DNA of 64,000 nucleotides from Candidatus Methanoplasma glyptotermitis (lineage in GTDB: Archaea; Thermoplasmatota; Thermoplasmata; Methanomassiliicoccales; Methanomethylophilaceae), in NCBI GenBank assembly GCA_031267895.1, contig JAIRYF010000051.1, forward strand, positions 1,561 through 65,560. The letters are read 5' to 3'. Positions within the stretch are counted from its first letter, which is position 1. The number at the start of each line of letters is the position of its first letter. Below the pieces are notes generated by a model, which saw only the letters and a program-made list of their open reading frames with translations, was not told where the DNA came from and made no database searches. The translations under genes and the position numbers were made by a program. Positions 1 to 64,000 of the stretch are shown piece after piece.

Positions 1-1219
1 CACCTTGGATGATTTCGATTTCAAGGACAGGACCGTCCTTCTGAGAGTTGATATAAACTGTCCTTTGGACAGGTCTTCGCTCAGGATAATTAACGACGCG
101 AGGGTGAGGAGTACAGTCCCGACTGTCAGAGAGCTTATAGGAAAGAGGGCAAAAGTAGTGATATTGGCACACCAGAGCAGAAAGGGAAAATGGGATTTCA
201 TAGGCTTGGATCAGCACGCCCTTCTGCTGTCCAGGAACCTCAACGCACCGGTGAAATACGTTAATGATATCATCGGTGCCGAGGCAAAGAAAGCAATCTC
301 CGGACTTAAAGCGGGAGATGTCCTGCTTCTCGGCAACGTGAGAGAACTGGACTGCGAATCCGTCATTGCAGATATGTCCGAACATGCAGAGTCTGAACTC
401 GTCAGAGAACTCTCTCCTCTTGCAGATTATTACGTATGTGATGCATTCGGCGCATCGCACCGTTCGCAGTGCTCCCTTGTGGGCTTCCCTGCAAAAATGC
501 CGTCGGCATCCGGAAGACTCATGGCAAGGGAGATATACTCGCTCAAGACGATATTCGGCAGACCGAGACGGCCTTCCGTGTTTATCTTGGGGGGAGCAAA
601 GTTCGAGGATGTTCCGGCAATGATAGATTCCGTTCTCAGAGACGGCATTGCCGATTCCGTGATAGTCGCGGGCCTGGCCGGGAATGCGTTTCTCTTGGCG
701 AGAGGTGTGGATATCGGGGAGGCGGGCCGAAAAGTGCTCGCCGACGTGACGGAAGAAAATTTTCAGGCTGCACGCAGGGTCCTGAGCATATACAGCGAAA
801 AGATCCTGCTTCCGGTGGATGCGGCTGTGGAACGGAATGGAAAAAGAGTATGTGTCAGCACAGGCGACATGCCTACACCCGAGCCTGCGTTGGACATAGG
901 AGATCAGTCGATAGATAAATTCAGTAAGGTCATACTGTCCTCCAAGACATCATTCATGTCCGGCCCCGCAGGGATGTTCGAAAAACCCGGATTCGAAGAA
1001 GGGACCAGACGGCTGATGGCCGCGATGGTAGAAAGCAGCGGACTGTCAGTCCTCGGAGGAGGACACACCGCGGGCGCGGCGGAGCGGTTCGATCTGGCAG
1101 ACCGGGTCTCATACGTAAGTACCGGAGGCGGTGCGCTGGAAACGTTCATCCTCCGGGAACCGCTGCCGGTCATAGAGGCCCTTAAATATTCGAAAAAAAA
1201 GTTCGGGCCGTATCACTGA
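1..1219 (+). CDS. pgk: phosphoglycerate kinase (5' end probably just outside window)
   Basis: 404-aa ORF. The N-terminus LDDFDFKDRTVLLRVDINCPLD and the C-terminal STGGGALE are typical of PGK. The frame stays open to the window edge, so the TTG at 5 may not be the true start. Stop is TGA. Confidence 0.9.
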   Translation, partial: TLDDFDFKDRTVLLRVDINCPLDRSSLRIINDARVRSTVPTVRELIGKRAKVVILAHQSRKGKWDFIGLDQHALLLSRNLNAPVKYVNDIIGAEAKKAISGLKAGDVLLLGNVRELDCESVIADMSEHAESELVRELSPLADYYVCDAFGASHRSQCSLVGFPAKMPSASGRLMAREIYSLKTIFGRPRRPSVFILGGAKFEDVPAMIDSVLRDGIADSVIVAGLAGNAFLLARGVDIGEAGRKVLADVTEENFQAARRVLSIYSEKILLPVDAAVERNGKRVCVSTGDMPTPEPALDIGDQSIDKFSKVILSSKTSFMSGPAGMFEKPGFEEGTRRLMAAMVESSGLSVLGGGHTAGAAERFDLADRVSYVSTGGGALETFILREPLPVIEALKYSKKKFGPYH

Positions 1220-2403
1220 GCGTCCCCGGCGTAACAGGGACCGTGTACGGAGGCCCGCTTCATGCGGGCCAGTGCCTCTTTTATGCGTTCGGTCGGCTCT
1301 GTCACCGTCATGCGTATGTAACCTTCTGCCGAATCGCCGAATCCCGGTCCGGGAGTCACTATTATGCCCAGATTTATCATATTCGCAGTAAACTCGTCTG
1401 ACGGTATCCCGCAGTCGAACCAGACATAGAAGGTTCCTTTCGGCATAGCAACATCGAAACCGAGGTCTCTCAGACCTTCGACGAGGACCTTTCTCCTTTC
1501 GGCGTAGATGTCCATGTTATTCTTTATCACACTGGGCAGGCTGCCGTCGTCGTGATACATTCCAAGTGCGGTTATTCCGGCTTTTTGAATGAATATCGGT
1601 GCCCCGGAGTCTATCTGTCCTTTGCATTTTTTCAGTCCGGCCACAAGGTCCGGATGACCGACGGCATACCCCAGCCTGTATCCTGTCATGTTGAATGTTT
1701 TCGAGAACGACCCGAACTCTATGCAGTCGGGTCCGGCCTGAAGCATCGAAGGTGCACGGTAATCGCCGTAGCACATCTCCGAGTATGCGTTGTCGTAACA
1801 GGCTATCGTACCTGTCCTCTGGCACCAATCGTATACCTTCTGAAGATACTGAAGGTCGCATGTGGCCCCGGTAGGGTTGTTGGGGTAGTTGATATACAGC
1901 ATCTTCGCATCCGTCGGACACCTGTCAACATCCAGGAGCCAGCCGTCCTCCGCTCTCAGCGGGATCCGGACGCATTTTGCTTCGTTGAAAAGTGCGGATG
2001 CCCCCGAATATACCGGGTATCCGGGACTCGGCGCGATTATCGTCTCGCCGGGATTGACAAACGCCTGGGATATATTGAATATCGCCTCTTTGGATCCAAG
2101 CGTCACGCATACCTGCGTTTTCGGATCCACTTCCACACAGAACCTCTTGCTGTACCATTTTGCGATTGCTTCCCTGAGGTCCGCCTCTCCCTGTGATGAT
2201 GAATATTTCTGATTGTCGTTATCTTCGGCAGCGATCTGCATCGACTTGACTATTTTATCTGGCGTGGGAAGGTCTGGATCCCCGATACCGAAATCGATCA
2301 TATCCATGCCTTCCTTCCTCTTTACGTCCGCAAGCTCTTCCAGCCTCACGAAAAGATAAGGAGGAAGTTTTCTGAGTCTTTCGGACTGTTCGTAATTAAC
2401 CAT
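1213..2403 (-). CDS. dapL: PLP-dependent class I aminotransferase, LL-diaminopimelate aminotransferase-like
   Basis: 396 aa. RKLPPYLF...IDFGIGDPDLPTP N-terminus and the SFSKTFNMTGYRLGY PLP-lysine motif. It is the last gene of the dap/lys operon, 4 nt downstream of dapF. Confidence 0.7.
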   Translation of the reverse strand: MVNYEQSERLRKLPPYLFVRLEELADVKRKEGMDMIDFGIGDPDLPTPDKIVKSMQIAAEDNDNQKYSSSQGEADLREAIAKWYSKRFCVEVDPKTQVCVTLGSKEAIFNISQAFVNPGETIIAPSPGYPVYSGASALFNEAKCVRIPLRAEDGWLLDVDRCPTDAKMLYINYPNNPTGATCDLQYLQKVYDWCQRTGTIACYDNAYSEMCYGDYRAPSMLQAGPDCIEFGSFSKTFNMTGYRLGYAVGHPDLVAGLKKCKGQIDSGAPIFIQKAGITALGMYHDDGSLPSVIKNNMDIYAERRKVLVEGLRDLGFDVAMPKGTFYVWFDCGIPSDEFTANMINLGIIVTPGPGFGDSAEGYIRMTVTEPTERIKEALARMKRASVHGPCYAGDAQ

Positions 2404-2407
2404 TGTA

Positions 2408-3241
2408 TCACTCCGCTGTTATGCTCCCCTCATATACTAATGTTGCAGGTCCTTCCATGATTACGCGGTCCAGCTTCCCGCTCGCGGCTATTCTGAGCCA
2501 TCCTCCGGGAAGATGCACATCGACGGGTTCATCGAACGGTACAAGCCCATTCAGTGCCGCGGCGACGACTGACGCGCATGCACCTGTGCCGCAGGCAAGA
2601 GTCCAGCCTGCGCCCCTCTCGTATACCCTGGCATATATTCTGCCTTCCTCTATCCTGCAGAACTCGACATTCGTCCTGTTCGGAAAGAACGGATGCGATT
2701 CAAGCGCGGGCCCGAGTCTGTCTGTCTCGTTGCCGTCAATTTCCGAAAACGTTATAAAATGAGGGTTGCCCATCGATACCGCGTTCCCTATGATGCTGCA
2801 TCCCTCCGCGTTGAACGGCCTGTCTATAAATTCACCGTCGTAATCGATAGGTATCGATCTGCCGTCCAGTACAGGGGCTCCCATATCCACAGCGACAGCC
2901 GAGACTTTATTTCCGTCCGTGAGGACTTTTGCCGTCTTAATTCCTGCCAGGGTGCTGACCGTTATCTTTTCTTTGCCTGCTATGCCGAAGTCATACGCGT
3001 GTTTTGCGAGACATCTTATACCGTTTCCGCACATTTCCGCTTCCGAACCGTCTGCATTGATTACTCTCATGCCGATATCCGCTCCGTCACCCGGAAGCAA
3101 GAACAGGACTCCGTCGGCACCGATCCCGTAGTTCCGGTCGCACATACGTCTGCACATGCTGCGGTCTATCTCAGCTGTCCGGCTTATTCCGTCGATGAGC
3201 ACAAAGTCATTTCCTATGCCATGGTACTTCCAGAACTTCAT
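2408..3241 (-). CDS. dapF: diaminopimelate epimerase
   Basis: YHGIGNDFVLIDG plus the two active-site Cys motifs MCGNGIRC and LACGTGACA. Start placed at ATG 3241, which forms an ATGA overlap with the lysA stop; the ORF-track start at 3346 lies inside lysA. Confidence 0.9.
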   Translation of the reverse strand: MKFWKYHGIGNDFVLIDGISRTAEIDRSMCRRMCDRNYGIGADGVLFLLPGDGADIGMRVINADGSEAEMCGNGIRCLAKHAYDFGIAGKEKITVSTLAGIKTAKVLTDGNKVSAVAVDMGAPVLDGRSIPIDYDGEFIDRPFNAEGCSIIGNAVSMGNPHFITFSEIDGNETDRLGPALESHPFFPNRTNVEFCRIEEGRIYARVYERGAGWTLACGTGACASVVAAALNGLVPFDEPVDVHLPGGWLRIAASGKLDRVIMEGPATLVYEGSITAE

Positions 3242-4494
3242 CTGATGAGCCTCTCCGGTATCCTTTGGTGTCTCCACTGCTCCTCTATACATTCCGAGTC
3301 CCTTATAAGTTCTGCCCTGCCGCCGCCTATAAGCACCTCTCTGCACAGCGGTCTGGAGTTATAGTTGCTTGACATCGAGAACCCGTAGGCTCCCGCATTG
3401 TAGACGACGACCGTGTCTCCTTCCTCCGGGTTCGGAAGCGCACGGTCATGAGCCAGATAATCTCCGGACTCGCAGATCGGCCCCGCAACATCATACTTTG
3501 CCGTGCATGCCTTCCCGAACTTGTTGCCCAGTGCCACATGGTGATACGCATCGTACATGGCGGGCCTGATCAGTGTGTTGAAGCCTGCATCCACGCCCAC
3601 GTACTTCTTAGTGCCCGCATCTTTCACATCGATGCATCTTGTCAGGAGAACGGTCGTATCGCACACGATGTATCTCCCGGGTTCGAGGATTATTGTCCGG
3701 ACATCCGTCTCTTCAAGTATCATTTCCGTCAGACTGGCTCCGAGTTCGTCAATATCCATCTCCGGCTCGTTCGGACGGTACGGTACGCCTATTCCCCCGC
3801 CTATGTCGATGAAGTCCAAATCGATCCCGAGATCCTTCAGTTCATTGGTGTATCCTATCAGTACTTCCAGCTCATCCGAGAACGGTTCGGCGGACTGTCC
3901 CCCGGACCCTATGTGCGCATGTATTCCCTTTGGCTCAAAACCCAATTCCTTTGCGCGGATGTATGTCTTTATGACACTTTTATCCGGAATACCGAACTTG
4001 GACCCTTTTGAACCTGTTATGACCTTGTCGCTGTGTCCGGATCCCACTCCCGGAGTTATCCTGAAGGATACCGGCAGGCCCGTTTTTATCTTCGACAGTC
4101 TCTCGAGTGCGGATACCGAATCAATATTTACGGTCACGCCCAGTTCCGTAACGGCCGCGAGTTCTTCGTTGCTCGCGTTCACTCCGGTGTACATTATCCT
4201 GTCGGGCGTAAATCCCGCCTTTATGCAGGTCATAACCTCTCCGACGGACACGGCATCGATTCCGGAACCCTCCCCTTCAAGTATTTTCAGTATCGCCAGG
4301 CTCGTGTTCGCTTTGCATGCATAGTGTATCTTCGTATCCATGTGCTTCGAGAATGCGCCGTATATTCTGCGGTAGTTCTCCCTGAGTCTGCTCTCGTCTG
4401 TGACATAGACGGGTGTCCCGAATTCCTCTGCAATCTCTGTCACCGGAATGCCTCCGAACAGCATTATGCCGTCTCTGCCGTCAAAGTCTCTCAT
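3238..4494 (-). CDS. lysA: diaminopimelate decarboxylase
   Basis: 418 aa with HYACKANT (PLP Lys), IGGGIGVPY and GPICESGDY motifs of the Orn/DAP/Arg decarboxylase family. Overlaps the lysC stop by 4 nt. Confidence 0.92.
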   Translation of the reverse strand: MRDFDGRDGIMLFGGIPVTEIAEEFGTPVYVTDESRLRENYRRIYGAFSKHMDTKIHYACKANTSLAILKILEGEGSGIDAVSVGEVMTCIKAGFTPDRIMYTGVNASNEELAAVTELGVTVNIDSVSALERLSKIKTGLPVSFRITPGVGSGHSDKVITGSKGSKFGIPDKSVIKTYIRAKELGFEPKGIHAHIGSGGQSAEPFSDELEVLIGYTNELKDLGIDLDFIDIGGGIGVPYRPNEPEMDIDELGASLTEMILEETDVRTIILEPGRYIVCDTTVLLTRCIDVKDAGTKKYVGVDAGFNTLIRPAMYDAYHHVALGNKFGKACTAKYDVAGPICESGDYLAHDRALPNPEEGDTVVVYNAGAYGFSMSSNYNSRPLCREVLIGGGRAELIRDSECIEEQWRHQRIPERLIR

Positions 4495-5852
4495 CTGATG
4501 CCTCCCGCATATTTACCGTGCAGTATTCTGACAACATCGGTCACCCTGGACATCGGCACGACAAAGTTCAGGGAAACATCCGAAGCACCCTCGGATATCA
4601 TCTCCACATTGGCTCTTGCCTCCTTCACGGCAGTGAATATCTCCGCCGACACTCCGCACTTAGACAGAAGATTGTCTCCGACGGCGCATACCAGTGCCAT
4701 ATCGTTCTTGACCTCTATCCTCTCTATATCCCCGGGATCAAGCGTGTTCAGCTTCGCGAATATGGACTTAACATCATTGCTGTGAACCAGGAAAGCCACC
4801 GTTGAGAGCGATGTCGATATGGAGTATATCACAACCTCGTTGTCTGCGATCTTTTCGATTATGCGCGCTACCATCTCCGGATGGAATGCGATCTCGGCCG
4901 AGCTTATTGCGATTATGGACAGATCCGTTTTCATCGCGACGCTTCTCAGCATATCATCCCTCGGTTTCCTGAGATGATGGATTATAGTCCCGGGTTCCTC
5001 CGGTTTAAACGAGTTCCTCACCTTCAGCGGTATGTGTTTGATCCTGACCGGTTCTATCGTCCTCGGATGCAGTACTCTGGCACCGAAGTATGCAAGCTCT
5101 GCTGCCTCTCCGAAATTCATCTCTTCTATCTTTATCGCATCCGGAACTATACGGGGATCGGCAGACATGAATCCGTCCACATCCGTCCATATTTCCAGCA
5201 GATCCGCATTCATGGCATTCGCCACTACCGCCGCCGAGTAGTCGCTGCCTCCCCTTCCGAATGTAAGGGGGTGTCCGTCATTCTTTATGCCGTAGAATCC
5301 CGTGATAACGGGAATCACTCCGTCATCAATATACGGTTTGACTTTTATGTTCATCACTGACTCCGTCTTCTGGAGATCCGCGCTTCCCGACAGCGGCCTT
5401 CCTTCTGCATATATACCGCAATCTTCCGAGGTGAGAGCCACAGATCTGACACCCGCAGCCCTGAGGACATGACCCAATATGAGGGAAGAAAATCTCTCTC
5501 CCTGGGAGATGATGTTGTCCCTGTAATACGGATCTTTGGATGCCGCTTCATCCGAGAACAGTTCCCTGAACTTGTCCATCCTTTCTCCGAAGTCCTTCAT
5601 GAACTCATCCAGTTGTTTTCCTTCAAACAGCTGGCATGCGACATCCACATGTTTCCTCTCGAACTCTTCGATCAGACCGTTTCTGTCCTCGTGGCTGCCG
5701 TCGGCTCCCTTCACCAGGAAATTCGTGATTCCGGACATCGCCGATACTACAATGACCTTACTGCCTTTTCCGTCCGTTATTATTTTGGCCGCTCTCCGCA
5801 AAGCCTCGGGGGACCCGACGCTGGTCCCTCCGAATTTCATCACCGTTATCAT
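4491..5852 (-). CDS. lysC: aspartate kinase
   Basis: 453 aa. VMKFGGTSVG kinase N-terminus, GRGGSDYSA motif, and a C-terminal ACT-like regulatory region. Confidence 0.9.
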   Translation of the reverse strand: MITVMKFGGTSVGSPEALRRAAKIITDGKGSKVIVVSAMSGITNFLVKGADGSHEDRNGLIEEFERKHVDVACQLFEGKQLDEFMKDFGERMDKFRELFSDEAASKDPYYRDNIISQGERFSSLILGHVLRAAGVRSVALTSEDCGIYAEGRPLSGSADLQKTESVMNIKVKPYIDDGVIPVITGFYGIKNDGHPLTFGRGGSDYSAAVVANAMNADLLEIWTDVDGFMSADPRIVPDAIKIEEMNFGEAAELAYFGARVLHPRTIEPVRIKHIPLKVRNSFKPEEPGTIIHHLRKPRDDMLRSVAMKTDLSIIAISSAEIAFHPEMVARIIEKIADNEVVIYSISTSLSTVAFLVHSNDVKSIFAKLNTLDPGDIERIEVKNDMALVCAVGDNLLSKCGVSAEIFTAVKEARANVEMISEGASDVSLNFVVPMSRVTDVVRILHGKYAGGIR

Positions 5853-6154
5853 ATGTCCAGCACCTCATTCATGCCGTGAACTTTTCTGTCCTTCCTGCCT
5901 GTCCGTCTTGTTAATCCAGTGCTTCCCCTTAAGGATGCTTCTCCCGATACTGCGGCCGCGTCGGTACCTCCGACAGCGTCCAAAATTCTGCCGGGGCATC
6001 CTGCGAACATTCCGGGACAGAGTTCTTTGCCTGCGCCGTATCCGTTCTCCGAGACAGCACATCTCATAAGTTCGGTATCATCAGACGGTAACATAAAATC
6101 GCATACGTTCCTCTTCGGCCTTCCTGCTGCGCCTCCGACGGCTGTCCGAATCAT
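5849..6154 (-). CDS. hypothetical 101-aa Gly/Ala/Arg-rich protein with 4 Cys, embedded in the lysine operon
   Basis: The ORF fills the dapA-lysC gap exactly. Its ATG lies 9 nt after the dapA stop and is preceded by GGTGG, and its TGA forms an ATGA overlap with the lysC start. No family recognised. Confidence 0.5.
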   Translation of the reverse strand: MIRTAVGGAAGRPKRNVCDFMLPSDDTELMRCAVSENGYGAGKELCPGMFAGCPGRILDAVGGTDAAAVSGEASLRGSTGLTRRTGRKDRKVHGMNEVLDI

Positions 6155-6163
6155 ACTGCCACC

Positions 6164-7033
6164 TCATATCCCCATATCCCCGAGTATCGGGTCCAGTTTC
6201 TTCCTGCCGTCCTCCGACAGAGGAGTAAGCGGCAGTCTGGGGATGCCGCTTCCGTATCCCATCCTGCCCATGACATACTTTATCGGTATGGGGTTCGATT
6301 CGACGAACAGTCCCTCGTACAGCGGCGACAGACAGCGGTTTATCTTATCCGCCGAATCGCAGTCTCCGCTCAGAATCAGATGGACCATCTCCGACATCCT
6401 ATCCGGGACGCAGTTGGAGAGTACCGAAATCACGCCGTCGGCACCGCCGCGCATGAGCGGGAGAGTGAGCGCATCATCGCCGCTCAGCACCTCAAATCCC
6501 TTCGGCCTTCTTCTGATTATTTCATTTATCTGATCAATGTTGCCGCTTGCTTCCTTCACGGCGCATATCCCTTCTGTATCGGCCAGCCTGAGCATGGTGT
6601 CGGCTGTGATATTAGATCCCGTCCTTCCGGGAATGTTGTAAACAACAACCGGTATGTCAACCGACTCGGCTATTGCTCTGAAGTGCATGTATATCCCCTC
6701 CTGAGTGGGTTTCACATAATACGGGGATATCGACAGCAGACCGTCGACACCCAGGTCCTCCGCGCGTTTGCTGAGTATGACTGCCTCGGATGTCGAGTTG
6801 CTGCCTGCTCCCGCCAAAACTTTAGCCTTCTCTGCCTGATCGACAACAATCTCTATGACGCGCATATGTTCTTCGTGGCTGAGCATGGCGGATTCTCCGG
6901 TAGATCCGCACGGGACCAGAGTATCAATGCCGTTCTCTTCCTGAAACTGCACAAGCCTCCTGAGAGAACTCTCGTCGACCTCGTTATCTTTGGTGAACGG
7001 TGTTATTATGGCAGTAGAGGTTCCCCTGAACAT
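6164..7033 (-). CDS. dapA: 4-hydroxy-tetrahydrodipicolinate synthase
   Basis: 289 aa with VPCGSTGESAML and the active-site Lys context ICAVKEASGN, typical of the DapA/NAL family. Confidence 0.92.
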   Translation of the reverse strand: MFRGTSTAIITPFTKDNEVDESSLRRLVQFQEENGIDTLVPCGSTGESAMLSHEEHMRVIEIVVDQAEKAKVLAGAGSNSTSEAVILSKRAEDLGVDGLLSISPYYVKPTQEGIYMHFRAIAESVDIPVVVYNIPGRTGSNITADTMLRLADTEGICAVKEASGNIDQINEIIRRRPKGFEVLSGDDALTLPLMRGGADGVISVLSNCVPDRMSEMVHLILSGDCDSADKINRCLSPLYEGLFVESNPIPIKYVMGRMGYGSGIPRLPLTPLSEDGRKKLDPILGDMGI

Positions 7034-7034
7034 G

Positions 7035-7466
7035 TCAGTTCTCTCCGAAGTGCTCTTTGAGTATGAGCCGCGTACGTGTGCTCAGTATGTTGTCGTATCT
7101 CCTGACTCTCTCGATGATATCGTTAAGATTCTGGGATGACTCCACGTCAACCAGTGCTATTATATCCTGGTCTCCGGTGACCTCGAACACTTCTGCCACG
7201 CCTTCGTAGCTCGCAAGTTCTTTTGCTATCTCTTCCGTGTCGGTGTTTACGTCTATCCTGATCTCCACAAGGGCCTTGACATTTTTGGAACTGGTCTTTA
7301 TCGTGAAACCCCGTATTATTCCTTCCTCGGTCATCCTGTGTACTCTGCTCCTTACCGTGCCCTCGGATACCCCCAGCTGGCTGGCGACTTCCACGAACGG
7401 ACAGCGGGAATCCTTCTTCATGATCTCTAATATCCGCTTGTCAAGATTGTCTATCATCAAAATCAC
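7035..7466 (-). CDS. Lrp/AsnC family transcriptional regulator
   Basis: 143 aa. N-terminal HTH (ILEIMKKDSRCPFVEVASQLGVSEGTVRSRVHRM) plus a C-terminal RAM/AsnC_trans_reg domain. The stop is 1 nt from the dapA start. Confidence 0.9.
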   Translation of the reverse strand: MILMIDNLDKRILEIMKKDSRCPFVEVASQLGVSEGTVRSRVHRMTEEGIIRGFTIKTSSKNVKALVEIRIDVNTDTEEIAKELASYEGVAEVFEVTGDQDIIALVDVESSQNLNDIIERVRRYDNILSTRTRLILKEHFGEN

Positions 7467-7575
7467 CGTGATTGCCTGATTTCGTAAATCTGTTGCGCGT
7501 AAGCCTAACTACGATATATAAATTGTTGTGATTCTCTTAACCAATCAACGAAAAACATTGTCGGCCCCCCGCGGA

Positions 7576-9174
7576 TCAAACATCTGCATCCTTCTCCGGG
7601 CCGCTGTCACGGACGGCACTGAAGTGAACATCCATCTGCGGGAACGGCACGGTTATGCCATTCTCTCCGAAGGCCTTGAATATGGATCCTCTCAGATCCC
7701 CGCCTATCTTTCCGTGATCGTTGAAATCGTAGACATAGCATGTAACTGTCAGTTCTATGCCTGAATCAAGAAACGCCGTGACCCGCGTGTACGGGATATC
7801 GACCGAACCGTCGATTATTACGTTGGGATTGTCCATGGCGGCCTTTTTCATTATGCTCCGGGCGAGATCGATGTCGTCGCCGTATGCGATGCTCATGCGC
7901 ACGACTATCTTGTACGTCAGTCCGTCCCCCGTGAAATTTACTATGGTAGCGGATGCCACCGCATTGTTGGGCATGACGATCGTCTCCTCGTTTTCCCAGT
8001 TTTTGAACACAGTATTCATTATATTGATGCTCAGCACCCTGCAGATCATGGAACTGTTACCGATCCTGACGAGATCACCGGCCCTGAACGGGTGTGTAAG
8101 CAGAATAACCATCCCGCTGAAGAACTGATTCAGTATATTCTGCGCCCCCAGTGTTATCCCCAGGCTCACTATGCCCGCGCTCGTTATTATGGCGGAGAGA
8201 TTGAATCCCCAGGTAGACATTATGAATGCAACGCTCATCACCGAGATCACAAGTTTTCCGAGCAGACGGAGCAGCGGCCCTATGTCGACGGCCTTGTTGT
8301 CCATGAGTCCGTTCCCTGATATCTTTGATGTCACATATTGAACAAAAACCAAGTAGATCATCCAGGCGATTATCGCTCCGAGAATTATGTAAAAGATGCT
8401 GAACCAGTTCTCAGCTGACCCTATTATTTCCTCCGACGCACCGAACACCCTGAGACTGTTGTTAAACGCAAACAGCATCAGGACCATAGGTATGAGTGTT
8501 TTAAGCCTCCTCTTCAGTTTTTTGCTTTCGTTTATGTGGTCGCGTGCTACCACACGGATCAACAGGGGTACGGCGGCCGCAGTGATCAGTGTGCCTATGA
8601 TCGTCCAGAGCAGGAACGTTATGACTGCGGATACCAGAGGGCCGCCGAACGGATCCGGGAGCGGGTTGTCGAATATCCCCAGTATTTTGTTGTAGTTTTT
8701 CTCCGAAGACAGCGGCGAAAGAACCGTCAGGTCCATCTGTACGCGGTCGGCGGTCTCGCTGACGGAACCGGCCTGAAAAGACCTTACCTCTATGGTCACC
8801 TCCATTCCGTAAGTACCGGCCGAAACGTACTTGTCAACGCTGACGGTGACCGTTATCGAACGGTATTCCTTGCCGGTCAGAACGAAGTATTTGCTCTGCT
8901 CTTTGCTCATCGACATCTTGATGGCAGGGGCAGACGCGAACGATACCGTCACCATTCTGTCGTTGCTTATGTCATGAGTGAGATAGGGGAGATCATTTAC
9001 TACCTCCATCATGAACTCGCCCGAGGAACCTGCATTGATCTTCAGGCTTTCCCCGTATGGGACCAGTCTCACGCCGTCAGTGCCGTCCGCATCAGATGGT
9101 GCCATAGGTGCCAGGAACAGCACCGATAACGCAAATATGGCCGACAGCACAGTCAGGACTTTCGCCCGTCTCAT
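7576..9174 (-). CDS. MscS-family mechanosensitive channel with N-terminal extracellular domain
   Basis: C-terminal half has several TM helices followed by GDLVRIGNSSMICRVLSINIMNTVFKNWENEETIVMPNN, an MscS beta-domain signature. Start placed at the Met of MRRAKVLTVLSAIFALSVLFLAP, which looks like a signal or anchor. The ORF-track start at 9339 would overlap the divergent gene. Confidence 0.8.
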   Translation of the reverse strand: MRRAKVLTVLSAIFALSVLFLAPMAPSDADGTDGVRLVPYGESLKINAGSSGEFMMEVVNDLPYLTHDISNDRMVTVSFASAPAIKMSMSKEQSKYFVLTGKEYRSITVTVSVDKYVSAGTYGMEVTIEVRSFQAGSVSETADRVQMDLTVLSPLSSEKNYNKILGIFDNPLPDPFGGPLVSAVITFLLWTIIGTLITAAAVPLLIRVVARDHINESKKLKRRLKTLIPMVLMLFAFNNSLRVFGASEEIIGSAENWFSIFYIILGAIIAWMIYLVFVQYVTSKISGNGLMDNKAVDIGPLLRLLGKLVISVMSVAFIMSTWGFNLSAIITSAGIVSLGITLGAQNILNQFFSGMVILLTHPFRAGDLVRIGNSSMICRVLSINIMNTVFKNWENEETIVMPNNAVASATIVNFTGDGLTYKIVVRMSIAYGDDIDLARSIMKKAAMDNPNVIIDGSVDIPYTRVTAFLDSGIELTVTCYVYDFNDHGKIGGDLRGSIFKAFGENGITVPFPQMDVHFSAVRDSGPEKDADV

Positions 9175-9231
9175 GAGTAACCGGACCCCGTGGGAGAATA
9201 AAATAATATCTGTCGCCGTGTTGTCGGGGGT

Positions 9232-10095
9232 GTGGAAACGGAGGAGATACTCGGGATATCTGCGTTTGTCGTAACGATGGCAGTGCTGATTTCTGCGAGC
9301 ATAAGCGATTGGAAGAAGAGGGAGGTCGGGGATTGGCATTGGGCCGCGATAGGTTCTGCCGGACTTGTCACGACACTGGCCTGTTCAATCGGCCTGACCG
9401 GTTTCAGATGGGAGTATATATGCCTGGCGGCGGGCACATCCCTGATCCTGCTGGACATCTTTTCGGACAGAGAATTCAACCCGTTCCTGTTCTACCTTAC
9501 GGCTGCTTTGCTTTTCATAGTGCCGCTTTGTTCAGATCTGCCCGGAGACATCGCGAAGGCATGGATATCCATACCCGTTTGTTACGCGGTCTACCTGGGG
9601 ATGTATGCTCTCGGCATTGTGCGGGGAGGCGCGGATGTGAAATGTCTTGTCGTGCTTTCGGTGATGTTTCCGATGTATCCGCATTTTCTGGGATTTCCGC
9701 TGATAAATATCCCAGGCAGCGCAGCCAGCCATATCTTTGTTTTTTCCTTATCGGTTCTGTTCCTGGCCGCCGTCATGACAGTTCCTCTTGCACTGTACTT
9801 CGCCGCAAGGAATGCCAGAGAAGGGGATTTTTCAGGAAGGATGTTTTCAGGATACAGAATGAAGGTTTCCGATGCAGAGACAGCAAATGTCTGGCCGCTG
9901 GAAGACATTGTCGGCGGAGAACTCGGGTCCGTAAGGATTCCGGACGAAGAGGAGACAGCCGGCATATACGCCAGACTCAGAGATGCGGGACGCGAAACAG
10001 TCTGGGTCACGCCTATGATTCCTTTTGTGATAACGATCACAGCCGCAACGGCTGTTATAGCACTGGTCGGAAACCCGCTGTTCCTCATCTTTTGA
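9232..10095 (+). CDS. A24-family aspartic signal peptidase (archaeal prepilin/preflagellin peptidase, FlaK/PibD-like)
   Basis: Polytopic membrane protein carrying the two catalytic Asp contexts, SISDWKKREV and GGADVKCL. GTG start. Confidence 0.75.
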   Translation: METEEILGISAFVVTMAVLISASISDWKKREVGDWHWAAIGSAGLVTTLACSIGLTGFRWEYICLAAGTSLILLDIFSDREFNPFLFYLTAALLFIVPLCSDLPGDIAKAWISIPVCYAVYLGMYALGIVRGGADVKCLVVLSVMFPMYPHFLGFPLINIPGSAASHIFVFSLSVLFLAAVMTVPLALYFAARNAREGDFSGRMFSGYRMKVSDAETANVWPLEDIVGGELGSVRIPDEEETAGIYARLRDAGRETVWVTPMIPFVITITAATAVIALVGNPLFLIF

Positions 10096-11038
10096 TGTGC
10101 ATTCTGTGCCTGCATTGGGAGCAGCGGTCGCCGTTCAGTGCGACCAGATCTACAAGATACCCGGTGCGGCGGATGACCAGTGCTCCGCAGTTGGGGCAGT
10201 AAGTATCCGAAGAATCATCTGTCAGCACATTTCCGACGTAGACGTATTCCAAGCCGTGTTCCATCGCAGTCTCTCTGCACATAAGCAGCGTCTCGACCGG
10301 AGTCAGAGGGACGTCCATCATCTCATAGTCGGGGTGAAATCTGGAAAAGTGGACCGGTGTCTCCGGGGACAGACTGTCACGCACCCATGACGAGAAATTC
10401 CCTATCTCTTCATCCGAGTCATTATATCCGGGTATGACAAGGTATGTCAGCTCAAGATGCACTCCCTTCCGGTTCGCGGTCTCGGCGGATCTGAGAACAT
10501 CTGCGAGATGTGCACCGCAGATTTTCATGTAAAACTCGTCTGTGAAACCTTTGATGTCTATGTTCATTGCATCTATGACTCTGCAAAGATCCAGCAGCGG
10601 TTCCTCGCTGACCAAACCGTTACTCACCAGAACATATCTGAGGTCGGGAGCCTCCTCAACGATATCCATGATGTATTCAAACCATATCATCGGCTCGTTG
10701 TATGTGAAAGCAATAGCGTCAAATCTCTCTTTTCTGCAGAACGCGACCATTTCTTCCGGCGATTCGTATGTGGTCCTCTTCCTCCCGGCCGGAGACATAG
10801 ATATCGCATAATTCTGACAGTGCTTGCAGGACATGTTGCACCCGATCCCGCCTACCGAGAATATCTTGGTCTTCGGGAAGTAGTGGTAAAGGGGCTTCTT
10901 CTCTATCGGATCCACACCGAAAGACGACACCTTTCCGTAGTTGTTGGCAACCAGCCTTTCTTCTTCGCCTTTCCTCGACAGACACCTTCCGAACCCGCCG
11001 ACCTGTATTCTGCACCCATGCGGGCAGAGGTCGCACAC
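10085..11038 (-). CDS. AmmeMemoRadiSam-system radical SAM enzyme-like protein
   Basis: 317 aa. CDLCPHGCRI N-terminus, EKKPLYHYFP, and the radical SAM cluster motif CNMSCKHCQN (CxxxCxxC). Confidence 0.8.
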   Translation of the reverse strand: MCDLCPHGCRIQVGGFGRCLSRKGEEERLVANNYGKVSSFGVDPIEKKPLYHYFPKTKIFSVGGIGCNMSCKHCQNYAISMSPAGRKRTTYESPEEMVAFCRKERFDAIAFTYNEPMIWFEYIMDIVEEAPDLRYVLVSNGLVSEEPLLDLCRVIDAMNIDIKGFTDEFYMKICGAHLADVLRSAETANRKGVHLELTYLVIPGYNDSDEEIGNFSSWVRDSLSPETPVHFSRFHPDYEMMDVPLTPVETLLMCRETAMEHGLEYVYVGNVLTDDSSDTYCPNCGALVIRRTGYLVDLVALNGDRCSQCRHRMHIKR

Positions 11039-11084
11039 ATACAGTCCGTCTTCGCGATGATAGTATTTTGCTTCTCTGCCGGGA

Positions 11085-12026
11085 TTAATACCTGCCGTTT
11101 CCCATCACCGTCCTTTTGTTCCCGCAGATGATATAGGGGGCATTCTCATCCGTGACTCTGCCCACCACGGAAAATTCTGCGCCGAGATCATAAAGGGCAT
11201 CGACCCTATCCCTGCCGAACGTGAACAGCAGTTCGTAATCCCCGCCCCAGTACAGCATCATTTCCTCTTTCGCTATTCCCAATCCGGAAGAGACCGTATC
11301 CACTCCCTTCCCCTCCGGCAAAAATTCCATTTGGATGTCCATACCGACACTGCTGGCACTGCATATACTCCTAGCCCCGTCGGCCAATCCGTCGGACAGA
11401 TCGATGCATGATGTGACCGCACCGGATGCGGACAGCAATATTCCCTCGTCCACCCTCGGCACGGGAGTCATAAGGGACGATAAAGAAACACTATCGGAAA
11501 TGCTAGTTTCTGATGCAAAAAATCCGGCCGCAGCCGACCCGAGCGAACCGGTGACGGCCACCAAATCTCCCGGCCTGGCACCGGATCTCAGCATCGGCCG
11601 CCTGCCACGGAGCGAGCCTATCGCGGTACAGGATACGGCTCCGCAGCCGGGTTTGGTGTCTCCGCCGTATATGTATGCGCCGAAGGTTTCCGCGCATCTG
11701 TCCATGCCGGCCATGATGTCGTAAAGCGATTTTTCGTCTAGGTCTCCGGGCATCATCACAGCCGCCAGCAGCCCGATTGGTTCTGCTCCCATAGATGCCA
11801 GGTCGCTTATGTTCACGGTGGCGGCCGTCCATCCAAACTCCGCATAAGTCATCCCCTTCGGGAAATGCCTCTCGAAGGACACGCTGTCGATGCATGCGAC
11901 CACATCTCCGCAGATGGGAGGTATCAGCGCGGAATCGTCGCACGGACCCAACCCCGGCGGCCGCCGGATGATGTTCAGAACGTTCGCGATGAGTTCTCTT
12001 TCCCCCAATTCATTCAAAGAGACCAT
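11085..12026 (-). CDS. thiL: thiamine-monophosphate kinase
   Basis: 313 aa with the AIR-synthase-like fold. N-terminus LGERELI, plus CDDSALI and YIYGGDTKPG motifs. Confidence 0.8.
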   Translation of the reverse strand: MVSLNELGERELIANVLNIIRRPPGLGPCDDSALIPPICGDVVACIDSVSFERHFPKGMTYAEFGWTAATVNISDLASMGAEPIGLLAAVMMPGDLDEKSLYDIMAGMDRCAETFGAYIYGGDTKPGCGAVSCTAIGSLRGRRPMLRSGARPGDLVAVTGSLGSAAAGFFASETSISDSVSLSSLMTPVPRVDEGILLSASGAVTSCIDLSDGLADGARSICSASSVGMDIQMEFLPEGKGVDTVSSGLGIAKEEMMLYWGGDYELLFTFGRDRVDALYDLGAEFSVVGRVTDENAPYIICGNKRTVMGNGRY

Positions 12027-12137
12027 TGCGAAAGGTATCTGACGGCCTCTAAATAAGTTATCTCACGGCGGCACGGGCGGGCGCCTGTTAAATAAACGAT
12101 TAATAATAGAGTATACAATCCGGTTGGTCGGTCTCAG

Positions 12138-13379
12138 ATGATAATCAATATCAAATACGGAAAAGAAGGAGTCCAGAGGATCGAAGTCCCCGACAGGAAT
12201 TACATTGGGACGTTTTATCCCAAGGACGTAGTATGCGGCGATCCAGACGAGACTATATGCGAGTCCGTCGACAGCCCTATAGGACATCATTCGCTCTCAA
12301 AATTTCTGGAAGGCGGAAAGGATATTGTATTCATAGTCAACGACGGAACGAGACCGACACCCACCGCAAGGGTGCTTGATGCACTGTCGAAGAAGATGGA
12401 TCTGCGCAAGGCCAGATATCTGGTGGCTACGGGAACCCACAGAGGCATGACTCCGGAAGAATACGGATTCGTATTCGGCAGGCACTACGAGAGTCTGAAA
12501 GACAGGATAATCGTTCACGATGCCAAAATGTCAGAGTGCATCAGCCTCGGAATGTCCAAAAACGGCACCCCGATGGAAGTCAACAGAATCGCAGTAGAGG
12601 CCGACAGACTCGTCATAATAACCAGTGTCGAACCCCACTACTTCGCAGGATACACAGGGGGAAGAAAATCATTCCTTCCGGGTGTAGCATCCTTCAGAAC
12701 AATAGAGGCCAACCACAGACTGGCCATGAAAAACGAGGCACAGTCCCTCATCCTGAAGGGCAACCCCGTTCACGAAGATATGATGGATGCTCTGGAGGTC
12801 GTGAAAGATAAAGCTATCTTCTCAATACAAATGGTCCTCGACAGACATCAGCACATATACAGGGTGGCATCCGGAAGCCTTAATCCGGCCTTCGACAGAG
12901 CAGTGGAATGGGCAAACGAGGTTTTCTCCGTACCGATACCCGAGAAGGCCGATGTGGTGATATCTGTGGCACCGTATCCGATGGATGTGGACCTTTATCA
13001 GTCGCAGAAAGCACTGGACAACGGAAAATGGGCACTCAAGGATGGGGGCAGGATAATAGTCATCTCCAAATGCAGAGAAGGTATTGGCCATGCCACATTC
13101 CTCACTCAGCTGTCCTCTTCCCGGGATCCGAAACAGGTCCTCGAGAACCTCGGCAGAGAGTACAGGCTGGGATACCACAAAGCCGCCAAAATGGCGGAGA
13201 TAGCCATCTGGGCCGATATATGTGCCGTGACGGATCTTGATCCCGAGATCATCAGAGCCGCGAACATTACGCCGTTCCCGACAGCGGCGGATGCCGTCGC
13301 GGATGCGCTCGGGAAGAACCCCGATGCAAAAGTAATAGTACTTATGGACGGAAGCGTAACCATACCGAGGATTGAGTGA
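12138..13379 (+). CDS. LarA-like nickel-pincer-cofactor racemase/epimerase family protein (DUF2088)
   Basis: 413 aa. IVNDGTRPTP and VEPHYFAGYTGGRKSFLPG motifs typical of the LarA N-terminal domain. Confidence 0.8.
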   Translation: MIINIKYGKEGVQRIEVPDRNYIGTFYPKDVVCGDPDETICESVDSPIGHHSLSKFLEGGKDIVFIVNDGTRPTPTARVLDALSKKMDLRKARYLVATGTHRGMTPEEYGFVFGRHYESLKDRIIVHDAKMSECISLGMSKNGTPMEVNRIAVEADRLVIITSVEPHYFAGYTGGRKSFLPGVASFRTIEANHRLAMKNEAQSLILKGNPVHEDMMDALEVVKDKAIFSIQMVLDRHQHIYRVASGSLNPAFDRAVEWANEVFSVPIPEKADVVISVAPYPMDVDLYQSQKALDNGKWALKDGGRIIVISKCREGIGHATFLTQLSSSRDPKQVLENLGREYRLGYHKAAKMAEIAIWADICAVTDLDPEIIRAANITPFPTAADAVADALGKNPDAKVIVLMDGSVTIPRIE

Positions 13380-13380
13380 A

Positions 13381-14478
13381 ATGAGTGTATTCGAAGCAGA
13401 CAAATTAGAGAAGGTGAAGGAGGCACTGAGCACCTGCACCATGTGCGGGTTCTGCAAAAGCGTCTGCCCGTCATTCAAATCCATAGGATGGGATTCTGCG
13501 CTGTCCCGAGGAAGACTGATACTCACATACGGTCTCCTCAACGGAGACATAAAGGCTGATCCCTCTGTGATCGAGAACATGTACACCTGCACAACCTGTG
13601 CAGACTGCGTCAGACGCTGTCCCTCAAAGGTCGATATCGTGGAGGTCATCGAGATGTGCCGTTCTGACCTCGTAAAGAACGGACACATACTCCCCAAACA
13701 CAGGAATGTCGCTGATAATGTGGTCAGGTTCGGCAACCCGTATGCCGAGTCCAAATCAGTTACTGATACGCTTGGAATCAAACCGCACAGAGCAAAGATC
13801 GGCTACTTCGCGGGATGCACAGCAACATACAGGGAAAAGGAAATCGCCAAAGCCTCGCTTTCGATACTCAGAAAACTGGGATTGGATTTTACGACCGTTG
13901 ACGAAGTGTGCTGCGGATCGGTCCTTCAGAGGATAGGTATCGATGAAGAAAGGGCCATGGAACTCATGAAAAAGAACGTGGATGCGGTTAAAGCCATGGG
14001 CGTAGAGACGCTGATACTGTCATGCTCGGGCTGCTACAGAATGTTCAAGATGGAGTATCCGAAATTCGTGGATGTGCCGTTCAAGGTCCTCCACATGTCG
14101 GAGTTCCTCGCAGAGCGGGATCTTAAACTGAAGCCGCTGGGCAACGTGAAAGTGACATACCACGACCCCTGCCATCTCGGAAGACACTGCAACGTCTACG
14201 ATGCTCCGAGAGAGGTTCTGAGGAAATTCCCGGACATCGACCTGAAAGAAATGAAGTTCAGCCGGTCCGCAAGCCATTGCTGCGGAGGCGGCGGAGGAGT
14301 GAGATCAGCCTACCCGGAGACAGCAAAGAGCATTGCGGCGGCAAGGCTGGATGAAGCTGGTTTCGCCGATATAATTGTCACGGCGTGCCCATTCTGCGTA
14401 GCAAATCTGACAGCAGCGGCAGACAGCCGCAAACTAAGGACAGTGGATCTGACCGAACTGGTCGACAGTTGCCTCTGA
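13381..14478 (+). CDS. (Fe-S)-binding CCG-domain oxidoreductase subunit, HdrD/GlcF/GlpC-like
   Basis: Two ferredoxin-type motifs (CTMCGFCKSVCP, CTTCADCVRRCP) and two CCG motifs (VCCGSV, HCCGGGGG). ATG at 13381 lies 1 nt after the larA-like stop and is preceded by GAGG; the ORF track gives a TTG at 13372. Confidence 0.8.
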   Translation: MSVFEADKLEKVKEALSTCTMCGFCKSVCPSFKSIGWDSALSRGRLILTYGLLNGDIKADPSVIENMYTCTTCADCVRRCPSKVDIVEVIEMCRSDLVKNGHILPKHRNVADNVVRFGNPYAESKSVTDTLGIKPHRAKIGYFAGCTATYREKEIAKASLSILRKLGLDFTTVDEVCCGSVLQRIGIDEERAMELMKKNVDAVKAMGVETLILSCSGCYRMFKMEYPKFVDVPFKVLHMSEFLAERDLKLKPLGNVKVTYHDPCHLGRHCNVYDAPREVLRKFPDIDLKEMKFSRSASHCCGGGGGVRSAYPETAKSIAAARLDEAGFADIIVTACPFCVANLTAAADSRKLRTVDLTELVDSCL

Positions 14479-14479
14479 C

Positions 14480-15286
14480 ATGTACCCTTCGAACCTTTGT
14501 ACAAGACACCCAGCAGGCAGACCCGTTATGATGGGGATACTGAACATTACTCCGGATTCCTTCTCCGACGGCGGCAGATATCTCCGGAAGGACATGGCAC
14601 TGGAACATGCCTACGGACTCATAGATCAGGGTGCGGATGCAATTGACATAGGCGGAGAGTCCACAAGACCGGGGGCCGATCCCGTTCCGGAAGACGAGGA
14701 ATTGAAAAGAGTGATTCCGATAATAAAAGAACTCTCGCCGACGGTCGATGTGCCCATTTCCGTGGATACGACGAAACCGAAGGTTGCGGAGGAATCCATA
14801 AAAGCAGGGGCATCAGTCATAAACGACATATGCGGGTTCGGAGACGATCGGATGATCAGTGTCGCGGTGTCGTACGATGTTCCGGCAATCATCATGCACA
14901 TGCACGGAAGCCCGAAGACACTTGGCACGTATGTCATGAACGGAGATTTCATGACCGAGATCAAGAAATTCCTTGACGGACGGGCCGAGCATGCGGTACG
15001 CATGGGGATGAATGAACGTAACATAATACTCGATCCGGGTGTAGGATTCGGGAAGACCGCAGAACAGAACATGCATATAATCAGAAACAGCGGATCATTC
15101 GGCGAAAAGTACCCCGTGCTCATAGGCCCGTCCAGAAAAAGATTCCTTGCGCAGTGTTTTCCCAGTTTGGAGAGAGACGAGGCGACAGCCGCCGCGTCAA
15201 AGACAGCCGCCGACAGCGGAGCCGATATACTTCGTGTGCACAATGTTTCCGCGACTCTGTCTCACTTCGGCCCGGAACGGATCTGA
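14480..15286 (+). CDS. folP: dihydropteroate synthase
   Basis: GILNITPDSFSDGG, DIGGESTRPG, SVDT and INDI motifs. ATG lies 1 nt after the upstream stop. An alternative start at 14528 is possible. Confidence 0.88.
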   Translation: MYPSNLCTRHPAGRPVMMGILNITPDSFSDGGRYLRKDMALEHAYGLIDQGADAIDIGGESTRPGADPVPEDEELKRVIPIIKELSPTVDVPISVDTTKPKVAEESIKAGASVINDICGFGDDRMISVAVSYDVPAIIMHMHGSPKTLGTYVMNGDFMTEIKKFLDGRAEHAVRMGMNERNIILDPGVGFGKTAEQNMHIIRNSGSFGEKYPVLIGPSRKRFLAQCFPSLERDEATAAASKTAADSGADILRVHNVSATLSHFGPERI

Positions 15287-15301
15287 CCAGTGCGGGACAG
15301 C

Positions 15302-15535
15302 TCAGACGAGCACGCCGACCGCAACCACGGCGATCACGCTGACGGCCGTCAGCAGGATAAAAACTCTGTTATTCTTTTTTTCTTTCCCGACCCTCGCCTG
15401 TTCTTTGTAGTAGCAATCCTCGGAGCAGAATGCCTGATCAAACGGCACGGGATCCCCGCAGAACCGGCAGTGATCGTGTTCGGGAAGTTTTGTCGGCATC
15501 TCTGTCTCATAGACATGATAGTTTAAATCTGTCAC
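15302..15535 (-). CDS. small zinc-ribbon membrane protein (DUF2116-like)
   Basis: 77 aa. CRFCGDPVPFDQAFCSEDC (CxxC...CxxxC) followed by a basic linker and a C-terminal TM helix FILLTAVSVIAVVAVGVLV. Confidence 0.6.
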   Translation of the reverse strand: MTDLNYHVYETEMPTKLPEHDHCRFCGDPVPFDQAFCSEDCYYKEQARVGKEKKNNRVFILLTAVSVIAVVAVGVLV

Positions 15536-15905
15536 TGTCCGTCAACTCTGCGGAGCAGCTTCAGACAGCAAAGGTGCCGGTCCGACCGATATAAACTTTA
15601 AATAGACTTATTTCAAGACATCCAAGGGATTCAGACCGTACTTCTTTAAGCTCGAAACCCCTCCCGAAAGCGGTGTTTTTGTGCTGCGCAACACAAATAT
15701 GATCGAACAGTTGCGGTACCGCGCAGATGATGCGCCTCCGCACAGGCCCGGCGGCATAGACTCGGAGGATTACGACAGATCGATCCGGCTGACAGAAACA
15801 GTCTGCAGGTGTCTTGATATATCCGGGTGCGGTCCGCAGCGACTTCTGCACAAATCCGGGAAGAGTCCGTCAATCGTTTATACGGAAAGATAAGTACGGC
15901 GGTCC

Positions 15906-16670
15906 GTGAGAGTAAGGGAATACGACAGCGACAGATTCGACAGAATGAGAAGAATAGATTGGCTGGACATCGACAGAATACACGGATCGAAATGTCTGGT
16001 GGTCGGGGCCGGAGCTCTTGGAAACGAGGTCGTAAAATGCATGCTGCTGGCCGGATTCGGAAACATATCCATCGCGGATATGGATAAGATTGTGAGATCG
16101 AACATGAGCCGGTGCGTTTTCTTCAGAGAAGGCGATGAACAAAAAAACAAAGCAGAGGTTATCGCCGAGATGGCACACAACCTCTGTCCTGAAACAAAAA
16201 TCGCCCCGATTGTATCAAGAATACAGGATCTGGAGGACTGGAATTTCGATCTTGTATTCGGATGTCTTGACAACATATCCGCAAGACTGCACGTGAACTC
16301 CCATGCAAGATATCACGGCATACCCTACGTCGACGGCGCAACCGACGGATTCAGAGGAAAGGCGCAGGTCGTCCTGGATTCAGGACCGTGTCTGGAGTGC
16401 GGGATGAACGGCAGCCACATGAAACTCATCGACGAGAGATTCTCGTGCACCGGAGGCGGGACTGTCTTCGTGCCGAAGCTGGCATCCGAGATAACCACAA
16501 CCTCAGTCATAGCTGCTATCCAGGTGAGGGAGGCAATGAAAATACTGTCCGGCAGGAGGGACCTGTGCATAAGGAACGTAATATACTATGACGGAATCCT
16601 GGGAACAATGGAGTGTCTCGAGATCCCGGAGGACAGAGACTGTCCGAATCACCTCTCAGGAAGGAATTGA
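15906..16670 (+). CDS. ThiF/MoeB-type E1-like ubiquitin-activating enzyme
   Basis: 254 aa. RFDRM (RYxRQ-like) N-terminal motif, Rossmann motif VVGAGALGNEV, DxD ADMDKI, CLEC and CPNH Zn-site-like pairs, and a candidate catalytic Cys in RFSCTGGG. GTG start; an alternative ATG at 15945 would delete the RFDRM motif. Confidence 0.85.
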   Translation: MRVREYDSDRFDRMRRIDWLDIDRIHGSKCLVVGAGALGNEVVKCMLLAGFGNISIADMDKIVRSNMSRCVFFREGDEQKNKAEVIAEMAHNLCPETKIAPIVSRIQDLEDWNFDLVFGCLDNISARLHVNSHARYHGIPYVDGATDGFRGKAQVVLDSGPCLECGMNGSHMKLIDERFSCTGGGTVFVPKLASEITTTSVIAAIQVREAMKILSGRRDLCIRNVIYYDGILGTMECLEIPEDRDCPNHLSGRN

Positions 16671-16671
16671 A

Positions 16672-16914
16672 ATGACCGTCAGAGTCACCGTGGTTAACAC
16701 ACTCAACAGCTCATCCATACGGATGGAATTGGAGTCTTACGAGTCCGTAGAGGACATAATCGATACAGCCGCAGAGTACTGGGGAAAGGATTCCGGTGCA
16801 TATGTTCTCAGAAAGGGATCAAAACTTCTCTGCAAGAGCCAGAGCATCGATGAGATAAACCTCAGAGATGATGACATCATAGAGATGATTCCCGATCCCG
16901 AAGGCGGGAGCTGA
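16672..16914 (+). CDS. ubiquitin-like small protein (80 aa) ending ...PDPEGGS
   Basis: ATG lies 1 nt after the E1 stop. The size and alternating hydrophobic pattern fit a beta-grasp fold. A C-terminal Gly-Gly (16903-16908) is followed by one Ser and then TGA. Confidence 0.75.
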   Translation: MTVRVTVVNTLNSSSIRMELESYESVEDIIDTAAEYWGKDSGAYVLRKGSKLLCKSQSIDEINLRDDDIIEMIPDPEGGS

Positions 16915-16915
16915 G

Positions 16916-17416
16916 ATGGGTCTGGTCAGGTCTGTACTGGTAAAAAGGATCGACAACGAGATCTTGGGGTTGAACAGTCACCTTGGCATTGATGTTCCTT
17001 CCGTTCCAGAGAACGCAAAGTTCCCGATTGAGGTGAGCATAGTCCTGAGGAACACCCCTGCCAGAATATCGAAGGAAAAGACCGCCAATGACCATGTTTT
17101 TGTTATAGTCATATCCGAGGAATATCCGTATGAGAGGCCAAGAGCAAAGTGGATGACGCCTGTCTTCCACCCGAACATAATGATGCCGGAAGACGGAGGT
17201 TTCGTCTGTGTCAAGACCCTGGATAACTGGTCATTCGGGTCGTCTCTGCTGTCATTCGTAAAAGGCGTGGAACAGCTGATATCAGATCCCAATCCCATGA
17301 ACCCATACGGCACCGATTCATGCATGGAAGCGGCCAGATGGTATCTTGACAACAAACCGAAATTCGAGGCCAAAATAAGATACGGTGGGAACGATGCCGA
17401 AGATAATTTCCTCTGA
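16916..17416 (+). CDS. UBC-fold E2 ubiquitin-conjugating enzyme
   Basis: 166 aa. Canonical FHPNI (HPN at 17168-17176) followed by GGFVCVKTLDNW with the candidate catalytic Cys98 (17207-17209). ATG lies 1 nt after the Ubl stop. Confidence 0.85.
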   Translation: MGLVRSVLVKRIDNEILGLNSHLGIDVPSVPENAKFPIEVSIVLRNTPARISKEKTANDHVFVIVISEEYPYERPRAKWMTPVFHPNIMMPEDGGFVCVKTLDNWSFGSSLLSFVKGVEQLISDPNPMNPYGTDSCMEAARWYLDNKPKFEAKIRYGGNDAEDNFL

Positions 17417-17894
17417 CCCGTACGAGGCTGAGTTCGGGGTAAGACCCGTGAGGGGTGTGTCTCTCTTTGTAAGGGAATTCGTAATAGACTTGATAACAGC
17501 ACATGCCGAAGAAGGATATCTCAAAAACAAAGAAGTCATGGGACTGCTGACAGGCGACATCCTGAGAGATGATATGGGAATGTATGTTAAGGTCACGAAT
17601 ACCGCCACTTCGGACCTGGATGCCGACGAGGCAAGCGTAAGATTCAGTAAAGATTCGATAGAAAAACTATTCAGATCAATAGACGACTGCGGCGGAAGCT
17701 CGATAGTCGGGTGGTATCACTCCCATCTGGGAATAGGATGCTACCTCTCGGATGTGGACATAAAAACCCACACGGGCATATTCGGCATGGATGTTGGATA
17801 CGCTCTGGTTATTGATCCGGCGGGGTCCGAACTCGCATCGTTTTCGTGCATCGGCGGCCTGCCTGAGAAAGTTTCCATGATAATTCTGACGTGA
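17385..17894 (+). CDS. JAMM/MPN+ metalloprotease (Rpn11/JAB-like deubiquitinase)
   Basis: 169 aa. Conserved Glu in KEVMGLL and a complete HxHx7Sx2D motif, HSHLGIGCYLSDVD (17718-17759). Overlaps the E2 3' end by about 23-32 nt, depending on whether the start is 17385 or 17394. Confidence 0.85.
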   Translation: MGTMPKIISSDPYEAEFGVRPVRGVSLFVREFVIDLITAHAEEGYLKNKEVMGLLTGDILRDDMGMYVKVTNTATSDLDADEASVRFSKDSIEKLFRSIDDCGGSSIVGWYHSHLGIGCYLSDVDIKTHTGIFGMDVGYALVIDPAGSELASFSCIGGLPEKVSMIILT

Positions 17895-18434
17895 TCAGAC
17901 CCATATGGCATGTCTCTTCCGCATATCCTCTTCGGTTACATTGAGCCTTTTCATGAGTTCCGGTATCATGCAGTCAAAGAAGAACAGCACAGTATCCTCG
18001 AATATCGTACCCAGAGGGGCAAGTTCGGAATCTGTTGCGTCTTTTTTGATCTTGAAAACTATCGCTGTGTCCGAGACTGCCGCAAGTCTGCTTGACGGCG
18101 ACGATGTCAGCGACACCACATGAGAACCTATGCGCATAGCTATCTCTGCCGTCTGAACAACGGATGTCGTCTGTCCCGTGTTGGAGATCAGTATGGTCAG
18201 GTCGTTCTTGCCGATTATAGGAGTTGTCATGTCCCCGACAAAATAGACATTTATGCCTATCTGGACCAGTCTCACCGAAAAGAGCTGTCCTATTAGACCG
18301 GATCTTCCGGATCCGTAGATGAATATCTTTTCTTTGGATACTATCAGTTCTATGAGTTTGTTCCAGTCGCTCTCGGGTATCGAATATACAACGGCTTTGC
18401 AGCGTTCCTTCAGATAATCCATTGTTTCCAGCAA
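17895..18434 (-). CDS. 6-phospho-3-hexuloisomerase (SIS domain)
   Basis: 179 aa. SIS motifs IFIYGSGRSGLIG and LISNTGQTTSV. The length fits the PHI/HxlB family. Confidence 0.78.
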   Translation of the reverse strand: MLETMDYLKERCKAVVYSIPESDWNKLIELIVSKEKIFIYGSGRSGLIGQLFSVRLVQIGINVYFVGDMTTPIIGKNDLTILISNTGQTTSVVQTAEIAMRIGSHVVSLTSSPSSRLAAVSDTAIVFKIKKDATDSELAPLGTIFEDTVLFFFDCMIPELMKRLNVTEEDMRKRHAIWV

Positions 18435-18437
18435 ATC

Positions 18438-19478
18438 TCATTCCTCTGCAACGGCGGCGATCTCTGCTTTCTTCTTCTCCTTGAGTGCTTTTGCGACTCT
18501 CTTGCTCACCACCCTCTCATTTATGATCCTCATGTACATGGCATCATGTTCCAGCAGGGGTGACGCAGAAATTATCGTCGCCTCAGGTTTGAGATCGCAG
18601 AGTGCTTCTGCCAGCGGTTCGAACTTAAGATCTCCCTTCTTTATCGGGGTGAGTCTCTTCTCATTGCCATCGGCATATTCTGCTCCGGCAAATGTTGTAT
18701 GCATCCTGCCCTTGCAGTACGGCTCCACCTGCCGAAGCAGTGAAAGGAAATCCTCCGACTCTGTCAGAGACCCATTGGTCCTTGAATGGTAATGCGGGAA
18801 GTTGATAACCGGCACTATCCCGTCAATGGCATCGCACATATCGAGTATCTGGTCCAGAGATCCGTATACGGACTGATGGCCTGTGACTTCCACACCCAGT
18901 TTCGGCCTGATGCCGTTCTCTTTCCACCAATCCATTATATCGGCGACATTATTCAGTATGTTCGCATCAATATCCTCTTCCGGGAGCCTTCCTGTGTAAA
19001 GACCCAGGCTTGTGACCACAACCTCTCCGTCCAGAGCATTCAGTATTATTGCCGCACGCCTTATGCTGTCCATGCATGATTCGGTCAGTTCGTTGTTCGA
19101 ACCGAGATCTATGTAGTACGGAGTGTGAAGCGATACACTCACGTCCAGTCTCTTCGCTATGCTGCCTATCCCGTAGAGTTCTCCGAAACTGTCGGTTATT
19201 CCAGACTGCATGTACATAAGACCGTCCTCTTCCTCTATCACCGTCTCCGGATCCGATATTATTTCTCCTGCCCTTTCCAACTCCACGATGAAGTTTTCCT
19301 CGATATCCCTCATTTTCGTCCCGATTTCATCATCATTCGGGTATCTTCCGTATACTCCGGCCCGTACCATCTGGATCTCCAGAGCATTGAGGCTCAGATT
19401 GTGCACATCTTCTATCCCGTCTTTCAGCGTCCGTCCTTTACATGACAGGGGTATTCCGGCAGGTCCGAATCTTATCAC
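18438..19478 (-). CDS. TIM-barrel protein of the AP endonuclease 2 / xylose isomerase-like family
   Basis: 346 aa. The N-terminus MIRFGPAGIPLSCKG...LNALEIQMVRA is typical of archaeal endonuclease IV-like / sugar phosphate isomerase-like proteins. Lys-rich C-terminal tail. Confidence 0.6.
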   Translation of the reverse strand: MIRFGPAGIPLSCKGRTLKDGIEDVHNLSLNALEIQMVRAGVYGRYPNDDEIGTKMRDIEENFIVELERAGEIISDPETVIEEEDGLMYMQSGITDSFGELYGIGSIAKRLDVSVSLHTPYYIDLGSNNELTESCMDSIRRAAIILNALDGEVVVTSLGLYTGRLPEEDIDANILNNVADIMDWWKENGIRPKLGVEVTGHQSVYGSLDQILDMCDAIDGIVPVINFPHYHSRTNGSLTESEDFLSLLRQVEPYCKGRMHTTFAGAEYADGNEKRLTPIKKGDLKFEPLAEALCDLKPEATIISASPLLEHDAMYMRIINERVVSKRVAKALKEKKKAEIAAVAEE

Positions 19479-19556
19479 AATATCACCAACTGCGGCCTAG
19501 GAATGCTGGGCACCATTAAATACGTGCGCACGCGGGCACAGGTCCTTCAAGATAGG

Positions 19557-19563
19557 TTTATAA
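19557..19563 (+). promoter_or_regulatory. candidate TATA box for the L18e-L13-S9-rpoN operon
   Basis: TTTATAA lies 47 nt upstream of ATG 19610, with a GGGAG Shine-Dalgarno-like element at 19596-19600. Confidence 0.4.
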
Positions 19564-19609
19564 GCAACCTCCCTATATGACGCTTACCCGATGTCGGGAG
19601 AGTCAGAAT

Positions 19610-19972
19610 ATGAGTGGAAACGTGAAGACAAATCCCCAGCTCATCGCCTTGATATCAGATCTCAAGGCGAAGACCAGGGAGAACGGAGCCGCGATCTGGC
19701 GAGACATAGCGCTTAGGCTTGAAAAACCAAAGAAGAATTGGGCCGAAGCGAACCTCAGCAAACTCGGAAGGTATGCAAAGGACGGAGACACGATTATTGT
19801 CCCTGGCAAAGTTCTCGCCGCAGGAAGCGTAGCAAAAAAAGTGACGGTTGCAGCGTACGGATTCTCGGATGCCGCAATTGCAGGCATAAACGCCGCCGGT
19901 GGAAAAACGATGACGATCAGAGAACTCATGGATGCGAATCCGACGGGTTCCGGCGTGAGGATCATGAGGTGA
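19610..19972 (+). CDS. rpl18e: 50S ribosomal protein L18e
   Basis: NPQLIALISDLK...IVPGKVLAAG...VRIMR, typical of L18e. Start placed at the internal ATG (MSGNVKTNPQL). Confidence 0.9.
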   Translation: MSGNVKTNPQLIALISDLKAKTRENGAAIWRDIALRLEKPKKNWAEANLSKLGRYAKDGDTIIVPGKVLAAGSVAKKVTVAAYGFSDAAIAGINAAGGKTMTIRELMDANPTGSGVRIMR

Positions 19973-19977
19973 TATGA

Positions 19978-20403
19978 ATGGTTACAGTCATTGATGCGAA
20001 AGGACTGATCCACGGCAGACTTGCCAGCAATGTTGCCGAAATGGTCATGGCCGGAGAAGACATCGTTGTCCTCAACGCAGAGGGTATAGTCATAACAGGT
20101 CAGAAAGAGATGATCTTCGCCGACTTCAAGGCAAAAGTCGACCGCGGAGACACAACGAAAAGAAAGGGACCCTTCTACCCGCGCAGAGCAGATCTTCTGT
20201 TCAAACGCTGTGTGAGGGGTATGATCCCATGGAAAACAACAAGCGGAAGGGACGCATACAGGAGACTCCATGTGTACGTCGGAACGCCGAAACAGTTCGA
20301 ATCATGCGAGAAACTCAGGCCTGAAGAGGCCAACAGAGAGATCACCGGCAAATACACAACCCTGGGTGCCGTTTCAAAATTCCTGGGGTCCAACGTGAGA
20401 TGA
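19978..20403 (+). CDS. rpl13p: 50S ribosomal protein L13
   Basis: 141 aa, VIDAKGLIHGRLAS...RMLP-like core. Conserved L18e-L13-S9-RpoN gene order. Confidence 0.93.
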   Translation: MVTVIDAKGLIHGRLASNVAEMVMAGEDIVVLNAEGIVITGQKEMIFADFKAKVDRGDTTKRKGPFYPRRADLLFKRCVRGMIPWKTTSGRDAYRRLHVYVGTPKQFESCEKLRPEEANREITGKYTTLGAVSKFLGSNVR

Positions 20404-20407
20404 TCTC

Positions 20408-20806
20408 ATGGAGCACGTAAACACAAGCGGAAAAAGGAAGACGGCAATCGCAAGGGCGACCGTCAAAAAGGGTACCGGCAAAGTGACCATAAACAAGGTC
20501 CCGCTGGACCTGTACGGTCCGGAACTGGCAAGACTCAAAATTCAGGAACCTCTCGGCCTTGTGCCAGAGAAGGCGACGGATGTCGATATAATAGTTCTGG
20601 TCAGCGGCGGAGGAGTCATGGGACAGGCTGCAGCGGCAAGAACTGCCATCGCAAGGGGTCTGGTCGACTTCTACAAAGATAAGGAGTTGGAGACAGTGTT
20701 CAGATCTTACGACAGAACACTCATCATCAACGATGACAGAAGAAAGCTCCCCAAGAACCCGCTCGGACACGGTGCCCGTGCCAAGAAACAGAAGTCGTAT
20801 CGTTAA
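20408..20806 (+). CDS. rps9p: 30S ribosomal protein S9
   Basis: 132 aa. GKRKTAIARA N-terminus and the C-terminal KKQKSYR. Confidence 0.93.
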   Translation: MEHVNTSGKRKTAIARATVKKGTGKVTINKVPLDLYGPELARLKIQEPLGLVPEKATDVDIIVLVSGGGVMGQAAAARTAIARGLVDFYKDKELETVFRSYDRTLIINDDRRKLPKNPLGHGARAKKQKSYR

Positions 20807-20815
20807 GGTGATATC

Positions 20816-21007
20816 ATGATTATACCGGTGAGATGTTTCACATGCGGAAAGGTTGTAGGAAGCGCGTACCCAGAGTACATAAAGCGTGTGGGCATGGGAG
20901 AGAATCCGAAAGACGTCCTGGATGACCTCGGATTCGAGAGATACTGCTGTCGCAGGATGATTGTGTCTCACGCAGATCTCATCGGAGAGATAGCGCCTCT
21001 TGGGTAA
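20816..21007 (+). CDS. rpoN: DNA-directed RNA polymerase subunit N (Rpb10)
   Basis: 63 aa. [15 protein letters not shown] ... YCCRRM zinc-bundle signature. Confidence 0.93.
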
Positions 21008-21033
21008 ACCTTTTAAAACCAAACCAATTAAAT

Positions 21034-21106
21034 GGGCCCGTGGGGTAGCTTGGTATCCTTGCAGCTTGGGGTGCTGTTGACTCCGGTTCAAATCCGGGCG
21101 GGCCCA
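21034..21106 (+). tRNA. tRNA-Pro (anticodon GGG)
   Basis: Hand-folded cloverleaf. Acceptor GGGCCCG/CGGGCCC, anticodon stem GCAGC/GCTGT, loop TTGGGGT, T arm TCCGG-TTCAAAT-CCGGG, discriminator A. Confidence 0.88.
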
Positions 21107-21354
21107 CCTTTGTTATCTGGACGAGATAAAAGACGCCGTTAATGCAAGTCTCCGGAAAATGGTCGGTATTTTGGATTTTGTAACTTCAAAGGAGTGGGCC
21201 TTTCCGACAGAATTGACACCCTGGACAAATCAAGTGGGGGGACACCGTACTTTCACAAAAACAAAGAAGAGAGTGAATGTGTCATGTTCTTTTGGGAACT
21301 TTCTCCCGGTAGACCAAACGGTCACTGCGTCTTCCCTTTCGGTACTGCAACGAT

Positions 21355-21364
21355 CCCCCCCCCC
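21355..21364. repeat. C10 homopolymer tract (intergenic), flanked by GATC...GGATC
   Basis: Read directly from the sequence: cgatCCCCCCCCCCggatc. Confidence 0.95.
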
Positions 21365-21636
21365 GGATCTTCACACGGGAATGCTCGCGACATCACATTA
21401 GAATGAATAACTTTTCCTTATCAAAGTTATTGATTCCATGAGGGGCTGGCAGAATCTTTCCGCACAAATCCATAGAGAACCCAAATATTTACATTTTTGA
21501 TATAATTCGGGTGTTTCAGCACAGACAACAAAAAACAGTGTAGCTGTTTGCCGCCAGATACTGTCATAATATATCTGCAATACGCACATTTGTATAGTTG
21601 AAATACAGATAACGTTTTGCAATAAGGAGTTGTAAT

Positions 21637-22188
21637 ATGACATATTGTTCAAAATGCGGAAAGGAGACCGCCGGCGGATCGACATTCTGCTCCAGTTGTG
21701 GAGCGGCATTGTCAGGTCCGTCCGGAAGATACGAAGACCAAAACTACGGTCAGCAGAATCAGTACGAAAGCAGCAACTATAACCAGAATCAAGACTGGAG
21801 CAATAACTTCGGCCCCAACCAGGGGGGGGGGCCGCGGAATAACACATCCTCATTGGGCGGGACGCTGACGGTCATTCTTGTGCTGGGAATCCTGTGGGCA
21901 ATCATTTCGATTATATCTGGATTGGCCTGTATCTTCGGGGGCGGTTTCTTATTCTCTTTCTTCGCCGGACCTGTGCTGATCATCATCGGCATACTGAGTT
22001 TCGTGAGCGGACTATTTGCCCTGCTGAGCTGCATGAACATATTCAGACTGGAGAAACACCACGATGCCTACATCTACTGTCTGATCGGCTCCATATTGGG
22101 TCTGATTACAGGCGGTATCATTGCCGGGGCAATCGGAATAGCTTTTGCGTTTATTCTGAAAAAAGAACAGTACAGATTCAAATCATAA
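21637..22188 (+). CDS. zinc-ribbon / Q,N-rich / multi-TM membrane protein, function unknown
   Basis: 183 aa. N-terminal CSKCG...CSSCG zinc ribbon, a QN-rich linker, then 3-4 TM helices. AAGGAG lies 9 nt upstream of the ATG. The ORF contains the G10 tract. Confidence 0.6.
   Translation: MTYCSKCGKETAGGSTFCSSCGAALSGPSGRYEDQNYGQQNQYESSNYNQNQDWSNNFGPNQGGGPRNNTSSLGGTLTVILVLGILWAIISIISGLACIFGGGFLFSFFAGPVLIIIGILSFVSGLFALLSCMNIFRLEKHHDAYIYCLIGSILGLITGGIIAGAIGIAFAFILKKEQYRFKS
21822..21831. repeat. G10 homopolymer tract inside the CDS 21637-22188 (codons Q-G-G-G-P)
   Basis: Read directly from the sequence: aaccaGGGGGGGGGGccgcgg. Confidence 0.95.
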
Positions 22189-22194
22189 ACCAAG

Positions 22195-22224
22195 AGGCCG
22201 CAATGGCCTATTTCTTTTATTTTC
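22195..22224 (+). terminator. hairpin plus T-rich tract downstream of 21637-22188
   Basis: AGGCC-GCAAT-GGCCT followed by ATTTCTTTTATTTTC, starting 7 nt after the TAA stop. Confidence 0.4.
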
Positions 22225-22276
22225 AAATTCGGCAATTGCCAGAATGCCCGCCTCACTTTCTGTCATTTATCCTGAC

Positions 22277-22287
22277 TTTGACAGTTG
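22277..22287. repeat. TTTGACAGTTG motif copy 1 (inverted copy at 22622-22632; 1-mismatch direct copy at 22432-22442)
   Basis: Read directly from the sequence, within a non-coding stretch of about 690 bp. Confidence 0.8.
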
Positions 22288-22879
22288 GGATTTTTCAACA
22301 TATGTTTTGACGAAAATCTGACAGAAGAATCGTCCCGCCGACACATGTCCGAATCAGATCAGCCATATAGTCAATGTATGTCTTCTTATGTGTTTCATTT
22401 GGAAAATAATTGTGTTTATTTCCGAAAAGAATTTGACAGCTGCGTCTCTCTGTGTTGTTACAACAGCTGTTTTCCGGATAAGGACTCCTTATACTGCTGT
22501 TTCTTTTCTCTGTGTATCAGGATCTGTTGCAAAAAAACAAGAATTGTGTGCTGATATATGTTAAAATCGCTGCCTGATGAGATGTTTCCGGATCGCGGGA
22601 TCACTGTCTGACCGCAAAACTCAACTGTCAAATTATCAGAAGAATGAAATTTCAAGGCGACTGTCGAAGTCAGGTTATTACATTAGGACGGAAAAACAGA
22701 GAAAGGGGCATTTGAGGGTTTCTTTCTGCAATCGGATATTCCGATGCCGAAGGCAACCCGCGATGCCTAAAATGAAGAGTATCCAACACAACAATCCGGG
22801 GTCAGCCGAGGCACCGAATATCTGACGCAGGCACCAAACTCAATCCTAACCCGCAAATAGTTGGTTGGGGGCGATGGTT

Positions 22880-23881
22880 TCAGTCCATTGCCCTGTTGAA
22901 TGCAAGTTCTGTAATGATCCTGCAGTTTTCCATAATTCTTTTCGAAGAAAACAGAACGATTTCCCGGACATACTCTGACGCGTTGTGCGCTTTGATATTC
23001 GACACAACCTTATCATTGATGCTCGAAATCACCCCATCTATATCTGAGATCATCTGTTCTGCCAATACGATATCTTTGTTTATCCAGCTCTCTATCGAGT
23101 TCGTCAGAATTTCAGAGATGCCTTCCCCTGTCTTATAAATGCACTCATCTACGCGGCGAAGGTCGCCGACATCCGATATCAAGACCAGGTAATTTGATGT
23201 AGAAATAGCATGGTTCCCTATGCTCACAAGTACTCTTGAGAGCGATAGGCATGATGAGAGCTCGTATAGAGGCACATTCATCTTTCGAGATGCGGTCGCA
23301 TCTTTCATAGCTATGTTACACTGCCTCGCGATCAGACCATGAACCCTGTTTATCTCCGCATATCTGAAATTCATATCCCTTAGGCTATCAACATCTCCGG
23401 TGAATGCCGCATCATACATATCATGAATCATACCCTTGACCAGCAATCTCATTTTTTCGACTATCTTTTTGGTGTTGACCGCACTTTGTTCCATAAGATC
23501 GGAAATAAGAATGTGAGAATCATCAGCCTCTATAGTCTCAAGACCTATAGCAGTCTGCACGAAGCTCGATGAAGCCGTTGTGACCACGCTTGGCATCGGC
23601 GGGTCCGATGTTACGACGATTGTCATGTGTCCGGCAATGTATGCACCAACCAGCTGTCTGTACAGAAACCCACGGGTCTTTATGTTTGTGGCATCAATGA
23701 CCTTAGTGGTGCGCTTAATTTCCGGAGCGGAACCGGTTGGGTACAGCGTCAGACTCCCATCCGGCTGAGCCTGAAGGCCCACAGAGTCATTTTTCTTCAA
23801 ACCTACGGAATTCCCCCACTCTTTGGGGAGAGTGATCATGAACGAGGAACCCCCCGTTATTTGCACACGTCTCAAATCCAT
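22880..23881 (-). CDS. AbrB/SpoVT-domain + PhoU-domain phosphate-uptake-regulator-like protein
   Basis: The N-terminus MDLRRVQITGGSSFMITLPKEWGNSVGLKK is a SpoVT/AbrB swapped-hairpin type, followed by two helical PhoU-like repeats. Start placed at the Met of MDLRRV. Confidence 0.78.
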   Translation of the reverse strand: MDLRRVQITGGSSFMITLPKEWGNSVGLKKNDSVGLQAQPDGSLTLYPTGSAPEIKRTTKVIDATNIKTRGFLYRQLVGAYIAGHMTIVVTSDPPMPSVVTTASSSFVQTAIGLETIEADDSHILISDLMEQSAVNTKKIVEKMRLLVKGMIHDMYDAAFTGDVDSLRDMNFRYAEINRVHGLIARQCNIAMKDATASRKMNVPLYELSSCLSLSRVLVSIGNHAISTSNYLVLISDVGDLRRVDECIYKTGEGISEILTNSIESWINKDIVLAEQMISDIDGVISSINDKVVSNIKAHNASEYVREIVLFSSKRIMENCRIITELAFNRAMD

Positions 23882-24313
23882 ACCACAGACAATAACCAAC
23901 ATAGCATATAAAAATATCCATAAAATCTGGAAATAAATATATTCAATATTACTATAAATGATGCCTCAATATGTAGATACAAATAGATTTAATACATACT
24001 AAATCATCATATCTTATTTAATTTATTGCACACATTATACAACTCCGCAGAAGTCAAACACACATCCAGATATACGCTGCGACGGTCTGATTCGGATCAC
24101 AGTCTGTGTACTTGCCGAGATCGATTGCCCGGACCATCTTCCGAATATATACACCCGATGGCCGCTGACAAAAACCATTAACACTCTCCATAATCATGAG
24201 TAAAAGCGTTACTACCGCTGTTTATTGATTTTGCAATCTTCTCTTTTGGGTGTTAACTCGGCTGTCACACACATCTTACATGGACTACATCCCTTCATCG
24301 ACTGAATGGCCCC

Positions 24314-24328
24314 AGAAAGCTTTATAAC
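24314..24328 (+). promoter_or_regulatory. candidate BRE/TATA promoter of tRNA-Thr
   Basis: AGAAAGC-TTTATAA, with the TATA box starting 34 nt upstream of the mature tRNA 5' end. Confidence 0.5.
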
Positions 24329-24354
24329 AATGTCTCTCTTGACTATGCCCATAC

Positions 24355-24429
24355 GCCGCTGTGGCTAAGAGGTATAGCGACGCCTTGGTAAGGCGTAGGT
24401 CGTGGGTTCGATTCCCATCAGCGGCTCCA
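24355..24429 (+). tRNA. tRNA-Thr (anticodon GGT), CCA encoded
   Basis: Acceptor GCCGCTG/CAGCGGC, anticodon stem ACGCC/GGCGT, loop TTGGTAA, T arm GTGGG-TTCGATT-CCCAT, then T-CCA. Confidence 0.9.
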
Positions 24430-24756
24430 TGAATACTCCGTTGAAGGCGGTCCGAGAACCTGAGCCGCATCTGTTCTCATATATGTCTGTAAAAACATCC
24501 GCTGTCCGCGCCGTTTCTGTACTGCCTTTCGCCGTTCACAGGCCTCCGTGCGGGGACATTTCCGTTCCGTCATCACAACCGATCATATGGTGCTTTTTTG
24601 CATCATATGTCGCCGTGCGCGACTGTCTGCTTCGTCTGATCATCCGAGTACAGACTGAACACCTCCGCGCAGGAAGCAACATGCAGTGAATCCAAGAGGA
24701 CAGTCCCGCCGTCTATGGAATAACCAATGCATAAACAATCCAAAATGCCGAGCAGT

Positions 24757-25944
24757 TCATGCCATTTTGTAGAACACGAACCCCGACCAAATCTTCGGAA
24801 AGAAAAACGTTGTCTTTTTGGGCATTCTGATACCCTTCATGGAAAGGTCCCAGATCGTATCAAGGCTGGGGTCATTCAGGATTATGGCGAGATCGAATCT
24901 GTCTTCGCTCATCAGATCTTCCACATTGGAAAACTCCGGTTCGTATTCCACAGTGGACTTCCCCTCATCAAAGCCGTATATTTTCTTCAGAATCAGTTCC
25001 TGCACTACGTATGTATCCAATCTGCAGAGTTCCTTACTGCCTTTGTCATACGAGGCGAGGAAGCACTCTCCGTCCCTGAACATCAGTCCCATCATCCAAT
25101 CTTTCATTTCGGATTCAATATGGTTCTCCGAAACCGCCTTGGTTCTCATTGTCTCGGATATCATGCGCTTGGCATCTTTGATGCTCACATTCGCCGAATT
25201 TACAAGTCTGTGCGTGGGCCACACTGTGAGCCCCTCATCCTTCGCGGATACGAGCGTTGCGAGGACATACCCCTTTTTTGCGTCATCCGGATTCTCCAGA
25301 GAGTAATTCAGAGCGGTCTCGTATCGGTGGTGGCCGTCCGCGATGAGTACCTTCTGGTTTCCGAGTTCGAATGTTATCCGCTTGTGTATGCCGGCATCGT
25401 CTATTATGTAGAATCTGTGGTCGACACCGCTGCTGTCCATATACCGGTAGAGCAGTCTGGCAGAATTTTCTGCCTGTCTGCTGAGTTCCGGACTCAGGCC
25501 CTCGAATATCCCAAATATAGATTCAAGATGAGCCTCCATGTCCCTGAGGAGACTGAGACGGTCTTCCTTTACCTTGGAGAATGTCTCCTCATGAGGTATT
25601 ATGTGGCCTTTGTCATAACTTTCTGTTTTCAGAAGACCGACAAGTCCCAGCCTTGTTTTCATAACACCTCGGTCATCAAAGACCTGCTCATAAAGGTAGA
25701 ATGAATCCGGATCCTGCTTAAGGCTCCCGTCTGATATCATTCTTTCGAACTCTTTTCTGGAGCCTTTGTATCTTCTGTCGATATCAGGATTCAGCGTCAG
25801 ATTTGTGACGTTATTCTCGCAGTCCCGGAGTATCTTAAGGTACTCCTTTCCGATCACGTCGTAAGGCGGGGAGATACGATCGTCTATTCTCTCATCAGTC
25901 TTCAAAACTGGCCTGTATCCGGGGAAAGGAAGAAAGATAACCAT
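24757..25944 (-). CDS. DUF1015 family protein
   Basis: 395 aa. ISPPYDVI near the N-terminus and the ADGHHRYETAL motif, both hallmarks of DUF1015. The 325-aa ORF on the + strand is judged a shadow ORF. Confidence 0.8.
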   Translation of the reverse strand: MVIFLPFPGYRPVLKTDERIDDRISPPYDVIGKEYLKILRDCENNVTNLTLNPDIDRRYKGSRKEFERMISDGSLKQDPDSFYLYEQVFDDRGVMKTRLGLVGLLKTESYDKGHIIPHEETFSKVKEDRLSLLRDMEAHLESIFGIFEGLSPELSRQAENSARLLYRYMDSSGVDHRFYIIDDAGIHKRITFELGNQKVLIADGHHRYETALNYSLENPDDAKKGYVLATLVSAKDEGLTVWPTHRLVNSANVSIKDAKRMISETMRTKAVSENHIESEMKDWMMGLMFRDGECFLASYDKGSKELCRLDTYVVQELILKKIYGFDEGKSTVEYEPEFSNVEDLMSEDRFDLAIILNDPSLDTIWDLSMKGIRMPKKTTFFFPKIWSGFVFYKMA

Positions 25945-26018
25945 TTCAATTGCCCTGATCGCGTTACACTTAGCACCTTATATCTCTTTCTACGTAAGTC
26001 GCAAAATACTGCCTCAGA

Positions 26019-27065
26019 TCAGCATATACGCGGCACAGGGTCTCCGGACGGGGGCTCAAGTATCCTCCTTCCGCCGATCTCCGTTTTGAGGATCACTCTT
26101 TCTTTGCCCTCTCTGACCGTGCCTATGATCGAGGCGTCTCTGCCTTCGGGCGTACCTCTTATCGCTTTGAGGATGTCTTCGGCCCTGTCGGGGACGCAGC
26201 CGATTATTACCTTACCTTCATTTCCGATACTCAGAGGATCTATACCCAAAAGGTCGCATGCACTGATGACCTCATCTCTCAGAGGTATCGATGCCTGTTC
26301 AACCTCTATCTCTGCATGAGATTTCGAACACCATTCGTTGAGCGTGTTGGCCAGACCGCCTCTGGTGGGATCTTTCATGGCGGTTATGCCTCCTGCTGCG
26401 AGTCCTTTTGCGATCATCCGATTCAGCGGAGCTACATCACTCCGTATTCTGCTCTCGAATCCATACCCCTCTCTGAATGACAAAAGAGCCACACCGTGGT
26501 CTCCCAGGTATCCGGATGCTATTATCACATCTCCGGGAGCAAGGTTGGCATCCGTACACCATCTGTCTCTGACAGTTCGGTATTCAGAGGCTATCGAGAG
26601 GTTGCTGTCCATGAATTCAGACCTCTTTCCTATGGCGGATGTGGATATCACCATCTTGTCCACGGCACCGGTTTCCATAACCTTGGTATCCCCTGTGACG
26701 ATCGGTACGCCGCATTCCCGCGATGTCCTGCCCATGCTCTCCATGACCAGGTCCACGGTATCGATGTCCAGGCCTTCTTCGAGTATGACCGAACAGGCAA
26801 GTGCCAAAGGTGTTGCGCCCATAACCGAAATATCGTTCACGGTTCCGGACACCGATATTCTCCCTATGTCCCCGCCCGGGAATATCAGGGGGTTCACTGT
26901 ATGTCCGTCTATCGTGAATACAATATCATCCACGACTGCGGAGTCGTCCATCGAGTCCAGAGGGACATCCGATTTTGACTTTGGGAAATGAGATACAATG
27001 TGTTTGGAGAGGAATTCCTGCATTATCTCCCCGCCCGCACCATGATTCATTACAACTTTGGACAT
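26019..27065 (-). CDS. hypE: hydrogenase maturation protein HypE
   Basis: AIR-synthase-like fold, MNHGAGG N-terminal motif, and the diagnostic C-terminal ...GDPVPRIC. Start placed at the Met of MSKVVMNHGAGG. Confidence 0.9.
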   Translation of the reverse strand: MSKVVMNHGAGGEIMQEFLSKHIVSHFPKSKSDVPLDSMDDSAVVDDIVFTIDGHTVNPLIFPGGDIGRISVSGTVNDISVMGATPLALACSVILEEGLDIDTVDLVMESMGRTSRECGVPIVTGDTKVMETGAVDKMVISTSAIGKRSEFMDSNLSIASEYRTVRDRWCTDANLAPGDVIIASGYLGDHGVALLSFREGYGFESRIRSDVAPLNRMIAKGLAAGGITAMKDPTRGGLANTLNEWCSKSHAEIEVEQASIPLRDEVISACDLLGIDPLSIGNEGKVIIGCVPDRAEDILKAIRGTPEGRDASIIGTVREGKERVILKTEIGGRRILEPPSGDPVPRIC

Positions 27066-27142
27066 CGGCCGTAAATAGAATCTCTGATATAGGGTTTTAT
27101 CTCCTAACATGATAAATAATCATTAGGTATTCACTGAATGAC

Positions 27143-27215
27143 GGGTCCGTGGGGTAGCGGATTATCCTTTCGGCCTTCGGAGCCGAATACCCGGGTTCGA
27201 ATCCCGGCGGACCCG
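27143..27215 (+). tRNA. tRNA-Arg (anticodon TCG)
   Basis: Acceptor GGGTCCG/CGGACCC, anticodon stem TCGGC/GCCGA (5 Watson-Crick pairs), loop CTTCGGA, T arm CCGGG-TTCGAAT-CCCGG, discriminator G. Confidence 0.85.
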
Positions 27216-27481
27216 CCTATATGATCTGGCTAAGACAAAAAATCCCGTTTGCGCGGGTGTTCGGAAAAGAACCGATGCTTCAGATTGCTGTGTTTCAAGG
27301 AAGCGGGCCTTTTAATTGGGCGGTCTTTTGGGCGATATACGAGCCGGTGCCGTTACGTGTTTGCATACATTAACACAATGATGTGTTCAGCGGCATATGG
27401 GTCCATTACCTAGCTGTGAATATAATCAATGGATTGCAACCTCAAAGAAGGTTTATCTTTGACGTCCGCATAACCCGGTCG

Positions 27482-29416
27482 ATGAAAAAAGAGATGAGCT
27501 CTTTCGATGTCCGTTCCGTCGTTTCCGAGATGGCATCGCTTGAAGGGGCGCACATCGACAAGATATTCCACTGGGGCGCGGGAAACGTTCTGTTCCGTCT
27601 CAATGTGCAGGGCGACGGAAAACGAGAGTTGTTCTTCCGAGACAAGAAATGGCTTTATCTGTCGCCGGACCGTCCGGAAACTCCCGAGACCCCCACATCA
27701 TTCGCCACGTTTCTGAGGAAGTATATAACCAATGCAAGGATAGGAAAGACCGTCCAGGCGGGGTTTGACAGAATAACAGTCACGGATGTCTTAAAGTCCA
27801 ATTCAGAGTACAAACTGATCTTCGAGATGTTCGGAGGGGGCAACGTGCTGCTGGTCCTTGACGGCAAGATAGTCAACTGTCTTACGCACAAAACATGGAG
27901 AGACCGCTCCACCCGCCCGGGGGAGTACTACGTAATGCCGAAGAGCAGATTCAATCCGCTGGAATCCTCTTTCGAAGACTTCAAGAATGTGTTCCGTTCC
28001 TCCGAATCGGACACAGTCAGAACCTTGGCGACCGTCGTGAACCTCGGCGGCCAATATTCAGAGGAGATCTGCAAGAGAAGCGGAGTAGACAAGAGCCGTC
28101 TGTCAACGGAGATCGACGACGATGACATCAGGAAGATGTATTCATCGCTGGAGGAGATAATCGGTTCTGTTCTCGGAGCCGGCGAACCTACAGTATTCAG
28201 AAAAGACGGGGAGATTATAGATGTCGCTCCGGTAGACCTCAGGATATACGAGGATGCCGAGTCGGAAAGGGTACCGGCCATGTCGCTGGCCATTGATGCC
28301 CTCATGCGGGAGATGAAGGAGACCGAAGAAGAGACTTACGTAGATCCGGAGATGGAGAAGCTAAGGAAAAGGATACAAAAGCAGACGGAGACCGTCAGCG
28401 AATACAGGATGGAATCCGAGGACCTGAAGAACAGGGCCGATGCGGTGTATATGGAGTATCAGAAGATTAACGATCTCCTAACGGTTCTGGAACGGAAATC
28501 CAAAGAACTGACCTGGGAGAAGCTCGCAGAAGGAGCGAGAAAGATACCGTTCGTTACAGACATAGATCCTCCCAAAAACACAGTATCGGTCGGAATTTCC
28601 GGCCTTAAAATCTCTCTGAACTACACGAAGGGAATAGATGCGAATGCATCGGACATATATCAGAAAAGCAAAGACATCGGAGAGAAGTCCAAAAGGGCAG
28701 AGGATGCATTGAAGGAGAGCGTGGCCGAGAGGGACAAAAAGCAGAAAGGCTTCGATAAGGCCAGGGCACTCGCGCTGAACAAGGTCCAGCCTACCAAGCA
28801 GTTCTGGTTCGAGAGATACAAATGGTTCATAACCTCATCCGGAAAACTGGTCATCGCGGGAAGGGACGCACACTCCAACGACAATATCGTCAAGAAGCAC
28901 TTGAAGGAGAAGGATGTCTTCGTCCATGCAGATGTTCACGGCGCACCCTCTGTGATTCTGAAAGAAGGTTCCGCCGCCACGCAGGAGGAGTTGCGCGAGG
29001 CATGCACATTCGCGCTGACGCAGTCCAAGGCATGGGTTGCCGCACTCATGGAAGGCGCAGCATTCTGGGCATATCCGGATCAGGTGAGCAAAACGCCAAA
29101 CCCCGGAGAGTTTGTTCCGAGGGGTGCGTTCATAGTCAGAGGCAAAAGAAATTATGAATACCATCTGAAGATGGAACTCGGAATAGGAGAGATAGACTAT
29201 CAGGGTGCGATGAAGATAATGTGCGGCCCCGTCGATCTCTTCAAAGATTCGGAGAGATACATGGTTCTTAATCCCGGGAGGGGCAAAAGCGGAAGGAAAT
29301 CCGGAGATATCGCCAAGGACTTCCGGGTTCCGGAAGAGGAAATTTCAAGAATACTCCCTCCCGGCGATGTCGAGGCCGTGAAAAAGGTGTGGATCGAAAG
29401 GACAGACGGACAGTGA
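27482..29416 (+). CDS. NFACT-family ribosome quality control protein (RqcH/Rqc2/FbpA-like)
   Basis: NFACT-N-like N-terminus (FDVRSVVSEMASLEGAHIDKI), a long coiled-coil middle section, and a DUF814/NFACT-R motif VFVHADVHGAPSVILK. Start placed at ATG 27482. Confidence 0.85.
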   Translation: MKKEMSSFDVRSVVSEMASLEGAHIDKIFHWGAGNVLFRLNVQGDGKRELFFRDKKWLYLSPDRPETPETPTSFATFLRKYITNARIGKTVQAGFDRITVTDVLKSNSEYKLIFEMFGGGNVLLVLDGKIVNCLTHKTWRDRSTRPGEYYVMPKSRFNPLESSFEDFKNVFRSSESDTVRTLATVVNLGGQYSEEICKRSGVDKSRLSTEIDDDDIRKMYSSLEEIIGSVLGAGEPTVFRKDGEIIDVAPVDLRIYEDAESERVPAMSLAIDALMREMKETEEETYVDPEMEKLRKRIQKQTETVSEYRMESEDLKNRADAVYMEYQKINDLLTVLERKSKELTWEKLAEGARKIPFVTDIDPPKNTVSVGISGLKISLNYTKGIDANASDIYQKSKDIGEKSKRAEDALKESVAERDKKQKGFDKARALALNKVQPTKQFWFERYKWFITSSGKLVIAGRDAHSNDNIVKKHLKEKDVFVHADVHGAPSVILKEGSAATQEELREACTFALTQSKAWVAALMEGAAFWAYPDQVSKTPNPGEFVPRGAFIVRGKRNYEYHLKMELGIGEIDYQGAMKIMCGPVDLFKDSERYMVLNPGRGKSGRKSGDIAKDFRVPEEEISRILPPGDVEAVKKVWIERTDGQ

Positions 29417-29417
29417 C

Positions 29418-29494
29418 TGGTGCCCGCGCCGGAATTCGAATCCGGGTCAAGAGATCCGCAATCTCTCAGGATATCCAAGCTACCCCACGCGGGC
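29418..29494 (-). tRNA. tRNA-Arg (anticodon GCG), CCA encoded
   Basis: The reverse complement folds as follows. Acceptor GCCCGCG/CGCGGGC, anticodon stem AGAGA/TCTCT, loop TTGCGGA, T arm CCGGA-TTCGAAT-TCCGG, then A-CCA. The 3' end lies 1 nt from the convergent NFACT gene stop. Confidence 0.9.
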
Positions 29495-29534
29495 GGTATT
29501 ACTCCGCGGAAAATTTGCTGGTTACTAAACGGTT

Positions 29535-29726
29535 TCAAATTTCCGGACGGGACAGATAGCGCGTTATGTATCCCGCTATTCTGTTCCTCATCTTGACCGA
29601 ATAGACGTCCGTGAGGTTGTTGACCATCTCTTTGTTGTTCTCAAAATCCCTACTGAATACCTGAGGGTATTTGTTGAGAAGTTCGATGGAAACTCTCTTG
29701 ATGTATGTGGGCCTTATTCTTCCCAT
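29535..29726 (-). CDS. rps17e: 30S ribosomal protein S17e
   Basis: 63 aa, MGRIRPTYIKRVSIELLNKYP...RNRIAGYITR, typical of S17e. Confidence 0.92.
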   Translation of the reverse strand: MGRIRPTYIKRVSIELLNKYPQVFSRDFENNKEMVNNLTDVYSVKMRNRIAGYITRYLSRPEI

Positions 29727-30468
29727 TGTCCTTCACCGATATGGACCCGATTAAGTGGATTCATATTTAAGCTTTGTTGGGTTCCCGCTTCGCATCGGAC
29801 CGTTGCCGCTTATTCCGGAACAGGGAACCCATCGGCTTCGTGTTCCGCATATCGAAAGGCATATCGCCATGCTGTTGACTGTTTGTATCCTCAAGTGCCA
29901 TTCCCCACCTGCATTGCAACAGCGATTGGGAACATATTTGATTGATTGTGTTTCGGATACACTATATTTTATATCTCTTATCAGTAGGCATGTATCCAAA
30001 ACTCCCACCCTCTGTTGCGGCGGTCGGTTCCGGTCGAAGACAATGAAGGCTGATGGTCCGGTTATGGAGACATACAGTGCAGTCACAGAAAATCGGGCGG
30101 TAAAGATGCAGGTATCCCTGCAGTTACAGGAATGCTGTCTGCGGTGATCGTTGCATACATGGCGATAACGGGAGTCCGAAGTCGCATTGATGGCAGCCAG
30201 CGAAATGATTACATGAAATATGGCCGCTGGTGTTATCGATCCTCTTATCAGCACGGCAATGTCTGCGGTCGGAAAATGATGGAGACTGAGCAGAACATCT
30301 TCCCGAGAATTCTTCGAGGCGTATTATGGGCGGACTTTGGGGTCGATTCAAGCGGTTTTTGGCAGAAGAATATAACATTCCCTCTTTCGAAAGTCCTGCT
30401 ACGCGAGGCATGCGCGGTTTGACGGTATATGTCACTGCCCCCGAATCTGCTTTTTCTGTTTCCTCGCG

Positions 30469-30705
30469 ATGATCGATGTGCTGTTAAGAGATGGTGCACA
30501 CTGGAGGTCCCTTGTGACGATATATGTCGGAGTCGCATTCCTCAGTGTGACCTTCCTGTACGGGATGAGAGTTGCGGGGAAGATTGAATCGCCACGCTCA
30601 GATGAGGAAACGCTTGTCATGGTCAAGAAAGGAACCCTCACAATTGTCGCGTTAATGATCGTTTCATTCGCAGTGGGGATCGGGATGCAGAATTTTTTGT
30701 ACTGA
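30469..30705 (+). CDS. possible small 2-TM membrane protein
   Basis: 78 aa with two hydrophobic helices (SLVTIYVGVAFLSVTFLYG and LTIVALMIVSFAVGIGM). No recognisable RBS and no known family. Confidence 0.3.
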   Translation: MIDVLLRDGAHWRSLVTIYVGVAFLSVTFLYGMRVAGKIESPRSDEETLVMVKKGTLTIVALMIVSFAVGIGMQNFLY

Positions 30706-31138
30706 TGTCTCTGTTCGTGCGACGTATACATGTGCGACAGCCGTCAGGCTCCAGTGTGTGCTCCCGATACCGGGCGACTCATACAGAAATCATATACCAG
30801 CACGCGGCAAAGAAATGCCAGACGGCTAAGCTACGCGAACCCATGGCACAGACCTTTACGGAACGACCGTCAAGGGCATGATCGGTTCGTTCCTCGGATC
30901 GGTTTCGACGCTAGAGCCGTACGCATAGACGGAAAGGTGTTTCCCCGTTCTCAATCGGAGTCTTCCGTTATCGGAATGTATCCAGAACCGTCTGTTCCAG
31001 TGCCGGAGGCACCTGGACAGACCTCAATCGACCGTTTCGGAACCAGGACAGTTAACTGGGAACGCGCAAGCTTTGCGAAGAATGCATAGCCTTCGGCGCA
31101 AGCTACCGGGATCGATTGCGTAAGTGTCAGACTCGGAT

Positions 31139-31327
31139 TCAAGATGCGATTTTTTTCCTGTTTGCCTCGATAACGGATATCGAGATCCCCGCAAAGGCGG
31201 CCACGAGGGTTCCAGAAAGAGCAACGTTACTCACGATCATTCTTGCAGCACCCAAATCTCCTCTGCTCACATTCAGGAGCAGAAGGGACAGGTACAACAC
31301 AAAATACACGACCACAATAACAGTCAC
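31139..31327 (-). CDS. possible small 2-TM membrane protein downstream of the leader-peptide-like gene
   Basis: 62 aa, GTG start, two hydrophobic helices. Lies 50 nt downstream of the 31378-31671 ORF on the same strand. Confidence 0.35.
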   Translation of the reverse strand: MTVIVVVYFVLYLSLLLLNVSRGDLGAARMIVSNVALSGTLVAAFAGISISVIEANRKKIAS

Positions 31328-31377
31328 ACCGAGAAAACTATTTTTTCGCTCGCACTCAAAGCACCCACAGCATCACT

Positions 31378-31671
31378 TCATTTCAGCTGTTTGTATCCGT
31401 CTACAATCGCATAGGCACCTAATATCTGGCCTACTACAGCTGGAGTCGAGAAGGCCGCTATGCCTCCCGCCAAACTGATAAGCCCAAGTCCGATCTGACC
31501 GAGGGCTGCCTGGTTTCTATCAATATAATCCCATGCGCCTATTATGCTACCCGTCGCATACGAGACAAGGTCGCCCAATACTCCCAGTCCATCGTATTCC
31601 ATTTCCTCTTCAGACAGCTCCACATACCTTTTCGGCATTTTCATCTCATAGTTGTTTACATCAGAAAACAA
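31378..31671 (-). CDS. 97-aa peptide with double-glycine-leader-like N-terminus and Gly-rich hydrophobic C-terminal region
   Basis: TTG start preceded by GGGAGG with a 7-nt spacer. The N-terminus ...VELSEEEMEYDGLG resembles the LSxxELxxIxGG leader. The rest is GxxxG-rich and amphipathic/hydrophobic (GQIGLGLISLAGGIAAF...GQILGAYAIVDG). Confidence 0.5.
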   Translation of the reverse strand: MFSDVNNYEMKMPKRYVELSEEEMEYDGLGVLGDLVSYATGSIIGAWDYIDRNQAALGQIGLGLISLAGGIAAFSTPAVVGQILGAYAIVDGYKQLK

Positions 31672-31788
31672 TTATATTCCTCCCTACTATTTTTATGCAA
31701 CAGTTGACCGATGAATTGCCCTTAGACCATTTATAGATATGTAGCAATAGGCTCTGGTGAAACCGGAGTTTGTTCAGACTAACCGAAT

Positions 31789-31800
31789 AACTCTGAACAC
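31789..31800. repeat. 12-nt direct repeat AACTCTGAACAC (copy 1)
   Basis: An identical 12-mer occurs at 33235-33246. The two copies bracket the transposase remnants. Confidence 0.85.
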
Positions 31801-33234
31801 GTTTACGAAGAACCGCGGAATAAACGGGATACCGTTATGAAAATGACCGGATGCCCTGCCGGCCATGCCTGCGATCTGCACGAACACGGGAAAGGTTCAA
31901 TTATGCCCGGACCGATGTGTGTCCCGGAGGAGAGCTTAAGCTCATGTGCGCGTGTTGGCAGAATCAGCACATCCTCCGACCCGTTCTCATACCATGAGAA
32001 TAAAAGCCAGAGCCTGGATGCAGAAGAATTTGCATAGGATCTTGTTCTCACGTCCCTTGTGCCGTGTTCCTTTCACTGCGAAGCTTATCCATTTCTTCAT
32101 TGATGCGTGAGTTGTTTCGCATCTGCTTCTTGCTTTCAGCCGGATATCTCTGATCAGATCCGTCAGGTTCCGGTTTCTGAGGAACATTCCTGTCAGTTCC
32201 CCTTTGCCGCTGTCCGACAGGAGCTTAAGCTTCTGAGGAAGAATCATATTTCTGTTACCTCCTGTCTTCCATAACCGATTGACAATCCTTCCGATATCGG
32301 CTTCCTAACGATACACCGAGGATTCTTTCATACGTGTTATCGGAATCATGCCCAGTTCTGTCCAGGTCAATGCGTATGTATCGAACGGATCATAAGATGC
32401 GTCGGCCATGAGATATTTTGCTTTGAGCCTGCATATTCCCATTTTCTTTCCTCTCTGAATGAGTCCTTTTGCAAACGGATTGTCCTGAGCATTGCCGTTC
32501 GGATATGCCATGGCCGCCGGCATACCCTCCACCATCAGAATGTGCGCTTTATCCGTGTTGATCAGGTAATGCCGATTGAAGTCCGCCTGTTTATCTCCCC
32601 CGGAAGCTCACGGAGGAGCGGAATCCAATGTCACTGCGGAATCATCGTTTCCCGCGGAGACGAAATATCTGCCGAATTCTTCTGACAGATCAGTCATCAG
32701 ATTCGGGATCAGAATATGATTGACAAAATGATTCAGTCCTGCTGCGGACGGTATCATGATCCTGCCGTCTTTGATGGGAAACCCGAGAATGAACGCATCC
32801 TCGGTGCTCAGCGGTGATGCAATACCTCTGTATGTCTGTCTCCTGCATTCCATCAGAATGTACAGAAGGATCATGCTGACAGTACCATAGGTGTATGCGC
32901 CGCGTTTCGGAGAATGTTTTCTTTTGTACTCTCTTACCGTTTCCGACCCGGATATCATCTCATCCAGTGTCAAAAGATCATCAGCGGTCAGTTCTCTTGT
33001 GCTCTTGGTCCTTGCTCTTGGTCCTTTAGCTGGCAGCATATAAAAACTACCATATATAAATATATAATAATTGCGAAAATAGCAAATAATAGTTATACAA
33101 AAACAGCAAACAGCGTTTATACAAAAACAACTCGCCGAACTCCTCCGGAAGAACCCACATCGGCAGCACGGATGACTGAAAGAAAAACGATACGGGAAAC
33201 GGAATTTACCCCATTTGTTTTTATATTAATCCAA
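31801..33234 (-). mobile_element. decayed DDE insertion sequence (IS4/IS5-like), about 1.43 kb
   Basis: The interval between the two 12-nt direct repeats contains the three transposase fragments. Terminal inverted repeats could not be identified by eye. Confidence 0.5.
31987..33039 (-). pseudogene. DDE transposase split over three reading frames
   Basis: Fragments 32608-33039 (..AVTLDSAPP, first D region), 32305-32535 (LMADASYD, second D region) and 31987-32247 (RSRCETTHASMKK.., the R..VE..F..K-type E region) lie in different frames on the same strand. Confidence 0.7.
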
Positions 33235-33246
33235 AACTCTGAACAC
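33235..33246. repeat. 12-nt direct repeat AACTCTGAACAC (copy 2)
   Basis: Identical to 31789-31800. Confidence 0.85.
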
Positions 33247-33336
33247 AGACATAATATGTTTAATGCACACCAGGTTGAACATATCCGAGATAATTGTGCG
33301 ATGGTGATAGTAAACAGCATTTGAGTATACAAACGG

Positions 33337-34008
33337 TCAAACGGCATGATTTCTCAGACTGCATCGCGGCCTGCCGCACGAGAGCTTCCCTTCTGGGCAC
33401 GGTCCCCTGACACACGGAGGTCCCGCATCCCTAAAGATGACCGGCGACACTTCCTTACAGAGTGCCAGCATCTTTTCGGAGAGATCTCTTATCTCCCACT
33501 GTGCGCGCTCGCAGCATCTCAGGGAAAAGAAATGAAGCAGTTCTCTTGCGTTCATCGTTATGGTTATGTTGGTCGTGCATCCGTTCGGAAGTATATACCT
33601 GGCATCCTCCGCCGGTACGATCTCCGAAAGCCTGTTGTAAGCATCCCAGATTTTCTCCATTGTATTCTCGTAAAGAGCGGCAGACCTCGGATCGGCCTTT
33701 ACACTATCAGGGACGACATACGTCGGGGCCTTGAGGGGAACATACCTCTGGCTCTGCTGGGAGAATGAAGCTATTCTGTGCCTCACCAACTGGTGAGTCA
33801 GTACTCTTGAGACGCCTTCGACAGAGAACGTGAATACTGCGTGCTCTATGACCGAATGGTGGCCCATGCCAACTATTACTCCGAGGACTTTCTCGTTATC
33901 GTTCTCCCTCAGAAGATCGGCCGACGGCCTTTCCGAATAACACGACCTCCCTGCCGCGGTACATACCGCATCTGCGTCCGGCGTGTGCGCCAGCAGTCTA
34001 ACATTCAT
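33337..34008 (-). CDS. thyX: FAD-dependent thymidylate synthase ThyX
   Basis: ThyX signature RHRIASFSQQSQRY. Start placed at ATG 34008 (MNVRLLAHTP), which forms an ATGA overlap with the upstream traB-like stop. Confidence 0.92.
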   Translation of the reverse strand: MNVRLLAHTPDADAVCTAAGRSCYSERPSADLLRENDNEKVLGVIVGMGHHSVIEHAVFTFSVEGVSRVLTHQLVRHRIASFSQQSQRYVPLKAPTYVVPDSVKADPRSAALYENTMEKIWDAYNRLSEIVPAEDARYILPNGCTTNITITMNARELLHFFSLRCCERAQWEIRDLSEKMLALCKEVSPVIFRDAGPPCVRGPCPEGKLSCGRPRCSLRNHAV

Positions 34009-34715
34009 TCCTGTATCCCCGGTTTTCTGTTCCATATACTGGACCTTATGCAGTCCATTCTCTCTTGATTCATCATGTCCGCAAGTCTTATCTTCTCTAT
34101 CTCGGTGCCGTCGAGGATACTGCATATCCCCCTGACATGCGCGTCCCCCACCACAACCACAATGTTATTGTACTTTTCCAATGCCCCTCTGATCCTCTCT
34201 GCCATGTATGCATCCCGCTCGTCGATCAGCTTCTCCACCAGAGTCGGGAATCTTCTGCGCATTCTGCGGACGTATTCCTCCTCATTATCGGCGAAGCTCT
34301 TCTGCGTGACGTTTATTTTCTTCCTCCAGAAAAGGCTGTCCGTGACCGAGGAAACAGAATACCTCACCCTTTCGGAGGCTGACATGCCTTCTTCAATCTC
34401 CGCCATGGTCTGCTCGGCATCTCTGTCTATGCATATTATGTCCGCGCCGACGATCTTCCCCGCAAAGATGGCAGCCGTGAATTCCCCTCCGGGCAGGACG
34501 CCGTTTTTCTCCGATATCCTGTTCTGATATTCTGCCGATCCGCGGTACAGTTTTGGGGTGTTCTCAAGCCCCTTTCCGTCCCCGCCGCTCATAAGCGAGG
34601 CGTATCTTCTTTCGTCCAGTTCAACCAGGACCGCATCCGGCCAGGTGTATTTCACAATGAAGGAAACCTGTTCCGATATTCTGAACACGTGTCCTGTCCC
34701 TATCATTGTGATCAT
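34005..34715 (-). CDS. TraB/GumN family protein
   Basis: 236 aa. MIGTGHV N-terminus and the VLVELDERRY motif, typical of the TraB family. Confidence 0.85.
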   Translation of the reverse strand: MITMIGTGHVFRISEQVSFIVKYTWPDAVLVELDERRYASLMSGGDGKGLENTPKLYRGSAEYQNRISEKNGVLPGGEFTAAIFAGKIVGADIICIDRDAEQTMAEIEEGMSASERVRYSVSSVTDSLFWRKKINVTQKSFADNEEEYVRRMRRRFPTLVEKLIDERDAYMAERIRGALEKYNNIVVVVGDAHVRGICSILDGTEIEKIRLADMMNQERMDCIRSSIWNRKPGIQE

Positions 34716-34854
34716 GGTCCATGTTATCCCTTTCGATTAGATAATCTAAACTGTCGGTCCTGTATGGTTATTGTCGTCTTTGTGTTTCGGACCCATCCGG
34801 TTTCTATGCCGCCTGCGCACAGATTTTATCCTCGGCCCGCATACGTCATCCGCA

Positions 34855-35541
34855 ATGAGAAGTTATGATCTTGTGTGCTTCGATATGGACGGTGTGCTGA
34901 CATCCCTCCGAAGTTCCTGGTATTGGATCAACCAGTGCCTCGGAATTGATAATGAACCCACTTATCAGGCATATATCAAAGGAGAGATAAACCAGCAAGA
35001 ATTCATGAGAAGGGACATAGCCCAATGGGAACAGGCCAGGCCCGGCATAAAAATCTTCGACATAGTGAGGTTCTTTCAGGACATGCCGCTGATCGGCGGC
35101 ATACAGGAGACCGTCGCCTGTCTTAGAGACAATAACATCAGATGCGTCATAGTCAGCGGGGGCATAGACCTGGCTGCGAGGATGATCGCCGAGGAGTTTG
35201 GGTTTGATGACTATGCCGCTGACGAGATCTGCAGCAGCTCCGACGGAACACTCACAGGAGAAGGCAGGGTGAACGTAGACCTAAGAGACAAAGGAATCAA
35301 TGTCAGACAGTACATAAAAAAATACGGAACAACCAAGGAGAGAACGGTCTCCATCGGGAATTCATATACTGATGTCCCCATGTTCAGGAACGCCGGCATG
35401 TCTATTGCATTCAATCCTACTGATGATCTCACGACAGAGGCCGCCACGCACACAGTGAGATCTGAAAATATAGCGGATATCCTTGACCTTATTGTGCCTC
35501 AGGAGTCCTGTCCGCCGTCTTCGAAAACGAACCCGTCGTGA
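34855..35541 (+). CDS. HAD-superfamily phosphatase (HAD-IB, phosphoserine phosphatase-like)
   Basis: CFDMDGVLT (DxD motif I), VSGG (motif II) and GNSYTDVPM (motif IV). Start placed at ATG 34855. Confidence 0.8.
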   Translation: MRSYDLVCFDMDGVLTSLRSSWYWINQCLGIDNEPTYQAYIKGEINQQEFMRRDIAQWEQARPGIKIFDIVRFFQDMPLIGGIQETVACLRDNNIRCVIVSGGIDLAARMIAEEFGFDDYAADEICSSSDGTLTGEGRVNVDLRDKGINVRQYIKKYGTTKERTVSIGNSYTDVPMFRNAGMSIAFNPTDDLTTEAATHTVRSENIADILDLIVPQESCPPSSKTNPS

Positions 35542-36173
35542 TCTGTGTCTTCATCCAGATCAAGCACCTCGTATCTCTTCTTCCTGATCTTTCCATATAT
35601 TCTGACGATATCTCTGGCCTCCGCCGACCCGTTCTTCAGAAGACGGTCTCTGGTCTTTATGGCATGGATGAGCGTATCAAAATTTTCGAAGGAAAGTACG
35701 GAGCCGATCGTGAACTCATCATCCGGATCTGCATCAGTCCTGACTGAATATGTCTTTTGTCCGTCGTTCACGGAGACCTTCACATGAAGAGTGTCAAACT
35801 GCTTGACCCAAAGAGCCCCTATTTTATCTGCCTGGAACTTCTTACCTCTTCTACCATCCCGGCTCTCTATGTGTGTGATGCACACACTGCGTCCGTCATC
35901 GAGATCAAACTCATCCCCGACCGCGAGTATCTCGTTCGATTCCAGTTCTGTCTCGGTCGTTTCTGTGATATCTCCGTCGCTGAACAGAACCTTGACCTTT
36001 AGTGTTTCCGGCATCCTTACCGTGTCGGAGAACACCCTTCCGCACTCACCGCACCTGAACGTTCCGGTAATGTTGCCCTTTCCGGCCCTTCCTTTGAGTA
36101 TGTCGTGTTCCGTGATATCCCTGCAGTCCGGGCATTCAATATACAGATATTCCGGCATCTCTACGTTAGTCAT
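35499..36173 (-). CDS. archaeal zinc-ribbon protein of unknown function
   Basis: 224 aa. CPDC...CGEC N-terminal zinc ribbon and an acidic C-terminal tail. Its ATG overlaps the upstream MBL gene stop by 8 nt. Confidence 0.65.
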   Translation of the reverse strand: MTNVEMPEYLYIECPDCRDITEHDILKGRAGKGNITGTFRCGECGRVFSDTVRMPETLKVKVLFSDGDITETTETELESNEILAVGDEFDLDDGRSVCITHIESRDGRRGKKFQADKIGALWVKQFDTLHVKVSVNDGQKTYSVRTDADPDDEFTIGSVLSFENFDTLIHAIKTRDRLLKNGSAEARDIVRIYGKIRKKRYEVLDLDEDTDHDGFVFEDGGQDS

Positions 36174-36801
36174 TCAAATCACCTTTGACCGGGAATGGGG
36201 GGCCGTGTCCCGGTATTATCACATCTGCATACTTGGTTATCCGTTTTATACTTTCCAGTGCAAGGTCCGGATCAATATTGACCGCCGGCGGCAGCATCTT
36301 CTCGCAGTTGCTGCGTGTCGGGACCGCGTCGCCCGCTATGACATATCTCTTGTCCGCCTCTATGAATATGCTCACGGATCCGCTCGTGTGGCCCGGCGTG
36401 TGAACGGCTCTGACTCCCGGAGCGAGTTCTCTGTCCAGATCCACGGGTCTGGATCCGGGCACGTTCATGCATTCGTCCTCGTGAATCAGTATATCGGCAC
36501 CCTCAAACATTCCGATGTTGCCGGTATGGTCGCTGTGGGAGTGTGTCAGCACCACTGTGTCTACATCCCGGGGGAATATGCCTATCTGCCGGAAAGAGGT
36601 CTTTATCGCAGGCCGCATATATTCCGTGCCGGTGTCCGCCACTACTGTACTTTCGCCGGACCTGATAAGTACGGAAGACGAATGTGCATCAAGTATTTTC
36701 CCTTCGCCGTCTCTCCGGAGACTCCCGACCGCCAGTACATCCAGCCGAATCATATACATCCGTATGCAGATGTCGTTAAAACTTGTTCGCGCCATGTGCA
36801 C
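36166..36801 (-). CDS. MBL-fold metallo-hydrolase
   Basis: 211 aa with HSHSDHTGN (HxHxDH) and downstream His/Asp ligands (HTPGHT, PGHG). Confidence 0.85.
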   Translation of the reverse strand: MHMARTSFNDICIRMYMIRLDVLAVGSLRRDGEGKILDAHSSSVLIRSGESTVVADTGTEYMRPAIKTSFRQIGIFPRDVDTVVLTHSHSDHTGNIGMFEGADILIHEDECMNVPGSRPVDLDRELAPGVRAVHTPGHTSGSVSIFIEADKRYVIAGDAVPTRSNCEKMLPPAVNIDPDLALESIKRITKYADVIIPGHGPPFPVKGDLND

Positions 36802-37030
36802 ACCCCGCTATATGCATCGGCGGTCTCATACGATGTCTTTTGCCCGTATCGGGTTGTCTTACCGTTCATATTTGCCGTTTTTCGGTATACTTTAGGTTCT
36901 ACAGGTATCAGTCGCAGTATGAATTCATCATATTGATTCATCTCTTCCCGGCATCTTGGATGCCTGTTTACGGAAACGGTCTGTCCGTGCCTCACATCGG
37001 TTATATTTCCGTTTGCGCATAACCCCCGGC

Positions 37031-37597
37031 ATGAGATATGACCAGGATATCATAACCGAAACAGACGAGAGCGTATACCCTCCGTCAGACGACAGCATCC
37101 TTCTCATAAGGTCCTTTGATGTGCGGCCCGGGGAGAAAGTGCTGGAGATAGGGTGCGGCTCCGGGATTGTATCCATGCACTGTGCTATGAACGGGGCGAA
37201 TGTCACATGCGGCGACGTGAACCCGAAATCGGTTGCGCTGACAAAAAGAAACATGGAACTGAACGGACTCTGTGCGAATGTTATCGAAACTGACGTATAT
37301 TCATGTACAAAGGGGAAATTCGATACGATCTTATTCAATCTTCCATATCTCCCGGTCGAAGAAAAAGGAGAGTTGGCACTTGCATGGTCCGGCGGCACGG
37401 ACGGCCTCGGGCCTCTTCCGCATTTGATATCCGGGGCGGATGAGCACCTCCTGCCCGGCGGCAGAATAATCATCACAGTATCATCGCTTATGGATCAGGA
37501 GGGTCTGCGGCATACTCTGAAAGGACTCAGCGTGAAAGTCCTGTCTGAACTTCCCCTCTTCTTCGAGAAACTCAATGTCCTTGAAATCACCCGATAA
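37031..37597 (+). CDS. HemK/PrmC-like (Mtq2-type) SAM-dependent methyltransferase
   Basis: VLEIGCGSGIVS SAM-binding motif I and the NLPYLP (NPPY-type) motif. Start placed at ATG 37031. Confidence 0.8.
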   Translation: MRYDQDIITETDESVYPPSDDSILLIRSFDVRPGEKVLEIGCGSGIVSMHCAMNGANVTCGDVNPKSVALTKRNMELNGLCANVIETDVYSCTKGKFDTILFNLPYLPVEEKGELALAWSGGTDGLGPLPHLISGADEHLLPGGRIIITVSSLMDQEGLRHTLKGLSVKVLSELPLFFEKLNVLEITR

Positions 37598-39449
37598 GCT
37601 TTTTTATCTCCGCGGCGAGAAGTTCGTTGGCCTGTCTGCCGTCTATCCTGCCTCTTAATGCTCCCATAACGGGACCCATCAGCGGTCCAATCGCATCCTG
37701 CCCTTTGGATCTTACAAAATCCTCCCGTTCCCTGACAATGTCTGCTATCACCCGGGAAGCTTCATCGCTGCCGACGGACCCGACCCCCAATGCGCTGACC
37801 GCCGCATCCGCATCGGACCCCTCGGCCATTCTTCTCAGCAGAGAGGGCAGTGCCTCCTTCGAAAATCTGTTCGCTTTGAGAAGATCGAACATCCGAATCA
37901 GAGAGGCACGGCTCACCGAGCCGGGGTCCAGCCCTTCGCGTTCCAATTCTGAATATGTGTTCGTAAGAGTTGTGGCAGCTATCGCCGGCATCCCAGACGC
38001 TTCGGATATCTCGGCAAACAGCTCATCGCGGTTCTGTCTCACGATCTGTCCGGCCTGCTGTGCATTTATGCCATACATGCCAATCAATCTTTTTTCGATC
38101 TTCTCCGGAAACTCCGGCATGTTCTCTTCTATTGTCTTCAGAACATCATCGGTTATGAGTATCGGAGGCACATCCGTCTCCGGATACATCCTTGCTGCTC
38201 CGGGAAGCGGCCTGGAGTATTTTGTCGTCCCGTCGGGCAGAGGATCCCTCGTCTCCTCGGGTACGCCTTCCAGAGCGAGGTTTGCTCTTTCTACTGCGGC
38301 CCTGAGCGCATCCGCCGCCTTCCTTTCTTTTGCGGCGCACATAACGAACGCATCGGACGGGGACATATCCATATACAGCCTGAGGGAATCGACAGACTCT
38401 CTCTCTATTCCGTAATCGGGCAGTTCGTCGGAATGGAATATGCCTCTGACTCCCTTTACCCTGGCATACTGTGCCATCTCAGAACCCAGTCTCAGCTTTT
38501 TTCCGTCTCCGTTCATGACTCCTGAGAAGCCGCAGAGCCTCACTGCCATCACCTTCCCTCCTCCGGCAAGTGCCTCTTTGATAACTTTCGACCCGCATTT
38601 CGAGAATATCTCCGTAACATCGACCGGTTCGAACTCCGCAGGGCGGGTTCCCCTTTCCAGCAGAATGTCTCTTATCCTGAGGAGCATTGCCTGTCTGTCC
38701 ATTTCGTTTCTCACAAAATCCGGGAGCATTCTCAGTTCCTGAACTCCTTTGATCTCCACTCTGGCACCTCCCGGAACTGAAATGTTCAGATCTTCTCTGA
38801 TCGTTCCTATCCCGCGTTTCACCTTCTTTGTTGCCCTCAGAAGGGTTCCGAGCCTGAGCGCAACCTCCATGACTTCCTCGGGAGTCTCCATGTCGGGAGC
38901 CGTTGCGACTTCTATCAGAGGAATACCCAATCTGTCCAAGCGATACAGGGTCTCGCTTCCGGAGGATTCGAGTTTCCTTGCGGCATCCTCTTCCAAACAT
39001 ACCGAGAGTATCCCTATTTTCCTGCCATTCACTTCCACGGAACCGCCGGTCGCGATGAGCGAGGTTCTCTGAAAGCCCGATGTATTGGATCCGTCCACGA
39101 CTATCTTCCTCATGAACTGGATCTCGTCTATAATGCCAGCATCCAGCATTTTCGAGAATAACAGTGCCGTGTTCATCGCATCCCCGTTGACCGGGTGCGG
39201 AGGCTCCTCATCCAATTCCACAAGACACGTGCAGCCGTCGCAGCACTGATATCTGTAGTCTATTTCCCGCTGGAACTGTGCCAGTGCCGCTTTGTCTATT
39301 TCCCCCATTTCACTGTTGGTGGGCCTGAGTCTGCGGTAGTATGCTCCGTATCCTTCATCCCTGAGGTCGCTGTCGCAGTCGCAAAACAGCTTCTTGGTAT
39401 CCAGTTGCTGATGGATCTCGATGCCGCATACCAGCTTGCGTTCAGACAT
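37587..39449 (-). CDS. gatE: Glu-tRNA(Gln) amidotransferase subunit E
   Basis: 620 aa. CGIEIHQQLDTKKLFCDC N-terminus. Overlaps the gatD stop by 8 nt. Confidence 0.95.
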   Translation of the reverse strand: MSERKLVCGIEIHQQLDTKKLFCDCDSDLRDEGYGAYYRRLRPTNSEMGEIDKAALAQFQREIDYRYQCCDGCTCLVELDEEPPHPVNGDAMNTALLFSKMLDAGIIDEIQFMRKIVVDGSNTSGFQRTSLIATGGSVEVNGRKIGILSVCLEEDAARKLESSGSETLYRLDRLGIPLIEVATAPDMETPEEVMEVALRLGTLLRATKKVKRGIGTIREDLNISVPGGARVEIKGVQELRMLPDFVRNEMDRQAMLLRIRDILLERGTRPAEFEPVDVTEIFSKCGSKVIKEALAGGGKVMAVRLCGFSGVMNGDGKKLRLGSEMAQYARVKGVRGIFHSDELPDYGIERESVDSLRLYMDMSPSDAFVMCAAKERKAADALRAAVERANLALEGVPEETRDPLPDGTTKYSRPLPGAARMYPETDVPPILITDDVLKTIEENMPEFPEKIEKRLIGMYGINAQQAGQIVRQNRDELFAEISEASGMPAIAATTLTNTYSELEREGLDPGSVSRASLIRMFDLLKANRFSKEALPSLLRRMAEGSDADAAVSALGVGSVGSDEASRVIADIVREREDFVRSKGQDAIGPLMGPVMGALRGRIDGRQANELLAAEIKKLIG

Positions 39450-40740
39450 CTGCGGTCCTCCTGTCGCTCATTTCCCCTGCGATCGAAGCCAACATTATTT
39501 TTTTCGCCTCATCCGTATCGTCTGAATTCGCCAGTGCCCACATCAGTTTTACATAAGCCGTTTCCGGCAGCATATCCAGAACGGTTATCGCACCGGCCGA
39601 CAGCATGTCTCTGCCCGTATTGTAAACATTGAGGTTGGTCCGGCCGTTCAGGCACTGAGAGGTTGCCACAACCACGGAACCGTTTTCGCATGCCTTCCTG
39701 ATGAGGGAGATCATATTCTCGTTCACATGGCCGAGTCCCGATCCTGATATTACGATCCCTTTGCTTTTCATCACGATATCTTCGAACAAAGACGGATCCA
39801 TACCCGGATAATACTGAAGGAATACCGTGGCTTTCTCCATGTCCGTCCTTGCGACCGCCTTTCTTTCTGTTATCGGCCTCCCGGCAGACACTGTCTTCAC
39901 GTTCCCTTCCCTGTCGATGTGCGCCACAGGTGCCGCATTGATGCTCCTGAACGCATCGCGTCTGGACGTGTGCATCTTTCTCACCCTGGTCCCCGCGTGA
40001 GCCGCAAACGAATCATCTCCCAGTGTGTCATGCATGACCGCAAACACACCTGCGGTATTTCCTTTAATACAGAATCTCACCGCAGCCATGAGATTTGAGG
40101 AGGCATCCGAGGATGGTCTGTCGGAGGACCTCTGGGAACCGACCAGTACAACGGGTTTCGGAACATCTCCGAGCATAAACGACAATGCAGCCGCGGTGTA
40201 CCCCATTGTATCTGTTCCGTGCGGAATTATCACGGCATCCGCACCGCCATTGATTTCCTGCGCAACAGTCTTCGCAAGTTCCTGCCAGTGTTCCACATTC
40301 ATATTCTCGGAAAATATCGAAAACAGGACTCTGGCGGAGATGTTGGCCGTCTCTCTGATCTCCGGGACGGCGTTCACCAGCTCAGACGTCGAAAGGGCAG
40401 GGTGTACCGCACCCGTCCTGTAGTCCACATATGAAGCTATAGTCCCCCCTGTGCCTATCAGCATGATATTCGGGAGTCCGTCCTTTGTCTCAACGGCAAT
40501 ATCTTTCCCGGCACGGTGCACAGGACCCTCCAACACTCTGACTGCGGAGTCGCCGCTTATCTTTATACCAACATTATAGCCGCTGCTGACCTTCAGTATA
40601 ACAACATCGCCGTTACTGAAATCATTATGCGGCATCAGCGTTCCTGTGTACATCCTGTCTTGAGATTCCACCGAAAGTTTGGAACCTTCCTTGGCACCGA
40701 TACTCTCCAGCAGCTCAGACAGAGAAACCGAATAACTCAT
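39442..40740 (-). CDS. gatD: Glu-tRNA(Gln) amidotransferase subunit D
   Basis: 432 aa. Asparaginase-type motifs GTGGTIAS and HGTDTM after an N-terminal GatD-specific domain. Confidence 0.95.
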   Translation of the reverse strand: MSYSVSLSELLESIGAKEGSKLSVESQDRMYTGTLMPHNDFSNGDVVILKVSSGYNVGIKISGDSAVRVLEGPVHRAGKDIAVETKDGLPNIMLIGTGGTIASYVDYRTGAVHPALSTSELVNAVPEIRETANISARVLFSIFSENMNVEHWQELAKTVAQEINGGADAVIIPHGTDTMGYTAAALSFMLGDVPKPVVLVGSQRSSDRPSSDASSNLMAAVRFCIKGNTAGVFAVMHDTLGDDSFAAHAGTRVRKMHTSRRDAFRSINAAPVAHIDREGNVKTVSAGRPITERKAVARTDMEKATVFLQYYPGMDPSLFEDIVMKSKGIVISGSGLGHVNENMISLIRKACENGSVVVATSQCLNGRTNLNVYNTGRDMLSAGAITVLDMLPETAYVKLMWALANSDDTDEAKKIMLASIAGEMSDRRTADV

Positions 40741-40956
40741 TGTTCTCGCTTCCGCGTAGCACTAACTTACGTATAAGGGCTATGCCTGAACCTTACGGTG
40801 CACATCATCTGCCGCGGGTCTGCGGGTTCCCTGCCGGCTGTCAAAAACAGACTGAATCAGACGGATTTGCATACAGTCAGAGACTATGCCCTCAAGGACA
40901 TAAGCCGGGACCCGGAATTAGGTGAAGTATTTTATCGTAGAACGCATCACGCCTGC

Positions 40957-41607
40957 ATGCACATCGTCCAAGTGGGGATGGAGTATGATGTCCTGAAGGA
41001 AAACAACAGGATAGCGAACTCCAACTATCGCCTGCTGAAAGGGCATAACCTCAGGACAATAGAACTCATGGGTTCTATCGGGTCCGGAAAAACCGCTCTC
41101 ATAATCAAACTGGCCGAGAGACTGAGGAGTAGAGGTATCAAAGTGTGTGCCATCGCCGGGGATGTCACCGGAGAGGATGATCAGAGAAGGATGAAAAAAT
41201 CGGGCTTGGATGCAGTGAATTGCAACACCGGCCATGAATGCCATCTCGATGCCAATCTCGTGAGGAAGAGCCTCGACAGCATGGACTTGGACAAGTACAA
41301 CGTGATCTTCATAGAGAATGTCGGCAACCTGGTATGTCCGGCAGATTTTCCGCTCGGTGCGGATTACAGAGTTGTCGTAATATCGACAACAGAGGGGGAT
41401 GACATGGTAAGAAAACATCATGACATATTTCTGCATTCCGACGTTGCCATACTGAACAAGATAGACATATCGGATGCGGTCGGGGTCGATCCCGAAATCA
41501 TAAAGGGAGATTACGGAAAGCTCACAGGGGGACTGAAGAACATGTATGCGTGCAGCGTAAAAACAGGGGATGGCATAGACGAGATAATCTCTGTGCTGGG
41601 ACTCTGA
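40957..41607 (+). CDS. hypB: hydrogenase nickel incorporation GTPase HypB
   Basis: GSIGSGKTAL P-loop, ENVGNLVCPA and NKID motifs. The start is ambiguous between ATG 40957 and ATG 40978. The ORF-track start at 40798 adds an implausible leader. Confidence 0.88.
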   Translation: MHIVQVGMEYDVLKENNRIANSNYRLLKGHNLRTIELMGSIGSGKTALIIKLAERLRSRGIKVCAIAGDVTGEDDQRRMKKSGLDAVNCNTGHECHLDANLVRKSLDSMDLDKYNVIFIENVGNLVCPADFPLGADYRVVVISTTEGDDMVRKHHDIFLHSDVAILNKIDISDAVGVDPEIIKGDYGKLTGGLKNMYACSVKTGDGIDEIISVLGL

Positions 41608-41616
41608 GGTGAAATA

Positions 41617-42936
41617 ATGAGAATCTTGACTGTTGGCGGCGGAGGAAGGGAGCATGCGGCCGTGGAGGCCCTCTTCCGTTCCGGTGCCGAGATATATTCA
41701 GTAATGAAGAACGCCAATCCCGGTATAGTAAGAAGGGCAAAGGCATACAAACTTGTTGACGAGAGACAGATTGATGATATCTGCGAATTTGCGATAGAAC
41801 ACGACATCGGGTATGCATTCATAGGTCCGGAAGCTCCCCTGGAGATCGGCCTGGTGGATGCGCTCGAACATATCGGCGTACAGTGTGCAGCACCCACCAA
41901 GAGTGCCGCCAGGATAGAAACGTCGAAGGCATTCATGAGATGGCTCGTATCGAAACACAACATAGAGGGAAACCTGATCCATGCCCACTTCACGAATGAA
42001 GAGGACACAGAAAGATATCTGAAGATGCTGGACAGAGAGATAGTCGTGAAACCCGTCGGACTTACAGGCGGGAAAGGCGTTAAGATACAGGGCGAGCACC
42101 TGAACAGCCACGATGAAACAATGGCCTACGTCAGAGAGATCCTCAGCGGTGCAGGGGGTTCAGAAGGTGTCATTATAGAGGAGAAGGTAGAGGGAGAAGA
42201 ATTTACCCAGATGATATTTGTCGACGGGAAACATATTGCACCAATGCCTCTGGTACAGGATCACAAAAGAGCTTATGAGGGAGATAACGGCCCGAATACG
42301 GGCGGAATGGGTTCCTATTCGGATGCCAACCACCTGCTGCCTTTCATCTCCGAAGAGGTGAGAAAAAAGGCACTGGATATTCTGAAGAACATTGTGGATG
42401 CCATGAGTGAGGAAGGATGTCCTTACCGCGGCCCTATGTACGGCCAGTTCATGCTGACTAAAACAGGACCGAAAATTATTGAGATCAATTCCAGATTCGG
42501 AGACCCGGAGGCGATGAATGTCCTTCCGATATTAGAAAGTGATTTTCTCGCGATAATCAGAGATATGACTGCGGGGAAACTCAGAGATGATATAAAATTC
42601 AAGAATCTCGCGACAGTGTGCAAATACGTCGTGCCAAGCGGCTACGGAACCAAACCCGATGCCGGACACGAAGTATGCATTGACGAAGACAGCATACAAA
42701 AGGTCGGTGCCGAAGTGTTCTATGCCAATGTCGACGAGATTGACGGTAAACTGTTCACCATGACATCCAGATCCGTAGGGGTCGTAGGCATAGGCGAGAC
42801 CATCGAAGAAGCCGAGAAAATATGCGAAGCCGCCCTGAAATTTGTCGTAGGAGACTCCATATGCATACGCCACGACATAGGCACTGAAGAGATCATCCAG
42901 AAAAAGATCGATCGCATCAAGAAACTCCTATCATGA
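41617..42936 (+). CDS. purD: phosphoribosylamine-glycine ligase
   Basis: 439 aa ATP-grasp protein. GGGGREHA N-terminus and the GPNTGGMGSY motif. Confidence 0.95.
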   Translation: MRILTVGGGGREHAAVEALFRSGAEIYSVMKNANPGIVRRAKAYKLVDERQIDDICEFAIEHDIGYAFIGPEAPLEIGLVDALEHIGVQCAAPTKSAARIETSKAFMRWLVSKHNIEGNLIHAHFTNEEDTERYLKMLDREIVVKPVGLTGGKGVKIQGEHLNSHDETMAYVREILSGAGGSEGVIIEEKVEGEEFTQMIFVDGKHIAPMPLVQDHKRAYEGDNGPNTGGMGSYSDANHLLPFISEEVRKKALDILKNIVDAMSEEGCPYRGPMYGQFMLTKTGPKIIEINSRFGDPEAMNVLPILESDFLAIIRDMTAGKLRDDIKFKNLATVCKYVVPSGYGTKPDAGHEVCIDEDSIQKVGAEVFYANVDEIDGKLFTMTSRSVGVVGIGETIEEAEKICEAALKFVVGDSICIRHDIGTEEIIQKKIDRIKKLLS

Positions 42937-43709
42937 TGAGATTTGCCGTTAAGGTTGCATATCTGGGAGAGCATTTCTCGGGATCGCAGGCGCAGCCCGG
43001 CCTGAGAACAGTTGAAGGGGATATTCTGTCGGATCTGCAGAAGATACTGAGAATACCGGCAGATGACATTGACCTGAAGATCGCCAGCAGAACCGACAGA
43101 GGAGTAAACTCACTCGGCAATGTCGCTGTGTTCGGCAGCAGTGTAGATGACCAGGACATTCTTATGAGAGCACTGAATGCCGTCTCGAAAGATATATTCT
43201 ACAGAAGCATCGCCTCAGTAGACGACGGATTCAATCCAAGATTCGCTGACGAGAGGAAGTACAGGTACATCCTCCCGTCCGACGGCATGGACACCGCCGC
43301 AATGAAAGAATGCGCTGGGATGTTCGCCGGTGAGCATGACTTCATGAGATTCTGTAAATCCGAATGCAAACCTACTGTTCTCACTCTGAATTCGGTCGAC
43401 ATCCGCAGGGAAAATGATATTATAGTCATAGATTTCTCCGCGAAATACTATCTGTGGAATATGATCCGCCGCATAGTTGCGGCAATTGCGTCTGTGGGAA
43501 GAGGAGACTCAGAGGTATCGGATGCGAGGGATGCGCTTGACGGAAAAAATGTGACATTCGGTCTTGCGAGACCGGACGCACTGACTCTCCTCGATGTCTT
43601 CTACAAAGGTGTTGATTTTGCGGTACCCTCTGCCGACATGTTCGATCGGAGGATCGGAGAATGGATGTTCAGAGACCGGCTGAGGAGCATGTTCTTCGCA
43701 TCATTGTAA
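42933..43709 (+). CDS. truA: tRNA pseudouridine synthase A
   Basis: 258 aa. YLGEHFSGSQ and the catalytic-Asp motif SRTDRGVNS. ATGA overlap with the purD stop. Confidence 0.9.
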   Translation: MMRFAVKVAYLGEHFSGSQAQPGLRTVEGDILSDLQKILRIPADDIDLKIASRTDRGVNSLGNVAVFGSSVDDQDILMRALNAVSKDIFYRSIASVDDGFNPRFADERKYRYILPSDGMDTAAMKECAGMFAGEHDFMRFCKSECKPTVLTLNSVDIRRENDIIVIDFSAKYYLWNMIRRIVAAIASVGRGDSEVSDARDALDGKNVTFGLARPDALTLLDVFYKGVDFAVPSADMFDRRIGEWMFRDRLRSMFFASL

Positions 43710-43732
43710 TATTCAGATGATATTGTCCGCAC

Positions 43733-44323
43733 ATGGAAGAACTGACAAAGATGACCGAAGATGCGCTCAGGATATTTCGGGACATCGAATCTCGAAGAGA
43801 GTGCGCAATAAGACGCTCCAGAGACATAATAAGGGAGACCAAAAGAATGATTCATTCGATACATATTTCGGATGACGGCACCGTATCGAGAGATGCGCTT
43901 ATGAAACTCGTTTCGGATCTTATATCCGAGACCGGCGGTGATCCTTTCGTTATGAACACTGCTCCGGTGACAGATGCTCTGGCCGAGTACGCCGAGGCGA
44001 TGATTCTGGATTCTGTTATCAAAAACGGATGTGTCCTTTCGTTCGGAGACCTGAACATAGGTCCGCAGCCCTGGATTCTGGGCCTTGCGGATTGTCTCGG
44101 TGAGATGCGCAGAGTGATTCTGACATCGCTCATGTCCGGAGATCTGGAAAAAGCAGAGTCCGTATTCTCCAAAATGGAAGAAATATGCCATGAATTAATG
44201 CTCTTTGATGTTCCCGACTCCATACTTCCGATAAGAAGGAAACAAGACATAGCCAGAGGAATTATGGAGAGAACAAGGACAGACATCGCCAATGCAGTCG
44301 TGCTGTCAAAAGCAAGATGTTAA
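43733..44323 (+). CDS. translin-family protein
   Basis: 196 aa, all-helical. LGLADCLGEMRRV (D..GE..R) and IRRKQD motifs resemble the translin/TRAX family. Confidence 0.7.
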   Translation: MEELTKMTEDALRIFRDIESRRECAIRRSRDIIRETKRMIHSIHISDDGTVSRDALMKLVSDLISETGGDPFVMNTAPVTDALAEYAEAMILDSVIKNGCVLSFGDLNIGPQPWILGLADCLGEMRRVILTSLMSGDLEKAESVFSKMEEICHELMLFDVPDSILPIRRKQDIARGIMERTRTDIANAVVLSKARC

Positions 44324-44850
44324 ACCTGAATCTGCGGACGATGTTTTGATGAAATATCCAGGTCAATGCGGAACAGAAGTGCCCTGAATGAATTGATTTG
44401 TTTGCGAGAAGGAATCAATTTCAGTTCCGTGTTCATATAGCGGAGGAGAACAAATCACTGTCTGCAGAGATAATCGTGCATCGGCTGTCAGTCACATGCA
44501 GTTAGAACGCGATATACGCGTGGGTGAACACAGCCAAATCAACAGACAGGGGAGTAACAGAAGTCGGCATATTTAGAGTGGGCGAAGTCCGGAACAAATC
44601 GTCTACACGATTCATGCGTTCATCAATAATATGCAACTTTGATGAAAGCTTATGATCATGTGCGTGACAGAAGACAGCGTGCCGAGGTTCCCCGGAGATG
44701 AGACAGTAACTTCATAGACAAATAAAAAGGAGCTTTTCGGCCTGTGCGAAAAACCGAATTGTATTCTCATTCAGACACCTGTCGTATCAGGGAAAAGAGA
44801 ACGCATTCCTGTGCACTGTCAGCTGCCGCGATGCTGAGTTCCGTATAGGG

Positions 44851-44867
44851 GTGGGGGACACCCCCAC
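44851..44867 (-). terminator. perfect GC hairpin between convergent genes; a short oligo-T run lies on the minus strand next to the stop
   Basis: GTGGGGG-ACA-CCCCCAC. On the minus strand, CTTTTG (44881-44886) follows the TGA of 44892-45680. Confidence 0.25.
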
Positions 44868-44891
44868 AAAGGGTATTTTACAAAAGCGCGC

Positions 44892-45680
44892 TCAGCGCCT
44901 CGATTTCGGTTTGCCGTAGTTCTTCACAGGCTTACGGTAAAGGTAGATCAGTATGACAACCAGCACTACCAGGAAAACAGCCAAAAAGATGTTGACCAGC
45001 CCGTAATCATAATGACCGACATAGAACTCTTTTTCTCCCCCTGATATTACTTCTTTGTAGTCTCCGATGTTTTCATCCCCGGCAACCACATTGAAGGTAT
45101 GCTTCCCGTTTGAGAGATTTTCGGCCACCCATTCGTATGAGACGGTCTCCGATTCTCCGGCGACTACCGACACCAGAGTTTTGCTGTCCTCAACGAACCC
45201 TCCGTCAACGTAGAAATAGACTGCAAAGTCAGTGAAATCTACTTTGCTGTTGTTTTTAAGAACAGCGGTCAGAGTTATCGGCTCCAGAACAGTGACTGTC
45301 TGCGTCCTCTCTGTCACAACAGGATCCTCATCGTCCTTATTCTCCGTAAAGGTAACAGTCAGAACATACCTGCCCGCAGTTTCCGGTGCGGTCACGGTCA
45401 GTTCTGTCTCCACGCCGTTCGAGAGATTTCCCGATGAAGGAAATACGGCACCCGCCCGGCTACCGCTGCTGTTCTTAAGATCGGCTGTGTATGATATTCC
45501 CAGCGTTTCGAACTCCTCGGATTCGAAGAACATTATCTGGTATGTGAGGTCGCCGTTGACCTTCACCGCATTCTTCTCTCCCTTTATAACGGAACTCGCT
45601 CCGTCAACATCCGATGAGTCGTCAAGCAGGATCGCTCCTGCTGCGAAGACCATCGCAAACACTGCTATCGCAGTGATCAC
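44892..45680 (-). CDS. secreted or membrane-anchored beta-rich surface protein
   Basis: N-terminal hydrophobic signal/anchor (ITAIAVFAMVFAAGAILL), a beta-rich body, then a C-terminal TM helix with a basic tail (FLAVFLVVLVVILIYLYRKPVKNYGKPKSRR). Start proposed at GTG 45680, which forms a GTGA overlap with the upstream stop. Alternative ATGs at 45719 and 45746 lie inside the upstream gene. Confidence 0.6.
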   Translation of the reverse strand: MITAIAVFAMVFAAGAILLDDSSDVDGASSVIKGEKNAVKVNGDLTYQIMFFESEEFETLGISYTADLKNSSGSRAGAVFPSSGNLSNGVETELTVTAPETAGRYVLTVTFTENKDDEDPVVTERTQTVTVLEPITLTAVLKNNSKVDFTDFAVYFYVDGGFVEDSKTLVSVVAGESETVSYEWVAENLSNGKHTFNVVAGDENIGDYKEVISGGEKEFYVGHYDYGLVNIFLAVFLVVLVVILIYLYRKPVKNYGKPKSRR

Positions 45681-48600
45681 TTTCTGCGTACAAACACCCC
45701 CTTCTTCATTCCAAACCATGCCATGGCTATAAGAGCCAGGATACATAGTGCTATCAGTGCCGCAGACGATGCGGGCATCGAACCAGAATCATCGTATACA
45801 TTGCTGCCGGAAGCAGACATATCTTCGGATTCCATCTCGGCAGGCTGTGCGTTCATGCTGAATGTCGCATTATTGCCTACAATGCTTACTCCGCTGCTGT
45901 TGGTGCTGAGGTTCTGACCCTGCGCCGTAACAGTTACATTGACAACCGGGACGCTGGTGTCGGTGGCATCCCTGCACATCAGCTTTATGTATATCACAGT
46001 GGAACCGTACCCGCTGACCTTATAGGAATTCGCTCCTGCCGCAGAAGATATGTTTCCTTCGCCTTTGTCAGAGTATACTACCGACCACTTGCCGCTCCCG
46101 CCGGATATCAAAGCCGATATCGACACGGTCTTGAGGTAGTTGTCATGATTGGTTATCGTCACCGCATACATGTACTCATACCCGCTGACAGCATCGACAA
46201 ACGCATCCTCCGTACCGCTTACATCGACATATGTGTCTGTAGTCCTGATCGGGGACATCGCACTGCCGTCCAAAACATAAGTTCCGACGCTGCTGCCGTT
46301 AAGCGATGTCACGGTAACGGACAGATTCTCATTGCCAGCACCGATATTTTCGGCATCATAAGATCCCGACACGGTGACGGTACCGGATGACTTCGCACCG
46401 ACCGTCAGTGTATACTCTTTATCAAGAATCCACGCCGACCCTGCTTTGACGATGTACGTCACACCGAAGTCGCCCGTGTTTTTGACCGTCAAGATGAACG
46501 ACCCGCGCCCGTTCGAGAAGCTGAAGCCGCTTCCGGATAGGTCAAGTCCGGACTGAGATGACGATGTTGTCGCCGGGAAATGTATCGATGCTCCGTCGGT
46601 CACTTCGGCTTCCGACATTGATGCCGTTCCTGTGTACCTGTACTCTGTGCCATTTACGGTCTTGCCGAGACTGGCACTTAGCTGCATGGCTTTTCCGGCA
46701 GGCACGGTAATTTCAAATATCCCGTCGGTCACTGTGAACGGTATCGTCACATTCCCATATGTCACTCTTAGTTCTCCGTTCGCCGTCACTCCGAGATATC
46801 CCTTAACGATCGCCTTATCGGCTTTGTCCGACAGATTCAGGGTCACCGGGCCTGTTGCGCTGGCGACCGATGCATATGCGATCCTCTCGGTTCCTTCCCC
46901 GGCACCGGACACTGCTTTGAAGTAGAACCCTTTGCCCCTCTCCAGATAGTAGACTAGAGGGTTATCGGAATCCACAAAATAACCGCCTGCCTCCTCATCG
47001 GTAGGTGTTACAGTTATCTCATCCGTGGCCGAAGCATTCAGTTCCACCCTCACCACATTCGTGACCTCTATGTTCAGAGAACCGCTGTGTCCCGGATACA
47101 CATACACCGTTCCGCTGTAGTAATACCCCGTGCTGCCCTTTATGACAGCGGTGTACTGGCCCGGTATCACAGAGGTCAGACCCGACACATTGTATGTTGT
47201 CGATGAACTGTTGTACAGAGTGATACTGACAGGCACGCCATTGGATACACTGACCGTCTTCACGTAACTGTCCGAATCGTCTGACTCATTAGCCGCAATA
47301 CTCCACGTGTAAGACGTGTCGCCTGTCCCTGCCGAGATATCCGTCGACCGTTCTTCCATGTGGAACCTGGCTGTATCGAATCCGGATATACTCATGACTG
47401 CCTTGTTTCCCTCCGGGACGGTGAATATAGCCTTCCCGTCCGAGTTCGTTTTCACAGTTATGCTGTATTCGGTGTTGCCAACCGAAATACTCATATTCAC
47501 ATCGGCAAAAGCTATCCCTCTGGTACTGGATGAGGACATGTTCGTCCTGTAGCTGACCGTTATAGTAATGTCGCGGGACTTTGACATAGAGATGTTTCCC
47601 AGATCCGTGTCCCCGGAGACCGTCACCGTTGATATTGATGAACTTGATGATCCGAAGAGATACATCGTGTATGTTCCCGCCGGCAGCCTGACATCGAATT
47701 TGCCGTCTTCGCCTGACGTGAATATGAATGTCGCCCCGCCGTCTCCTATAAACGATACAGTGGCTGACACTTTCTCACCCGCACTGTCCTCCGAGACCCC
47801 TTTGACACTGTATCCGGCTGCACCGGCAAGCGACACACTGCTGCCGGCCGAAACTCCGTAGTACACCATATTTCCGCTCACCGCGTATGCGGTGTACTTC
47901 TCGCCGATGCCCGCACTGCCGTTGATAGTCGGAACGGCAAGACTCGCCGATGACGACGAAGTCACGAAACCGTAAGACATCAGCGTAATCAGACTTCCGG
48001 ACGGTGCTCCCGTCACGGAGATACTCCTTGAATCATACAGAGTCAGCGATGCGGATTTAGACCCATTGCTCGAAACCGTCACGCTTGGATTGGATACGGA
48101 GACCTTGCCATCGGCCGCATAAATCACATATGTCGACGGCACGACGGACATTTCGATCTTTCCGTCGGTGGCACCCGCCACACTCGCACGGAATTCGGCA
48201 CCGGTCAACGTGTCTCTTGCAACTATCGTTCCGGTCTTCGCATTCGCACCTACATCATCTGTTGCCGTGACGGTTATCTTTCCGGATGTGGCCGACATTT
48301 GGAATCCTGCATTCGGTCCCGCATTTGCGGTCACGCTTGCCGTATTTATCGTCGTTCCTGACGGCGAATAGACGGTGACTTCATATATGTCTGGGATCAC
48401 ATTTCCGAACACGAAAATTCCATTCGAGACCTTTGTTTCGTATTTTTCACCAGATGCCTTCCCCGTCATTCCGACATAGCAGTCCTCCGTGTACGGATCG
48501 GTTCCCACGACGACACTCCCGGACAGATTTGTCACAGGTATGTCCAACCGCGAATCGGCAGATATCATGTTCCAGCGTGTATCGATCACAGATCCTGTCA

Positions 48601-51367
48601 CAATGGTATCGGTTCCAGATGAGAACACAACATAGTATTCGCCGCTAACCGGTACCGACACATCATACGAGCCGTTGGCTTTTGTGAATACAGTCGATTT
48701 TTTCACGTACCCTGCGATTCCGGATGTGTCATAGTCTGTCTTCACAAACACCGACACCTGTATGCCGCCAGCCCCTTTTGCCCCATTCGGCGAAACGTAG
48801 CTGACAGTCCCGGAGACCTCTTCGGTCATCGTAGAGTCGTATTCCATCAGCACGACACCGTTGACGTAGTTCACAAGTCCGCCGTCCTCACTCTGACGTT
48901 TCATGGCTTCGAATGCGTCCATGTCTTCCCACCCGTCGGATGAACCGTCAGCCTTGCTGTCCGGATTGTAATAAACATGCCAGTACGCTATCTTGTAGTC
49001 GGATAGCCCGTACCCCGGATTCGCTTTGACAGACCCGTCGCTCAAGGCAAGCGCGTTAAGATAAGTCGTGGATGAGGTGTATCCCGCCTCTGCGGGGGAC
49101 ATTCCTATGAGCGATTTCCAAAAGAAAGTATCGTACATAGCATCCGTATACGCCGCATAACCGCTCTCCACACCATACGTATAGTAGTAATTGGGGGCAC
49201 CGTATCCGTCCATGTTTTTGCTCCCGAGATAGGCCACACTTGAGAAGTACGTCCCATCGCCGTAGTAGAGGGGCAGCATGCTCCTGTCTGCAAGCACATA
49301 TTTTATCGACTTCCCGCTTGTGCCGCATATACTGTCATACAGAGAATTGATGCTCTGTTCGGATATCGTTGCCGTTATGTACCTGATGAGCACAGCATAC
49401 AGTGCATTTTCTTCGGTGATGCTCGGGCTGACCCCCGGATACAGAGCAACATTATTCTTCACTTCCGTTACGGCGGTCGAAGGATCATCAGTGTATCCCT
49501 TAATCTTACTGTAGTCCAGACCTGCGGCCCTTATCGCAGACTCAAACGATGCCAGACCGTCTGCAAGCACCAGGCGTATTGCCATAGCGGCTGTCGCTAC
49601 GGAGCTGCTCGTCGCAAGGATCGCCGCAGACAGAGCGGACGCACCGCCGCCGTACGGGTCTGTGACTGAATCGAAACCTCCGTTCGATGCTGAATTCACA
49701 GAATAGTTCAGCCAAGCCAGCAATGCACCGTCTTTTTCGATGCCATTGTAATAATCCCACATTTTGTCAACTGAGTTCACGTCATTCGTTATTATGGTGT
49801 ATCCGAGGCCTCCGAAGTATCCGTCGCCTTCCGAATTCGTAGGTATGCCTGCATCGACTGCATACACCGCATTCGGCACCGCGACCAAAGCCACGATCGC
49901 TATGGTTACGGCCAAAGGAATCGGTTTCAGAGCTTTCCTCAGTGCGTATTTGATGCCATTGCCTCTCATGTCCGCAAAGTAGCCCCTCAGATCCACCCTT
50001 CTTATCACCATAAGGATCACAGCCGCCGATGCGACTGCGAAACCCATGCCCGCTATAGCGGCATACGATGTCGAATACCACCCTATGCAGAACATTGCGA
50101 GGATCCATAACATGGTAAACGTATACTTTCTGGAATCCATGTTTCCGCGGTACTTGTACAGCATGTACAGGAACATTACGAGAGGCAGCCATACAGTCAC
50201 CCATCCGAAGAACGATGCCATCGATGATATTGATGTCCTTGATGCTCCCGAAACCAGACCGGACATCTGTCCGCCCGTGTATACAGAGTTTCCGTTCACG
50301 ACCGCAGAGAACAGTTCGCCCGACGCAAAGAAGAGCACTGCGAGTACGATTGCCGCAATGATCAGCGTAACGGGTATCATGAGCACCCATGACCTGCCGG
50401 CGGTCTTGCTAAGGAAAACCGTAAGAGCAACGGACAGAAAAGCCAGTATAAACGGTCCCGAAAATATCTGGACCCACAGTCCTGCCGCAAGGTAATAGGG
50501 TGCCGATATCAGCACACCCACCAGTATAACCAACGAGTACACTCCGACCGTCGGTATCATCTCTTTGGATCTGAGGCGGTCGATCACCGCCTGGGCGGCC
50601 ATAAAGAACACCAGCATCAGAAGAATTACGCGGAATTGATTCCATGACAGTGCTATCATCGCAAACAGTATTCCTGCGGCGAGCGCATTTTTGAGCAGGG
50701 TTCTGTCGCCTATCATTGCTCTGAACCCGTCGGGCTGCGTCTTGTCGCAGCAGTCAAGTGCTTTGAGCAGGAAATACAGCATGAAGGAGAACAGGAACCC
50801 TACGAACGCGTACTCCGTGCCGTTCGAGAAGGATGTGGTCATCACCATCAGCGCGAAGAACGCATACAAGAGCGCTGCCAGCAGACCTATCTTCTCATCA
50901 CTGAACATTTTCCTACCGATCAGATACACAGGCCAGCATGTAAGGGCCGCGAATATCGGTGCCGAGAACGCCAATGTTCCGGCCGCTGCGGTTCCCGCGG
51001 AAATGCCAAACATCGACACTATTCCTGCAACACCTGACAGGATTATATCCATCAGCGGGGGGTAGACGTTAACGGAACCGTATGGGTAATTGAGGGCCGG
51101 GTCAGTGAACGTGAACGAACCGCCGAGGATGTTCTCGATTATGTGAACGTGAATCGATGCTCCCGACCCGCCGGACAGAGCAAAATCGCTCCCGGCGGAC
51201 ACACCGTATGCGAAAACAAATCTCATGACAAAAGCCACGACCATGATCGCTAGCAGTGTTATCAGGCGCCATTCTCTCTTAAACCATACTCCCTGGCCGT
51301 CATCCGATGCCGGCAGGAAGCCCCCATCCGAGACGGGTCTGGCTGACCTAACTCCAAATTTACGCAT
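45677..51367 (-). CDS. 1896-aa fusion protein: STT3/AglB-like GT-C membrane domain, multiple CarboxypepD_reg-like beta-sandwich repeats, C-terminal TM anchor
   Basis: Residues about 30-505 are polytopic membrane and carry the AglB-like EL1 block IIENILGG..FTDPALNYPYGSVNVYPPLMD. At least 6 repeats follow the pattern DGKFDVRLPAGTYTMYL / NGIFVFGNVIPDIYEVTVY / DGIFEITVPAGKAMQL. The C-terminus ALIALCILALIAMAWFGMKKGVFVRRK is a TM anchor. Confidence 0.8.
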   Translation of the reverse strand: MRKFGVRSARPVSDGGFLPASDDGQGVWFKREWRLITLLAIMVVAFVMRFVFAYGVSAGSDFALSGGSGASIHVHIIENILGGSFTFTDPALNYPYGSVNVYPPLMDIILSGVAGIVSMFGISAGTAAAGTLAFSAPIFAALTCWPVYLIGRKMFSDEKIGLLAALLYAFFALMVMTTSFSNGTEYAFVGFLFSFMLYFLLKALDCCDKTQPDGFRAMIGDRTLLKNALAAGILFAMIALSWNQFRVILLMLVFFMAAQAVIDRLRSKEMIPTVGVYSLVILVGVLISAPYYLAAGLWVQIFSGPFILAFLSVALTVFLSKTAGRSWVLMIPVTLIIAAIVLAVLFFASGELFSAVVNGNSVYTGGQMSGLVSGASRTSISSMASFFGWVTVWLPLVMFLYMLYKYRGNMDSRKYTFTMLWILAMFCIGWYSTSYAAIAGMGFAVASAAVILMVIRRVDLRGYFADMRGNGIKYALRKALKPIPLAVTIAIVALVAVPNAVYAVDAGIPTNSEGDGYFGGLGYTIITNDVNSVDKMWDYYNGIEKDGALLAWLNYSVNSASNGGFDSVTDPYGGGASALSAAILATSSSVATAAMAIRLVLADGLASFESAIRAAGLDYSKIKGYTDDPSTAVTEVKNNVALYPGVSPSITEENALYAVLIRYITATISEQSINSLYDSICGTSGKSIKYVLADRSMLPLYYGDGTYFSSVAYLGSKNMDGYGAPNYYYTYGVESGYAAYTDAMYDTFFWKSLIGMSPAEAGYTSSTTYLNALALSDGSVKANPGYGLSDYKIAYWHVYYNPDSKADGSSDGWEDMDAFEAMKRQSEDGGLVNYVNGVVLMEYDSTMTEEVSGTVSYVSPNGAKGAGGIQVSVFVKTDYDTSGIAGYVKKSTVFTKANGSYDVSVPVSGEYYVVFSSGTDTIVTGSVIDTRWNMISADSRLDIPVTNLSGSVVVGTDPYTEDCYVGMTGKASGEKYETKVSNGIFVFGNVIPDIYEVTVYSPSGTTINTASVTANAGPNAGFQMSATSGKITVTATDDVGANAKTGTIVARDTLTGAEFRASVAGATDGKIEMSVVPSTYVIYAADGKVSVSNPSVTVSSNGSKSASLTLYDSRSISVTGAPSGSLITLMSYGFVTSSSSASLAVPTINGSAGIGEKYTAYAVSGNMVYYGVSAGSSVSLAGAAGYSVKGVSEDSAGEKVSATVSFIGDGGATFIFTSGEDGKFDVRLPAGTYTMYLFGSSSSSISTVTVSGDTDLGNISMSKSRDITITVSYRTNMSSSSTRGIAFADVNMSISVGNTEYSITVKTNSDGKAIFTVPEGNKAVMSISGFDTARFHMEERSTDISAGTGDTSYTWSIAANESDDSDSYVKTVSVSNGVPVSITLYNSSSTTYNVSGLTSVIPGQYTAVIKGSTGYYYSGTVYVYPGHSGSLNIEVTNVVRVELNASATDEITVTPTDEEAGGYFVDSDNPLVYYLERGKGFYFKAVSGAGEGTERIAYASVASATGPVTLNLSDKADKAIVKGYLGVTANGELRVTYGNVTIPFTVTDGIFEITVPAGKAMQLSASLGKTVNGTEYRYTGTASMSEAEVTDGASIHFPATTSSSQSGLDLSGSGFSFSNGRGSFILTVKNTGDFGVTYIVKAGSAWILDKEYTLTVGAKSSGTVTVSGSYDAENIGAGNENLSVTVTSLNGSSVGTYVLDGSAMSPIRTTDTYVDVSGTEDAFVDAVSGYEYMYAVTITNHDNYLKTVSISALISGGSGKWSVVYSDKGEGNISSAAGANSYKVSGYGSTVIYIKLMCRDATDTSVPVVNVTVTAQGQNLSTNSSGVSIVGNNATFSMNAQPAEMESEDMSASGSNVYDDSGSMPASSAALIALCILALIAMAWFGMKKGVFVRRK

Positions 51368-51463
51368 TCTGTAGTCTCCGTTGTGTAGAGTACTGACCCA
51401 TGCCCGAATGCCTATTTATAAGTTTATGGACGGTCGCGCGCGATGGCCGTGCGGTAGACAAGA

Positions 51464-52108
51464 TCAGAGCAGCGACTTAATCTCGTCTCCTATAGACAGT
51501 GCTGCCGACCTGGGATCGTCCGAGCCGTATATTGCTCTGCCCGCTATCACATAGTCCGCGCCCGCGGATACCGCGGAATACGCACTCCCTCCCTGTGAAC
51601 CGACCCCCGGAGAGAGAATCTTCAGATCTCCGGCTATCTTCCTTATTGCCTTTATCCTGTCCGGCCTTGTGGCCGGTGCGATGAACCCTGCCGCCCCGCA
51701 TCTCACTCCGAGTTCGGCCATCTCCTCTGCATGCGGTGCCGTAAACGCCGTTCCCCCCGGGTGGCTCATTTCCGTTACCGCAAATACCTCTGCATTCCCG
51801 GCCGCAATGACCGCTTCTCTCAGAGAATCCCCGCCCGCAAATGCATGCACTATGATGCCGGACGCTCCCCTGGAGACCGATTCCTCCACTATCAGGCGCA
51901 CAGTGTTGGGTATATCCGCCACTTTGAAATCACATATAACATCAGATATCTGGGACAGCCGGTTTATCATATCCGGCCCGGCAGACAGTACCAGCGGCCA
52001 ATTTATCTTTATCGCATCCACAACATCTGAGACGGACTCCGCTGTCTTTTCGGCCTTCTCTCCGTCCGTCTCGTCCAACGCGAGTATGAGTCCCGTTTCT
52101 CTTCTCAT
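51464..52108 (-). CDS. pyrF: orotidine 5'-phosphate decarboxylase
   Basis: LILALD, KINWPLV and DFKVADIPNT motifs. Start placed at ATG 52108 (MRRETGLILALD). Confidence 0.9.
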   Translation of the reverse strand: MRRETGLILALDETDGEKAEKTAESVSDVVDAIKINWPLVLSAGPDMINRLSQISDVICDFKVADIPNTVRLIVEESVSRGASGIIVHAFAGGDSLREAVIAAGNAEVFAVTEMSHPGGTAFTAPHAEEMAELGVRCGAAGFIAPATRPDRIKAIRKIAGDLKILSPGVGSQGGSAYSAVSAGADYVIAGRAIYGSDDPRSAALSIGDEIKSLL

Positions 52109-52132
52109 GGTCCGTGTTCTCCAAGCCTTCCA

Positions 52133-53230
52133 ATGTTTATTAAGACATCGCACCATCACCTGCTGATAATATTGAAGAAGTACGAATACTGCTCGGCCTC
52201 CAACGGTCCGCTCCCGGAAGGGTGCAGACACTGCACGAACGGGTCAAAAATGGTGCTGCTGATAACCGGCAGGTGCGACACCGGTTGTTTTTACTGTCCG
52301 ATATCTCCCAGCAAAAAGGGGAAGGATGTTATGTATGCCAACGAGAGGAGAATATTCCGTCTCGAAGAGATGATAGAAGAGGCCGAATCAATGGATGCAA
52401 CCGGAACAGGCATAACCGGCGGGGATCCGCTGACGGTTATGGAACGCACGGTATCTGCGATAAAGATCTTAAAAGAGCATTTCGGACAGAGCCATCATCT
52501 GCATCTGTATACATCGGTTGCGGACTTTGCGAAGGCTTCCGAACTCTGCGGGGCGGGTCTTGACGAAATACGGTTCCACCCGCCCATGTCCGTATGGGAC
52601 AGCATGGATTTCAAAGAAATATCGAAAATAGTCTCCGAAACATCCATGGACGTCGGGATAGAGGTACCAGCCATACCATGCAACGGGCAAAAACTGGAAA
52701 GGCTGGTTGTCTCTGCGGCGGAGACAGGTGTGAATTTCATAAACATAAACGAATTCGAATTTTCGGAGAGCAACTGGGATATGATGGAGAGGATGGGTTA
52801 CAAAGTAAAAAACGACCTTTCATCGGCTGTGGCCGGATCAGAGGAAGAAGCGATCGGACTTATGAAAAAGTATCCGAAATACCCAATACATTTCTGCTCC
52901 TCAGTATTCAAGGACGGGGTGCAGCTCAGGAAGAGACTGATCAGGATGGCCGATATTGCAGCCGGCAGATACGAGATTGTGACCGAAGACGGCACTTTGA
53001 TAAAGGGCACGGTGTGCGCAGATGACCTCGATGAGGCAGTGGCTCTGCTGTCGGAACTTCGGGTTCCGAAGAACCTGATGTACATTGACAGAGAAAGAAA
53101 CAGAATAGATGTCGCACCCTGGAAACTCAGAAGGATCTCAAAAAAGCTCCCGTACCTGTCATACATAGTGGAAGAGTACCCCACATTCGACAGAATGGAA
53201 GTGGAAAGAACGCCGCTGGCACACAAATAA
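52133..53230 (+). CDS. radical SAM domain protein, function unknown
   Basis: 365 aa. CRHC...LLITGRCDTGCFYCPIS contains a CxxxCxxC cluster motif. Conserved archaeal-type radical SAM architecture. Confidence 0.78.
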   Translation: MFIKTSHHHLLIILKKYEYCSASNGPLPEGCRHCTNGSKMVLLITGRCDTGCFYCPISPSKKGKDVMYANERRIFRLEEMIEEAESMDATGTGITGGDPLTVMERTVSAIKILKEHFGQSHHLHLYTSVADFAKASELCGAGLDEIRFHPPMSVWDSMDFKEISKIVSETSMDVGIEVPAIPCNGQKLERLVVSAAETGVNFININEFEFSESNWDMMERMGYKVKNDLSSAVAGSEEEAIGLMKKYPKYPIHFCSSVFKDGVQLRKRLIRMADIAAGRYEIVTEDGTLIKGTVCADDLDEAVALLSELRVPKNLMYIDRERNRIDVAPWKLRRISKKLPYLSYIVEEYPTFDRMEVERTPLAHK

Positions 53231-53291
53231 TATCGTGTCCCGGGCGGCAGAATGAAAATACGATTAAGTTGTTTCGGACTTACTCGGGGGA

Positions 53292-53720
53292 TCAGTCAAC
53301 GCTTATGCTCTGGATCTCATGGTGTCTGTTCACGATATCTCTTGCTATACGGAGATTCTTTCCCGCTTTGCCGATTGCGCGGCCTTTGAGCTTCGGATCC
53401 ACCGTGACCGTGGCATGAGTTATGTTTCCTCGCTGCTCGATAACGACCGTCTGAGGGTTGTAGATGTGAAACACATTCTTCACAAACTGTTCGGGATCCT
53501 CCGAGTATTCCACGACCTGTATGTTCTTGCCGGTCTTTTCCTTGAGCTTTATGACGTGTTCTCCTTTTTTCCCCACAGCTATGTTTCCCTGTCCCTTCTC
53601 CACCACGAACACCAGCTTATCTTCCGCATCCATGCAGTCGATCGGGCTGGCCTTCGTTATAGCCGAGAACAGAGCTATGTATCTGAGAGTCTCCTCATTG
53701 AGTACGATATCCGTAGACAT
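53292..53720 (-). CDS. nusA: archaeal NusA-like transcription factor (two KH domains)
   Basis: 142 aa. KH GxxG motifs VGKKGEHV and IGKAGKNL. Sits in the conserved position after L30e. Confidence 0.9.
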   Translation of the reverse strand: MSTDIVLNEETLRYIALFSAITKASPIDCMDAEDKLVFVVEKGQGNIAVGKKGEHVIKLKEKTGKNIQVVEYSEDPEQFVKNVFHIYNPQTVVIEQRGNITHATVTVDPKLKGRAIGKAGKNLRIARDIVNRHHEIQSISVD

Positions 53721-53724
53721 GGTC

Positions 53725-54009
53725 TCACAACGTTAAGATGTTGGACGAACCCTTGTCGATTACCGCCAGGGCGGATACGGAGAAGGGCTTACCGCAGAGA
53801 GCGCCCAATTCCATGTTGTTGCCCTCAAACACGTGCACCTTCACATCCACATCCCCTGTCAGTATCTCACTGGGGCAGTTTCTGGACAGGATGACCATCT
53901 GTGCCTTTCCCGCCTTTATCGCTTTCTCTGTCTGGTCGACCCCGAACTCCACTTCTCCTGTGGTGATCGCGGCTTTCAATGCTCTGCTGATATCGATTTT
54001 TTCACTCAT
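53725..54009 (-). CDS. rpl30e: 50S ribosomal protein L30e
   Basis: 94 aa. GKAQMVILSRNCP and ELGALCGKPF motifs of the L30e/L7Ae fold. Overlaps the rpoA2 stop by 4 nt. Confidence 0.92.
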   Translation of the reverse strand: MSEKIDISRALKAAITTGEVEFGVDQTEKAIKAGKAQMVILSRNCPSEILTGDVDVKVHVFEGNNMELGALCGKPFSVSALAVIDKGSSNILTL

Positions 54010-55442
54010 ACCTTCTTCCCCCTTTTGGGTGTGTAAATAAGGTTTACTGCGCCGGTACCCAATGTTACCGGCTGTCCGACTATGATGTTTTCGGTCACTC
54101 CTTCGAGGCTGTCGACCTCTCCGACCATCGCAGCGTGCAGAAGATGCGCCGCCGTGATTTCGAATGCCGCCCTTGCCAGCACCGATGATTTTTTACCGGA
54201 CACTCCGTGTCTTCCTATCGCCTTGACCTGGCCGTCATTCGTCATCAGATCGGCGACGAGCATTATATGCCTGATATCCACATCCAGGCCGGCCTCTCCC
54301 AGAGTCCCCATGGCCTCGTGTACTATTGAGTTCCTTGCGGCCTCAATCCCAAGGACATCCGCAACTTCTAGGATACTGTTCGTCATGACCTTATTCGTGT
54401 TGACGCCTTCTATCTTCAGCACCTCTTTGAGATTGCTGCCCTCGGTTATTATCTTCCAGGAGCCTCCGACCTTGCTGAGAACGGCTCTCGCGATGCCGTC
54501 TATTCCCTTTATTTTGGCATTCCTTACGGCATCGTACATTATCTGTAGCCTTTTGTACGACTGCTCGTCTGATGTTATTATTACTTGGAAATCCGACAGT
54601 CTGACGAGGCCGCGGACCGCTTTGATTTTGTTGAGTTTCTCAACAATGTCTTCCGTCCCGAGGCCGCGGACCGCCATCTTTCTCATGTTTGGAGTGATGA
54701 TCAGACGCTGGTTCGTTATGTCTGTCTCTATCGAAGCTATGTCCAGGAGAGATGTGACCTCGATCTCCGACGCTACATGTCTCGCAACACTTTCGTCCTC
54801 CGCGGCTATTCCGATCAGAGGTATCTCCATCGACGGTGTGCTGGGTATGCGTCTTGCATCCACAATCTCTATCAGCCTGGGAAGACCCTGGGTGACGTTT
54901 ATGTTCGCAACACCCGCGTAGTGGAAGGTACGCATGTTCATCTGAGTACCCGGCTCGCCGAGCGAGTGTGCGGCCATGACGCCGGTAGACTCGTTCTTAT
55001 CCATGAGACGCGAACTGTACATGCGGCTGGCGGTGACCATCAGTTTCTCGTGGATCTCGTCTCCGAGGTCGCAGTGCTCCACCACACGTGCTATGTCGGA
55101 GATTATCTTCATGGGCATGGATATCCCGAGTCTGAGGGCTATTTCCGTCAGTTTTTCTTCGGCGGGAGTGAGAACATGCTGTGTGAATACCTCCTCCAGG
55201 GGTTCCTGCTTTGGTTCTGGCACGGCCTTCTTGGTCTTGGGTGTACCGGCGCGCGATGCGCGCCTGCCTATTTTCAGGAGGGTTGCTTCCGCCTCCTCTT
55301 CCGAGAGTCCGACACTTACAAGGTCTTCGACGCTCGCCGCAGATATCAAACCCATCGTGTTGTATTTGGTCAGGAGAAGCTCTGCGACCTCTTCGCTTAT
55401 GTCCCTGCTGACAAGTGCCTTGATCGTATCTTTCTTAGCCAT
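54006..55442 (-). CDS. rpoA2: DNA-directed RNA polymerase subunit A'' with N-terminal helical extension
   Basis: SLGEPGTQMNMRTFHYAG and the rest of the A'' core. ATG 55442 lies 1 nt after the rpoA1 stop. About 90 extra N-terminal residues precede the usual A'' start. Confidence 0.95.
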   Translation of the reverse strand: MAKKDTIKALVSRDISEEVAELLLTKYNTMGLISAASVEDLVSVGLSEEEAEATLLKIGRRASRAGTPKTKKAVPEPKQEPLEEVFTQHVLTPAEEKLTEIALRLGISMPMKIISDIARVVEHCDLGDEIHEKLMVTASRMYSSRLMDKNESTGVMAAHSLGEPGTQMNMRTFHYAGVANINVTQGLPRLIEIVDARRIPSTPSMEIPLIGIAAEDESVARHVASEIEVTSLLDIASIETDITNQRLIITPNMRKMAVRGLGTEDIVEKLNKIKAVRGLVRLSDFQVIITSDEQSYKRLQIMYDAVRNAKIKGIDGIARAVLSKVGGSWKIITEGSNLKEVLKIEGVNTNKVMTNSILEVADVLGIEAARNSIVHEAMGTLGEAGLDVDIRHIMLVADLMTNDGQVKAIGRHGVSGKKSSVLARAAFEITAAHLLHAAMVGEVDSLEGVTENIIVGQPVTLGTGAVNLIYTPKRGKKV

Positions 55443-55443
55443 A

Positions 55444-58245
55444 TCACTCGCCTCCTCCCTCAAAGTCGGTGTCGAGTTCATCATAGTCCTCGCCTTCCTC
55501 CTCTTCGGTGTACTCCATTTCGTCTTTCTCTTTGGATCCGTAGTCCTCGCCTACGTCAAGATCATCCACTCTCAGGAGCTTATCTGCATCATCCCCGAGA
55601 ACTTCCGCAAAGAGGTCGTCGAGATCTATAGCCTTACCCCTGACCGTCCTCGACGGATCCACTCCGTCCTCCCCGTACTTGAACTGTATGACCGTTCCGA
55701 CTGTATTTCTGACCGTTCCGTCCGACGTGAGTTTGAGGTCTTCCAGTGCAGAGACGAGTCTCCTCTGCATGTAACCGGACCTGGAGGTCCTGACCGCAGT
55801 ATCAACAAGTCCTTCTCTCCCTCCCATCGCATGGAAGAAAAATTCGGTAGGATTGAGGCCTGTTTTGTACGAATTGGAGCAGAAACCTCTTGCGTACGCT
55901 CCCAGATCCCCTTTGTCGAAATGCGGAAGCGTTCTGTTCCAGTATCCTCTGGACAGTCTCTCGCCGCGGACCGCCTGCTGGCCTACGCATCCGGCCATCT
56001 GGGACAGATTCAGCATTGACCCGCGCGCACCGGATTTGGCCATTATGACTGCAGGATTCGAAAGACCCAGATGTTTTCCTGCAACACGGCCTGCCTCGTC
56101 ACGGGCCTGTCCGAGTACTTTCATGACTCTGACTTCAAGCGTCTCTCTGAGAGATCGTCCCGGCATCTGATCAAGCGTTCCGTTCTGGAACGATTCCACC
56201 AGTTCGGAAACTTCTCCGATACACTCCTGATTGTAATTGGTTATCTGGAGTGCGGCTTCCTCGGGTATATCCTCGTCGCCTATACCGGTACTGAAACCAT
56301 GATTCATAATGGCACCGAGGGCCAGTTTCGTGACCTCGTTGATGAATTTGGCCGCTCTGTCTGAACCATAGTCGCGTGCGATTCTGTCCAATATCTTGCC
56401 TTTGCTGTTGCCTATGCCCTTTGCATCAATCGTACCGCACAGCAGCTGACCGTTGCGTATTTTAACATAAGAATCAAACTGACAGTTGTCCTTTGTGCAT
56501 ACATCGCAGTTTTGGCATATGTTGGACTTGAATGTGGTTCTGAAATCCTTGGGAAGCACGATAGAGAACAGTTGCCTTCCGGTCCAGTATTCTTTGCCGC
56601 TGCCGTCTGTCATCGGTTCCGGGATCTCTATGTCCTGCATCTTCGAGAGAATGTTCATCGCCTCGAACCTGTCGAATTTCGGGTTGTCGTGCGTAAGGAA
56701 GTACGCACCGGTTATGTGGTCGTGTATGGCACCGATGATCGGGCCTCCGTACCTCGGGGAAAGGATATTCTCCTGGACCTGCATGAGTATGCGGGCCTCG
56801 GCACGCGCCTCGTCGGACTGCAGAACATGAAGATTCATTTCATCTCCGTCGAAATCCGCATTGTACGGCGGGCAGTCGCAGAGATTAAACCTGAATGTCC
56901 TCCCGTCCATTATCCTGACGCGGTGAGCCATCATAGACATTCTGTGAAGCGAGGGCTGTCTGTTGAACAGAACAACATCTCCGTCCGTGAGCTGTCTCTC
57001 GATTGTATAGTCTATGTCGATATTCTCCGCCACCTCTTCCGCATTGCGGTCTGTAACTCTGATCCTCCTTCCGTCGGATCTTATTACATAGTTGACTCCG
57101 GGGCGGTATCCGTTTTCCATCGGGGGTGCCGGTCCGCGTGCGACTACCTCTCTGAGCTTCCCGATGTTATGCTCGTTTACATGAACAGGGACTGTCAGCT
57201 CCCTCGCCGCTATGAACGGAACGCCTACCTCATTTATTGACAGCAGCGGGTCCGGAGATATTACAGTGCGTGCCGAGAAATTGACACGTTTTCCGGAAAG
57301 GTTGGATCTGAAACGTCCTTCCTTTCCTTTAAGCCTCTGTGCCAGAGTCTTGAGCGGACGGCCAGACCTGTGTCTTGCGGGGGGTATGCCGGATGTCTGG
57401 TTGTCAAAATATGTGGTGACATGGTATTGCAGCAGTTCCCAGAGATCTTCGACGATCAGCTGAGGTGCTCCCGCATCGCGGTTCTCCCTCAGCCTCTGGT
57501 TGATCCTCAGAACGTCCACAAGCTTGTGCGTCAGGTCGTCTTCGGATCTGTCTCCCGAATCGAGCGTGATCGATGGCCTTACCGTGACCGGCGGGACTGC
57601 CAGCGCGGTCAGGACCATCCATTCAGGCCTGCATGTCGCAGGATCTATTCCCAGAGTCCTGAGATCCTCGTCGGAGATACGTTCCAGCCTCTCGCGCACC
57701 TCTTTCGGGGTGAGTTTGTGGTTGTCATCGACCTCCCTGAATGTTGTGGGTTTGTCCAGCTTTATCTTTATCTGCTCCGTTCCGCAGTACGGGCATATGC
57801 CTTTGTTGGAGGCATCCTTGGCCGTCTCTTTGGAGAAATTCTTAAGATCGATGGTCCCTCCTCCGAGATCCTTCATCTCAGACATATCGTCCATACGGGA
57901 CTCGATCTGTTCTGCGGTGAGCATTATCCTGCCGCAACTGCGGCATGTGCTCTCCAACATGAGTTTTATGTCCTTGATGAAACCGACGTGTATGACCGGC
58001 ATGGCCAAGTCTATGTGGCCGAAGTGCCCCGGACACTCATCAACCTTGCAGCCGCAGGTCTTGCATCTGAGTCCCGGTTCGATGACACCCATATGCGGGT
58101 CCATGAGACCCATTTCTATCGGGTATCCTTCATCGTCGTACGTATCTGCCGTGATTATCTTCGTGGCAGACATTCTCCTTATTTCGTCCGGCGATACACA
58201 GGAGAATTTGATCGATCCGATCCTTTTCGTTATTCCGCGCATCAT
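55444..58245 (-). CDS. rpoA1: DNA-directed RNA polymerase subunit A'
   Basis: 933 aa. Zinc motifs [17 protein letters not shown] and the catalytic [10 protein letters not shown]. Confidence 0.97.
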
Positions 58246-61200
58246 GTCAGGTCCTCCAGTTGAAGCCTCATAGCAACACCAAGAGACAGCAGCTCGTCCA
58301 TCAGCAGCTTGAATGCATATGACGTCTGCACAAGGTATATGCTTGAATTATTCTTGCACACCGGACAGTACAGCGATCCGTGCCTGTCCATTATCGCAAT
58401 GTGTCCGCATGCCGGGTTCCCGCAGATATACTGCTGGGTCCCATCCGATTCATCGAGCAGACGGTCCTTGATCACCATCGCGGCCCCGTGGCCGATAAGA
58501 CAGTCGCGTTCCATCTCTCCGAATCTCAGACCTCCCTGTCTGGAGCGTCCTTCGGTAGGCTGCCTTGTGAGTATCTGGACAGGTCCTCTCGAGCGGACGT
58601 GCATCTTGCCGCTCACCATGTGATGCAGCTTCTCGTAGAAGATCACGCCTGTGTACACCTCAGTCTGGATTATCCTTCCGGTCCTTCCGTCGTACATTGC
58701 CTCCTTGCCGTGTATGCCGAAACCGTTCTTGACCAGAGAGTCGCGTATTGCGTCCTCTCTCTCGCCGGAGAAGGCGGTTCCGTCTATTATACGGCCTTCC
58801 ATCGCGCCCACTTTACCGGCTATCATCTCGAGCACATGTCCTATAGTCATACGGGAAGGTATACCGTGGGGATTCACGACAAGATCCGGAGTTACGCCAT
58901 CGGCGGTGAACGGCATATCGCACTGGTCCACGAGCCTTCCGACGACCCCTTTCTGACCGAATCTCGAACAGAACTTGTCGCCGAGTTCGGGAATTCTCTC
59001 GTCCCTGACCTTTACACGCACAAGCCTTGATCCGTTCTCCGACTCTGTGACCATGACCGAATCCACATATCCCTTTTCCCCCGGCCTGACTGTCACTGAT
59101 GTCTCCCTTCTCTTTTGGGGCGTGAGGAAATCGGTTTCCTCCTCAAGGAACCGGGGAGGCGATGTTTTTCCTATAAGAACATCGCTTCCGGTCACTTCGG
59201 ATTCCGGCGATATCAGACCATCTTCCCCTAACGATGCGTAGGCAAAATCCGCACGCGCACCCATTACGTCCGGGGACGGAATCTCAAAGTGATCCTCCTG
59301 ACCGCCGGGGTAGCGGCGTTCCTCAGCACGGTACGACCTCATGAACGACGACCTCCCGAGTCCTCTCTGAACCGAACTCCTGTTCATGACGAGCGCATCC
59401 TCTATGTTGTATCCGTGGTACGATAGGACGGCAACACAGAAATTCTGACCCGCGGGCCTGTGGTTGTATCCCATGAACTCCATCGTCTGCGTCTGAACCA
59501 TCGGAACCTCGGGATAATGCATTATGTGCCCTCTTGTATCGGGCCTGATGCGGTAGTTTGCCGCCGGTATTCCCAGGGCCTGTTTTGCCATTCCCGCACC
59601 CATGGTCACACGCGGTGCGGAGTTGTGCTCAGGATACGGAACTATTCCGGATGCGACACCCAGTATGATCATCGGATCAATCTCCATATGGGTGTGCTCC
59701 TTCGTGATCTTCGACCGGACCGCAAAGTCCCCGCCGCACCATTTGCACTTAAGCACCGCATCCTCTTCCAGTCCGGGATTCAGCCAATCGACATCCGTGG
59801 GGGACAGTGCATGATCGCACAGTTCGCATCTCTTCGGAACGTCGTACGCATCTACGACGACGAGCGAATCTTCCTCTTCCTCGGCATCTATCCACTCAAT
59901 TATGCCCTCTTTGAACAGGTCATTCCATGTCACCTTGCCTTCGCGCATTCCGTCGACATGTTTTCTCGTGATCGTCGTCCTGCCATCCTTCAGGATCAGA
60001 AGCGGACGCCTCAGACGTCCTTCGTCGCAGTTGATGATCACTTCTTTCATCTCTTCATCGTGACGTATGTTGATGTAGTTGGAGAGGAGACCGTATCTTC
60101 TGCGGTCCCTTATCTCAGATACGAGCTTACCCGCATCTCTGTGGGTACCTACCAGGTCTCCGTTTATGTATACTCTTGTTCCCTCTTCTTTGACCGTCCC
60201 GAGACCTAGTTCCTTCAGCGTCCACTTGACATCTGTTTCGGAGTACCCCTCGGACACGTCGATTATGAGCGCAGCATTCTTGACGAGACCGCAGTTCTGT
60301 CCTTCCGGCGTTTCGGAGGGACAGAGTCTGCCCCACTGCGTGGGATGGAGGTCGCGGGCCTCGAAATGCGGCTGGCTCCTCGTGAGAGAGGATGTTACTC
60401 TCCTCAGGTGCGACATCGCCGACATGTTAGACGTTCTGTCGAGGAGCTGAGACACTCCGGCACGGCCTCCGACCCAGTTCCCCGTGGCAAGCGCGTGCAG
60501 GAGCTTGTGCGTCAGGAGATCGGGCCTTATAGACGACGATATACTGAAATCGCTCTTCCTCCTCCCCCAGTTTCTCTCCAATTGGTATTTCAGATCTTTC
60601 ATCAGGCTGCTGAAACTCGTCCTGAACAGATCTTCCATGAGGTCTCCGGAGAGTTTCAATCTCTTGTTTGCGTAGTGATCTTTGTCGTCCTCTTTCCTCT
60701 TCTTCAGAGACAGTTCGAGAACGGACCGTGCGATGCGTCCCAGGAATATCGCTTTCTTCATACGGTCCATCTCGGTATCTCCGAGGTGGGGGAGAAGCGA
60801 ACGGTCCAGGATGCTCTCGACTTTTTTGGTTCTGTACTCCTTTGCCTGACCGGCCGCAAAGTTCCTCTCCAGGAACAGAATGGCATCTTCCTTGGTGTGG
60901 TATCCGTTCGGAGGGAAATTCTTCTTGTCGTACGAACTCTCGATATTCGCGTATACTATGTTTGCCATCGCTTCGTCGGAAACTATCGTATCGTAAATCT
61001 CCTCGTCAGACTCCATGCCCAGTGCTTTCATCAGCGCAATCAGCGGTATGGATCCGGATGCCACGGGAACGGAGACCGTTACCATTCCGTCCTTTTTCTT
61101 CTCGACAAGTGTGAGCGCGCGGTATCCGTCTTTCTGCGAGAATACTTTCGCGACCTCGACCGCTGATCCGTATTTTTCATTGTATTCGACCATCACTCTG

Positions 61201-61841
61201 TTCTGAGCAAGGTCCTCTAATGTTATGAGGGCCCTCTCTGTCCCCCCTATTATAAAATACCCTCCGGGTTCTCTGGGGTCTTCCTTTTGTTTGACGAGTT
61301 CCTGAAGATATTCGTCATCCGATAGTTTGCGGCCCAGGTTGTCCTCCAGGATGCGCTGGTTCAGGTTGCATCCGCTTGATCTTACCATCATAGGCAGGTC
61401 GCCTACGCGCACCCACTTATCGCTCTCCGGGATCTCCTTCTCTACACCTTCCTCGTACACTTCAAATCTGACAAACACAGGCGACAGATAGTTGAGGTTT
61501 CTCAGCCTTGCCTCCATAGGGGTAAGTTCGTGGCTGTATCCGTTTGCCTCCATCACTTTCGGCTGATGGATCATCACGGTCGGCTTCGCCTGAGGATCGA
61601 TATTATTATCGTCGTCCCTCTTCCTTCCTATCCTGATCTCCACATTCTTGCCGCCCGTGCGCTCCGGATCCAGTTTAATCACTCCGCGCTCGGCATCGTC
61701 GGTCGGCACCCTGATGTCATCAACGATCTTCTGCATCCTGCTGTTGGGGTTCCCGGCGGCTGCCAGGAAGTCGTCGAACGATGCTATGTGGTGGTTCACA
61801 ATGTTCTTTTCCGCGAAATATAGTCTAACCAAGTCCCTCAA
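58242..61841 (-). CDS. rpoB: DNA-directed RNA polymerase subunit B (unsplit)
   Basis: 1199 aa single [29 protein letters not shown] and the C-terminal Zn ribbon CGNPACGH...CPVC. TTG start 4 nt after the rpoH stop. Confidence 0.97.
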
Positions 61842-61845
61842 AAGA

Positions 61846-62112
61846 TCACCCTTTGGTCACGAGTCTGTAGGCCACGAACTCCTGTGCCGTTTCGCTCTTT
61901 CTGACGATCTTGATGATGCGGCCTTCCGCTATCGGCCCGTAAATGCTCTCCAGCACCTTTATGCCCGCATCGCTGTTCCTTATCTTCGGAAGCTGGTCGT
62001 GCGTCATCCTCATCTCAGAGAGGATCTTCTCCGCATCTTCCTCAGACAAAAGATGATGTTCTGGTACAAGATCGTGCTTGAGCACGTTAAATGAAATATT
62101 GTCTGTTGCCAA
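61846..62112 (-). CDS. rpoH: DNA-directed RNA polymerase subunit H (Rpb5)
   Basis: 88 aa, [23 protein letters not shown]...LPKI. TTG start preceded by GGTGA with an 8-nt spacer. Confidence 0.9.
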
Positions 62113-62233
62113 ATTGGTTCACCTGCCCCTAATGCTCCGCTCCGGACCAGCGGGAAATTTGTTTAAGAATTGTGCTTTTCTCATTCCTTTCCTCATACTT
62201 GATCTGCCGTTGATCGCTCATGAAGACTCTCAG

Positions 62234-62307
62234 CGGGCCTGAAGGGATTCGAACCCTTGACCACCTGATTAAAAGTCAGATGCTCTACCTAGCTGAGCTA
62301 CAGGCCC
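62234..62307 (-). tRNA. tRNA-Lys (anticodon TTT)
   Basis: The reverse complement folds as follows. Acceptor GGGCCTG/CAGGCCC, D arm GCTC-AGCTAGGTA-GAGC, anticodon stem TCTGA/TCAGG, loop CTTTTAA, T arm AAGGG-TTCGAAT-CCCTT, discriminator G. Confidence 0.9.
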
Positions 62308-63098
62308 ATAGATATCTTAAAGCTTGCAAGGCGGAAGGAACCGTTCATTGTATATAATACCTTCTTGACAAATGCCGGAGTCCGGGCTTCTGTAAACGGG
62401 ACCGTGCGATCTTCTCCGGGCATTCAGAACCCGGGCGGCCCTCCCACCAGCATCATTTTTATCCTTCCTGGCTTATTGCGCAACCCGGTTATCGGGATAT
62501 TGCAGCAGACGGATCAGCGAGTTCGCGGTCGACGTACGCGTCTGTCGGGATTCTTCTTCCGGCGGGCGGCGTTCATTGGTGCGGCGCGGATGACGGCATC
62601 GTCAAGTATGCATACGCTGCTTATAACGGCCGGGCTCTGGTGAAACCCTCTTAAAAACAAATATCATCCGTCCGTGAGTCTCATGATACTATAGGCGATA
62701 TACCTAAACAGGACCTCTTTGTGTCTTGATGATCCGCTTCTTCCGTATACAATATCTGAAGGATCTTCGGGTTTGGAGTGGAAATATGAGGGTTTCACCA
62801 GAGCCAACAGCCGCGTATGCTGTCCGGAAGACCGATGCTTCTGGTCGTGACGGAACCCGCGATGCAAATGAGTTTTTGTCGATGGCTGTGTGTCCTTTCG
62901 GCCGCATGTGCTGCGGCCCCGCAGCAATATATTCCAATCTCCATGCCTCCGGTGCCTTGACTGCATTAGGGTCCAATATGCCTGCGCGGTTCCCTAAATT
63001 TGTTTCTGACATTGTATATCTCTGAACGGACCATGATATCATTGCGACATTTATCTTTGGGACTGGGAGTATCCAATGTGTGCCATGAGAGATATGTG

Positions 63099-64000
63099 TC
63101 AGAACATATCTTCAAGACTTATCAGTCTCACCCTCTCGGCCTCAGCTCTTGTTTCGAGGGAATCCGTGAAACCAGACCTGGAGAATATCATAAGCTCTTT
63201 CATATCCAGCCCCCCGACCCGGTCCGCCCCTCTTCTGAGTTCATCAAGGACTTCAATGTCCGCTTTGCGTTTGGTGAACTTGCATTCCGCAAGAACGCCG
63301 CGTACCCTGCCGTCATCTGCAACGGAAGCAACCACATCTATCTCGGCGATCTCTTTTCCAACGGGACCCCACCATTTTCCAACGATGGGGTAGCCCATCC
63401 TCCTGATATACTGGGAACACATCGCTTCGAACACCTTTCCCATGTAGTCCGGCATCTCCCTCTCTATGTTCTTCGCCGTACCGGCTGTGTCGGAGCCGAA
63501 TATTCTCCTGCGGTTGCGGACCGCCATGTAATAACGGAATTTGAACAGATTATCGGAAATGAAATATCTGGTGCGTCTGCCTTCCTTCTCGTTGAAGGGC
63601 GTTACCTTCTCGACATATCCGAGATCCTCCAGATCAGAGAGGATGCGGGATGTTTCTGGGGCATTTATCCCGGATGCATCGGAGATCTCGCTCAGTCTCG
63701 CCTTCCCGGATGCCATGGCCGCGATTATGTCATTGTAGGATCTGGGGTCTCTGAGTTCCTGCATAAGAAGCGATTCGGGTTCTGAATACAGGGTAGTACC
63801 TTCAGAGAAGAACTCTTCTGCCATTATTCTGAATATATTCTCCCTGCCGGAGAATCTCAAGAGATACTCCGGAACCCCCCCTACAGCACCGTAGACGCAG
63901 GCCTTCTCGTATGCGGAACGTCCCTTGAGGAAGATCGAAGATTCCACATAATCCATCGGTTCCAGGAACATCTCGTGGGTCCTCCTTCCGTAGAGGGGAC
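63099..64000 (-). CDS. archaeal ATPase (ATPase_2 + DUF234 type), N-terminus outside window
   Basis: The frame stays open to the window edge (..PLYGRRTHEMFLEP..). The C-terminal DUF234-like region has a winged-helix-like segment and EIDVVA...ECKFTKRK, a restriction-endonuclease-like tail typical of this family. Confidence 0.72.
   Translation of the reverse strand, partial: PLYGRRTHEMFLEPMDYVESSIFLKGRSAYEKACVYGAVGGVPEYLLRFSGRENIFRIMAEEFFSEGTTLYSEPESLLMQELRDPRSYNDIIAAMASGKARLSEISDASGINAPETSRILSDLEDLGYVEKVTPFNEKEGRRTRYFISDNLFKFRYYMAVRNRRRIFGSDTAGTAKNIEREMPDYMGKVFEAMCSQYIRRMGYPIVGKWWGPVGKEIAEIDVVASVADDGRVRGVLAECKFTKRKADIEVLDELRRGADRVGGLDMKELMIFSRSGFTDSLETRAEAERVRLISLEDMF

Follow-up and report, generated by a model that had tools for sequence, protein, structure and literature searches.

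Does a methanogenic archaeon that belongs to neither the TACK nor the Asgard group encode its own E2-dependent, ubiquitin-like system for tagging proteins? This question is raised by four small genes in the DNA considered here, a 64-kb stretch from Candidatus Methanoplasma glyptotermitis that will be referred to as the window. The initial annotation, made from the letters alone, described these genes as a compact operon coding for a eukaryote-type ubiquitin cascade in a Thermoplasmata or methanogen-like background. The background was recognized correctly, as the organism belongs to the Methanomassiliicoccales, genus Ca. Methanoplasma. Regarding the operon, it is probably a chromosomal, vertically inherited module for ubiquitin-like protein conjugation in this order, one that lacks an E3, and its role would lie in housekeeping regulation or protein turnover, not in defence.

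Operon layout, genomic setting, and conservation

The operon (15906-17894, plus strand) consists of four translationally coupled genes, all of which are found, as first reported, consecutively on this strand, with no extra gene between them. The first gene (15906..16670, +) has a GTG start and codes for the E1, a single-domain ThiF-type adenylating enzyme of 254 aa, and is followed by those for the ubiquitin-fold modifier precursor, or Ubl (16672..16914, +; 80 aa), the UBC-fold conjugating enzyme, or E2 (16916..17416, +; 166 aa), and the JAMM protease (17385..17894, +), which has 169 aa if read from a GTG and 166 aa if read from the ATG at 17394. The ATG is the more likely start; it is preceded by GGTGGG, and the resulting 166 aa is the length called in Ca. 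M. termitum. The spacing is that originally described, 1 nt, 1 nt and an overlap, the latter measuring 32 nt, or 23 nt if the protease starts at the ATG. The longest open reading frame of the Ubl begins at 16588, and the ATG at 16672 leads to the 80-aa product, as in all relatives. A TATA-like hexamer, TTTATA (15877..15882, +), can be read off the sequence, with the GTG of the E1 following about 26 nt downstream, and may be the archaeal promoter of a leaderless operon transcript. An Rfam scan of the window returned only four tRNAs, with no match inside the operon.

The surroundings are made of core housekeeping genes, such as those for ribosomal proteins, RNA polymerase, GatDE and purine synthesis, and a ThiL-like AIR-synthase-related gene and a pterin-binding gene are also found nearby. 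In addition, a DUF2116 treble-clef protein (15302-15535) is transcribed divergently from the operon.

The four genes recur with their order and flanks unchanged in about 80 Methanomassiliicoccales genomes at species level, among them the closed 1.49-Mb genome of Ca. M. termitum, and again in Ca. Sysuiplasma, which belongs to another Thermoplasmatota lineage. They are co-conserved in relatives, and the operon is an order-wide property of the Methanomassiliicoccales rather than a peculiarity of one genome. A chance origin is excluded by the presence of this layout, its catalytic residues preserved, in about 80 other genomes. The operon genes are under purifying selection, with dN/dS values of 0.02-0.15, well below 1; these are qualitative, and only the ranking by dN was used, because dS is saturated (0.9 to above 4, with some values undefined). 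In this ranking, the Ubl comes lowest, below the other three genes.

Farther away, about 12 distant loci have Ubl, E2 and JAMM genes without an adjoining E1. A profile search with the E2 against 1.84 billion representatives gave 4816 matches, two cluster look-ups of E2 homologues named only Ca. Sysuiplasma and Theionarchaea, and the best 120 of 449 matches in a further homologue search with the E2 profile were all in-family. Fusions of Ubl with E2 and of E2 with JAMM are found in other uncultured archaea, which suggests that modules of this kind have radiated more widely and are for the most part unexplored.

Properties of the encoded proteins

The E1 has one ThiF domain, which spans residues 19-247 (Pfam ThiF, 2.9e-44, above the gathering score) and includes the motifs GxGxxG (33-39) and RSNxxR (64-69) together with D122. 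It is a single adenylation domain, without a separate Cys domain and without a UFD. The initial annotation listed RFDRM, VVGAGALGNEV and RFSCTGGG, all of which are present, along with two CxxC pairs; the protein has instead a single pair, C162xxC165, plus C246xxH249, and these together form a probable Zn site. Cys181, within RFSCTGGG, is the candidate catalytic Cys. Among 62 orthologues, C162, C165, H171, C181 and C246 are invariant and H249 is kept in 98%, while the motif CxxC-x5-H-x(7-12)-C is intact in all 66 loci.

The Ubl, announced as an 80-aa protein ending in Gly-Gly-Ser, indeed terminates in an invariant PDPEGG followed by one variable residue, Ser in the window. Across the alignment the position after GG is hypervariable: the protein stops right at PDPEGG in 31 loci, carries a single hypervariable residue beyond it in 33, and has an extension of 5-14 residues in 7, which is the pattern of a removed pro-peptide. 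Structure prediction gives a beta-grasp (AlphaFold pLDDT 88.5; order strand-strand-helix-strand-strand-strand), and Foldseek matches the model with probability 1.0 and TM 0.80-0.88 to SUMO1, Hub1, ubiquitin and the Caldiarchaeum ubiquitin CsUb (6fnn/6fno), with 0.86-0.88 for CsUb and 0.80-0.85 for ubiquitin and SUMO. At the sequence level, BLASTP against human ubiquitin found no similarity, and the Pfam ubiquitin model PF00240 missed its threshold (13.6 bits, cut-off 25.4; 0.059), the only one of four such domain assignments to do so, since ThiF, UQ_con and JAB all lie above their gathering scores. The likeness to ubiquitin, as judged from the model, is one of fold and not of sequence. The last Arg of the window protein is R65, so the remnant left by trypsin would be the 14-residue DDDIIEMIPDPEGG and not di-Gly.

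The 166-aa E2 is a member of Pfam UQ_con (5.3e-13; 49.2 bits vs a cut-off of 27), and the motif first seen in it, FHPNI...GGFVCVKTLDNW, with its HPN and catalytic Cys, is present as H85-P86-N87 and Cys98, accompanied by W105 and a conserved R11 in the N-terminal helix. HPN...Cys is intact in 82 of 82 loci. The best sequence match in the PDB is Rad6/UBE2B (3.9e-11), whose catalytic Cys aligns with Cys98, and the family profile likewise ranks Rad6/UBE2N first. The AlphaFold model (pLDDT 88.6) confirms a UBC fold, as the top 50 Foldseek matches listed are eukaryotic E2s only; it superposes moderately on solved E2s (TM 0.5-0.62) and is without a clear fourth helix. The proposal that this E2 is nearer to the eukaryotic and Caldiarchaeum type than to the bacterial one agrees with its canonical HPN, and PADLOC found neither a BilB nor a Cap2 match for it; the term eukaryote-like rests here on the PDB rankings. 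In the PDB, the family profiles of the E1, E2 and JAMM rank the eukaryotic Uba1/UBA3, Rad6 and Rpn11 ahead of MoeB/ThiF and archaeal JAMMs.

The fourth protein, judged by its sequence, is an MPN+ metalloprotease of the Rpn11/CSN5 type. The complete motif attributed to it was verified as E50...H112-x-H114-x7-S122-x2-D125, within a JAB domain that scores above the Pfam gathering score (2.8e-13). In the PDB its family profile ranks Rpn11 (92 bits), the Caldiarchaeum Rpn11 homologue (79) and CSN5 (73) above BRCC36/AMSH (40-46) and a Mov34/MPN/PAD-1 family chain (2kcq; 22). Of 79 loci, 78 preserve the motif in full. A degenerate MPN occurs in three loci, in all of which the Ubl ends exactly at GG, an association that is anecdotal (Fisher p about 0.08). 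Moreover, in 24 loci the Ubl already ends at GG and the JAMM motif is still intact, and for this reason pro-peptide trimming as the sole role of the protease was rejected.

Of the cascade as it was first described, the E1, Ubl, E2 and JAMM components are thus all encoded, and the full complement of the Caldiarchaeum system is not, given the size and single adenylation domain of the E1 and the lack of a RING E3. A regular expression for the RING cross-brace found none in the six frames of the window and none in 84 related loci of about 10 kb, a search that reaches linked, recognizable cross-brace RINGs, with very divergent, unlinked or non-RING E3s lying outside it. The DUF2116 treble-clef protein was considered as an E3 surrogate and rejected: in two related loci (L027 and L042) it stays with the pterin-binding gene rather than with the operon, next to which it is missing in Methanomassiliicoccaceae.

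Proposed pathway and competing explanations

The following pathway may be envisaged for these proteins. The Ubl would be made as a precursor with one residue beyond Gly-Gly, which the Rpn11-like JAMM would remove. The E1, probably a homodimer like MoeB, ThiF and UbaA because it has only one adenylation domain, would use ATP to adenylate the C-terminal glycine of the Ubl and then bind the modifier through a thioester to Cys181, a residue of the crossover loop. From here the Ubl would move on to Cys98 of the E2, where the HPN asparagine would aid the attack by a substrate lysine, and the E2 would tag its targets on its own or together with a partner whose gene lies elsewhere. Finally, the JAMM could also strip the tag, which would make the mark reversible.

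An alternative, which we consider improbable, is that the genes form a sulfur-carrier system of the MoaD/MoeB or ThiS/ThiF kind, or akin to the sulfur arm of SAMP/Urm1, in which the E1 would thiocarboxylate the small beta-grasp protein to serve the synthesis of cofactors or the thiolation of tRNA, with conjugation playing a marginal part. The E1, at 254 aa and with a single ThiF domain, has the size and layout of MoeB and ThiF, and its best NCBIfam matches are the ThiF, UbaA and MoeB models; these matches, however, are all far under their cut-offs (SAMPActivE1UbaA, 90.5 vs 450 bits). Similarly, MoeB aligns along the whole E1 (residues 9-250), while eukaryotic E1 chains reach only residues ~9-169, yet in the family profile the conjugation E1s of eukaryotes score 18-38 bits above MoeB and ThiF (yeast Uba1, 139 bits; UBA7/UBA3/SAE2, 118-123; MoeB, 101; ThiF, 99). 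The Ubl has a weak NCBIfam match to archaeal MoaD (0.066), but none of its 50 listed Foldseek matches is a MoaD or ThiS, the list being made of SUMO, Hub1, ubiquitin and other Ub-type proteins. The ThiL-like and pterin-binding genes nearby would suit cofactor synthesis, although they are on other transcripts and their linkage to the operon is not kept in Methanomassiliicoccaceae. In addition, a rhodanese domain is absent, and the canonical HPN/Cys E2 and the Rpn11-like protease, neither of which serves sulfur transfer, are strictly co-conserved with the other two genes.

Lower still in probability stands an antiviral role, with the operon as the archaeal counterpart of bacterial BilABCD or of CBASS Cap2/Cap3, tagging viral structural proteins during infection. 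BilABCD also has four components and no E3 (PMC10557695), and the E1 weakly matches Cap2-type E1-E2 models in PADLOC (4.6e-13, over the adenylation domain only) as well as BilD (7.3e-5, ~100 residues). This reading was rejected: the PADLOC matches are generic to the adenylation domain, the JAMM reaches just 0.014 with the JAB model, and the E2 has the canonical HPN as opposed to the CEHH motif, Cys plus His, described for BilB (PMC10557695). The gene order also differs, being E1-Ubl-E2-JAMM here and Ubl-E2-DUB-E1 in Bil, and the operon has no capH/capP, nuclease or further genes of defence beside it. Defence islands are typically patchy and mobile, whereas this locus is fixed between housekeeping genes throughout the order and in Ca. 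Sysuiplasma. The Ubl, moreover, is the most conserved component, and diversifying selection was not seen.

An artefact, be it contamination of the assembly from a eukaryote or a bacterium, a single recent horizontal transfer or a set of decaying pseudogenes, is already refuted by the comparative data and has practically no probability left. In its favour, three of the four proteins find their best database matches among eukaryotes, and one related contig (L054) is filed under Faecalibacterium. Against it, the genes overlap or lie 1 nt apart, have GTG or ATG starts, no introns and the GC content of their flanks, and these flanks hold archaeal ribosomal and RNA polymerase genes. Syntenic orthologues exist in about 80 species, one of which, Ca. 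M. termitum, has a closed genome, dN/dS is well below 1, and L054 has archaeal flanks and is simply a mis-binned contig.

Returning to ubiquitin-like conjugation as the preferred reading, a more specific version is offered tentatively: a canonical HPN-type E2, a ubiquitin-fold modifier and an Rpn11-like protease, served by a minimal homodimeric E1 and no E3, may be ancestral to a large euryarchaeal clade made up of the Methanomassiliicoccales and Sysuiplasmatales, with relatives in Theionarchaea. If true, eukaryote-style E2-dependent protein tagging is not confined to TACK and Asgard archaea, and its study in vivo would first become possible in cultivable members of the order, including a possible link to proteasomal turnover. 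The cultivable Methanomassiliicoccales include human-gut and termite-gut methanogens, and the order comprises both cultured strains, such as Methanomassiliicoccus luminyensis, and abundant gut methanogens. Work on archaeal ubiquitylation has so far relied on recombinant proteins from the uncultured Caldiarchaeum, together with Asgard genomes. In the Methanomassiliicoccales this core chemistry appears to have become fixed throughout the order, and the operon is a natural test of whether an HPN-type E2 selects its substrates without an E3.

Comparison with known systems

The initial annotation took the operon to be uncharacterized in a Thermoplasmata or methanogen-like background, which stands insofar as a full-text literature search found no paper describing or testing it in Methanomassiliicoccales or Methanomethylophilaceae; the papers that pair these taxa with "ubiquitin" deal almost all with genetic-code expansion. 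Parts of it had nevertheless been noticed. The E2 is already annotated as a ubiquitin-conjugating enzyme by NCBI/JGI, and database pipelines label most of the operon genes. Fort (2015) noted an Rpn11-like protein of M. luminyensis (PMC4453063), and Fuchs (2018) mentioned in passing the JAMM-3 prokaryotic operons, which have Ub, E1 and E2 homologues and no E3, in one paragraph and a cluster map, with no taxa named in the text and no member characterized (PMC6043591). The composition of JAMM-3 matches that of our operon exactly, including a JAMM nearer to Rpn11/CSN5 than to the desampylase-type JAMM-1/2; the comparison is one of descriptions, as the JAMM-3 taxa are unnamed.

In Caldiarchaeum and Asgard archaea, the operon comprises Ub, E1, E2, a small RING finger E3 and an Rpn11 homologue (PMC3082918, PMC5654768, PMC6043591). 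The Caldiarchaeum Rpn11 trims pro-Ub after GG and deconjugates, the pro-form being refractory to the E1 (PMC5654768, PMC6043591), and in the published model its E1 combines inactive and active Rossmann domains with a Cys domain and a ubiquitin-fold domain (PMC5654768). The Methanomassiliicoccales operon resembles these systems in its compactness, in a ubiquitin-fold modifier precursor with residues beyond Gly-Gly, in a UBC-fold E2 with HPN, catalytic Cys and N-terminal helix arginine, and in a stand-alone Rpn11-like JAMM, for which CsRpn11 scores just under yeast Rpn11. It differs from them in the absence of a RING E3 from the window and from the 84 loci searched by regular expression, in having a single-domain rather than a multi-domain E1, in a pro-peptide of 0-1 residue in most species against the 9 residues of CsUb, and in its host, a mesophilic euryarchaeal methanogen lineage.

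The antiphage BilABCD systems (Types I and II) combine a Ubl, an E2, a JAB-type DUB and an E1 that conjugate without an E3; BilD, the E1, binds the E2 although it has no UFD, and the DUB serves in Ubl maturation as well as in deconjugation (PMC10557695). Unlike in our operon, BilD has IAD, AAD and CYS domains, the Bil Ubl often has 2-3 beta-grasp domains, and the Bil operons are linked to defence and include the regulators capH/capP (PMC10557695). Shared by the two are the four components, the lack of an E3 and an E1 without a UFD.

Sampylation by SAMP, UbaA and JAMM1, found in Haloferax and other archaea, works without an E2. Its small single-domain E1, beta-grasp modifier with a C-terminal GG and JAMM protease all have their likes in our operon, which, however, includes an E2, has a modifier of ubiquitin/SUMO-like fold, and misses widely both the UbaA model (90 vs 450 bits) and that of the desampylase (NCBIfam desamp_Halo, 32.7 bits; cut-off 130). 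With a MoeB-sized E1 of already eukaryote-like sequence, a canonical E2, an Rpn11-like protease and no E3, the system looks like a simpler grade, and as such it is a candidate for a stage between sampylation, which does without an E2, and the complete cascade of Caldiarchaeum and eukaryotes.

A probable four-gene module for ubiquitin-like conjugation

The operon is a real, functional-looking, order-wide module for ubiquitin-like conjugation, eukaryote-like in sequence type, with no detectable E3 and with a minimal E1. The initial annotation had placed four plus-strand genes, for an E1, a ubiquitin-fold modifier (Ubl), an E2, and a JAMM protease, at 15906–17894, and the corresponding open reading frames were found there. 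The E1 gene (254 aa) starts with a GTG at 15906, and a TTTATA hexamer about 26 nt 5' of this codon would fit a leaderless archaeal transcript. One base separates the E1 stop from the Ubl gene (ATG at 16672, 80 aa), whose longest same-frame ORF begins at 16588, yet all relatives are called at 80 aa; another single base precedes the E2 gene (start at 16916, 166 aa). The JAMM gene overlaps the latter by 23–32 nt, and can be read from a GTG at 17385 (169 aa), although the ATG at 17394, with GGTGGG in front, is the more likely start, giving the 166-aa length also seen in Ca. Methanoplasma termitum.

Pfam models matched the E1 (ThiF, 2.9e-44), the E2 (UQ_con, 5.3e-13; 49 bits, cut-off 27), and the JAMM protein (JAB, 2.8e-13) above their gathering scores, while the Ubl reached only 0.059 with the ubiquitin model. 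The AlphaFold model of the Ubl (pLDDT 88.5) has beta-grasp topology; TM scores of 0.80–0.88 and rmsd values of mostly 1.2–1.6 Å were obtained when it was overlaid on SUMO1, Hub1, ubiquitin, and its Caldiarchaeum counterpart. A structure search with the E2 model (pLDDT 88.6) returned, among the matches listed, eukaryotic E2s only, with probability 1.0 and moderate TM scores of 0.5–0.62. Therefore, both fold assignments on which the proposed cascade depended, a UBC fold for the 166-aa protein and a beta-grasp for the 80-aa one, stand. The motifs quoted for the four proteins are all present, except that the E1 was credited with two CxxC pairs and has one (162–165), together with C246-x-x-H249.

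Conservation and genomic setting

A "hypothetical protein" encoded on a 66.9-kb contig of a Candidatus Methanoplasma sp. MAG matches the Ubl with 100% identity. Of the 106 close relatives of the E2, many are already named "ubiquitin-conjugating enzyme E2" by NCBI or JGI, and wherever a taxon is given for them, it is a Methanomassiliicoccales-type or broader Thermoplasmatales/Euryarchaeota one. With each GTDB species represented by a single genome, a scan gave 182 loci; the best 80 are named as Methanomassiliicoccales, as Thermoplasmata, or more broadly as archaea, with the sole exception of one contig labelled Faecalibacterium sp. CAG:74 (CAVHHN010000062.1, locus L054). This contig has an archaeal E1-Ubl-E2 set plus archaeal SIS/TIM-barrel flanks; it is mis-binned.

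When the window proteins were compared with the related loci by tblastn, the four genes proved to be co-conserved, in the same order and strand almost everywhere. On the 3' side, they are followed by convergent genes for SIS and xylose-isomerase-like TIM-barrel proteins, and then by an L18e-L13-S9-RpoN cluster. About a dozen distant Thermoplasmata loci have Ubl-E2-JAMM without an upstream E1 match and with other genes where it would be expected (L050, L058, L060, L061, L063, L068, L070–L072, L077, and L082); in L070, judging by the translations alone, the place of the E1 is taken by a thioredoxin reductase and an adjoining ORF that reads like thioredoxin. The E1 of these distant loci may be encoded elsewhere. 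The same four genes occupy the same chromosomal position in Ca. Sysuiplasma, another Thermoplasmatota lineage, and occur reordered, as JAB-ThiF-Ubl-UQ_con, in a second euryarchaeal lineage, Theionarchaea archaeon DG-70 (L084), where they are flanked by two unannotated proteins and one Band_7 protein.

The catalytic residues are kept almost everywhere: all 82 loci compared retain HPN...Cys of the E2, 66 of 66 retain CxxC-x5-H-x(7-12)-Cys of the E1, and 78 of 79 retain HxHx7Sx2D of the JAMM. Further invariant positions are GxGxxG, S65-N66...R69, and D122 in the E1, and R11, H60, W105, and C136 in the E2. Against close relatives, dN/dS is 0.02–0.15, a range with qualitative meaning only since dS is saturated; by dN, the Ubl ranks lowest and the JAMM highest among the operon genes.

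The GC content stays level over the operon, and the remainder of the window encodes core housekeeping functions, such as RNA polymerase B/A'/A'', GatD/GatE, purine and lysine synthesis, and ribosomal proteins. The GC content dips to 0.435 in 22001–24000, compared with about 0.50–0.53 elsewhere in the window; this stretch includes a gene (22880–23902) that encodes AbrB/MazE-like and PhoU domains. The largest ORF (1896 aa, 45677–51367, minus strand) has no Pfam match at E ≤ 1e-4. About 10 kb from the operon lies a gene for an NFACT/Rqc2-type protein (NFACT_N + NFACT-R_1; 27383–29416, plus strand), a family whose eukaryotic members cooperate with a ubiquitin ligase during ribosome-associated quality control. 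Divergently from the E1, the minus strand encodes a 77-aa DUF2116 "probable treble clef" zinc protein (15302–15535), with a hydrophobic C-terminal segment by reading of its sequence; it is probably not an operon component, because in the related loci L027 and L042 it travels with a pterin-binding gene instead.

The Ubl C-terminus and the role of the JAMM protein

The Ubl carries an invariant PDPEGG, after which 31 of 71 loci have nothing, 33 a single hypervariable residue (S, A, N, R, F, V, C, and others), and seven a stretch of 5–14 residues, a pattern that would be expected of a discarded pro-peptide. The Caldiarchaeum Rpn11 homologue cleaves exactly after GG, and the E1 cannot activate the uncut form (PMC5654768, PMC6043591). 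In three loci, L032 (5497–5793), L054 (1814–2221; for example GWFRSVEGG), and L074, the MPN protein has lost its HxH ligands, and in all three the Ubl ends exactly at GG; this fits a processing role for the JAMM, but is anecdotal. Because an intact JAMM is retained in 24 loci with a mature-form Ubl, its conserved function is probably deconjugation.

Affinities and comparison with characterised systems

Profiles of the protein families were compared with every sequence in the PDB. The E1 profile scored highest with yeast Uba1 (139 bits), ahead of UBA7, UBA3, SAE2, and UBA6 (118–123), MoeB (101), ThiF (99), and UBA5 (63); the JAMM profile with Rpn11 (92 bits), followed by the Caldiarchaeum Rpn11 homologue (79), CSN5 (73), BRCC36/AMSH (40–46), and a Mov34/MPN/PAD-1 family chain (2kcq, 22). 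For the E2, Rad6/UBE2A/B came first (57 bits), with UBE2N, Ubc9, and others behind, and the best 60 matches are all eukaryotic. The NCBIfam UbaA and desampylase models missed their cut-offs by wide margins, and PADLOC gave no BilB match. Taken together, these results support the earlier suggestion that the E2 would be eukaryotic-type rather than of the divergent bacterial kind.

E2 relatives also occur as fusions in other uncultured organisms (metagenomic proteins P0199, P0246, P0187, P0208, P0215, and P0219). Such metagenomic relatives include Ubl-E2 fusions in which PDPxGG runs straight into the E2, E2-JAMM fusions, one with His replacing the catalytic Cys, and a 223–232-aa family in which the active site is changed and the N-terminus is extended by about 80 residues.

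Regarding the literature, Fort et al. (2015) singled out the MPN protein of Methanomassiliicoccus luminyensis, with that of Caldiarchaeum, as an Rpn11 orthologue, and their section on archaeal homologues leaves the operon unmentioned (PMC4453063). Fuchs et al. (2018) described a "JAMM-3" group nearer Rpn11/CSN5, encoded in operons alongside homologues of Ub, E1, and E2, naming no taxa (PMC6043591), and Grau-Bove et al. (2015) listed for Euryarchaeota a Marine Group II genome alone (PMC4327156). Our full-text literature search found no description of, or experiment on, the Methanomassiliicoccales operon, which annotation pipelines have already picked up and two papers have touched on, but which is uncharacterised. 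Since the order includes cultivable methanogens, these could serve for in vivo studies of archaeal ubiquitylation.

A RING-H2 E3 is part of the Caldiarchaeum operon, whose E1 was modelled with inactive and active Rossmann, Cys, and ubiquitin-fold domains (PMC5654768). In contrast, no RING-like pattern was found in the window or in 84 related loci, and the MoeB-sized E1 consists of one adenylation domain; we infer that it works as a homodimer with the crossover-loop Cys181 as its thioester site. BilABCD shows that conjugation can proceed E3-free and that an E2 can dock on an E1 lacking a ubiquitin-fold domain, but it differs from the present operon in its gene order, in the architecture of its E1, in its E2 motif, and in its genomic context (PMC10557695). 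The system resembles a less elaborate stage intermediate between sampylation and the complete cascade.

Follow-up and report, generated by a model that had tools for sequence, protein, structure and literature searches.

The window analysed here, a 64-kb stretch (64,000 nucleotides) from a Methanoplasma-like archaeon in the host-associated family Methanomethylophilaceae, encodes a giant homologue of the archaeal oligosaccharyltransferase (OST) AglB in which the catalytic residues of its canonical orthologues have been replaced. We favor, at a probability of about 0.7, the reading that this protein is an OST-dead pseudoenzyme, which a lineage now mostly devoid of N-glycosylation retains as a surface protein anchored at both ends. 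The open reading frame (ORF) was verified in the ORF list at the coordinates and length originally predicted, and its start (MRKFG...) is kept across orthologues. Its parts and its two neighbors are laid out as follows.

45677..51367, minus strand: degenerate giant AglB orthologue, whole ORF of 1896 aa (full-length orthologues in ~59 species)
49853..51280, minus strand: AglB/STT3-type GT-C membrane domain, residues ~30-505 (TIGR04154, profile, AF2, Foldseek)
48788..49852, minus strand: AglB-type extracellular globular domain spanning residues 506-860, an alpha/beta mixture that includes a helical insert (AF2, Foldseek)
45773..48787, minus strand: all-beta tail, residues 861-1865, ~80 strands in roughly ten predicted beta-sandwich domains (Pfam, AF2)
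45680..45772, minus strand: C-terminal TM anchor, residues ~1866-1893, then a basic, clade-conserved KKGVFVRRK end (sequence, AF2)
44892..45746, minus strand: downstream, syntenic CARDB-domain surface protein with a TM segment at either end (the second protein in which sequons were counted)
51464..52231, minus strand: upstream pyrF (OMP decarboxylase), the synteny anchor common to canonical-AglB loci

The original prediction likened the N-terminal part to an archaeal OST, and family models, profiles and structure comparison agree with it well beyond chance. The best family-model match is NCBIfam TIGR04154 (archaeo_STT3, the archaeosortase A system-associated oligosaccharyl transferase), which aligns residues 36-504 with model positions 2-484 at E=2e-33; the score of 115.8 bits lies far below the 450-bit cut-off, and the TM half of the model alone is matched. 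Alignment to PF02516, proposed at the outset, gave no match in the 1896-aa protein at E<=1, and among relatives P0001 passes this model (34.9 bits), P0005 falls short of it (21 bits) and P0003 gives no match. When a family profile was compared with the PDB, it found Archaeoglobus fulgidus AglB-L (AfAglB-L; 3WAJ/5GMY), the structurally characterised archaeal OST, at E=1e-20. Structure prediction, also proposed at the outset, gave an AF2 model of residues 1-880 with a pLDDT of 86.1 and a pTM of 0.81, for which the best Foldseek matches (7E9S/5GMY/3WAK, E ~1.5e-16) cover both the TM and the soluble domains. AfAglB-L, human STT3A/B, yeast Stt3 and PglB lead the list, and their alignments span almost the whole length. 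Residues ~30-860 are thus confidently predicted to adopt the AglB/STT3 (GT66, GT-C) fold of AfAglB-L (PDB 3WAJ/3WAK/5GMY/7E9S; TM-score 0.57-0.60), an N-terminal domain of 13 TM helices, as judged from AF2 helices and hydropathy, followed by an extracellular globular domain. The EL1 block IEN...FDP..YPYG is alignable between the two proteins, and relative to AfAglB-L the protein adds a beta-sandwich tail of ~1000 aa and a C-terminal TM anchor.

The gene lies in the order RNAP B-A'-A''-L7Ae-NusA / radical SAM / pyrF / gene / CARDB / Translin / GARS / cobW / GatD-GatE. Six canonical giant-AglB loci of other Methanomassiliicoccales share the pyrF-[gene]-CARDB-Translin arrangement with the window, and two such giants, QLH74806.1 (P0071, 2175 aa, CP058896.1) and P0156 (2112 aa), have the same architecture and an RGVFxRRK anchor at the C terminus, as does this protein. 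Identity over the AglB module is 25-29%. Since locus, domain order and anchor all coincide, the gene is the positional orthologue of canonical giant AglB. The protein had been proposed to be a catalytically inactive OST paralogue; the homology and the lack of a canonical catalytic apparatus stand, and the paralogue reading is rejected by synteny with fully canonical giants. The tail had been regarded as an unusual fusion or recruitment. A survey of relatives, as had been suggested, found instead that those with GGSD, DHD, TIAE and SWWDYG are just as large (2100-2700 aa) and end in the same tail, as do the canonical giants of ~2100-2200 aa that occupy this locus. The fusion is therefore an ancestral trait that many Thermoplasmata share, and motif loss alone is new. 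NCBI annotates the canonical giants as 'GT39 family' or 'carboxypeptidase regulatory-like domain' proteins.

AF2 confidently models the tail as an all-beta array of ~80 strands, followed by the C-terminal TM helix; the figure of roughly ten domains is an estimate from strand count. Of the earlier description, the beta-sandwich tail and TM anchor are borne out, and the claim of at least six CarboxypepD_reg-like repeats is weakly supported: four stretches score below threshold (15-16 bits for PF13620, gathering score 32.3), a strict motif occurs 2-4 times, and self-BLAST found no internal repeats. The fold is best described as a generic beta-sandwich array, with MG, pilin or CnaB-like matches. 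Giant relatives that are further removed have PGF-CTERM-like anchors at their ends, in keeping with the name of the TIGR04154 family; the present protein ends in ...SSAALIALCILALIAMAWFGMKKGVFVRRK, without PGF, and the NCBIfam scan of the whole protein gave TIGR04154 alone, with no match to the PGF-CTERM model.

Replacements at the catalytic and substrate-binding positions were read off alignments with the syntenic canonical orthologues, at 25-29% identity, anchored to AfAglB residues. In AfAglB, Asp47, Asp161/His163, Glu360 and the Leu356-Phe365 segment are metal-binding or essential, and Arg426 lies near the phosphate (PMC8342417). The corresponding positions are as follows.

51161..51163, minus strand: G69, at the first-DXD catalytic Asp (AfAglB Asp47; canonical GGSD; alignments and PMC8342417)
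50810..50818, minus strand: T184-E185-Y186, at the second DXD (AfAglB Asp161-His-His163; canonical DHD; alignments)
50246..50260, minus strand: G370-G374 (G-L-V-S-G) in EL5, at the TIXE motif, with S373 or G374 equivalent to Glu360 (alignments)
50066..50068, minus strand: S434, at the Arg/Lys position aligned with AfAglB Arg426 near the lipid-phosphate site (alignments and PMC8342417)
49700..49714, minus strand: W552-L553-N554-Y555-S556, a degenerate WWDYG (sequence, alignments)

The canonical giants keep GGSD, DHD, TI(A/S)E, the invariant R/K and SWWDYG, whereas this protein and its clade have lost them, as is apparent from a comparison of 68 canonical with 45 degenerate-clade representatives. 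At the first DXD the clade has S or G in most members and D in 6 of 45. The second DXD in EL2, which falls below the 90% conservation threshold in canonical sequences and was followed separately, reads D-H-D in 45-48 of 68 canonical representatives; here T184-E185-Y186 sits inside a clade-conserved S-N-G-T. These results bear out the suspicion that the EL1 acidic positions had been lost. The Thr, Glu and Ala of TIXE, 100% conserved in canonical sequences, are kept in no more than 7% of the clade, and no acidic residue occurs between E352 and D411 of the protein. Loss of the Asp/Glu had been predicted correctly, with the position now moved to ~370-374, just N-terminal to RTSISSM (377-383). R or K occupies the S434 position in 68/68 canonical sequences; no basic residue is among the four that the clade most often has there (S, D, E, A). 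As predicted, WWDYG is absent from the whole 1896-aa protein, and so is any WW dipeptide. Of two candidate equivalents, alignments select AWLNYS (551-556, nt 49700-49717), and MWDYY (536-540) was rejected. The protein still has the first W and the Y, and the clade keeps the second W in 9%, the D in 44% and the G in 9%; many relatives keep WIDYS, and some the EL1 Asp. The canonical-invariant FYAP..K block, which may or may not correspond to the DK/MI motif that completes the Ser/Thr pocket, has become FSSVAY. Among 77 columns at least 90% conserved in the 68 canonical sequences, <20% of the clade keeps 34, among them those catalytic columns that reach the threshold, and the 26 kept in at least 80% are nearly all G, P, W, Y or A. 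With the canonical catalytic apparatus gone, the protein is best read as a catalytically inactive OST homologue, and the alignments make inactivity of this protein most likely.

The degenerate forms constitute one clade, separated by a single split (NJ bootstrap 200/200, 45 representatives). All 74 genome loci found belong to Methanomethylophilaceae-type species and have degenerate motifs, and ~59 of them carry intact full-length genes of 1812-1950 aa. Loss of the motifs is accompanied by loss of N-X-S/T enrichment. Canonical giant ectodomains have an observed/expected (O/E) sequon ratio of 2.22, which drops to 1.07 in the degenerate forms (p=1.5e-16, without phylogenetic correction), and the ratio is 1.17 across 59 degenerate genome orthologues (clade median 1.1-1.2). 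The neighboring CARDB protein behaves in the same way, with 27 sequons observed and 11.6 expected (2.3) at six canonical loci versus 123 and 105 (1.17) at 60 degenerate loci. Two observations run against this contrast: the protein in the window has a ratio of 1.45 (21 vs 14.5 expected, shuffle p=0.03), and P0064 and P0075, two of the nearest canonical relatives, lack enrichment. It had been reasoned that if this were the only aglB in the genome it would probably be the functional enzyme; given that sequon enrichment has collapsed in the clade, this does not hold.

We considered it unlikely that a separate canonical aglB sustains N-glycosylation while a redundant, inactivated copy has specialized as an envelope or adhesin protein, a modified version of the original proposal. 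Some archaea do have several AglB paralogues, with three in A. fulgidus (PMC3703281), and AglB-S1/S2 of A. fulgidus and other AglB paralogues are further STT3-family proteins of archaeal genomes; the 64 kb covered here is part of a genome, and sequon O/E is not below 1. Against this, the gene is a syntenic orthologue and not a duplicate, the 64-kb window holds no other STT3-like ORF, and collapse of sequons on two surface proteins is unexpected if an active OST glycosylated the surface. Canonical-seeded searches returned giants labelled Methanomassiliicoccales or Thermoplasmata, and no canonical protein labelled Methanomethylophilaceae; since their sensitivity is limited, this is weak evidence.

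Somewhat less probable still is that the protein is an active OST or other GT-C transferase, and the functional AglB of the organism, with a non-canonical site (E185, D91, D108 or E78, for example, with a different metal or substrate arrangement). The TM domain is under purifying selection that equals that on canonical enzymes (conservation 0.365 within the clade and 0.366 among canonical sequences), W552, Y555 and D570 (at a DGGK/DNxT-like position) are retained, E185, in the middle of the lost second DXD, is found in 30/45 clade members, the protein is the orthologue of the presumably sole AglB of related lineages, and sequon O/E is slightly above 1. However, all the metal-binding and essential residues of AfAglB (PMC8342417) have become G, T, Y, S/G or S, a third of the clade has G, A, S or P instead of E185, and EL5 is relaxed (0.35 vs 0.49 in canonical sequences). 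The conservation comparison found no new polar residue (acidic, basic and His residues included) fixed in the clade, which, together with loss of the canonical 2.2-fold sequon enrichment from two surface proteins, disfavors a non-canonical active site. That the gene is a functionless, decaying relic, as lost motifs and a relaxed EL5 might imply, is effectively refuted by conservation of an uninterrupted 5.7-kb ORF in ~59 species diverging to ~40% identity, with an N-terminal module better conserved among distant orthologues (40-45%) than the tail (26-33%) and confident AF2 models of both halves.

Our preferred reading, an OST-dead pseudoenzyme, would start from an ancestral giant AglB comprising a 13-TM OST, an extracellular globular domain, ~1000 aa of beta-sandwiches and a C-terminal membrane anchor. 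The OST machinery would then have been lost in the lineage of this Methanoplasma-like organism. Small or neutral residues have taken the place of the metal- and Asn-activating carboxylates and of the lipid-phosphate Arg, and the TIXE strand and most of the Ser/Thr pocket formed by WWD have gone the same way. We propose that purifying selection continues because a second, ancestral role persists, that of a large ectodomain with a membrane anchor at either end, on cells which would lack an S-layer or wall. The data show homology, fold, orthology, the residue replacements, a single clade for the loss, conservation of an intact gene and the disappearance of sequon enrichment; catalytic inactivity, the structural or surface role and loss of N-glycosylation in this organism are inferred from there. 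We know of no described AglB or STT3 without catalytic residues, and a literature search for one found none; the AglB proteins described in the literature found retain WWDYG (PMC3703281). Cultured Methanomethylophilaceae have no S-layer and no cell wall, and M. alvi also lacks archaellum genes (PMC5011839; PMC10673518). Glycosyltransferase counts in the family are very low, with 6 in Methanoplasma termitum versus 41 in M. luminyensis (PMC9723798 Table S2).

A broader proposal, to which we would give slightly less than even odds, is that the Methanomethylophilaceae of human, ruminant and termite guts have lost N-glycosylation altogether, having no S-layer, catalytic AglB or sequon selection, and that the dead AglB has been kept through hundreds of millions of years of divergence because this giant enzyme also serves as an essential surface-coat or scaffold protein. 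If true, a whole family would have lost a pathway that is, to our knowledge, considered almost universal among Archaea, and the protein would be the first natural OST pseudoenzyme.

Archaeal N-glycosylation has AglB as its signature enzyme; some species cannot live without it, and it is known from almost all archaeal genomes. The AglB/STT3-like protein of the window is encoded by a single long reading frame:

45677..51367, minus strand: giant AglB-like ORF, 1896 aa (ORF translation)

Hydropathy analysis placed its transmembrane (TM) segments in one block between residues 35 and 501, with one further segment at 1869-1887. A full-length Pfam scan recognized no STT3 domain and phmmer returned no PDB match; residues 36-504 match NCBIfam TIGR04154 (archaeo_STT3) at E=2e-33, scoring 115.8 bits where the cut-off is 450. 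A. fulgidus AglB-L (AfAglB; 3WAJ/5GMY) was matched only by a family profile built from the window protein plus five close homologues; that alignment spans residues 22-523 at E=1e-20, and human STT3A/B gave a weaker match. A confident AlphaFold2 (AF2) model of residues 1-880 (pLDDT 86.1, pTM 0.81) found AfAglB-L as its best PDB match (E about 1.5e-16, TM 0.57-0.60), followed by STT3 and PglB and then by other GT-C enzymes. From these profile and structure matches, the N-terminal 860 residues are therefore an AglB-type OST module, with a membrane domain and an extracellular globular domain; the original prediction had seen an oligosaccharyltransferase in about the first 560 residues.

The absence of WWDYG, also part of that prediction, was borne out: there is no 'WW' anywhere in the protein, and the sole match to W[WYFLI][DNEG][YFW][GSA] is WLNYS at 552. 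Residues were mapped by alignment with canonical giants, the motif-bearing AglBs of other Methanomassiliicoccales and Thermoplasmata (68 representatives), which share 25-29% identity with the window protein and can be aligned to it unambiguously.

Canonical positions and their counterparts in the window protein, by alignment with canonical giants
GGSD Asp (AfAglB Asp47): G69
D-H-D (AfAglB Asp161/His163): T184-E185-Y186
TI(A/S)E Glu (AfAglB Glu360): S373 or G374, varying with the alignment
SWWDYG: A551-W552-L553-N554-Y555-S556
HPTVAD: F565-D566-S-V-T-D570

In AfAglB, Asp47, Asp161 and His163 are the metal ligands, Glu360 lies within TIXE, alanine scanning found Leu356-Phe365 to be critical, and His81 and Arg426 are close to the phosphate (PMC8342417). 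At the Arg426 position, where 68/68 canonical representatives have R or K, the window protein has S434; Y102 replaces a second Arg, present in 63/68 of the canonical set and close to the position of His81. As judged by alignment, all canonical catalytic and substrate-binding residues are replaced in the window protein, and the acidic residues suspected to be missing from the DXD-type and EL5 motifs have indeed given way to G69, T184-E185-Y186 and S373/G374.

A word-indexed homologue search gave only 5 matches, and an exhaustive HMM search was used instead; it yielded 1403 relatives at E<1e-3, of which 266 have E<1e-30. Giants of 1800-2700 aa account for nearly all of the best 150 matches. The closest ~60 have no TIXE and carry 'SNGTE' in place of 'DHD'; from database protein P0061 onward, the first DXD, second DXD, TIXE and WWDYG appear as GGSD(S/A)YYH, (N/D)(A/G)DHD, (S/T)TI(A/S)EAQ and SWWDYG. 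Two candidate "short" canonical AglBs, P0186 and P0189, were set aside as probably frameshifted or truncated giants with low-complexity C-terminal ends. The closest orthologue, 81% identical over residues 1-880, comes from a 'Candidatus Methanoplasma reticulitermitis' MAG, which places the source of the window as a Methanoplasma-like member of the Methanomethylophilaceae (order Methanomassiliicoccales). An exact look-up of the protein in assemblies found no record of it. The literature searched on AglB/OST in Methanomassiliicoccales contains no description of this gene or of a degenerate AglB.

A survey with each GTDB species represented by one genome found 74 loci, and 74/74 contigs carry the Methanomethylophilaceae-type gene, from Methanoplasma, Methanogranum, Methanomethylophilus and Methanoprimaticola. 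The gene is intact, at 1812-1950 aa, in about 59/74, most of the others being cut by contig ends. Degenerate motifs occur in all 74 (EL1 'SGG[STA][SG]A', EL2 'FS[NS]G[TN]E', no TIXE), with mostly 'xWIDYS' at the WWDYG position and 'W[LF][GNS]YS' in the Methanoplasma group. We refer to these orthologues as the degenerate clade; its 45 representatives form one split in a neighbor-joining (NJ) tree (bootstrap 200/200; 811 aligned columns), with P0061 and P0064 as the nearest canonical sequences. On this sequence evidence the motif loss was a single, ancient event common to the whole host-associated methanogen family. Among the loci are twelve in GTDB records with bacterial titles that carry this archaeal gene (L020, L021, L023, L024, L027, L029, L030, L035, L036, L038, L062 and L065; for example Dialister hominis, Bacteroidaceae, Lachnospiraceae, Prevotella hominis, Bacteroides ovatus, Bifidobacteriaceae and Faecalibacterium), at 40-45% identity over the full length, and these bins appear to be mislabelled or contaminated. 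At the former DXD site the clade reads S-N-G-T (window 50816-50827, S181-N182-G183-T184), very strongly conserved as S 45/45, N 39/45, G 45/45 and T 34/45; an N-X-T sequon thus occupies the exact former place of the metal-binding Asp.

The gene had been proposed to be a paralogue of OST, which its locus contradicts. Archaeal housekeeping genes in the window include RNA polymerase B/A'/A'', GatD/GatE, pyrF, purD and thyX. Six canonical-giant loci share the window gene order, RNAP B-A'-A''-L7Ae-NusA, a divergent radical-SAM gene, pyrF, the giant gene, a CARDB-domain membrane protein, Translin, purD, cobW-like, GatD and GatE; one of them (QLH74806.1) belongs to a Methanomassiliicoccales archaeon (chromosome CP058896.1, 1.8 Mb). 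By its position, the window gene is therefore orthologous to a canonical AglB.

Several other features of the window and its relatives were recorded. Taken at its longest, the ORF of the CARDB gene downstream (44892-45746, minus strand) shares 70 nt with the 3' end of the giant ORF (window 45677-45746); in related loci the CARDB gene begins at or just past the giant's stop codon, so the true start in the window is probably a later codon. The spacer between Translin and CARDB (window 44323-44892) is 570 nt long, with a longest ORF of at most 52 aa. In canonical loci L080 (13397-13762) and L081 (13449-13772) a small WCGPC thioredoxin gene lies 3' of the CARDB gene, and the L080 copy matches Pfam OST3_OST6. 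It was dropped as a candidate OST accessory subunit, being of cytoplasmic type and found in only 2/6 canonical loci; tblastn found no match in the 74 degenerate-lineage loci or the window, and the protein is probably cytoplasmic and unrelated to OST function. Elsewhere, window 29500-33300, directly after tRNA-Arg (29418-29494), is a stretch of ~3.7 kb without an ORF of at least 150 aa, save a borderline 167-aa ORF at 29751-30254; short ORFs and one 24-nt tandem duplicate (33076-33123) are all that it holds, and it could be a degraded integrated element or simply non-coding DNA. Window 22000-24000, between tRNA-Pro (21034) and tRNA-Thr (24355), has a GC content of 0.435 versus about 0.51 elsewhere and includes a PhoU/MazE-domain gene at 22880-23902.

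The tail, residues 861-1896, was modelled by AF2 (pLDDT 86.1, pTM 0.66) as about 80 beta-strands with a terminal helix at ~1866-1893. The beta-rich character and C-terminal helix first suggested for it thus stand, while the proposed CarboxypepD_reg repeats are only weakly supported: Pfam matches are sub-threshold, and regex and self-BLAST searches found essentially no internal sequence repeats. Foldseek matched only generic multi-beta-sandwich proteins at low overall TM-scores (alpha2-macroglobulin MG domains, Gram-positive pilins and adhesins, an archaeal S-layer subunit). Given 13 TM helices, both the globular domain and the tail lie outside the cell, and the last helix crosses back into the cytoplasm, where the protein ends in basic residues; the ectodomain of roughly 1360 aa is thus anchored at both ends. 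Canonical giants with intact motifs have the same beta-rich tail and 'RGVFxRR(K)' C-terminus. The fusion, originally considered unusual, is therefore older than the motif loss and general in this Thermoplasmata AglB family. The more distant canonical giants P0127 and P0139 have PGF-CTERM-like ends ('PGF...'), consistent with the 'archaeosortase A-associated' name of TIGR04154, whereas the Methanomassiliicoccales proteins, including that of the window (45680-45772), end in a TM helix and a conserved 'K/RGVFxRR(K)'.

An unbiased scan identified 77 columns at least 90% conserved in the canonical set. The degenerate clade keeps 34 of these in fewer than 20% of its sequences, including the catalytic columns that pass the threshold; the second DXD, less than 90% conserved in canonical sequences, falls outside the scan and was tracked separately. 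The 26 columns kept in at least 80% of the clade are, with few exceptions, the structural residues G, P, W, Y or A. At newly fixed positions the clade has A, G, M, W, P, V, S, F, I, N and Y, with no acidic, basic or His residue among them.

Mean pairwise identity within each group
TM domain: degenerate clade 0.365, canonical group 0.366
EL5: degenerate clade 0.35, canonical group 0.49

In distant orthologues the AglB module (40-45% identity) is better conserved than the tail (26-33%). Taken together, these patterns are the signature of catalysis lost and function kept.

Surface proteins provided a second line of evidence.

Sequons (N-X-S/T, X not Pro), observed versus composition-expected
Giant ectodomain, canonical (n=68), medians: observed 35.5, expected 14.6, O/E 2.22
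Giant ectodomain, degenerate (n=45), medians: observed 14, expected 12.7, O/E 1.07
Giant ectodomain, 59 genome orthologues: median O/E 1.17
Giant ectodomain, window protein: observed 21, expected 14.5, O/E 1.45 (shuffle p=0.03)
CARDB neighbour, six canonical loci pooled (small sample): observed 27, expected 11.6, O/E 2.3
CARDB neighbour, 60 degenerate loci pooled: observed 123, expected 105, O/E 1.17

Canonical and degenerate giants differ at p=1.5e-16 (Mann-Whitney, uncorrected for phylogeny); P0064 and P0075, two of the nearest canonical relatives, show no enrichment. Most simply read, these counts mean that surface proteins of the degenerate clade are no longer selected for N-glycosylation sites, an indirect argument against an active OST elsewhere in the genomes.

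In their sequences, then, the clade's genes have been retained intact and sequon enrichment has gone. We infer that the window protein is inactive as an OST (probability about 0.8). Its retained function has an even chance of being a structural or surface role from an ancestral bifunctional protein. The odds that N-glycosylation has been lost from the lineage, largely or entirely, are even or just short of even. Two members of the family, ISO4-H5 and Methanomethylophilus alvi Mx-05, have a single membrane and no S-layer or cell wall, and M. alvi also lacks archaellum genes (PMC5011839; PMC10673518); classical N-glycoprotein substrates are therefore absent. Glycosyltransferase counts by dbCAN are very low in the family (Methanoplasma termitum 6, Mx-02/03 7, M. 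alvus 12-13); M. luminyensis has 41 (PMC9723798 Table S2).

Giant AglBs, canonical ones included, carry the database names 'glycosyltransferase family 39 protein', 'carboxypeptidase regulatory-like domain-containing protein', 'peptide transporter' and 'hypothetical', and automatic annotation has largely missed their AglB identity. As a further warning, the mere presence of an STT3 homologue should not be taken as a sign of N-glycosylation capacity. The degenerate protein is a natural 'separation-of-function' variant, which implies a second, non-enzymatic role of giant Thermoplasmata AglB, and it offers a testable case of N-glycosylation loss in medically and agriculturally relevant gut methanogens, of which Methanomethylophilus alvi is cultured.
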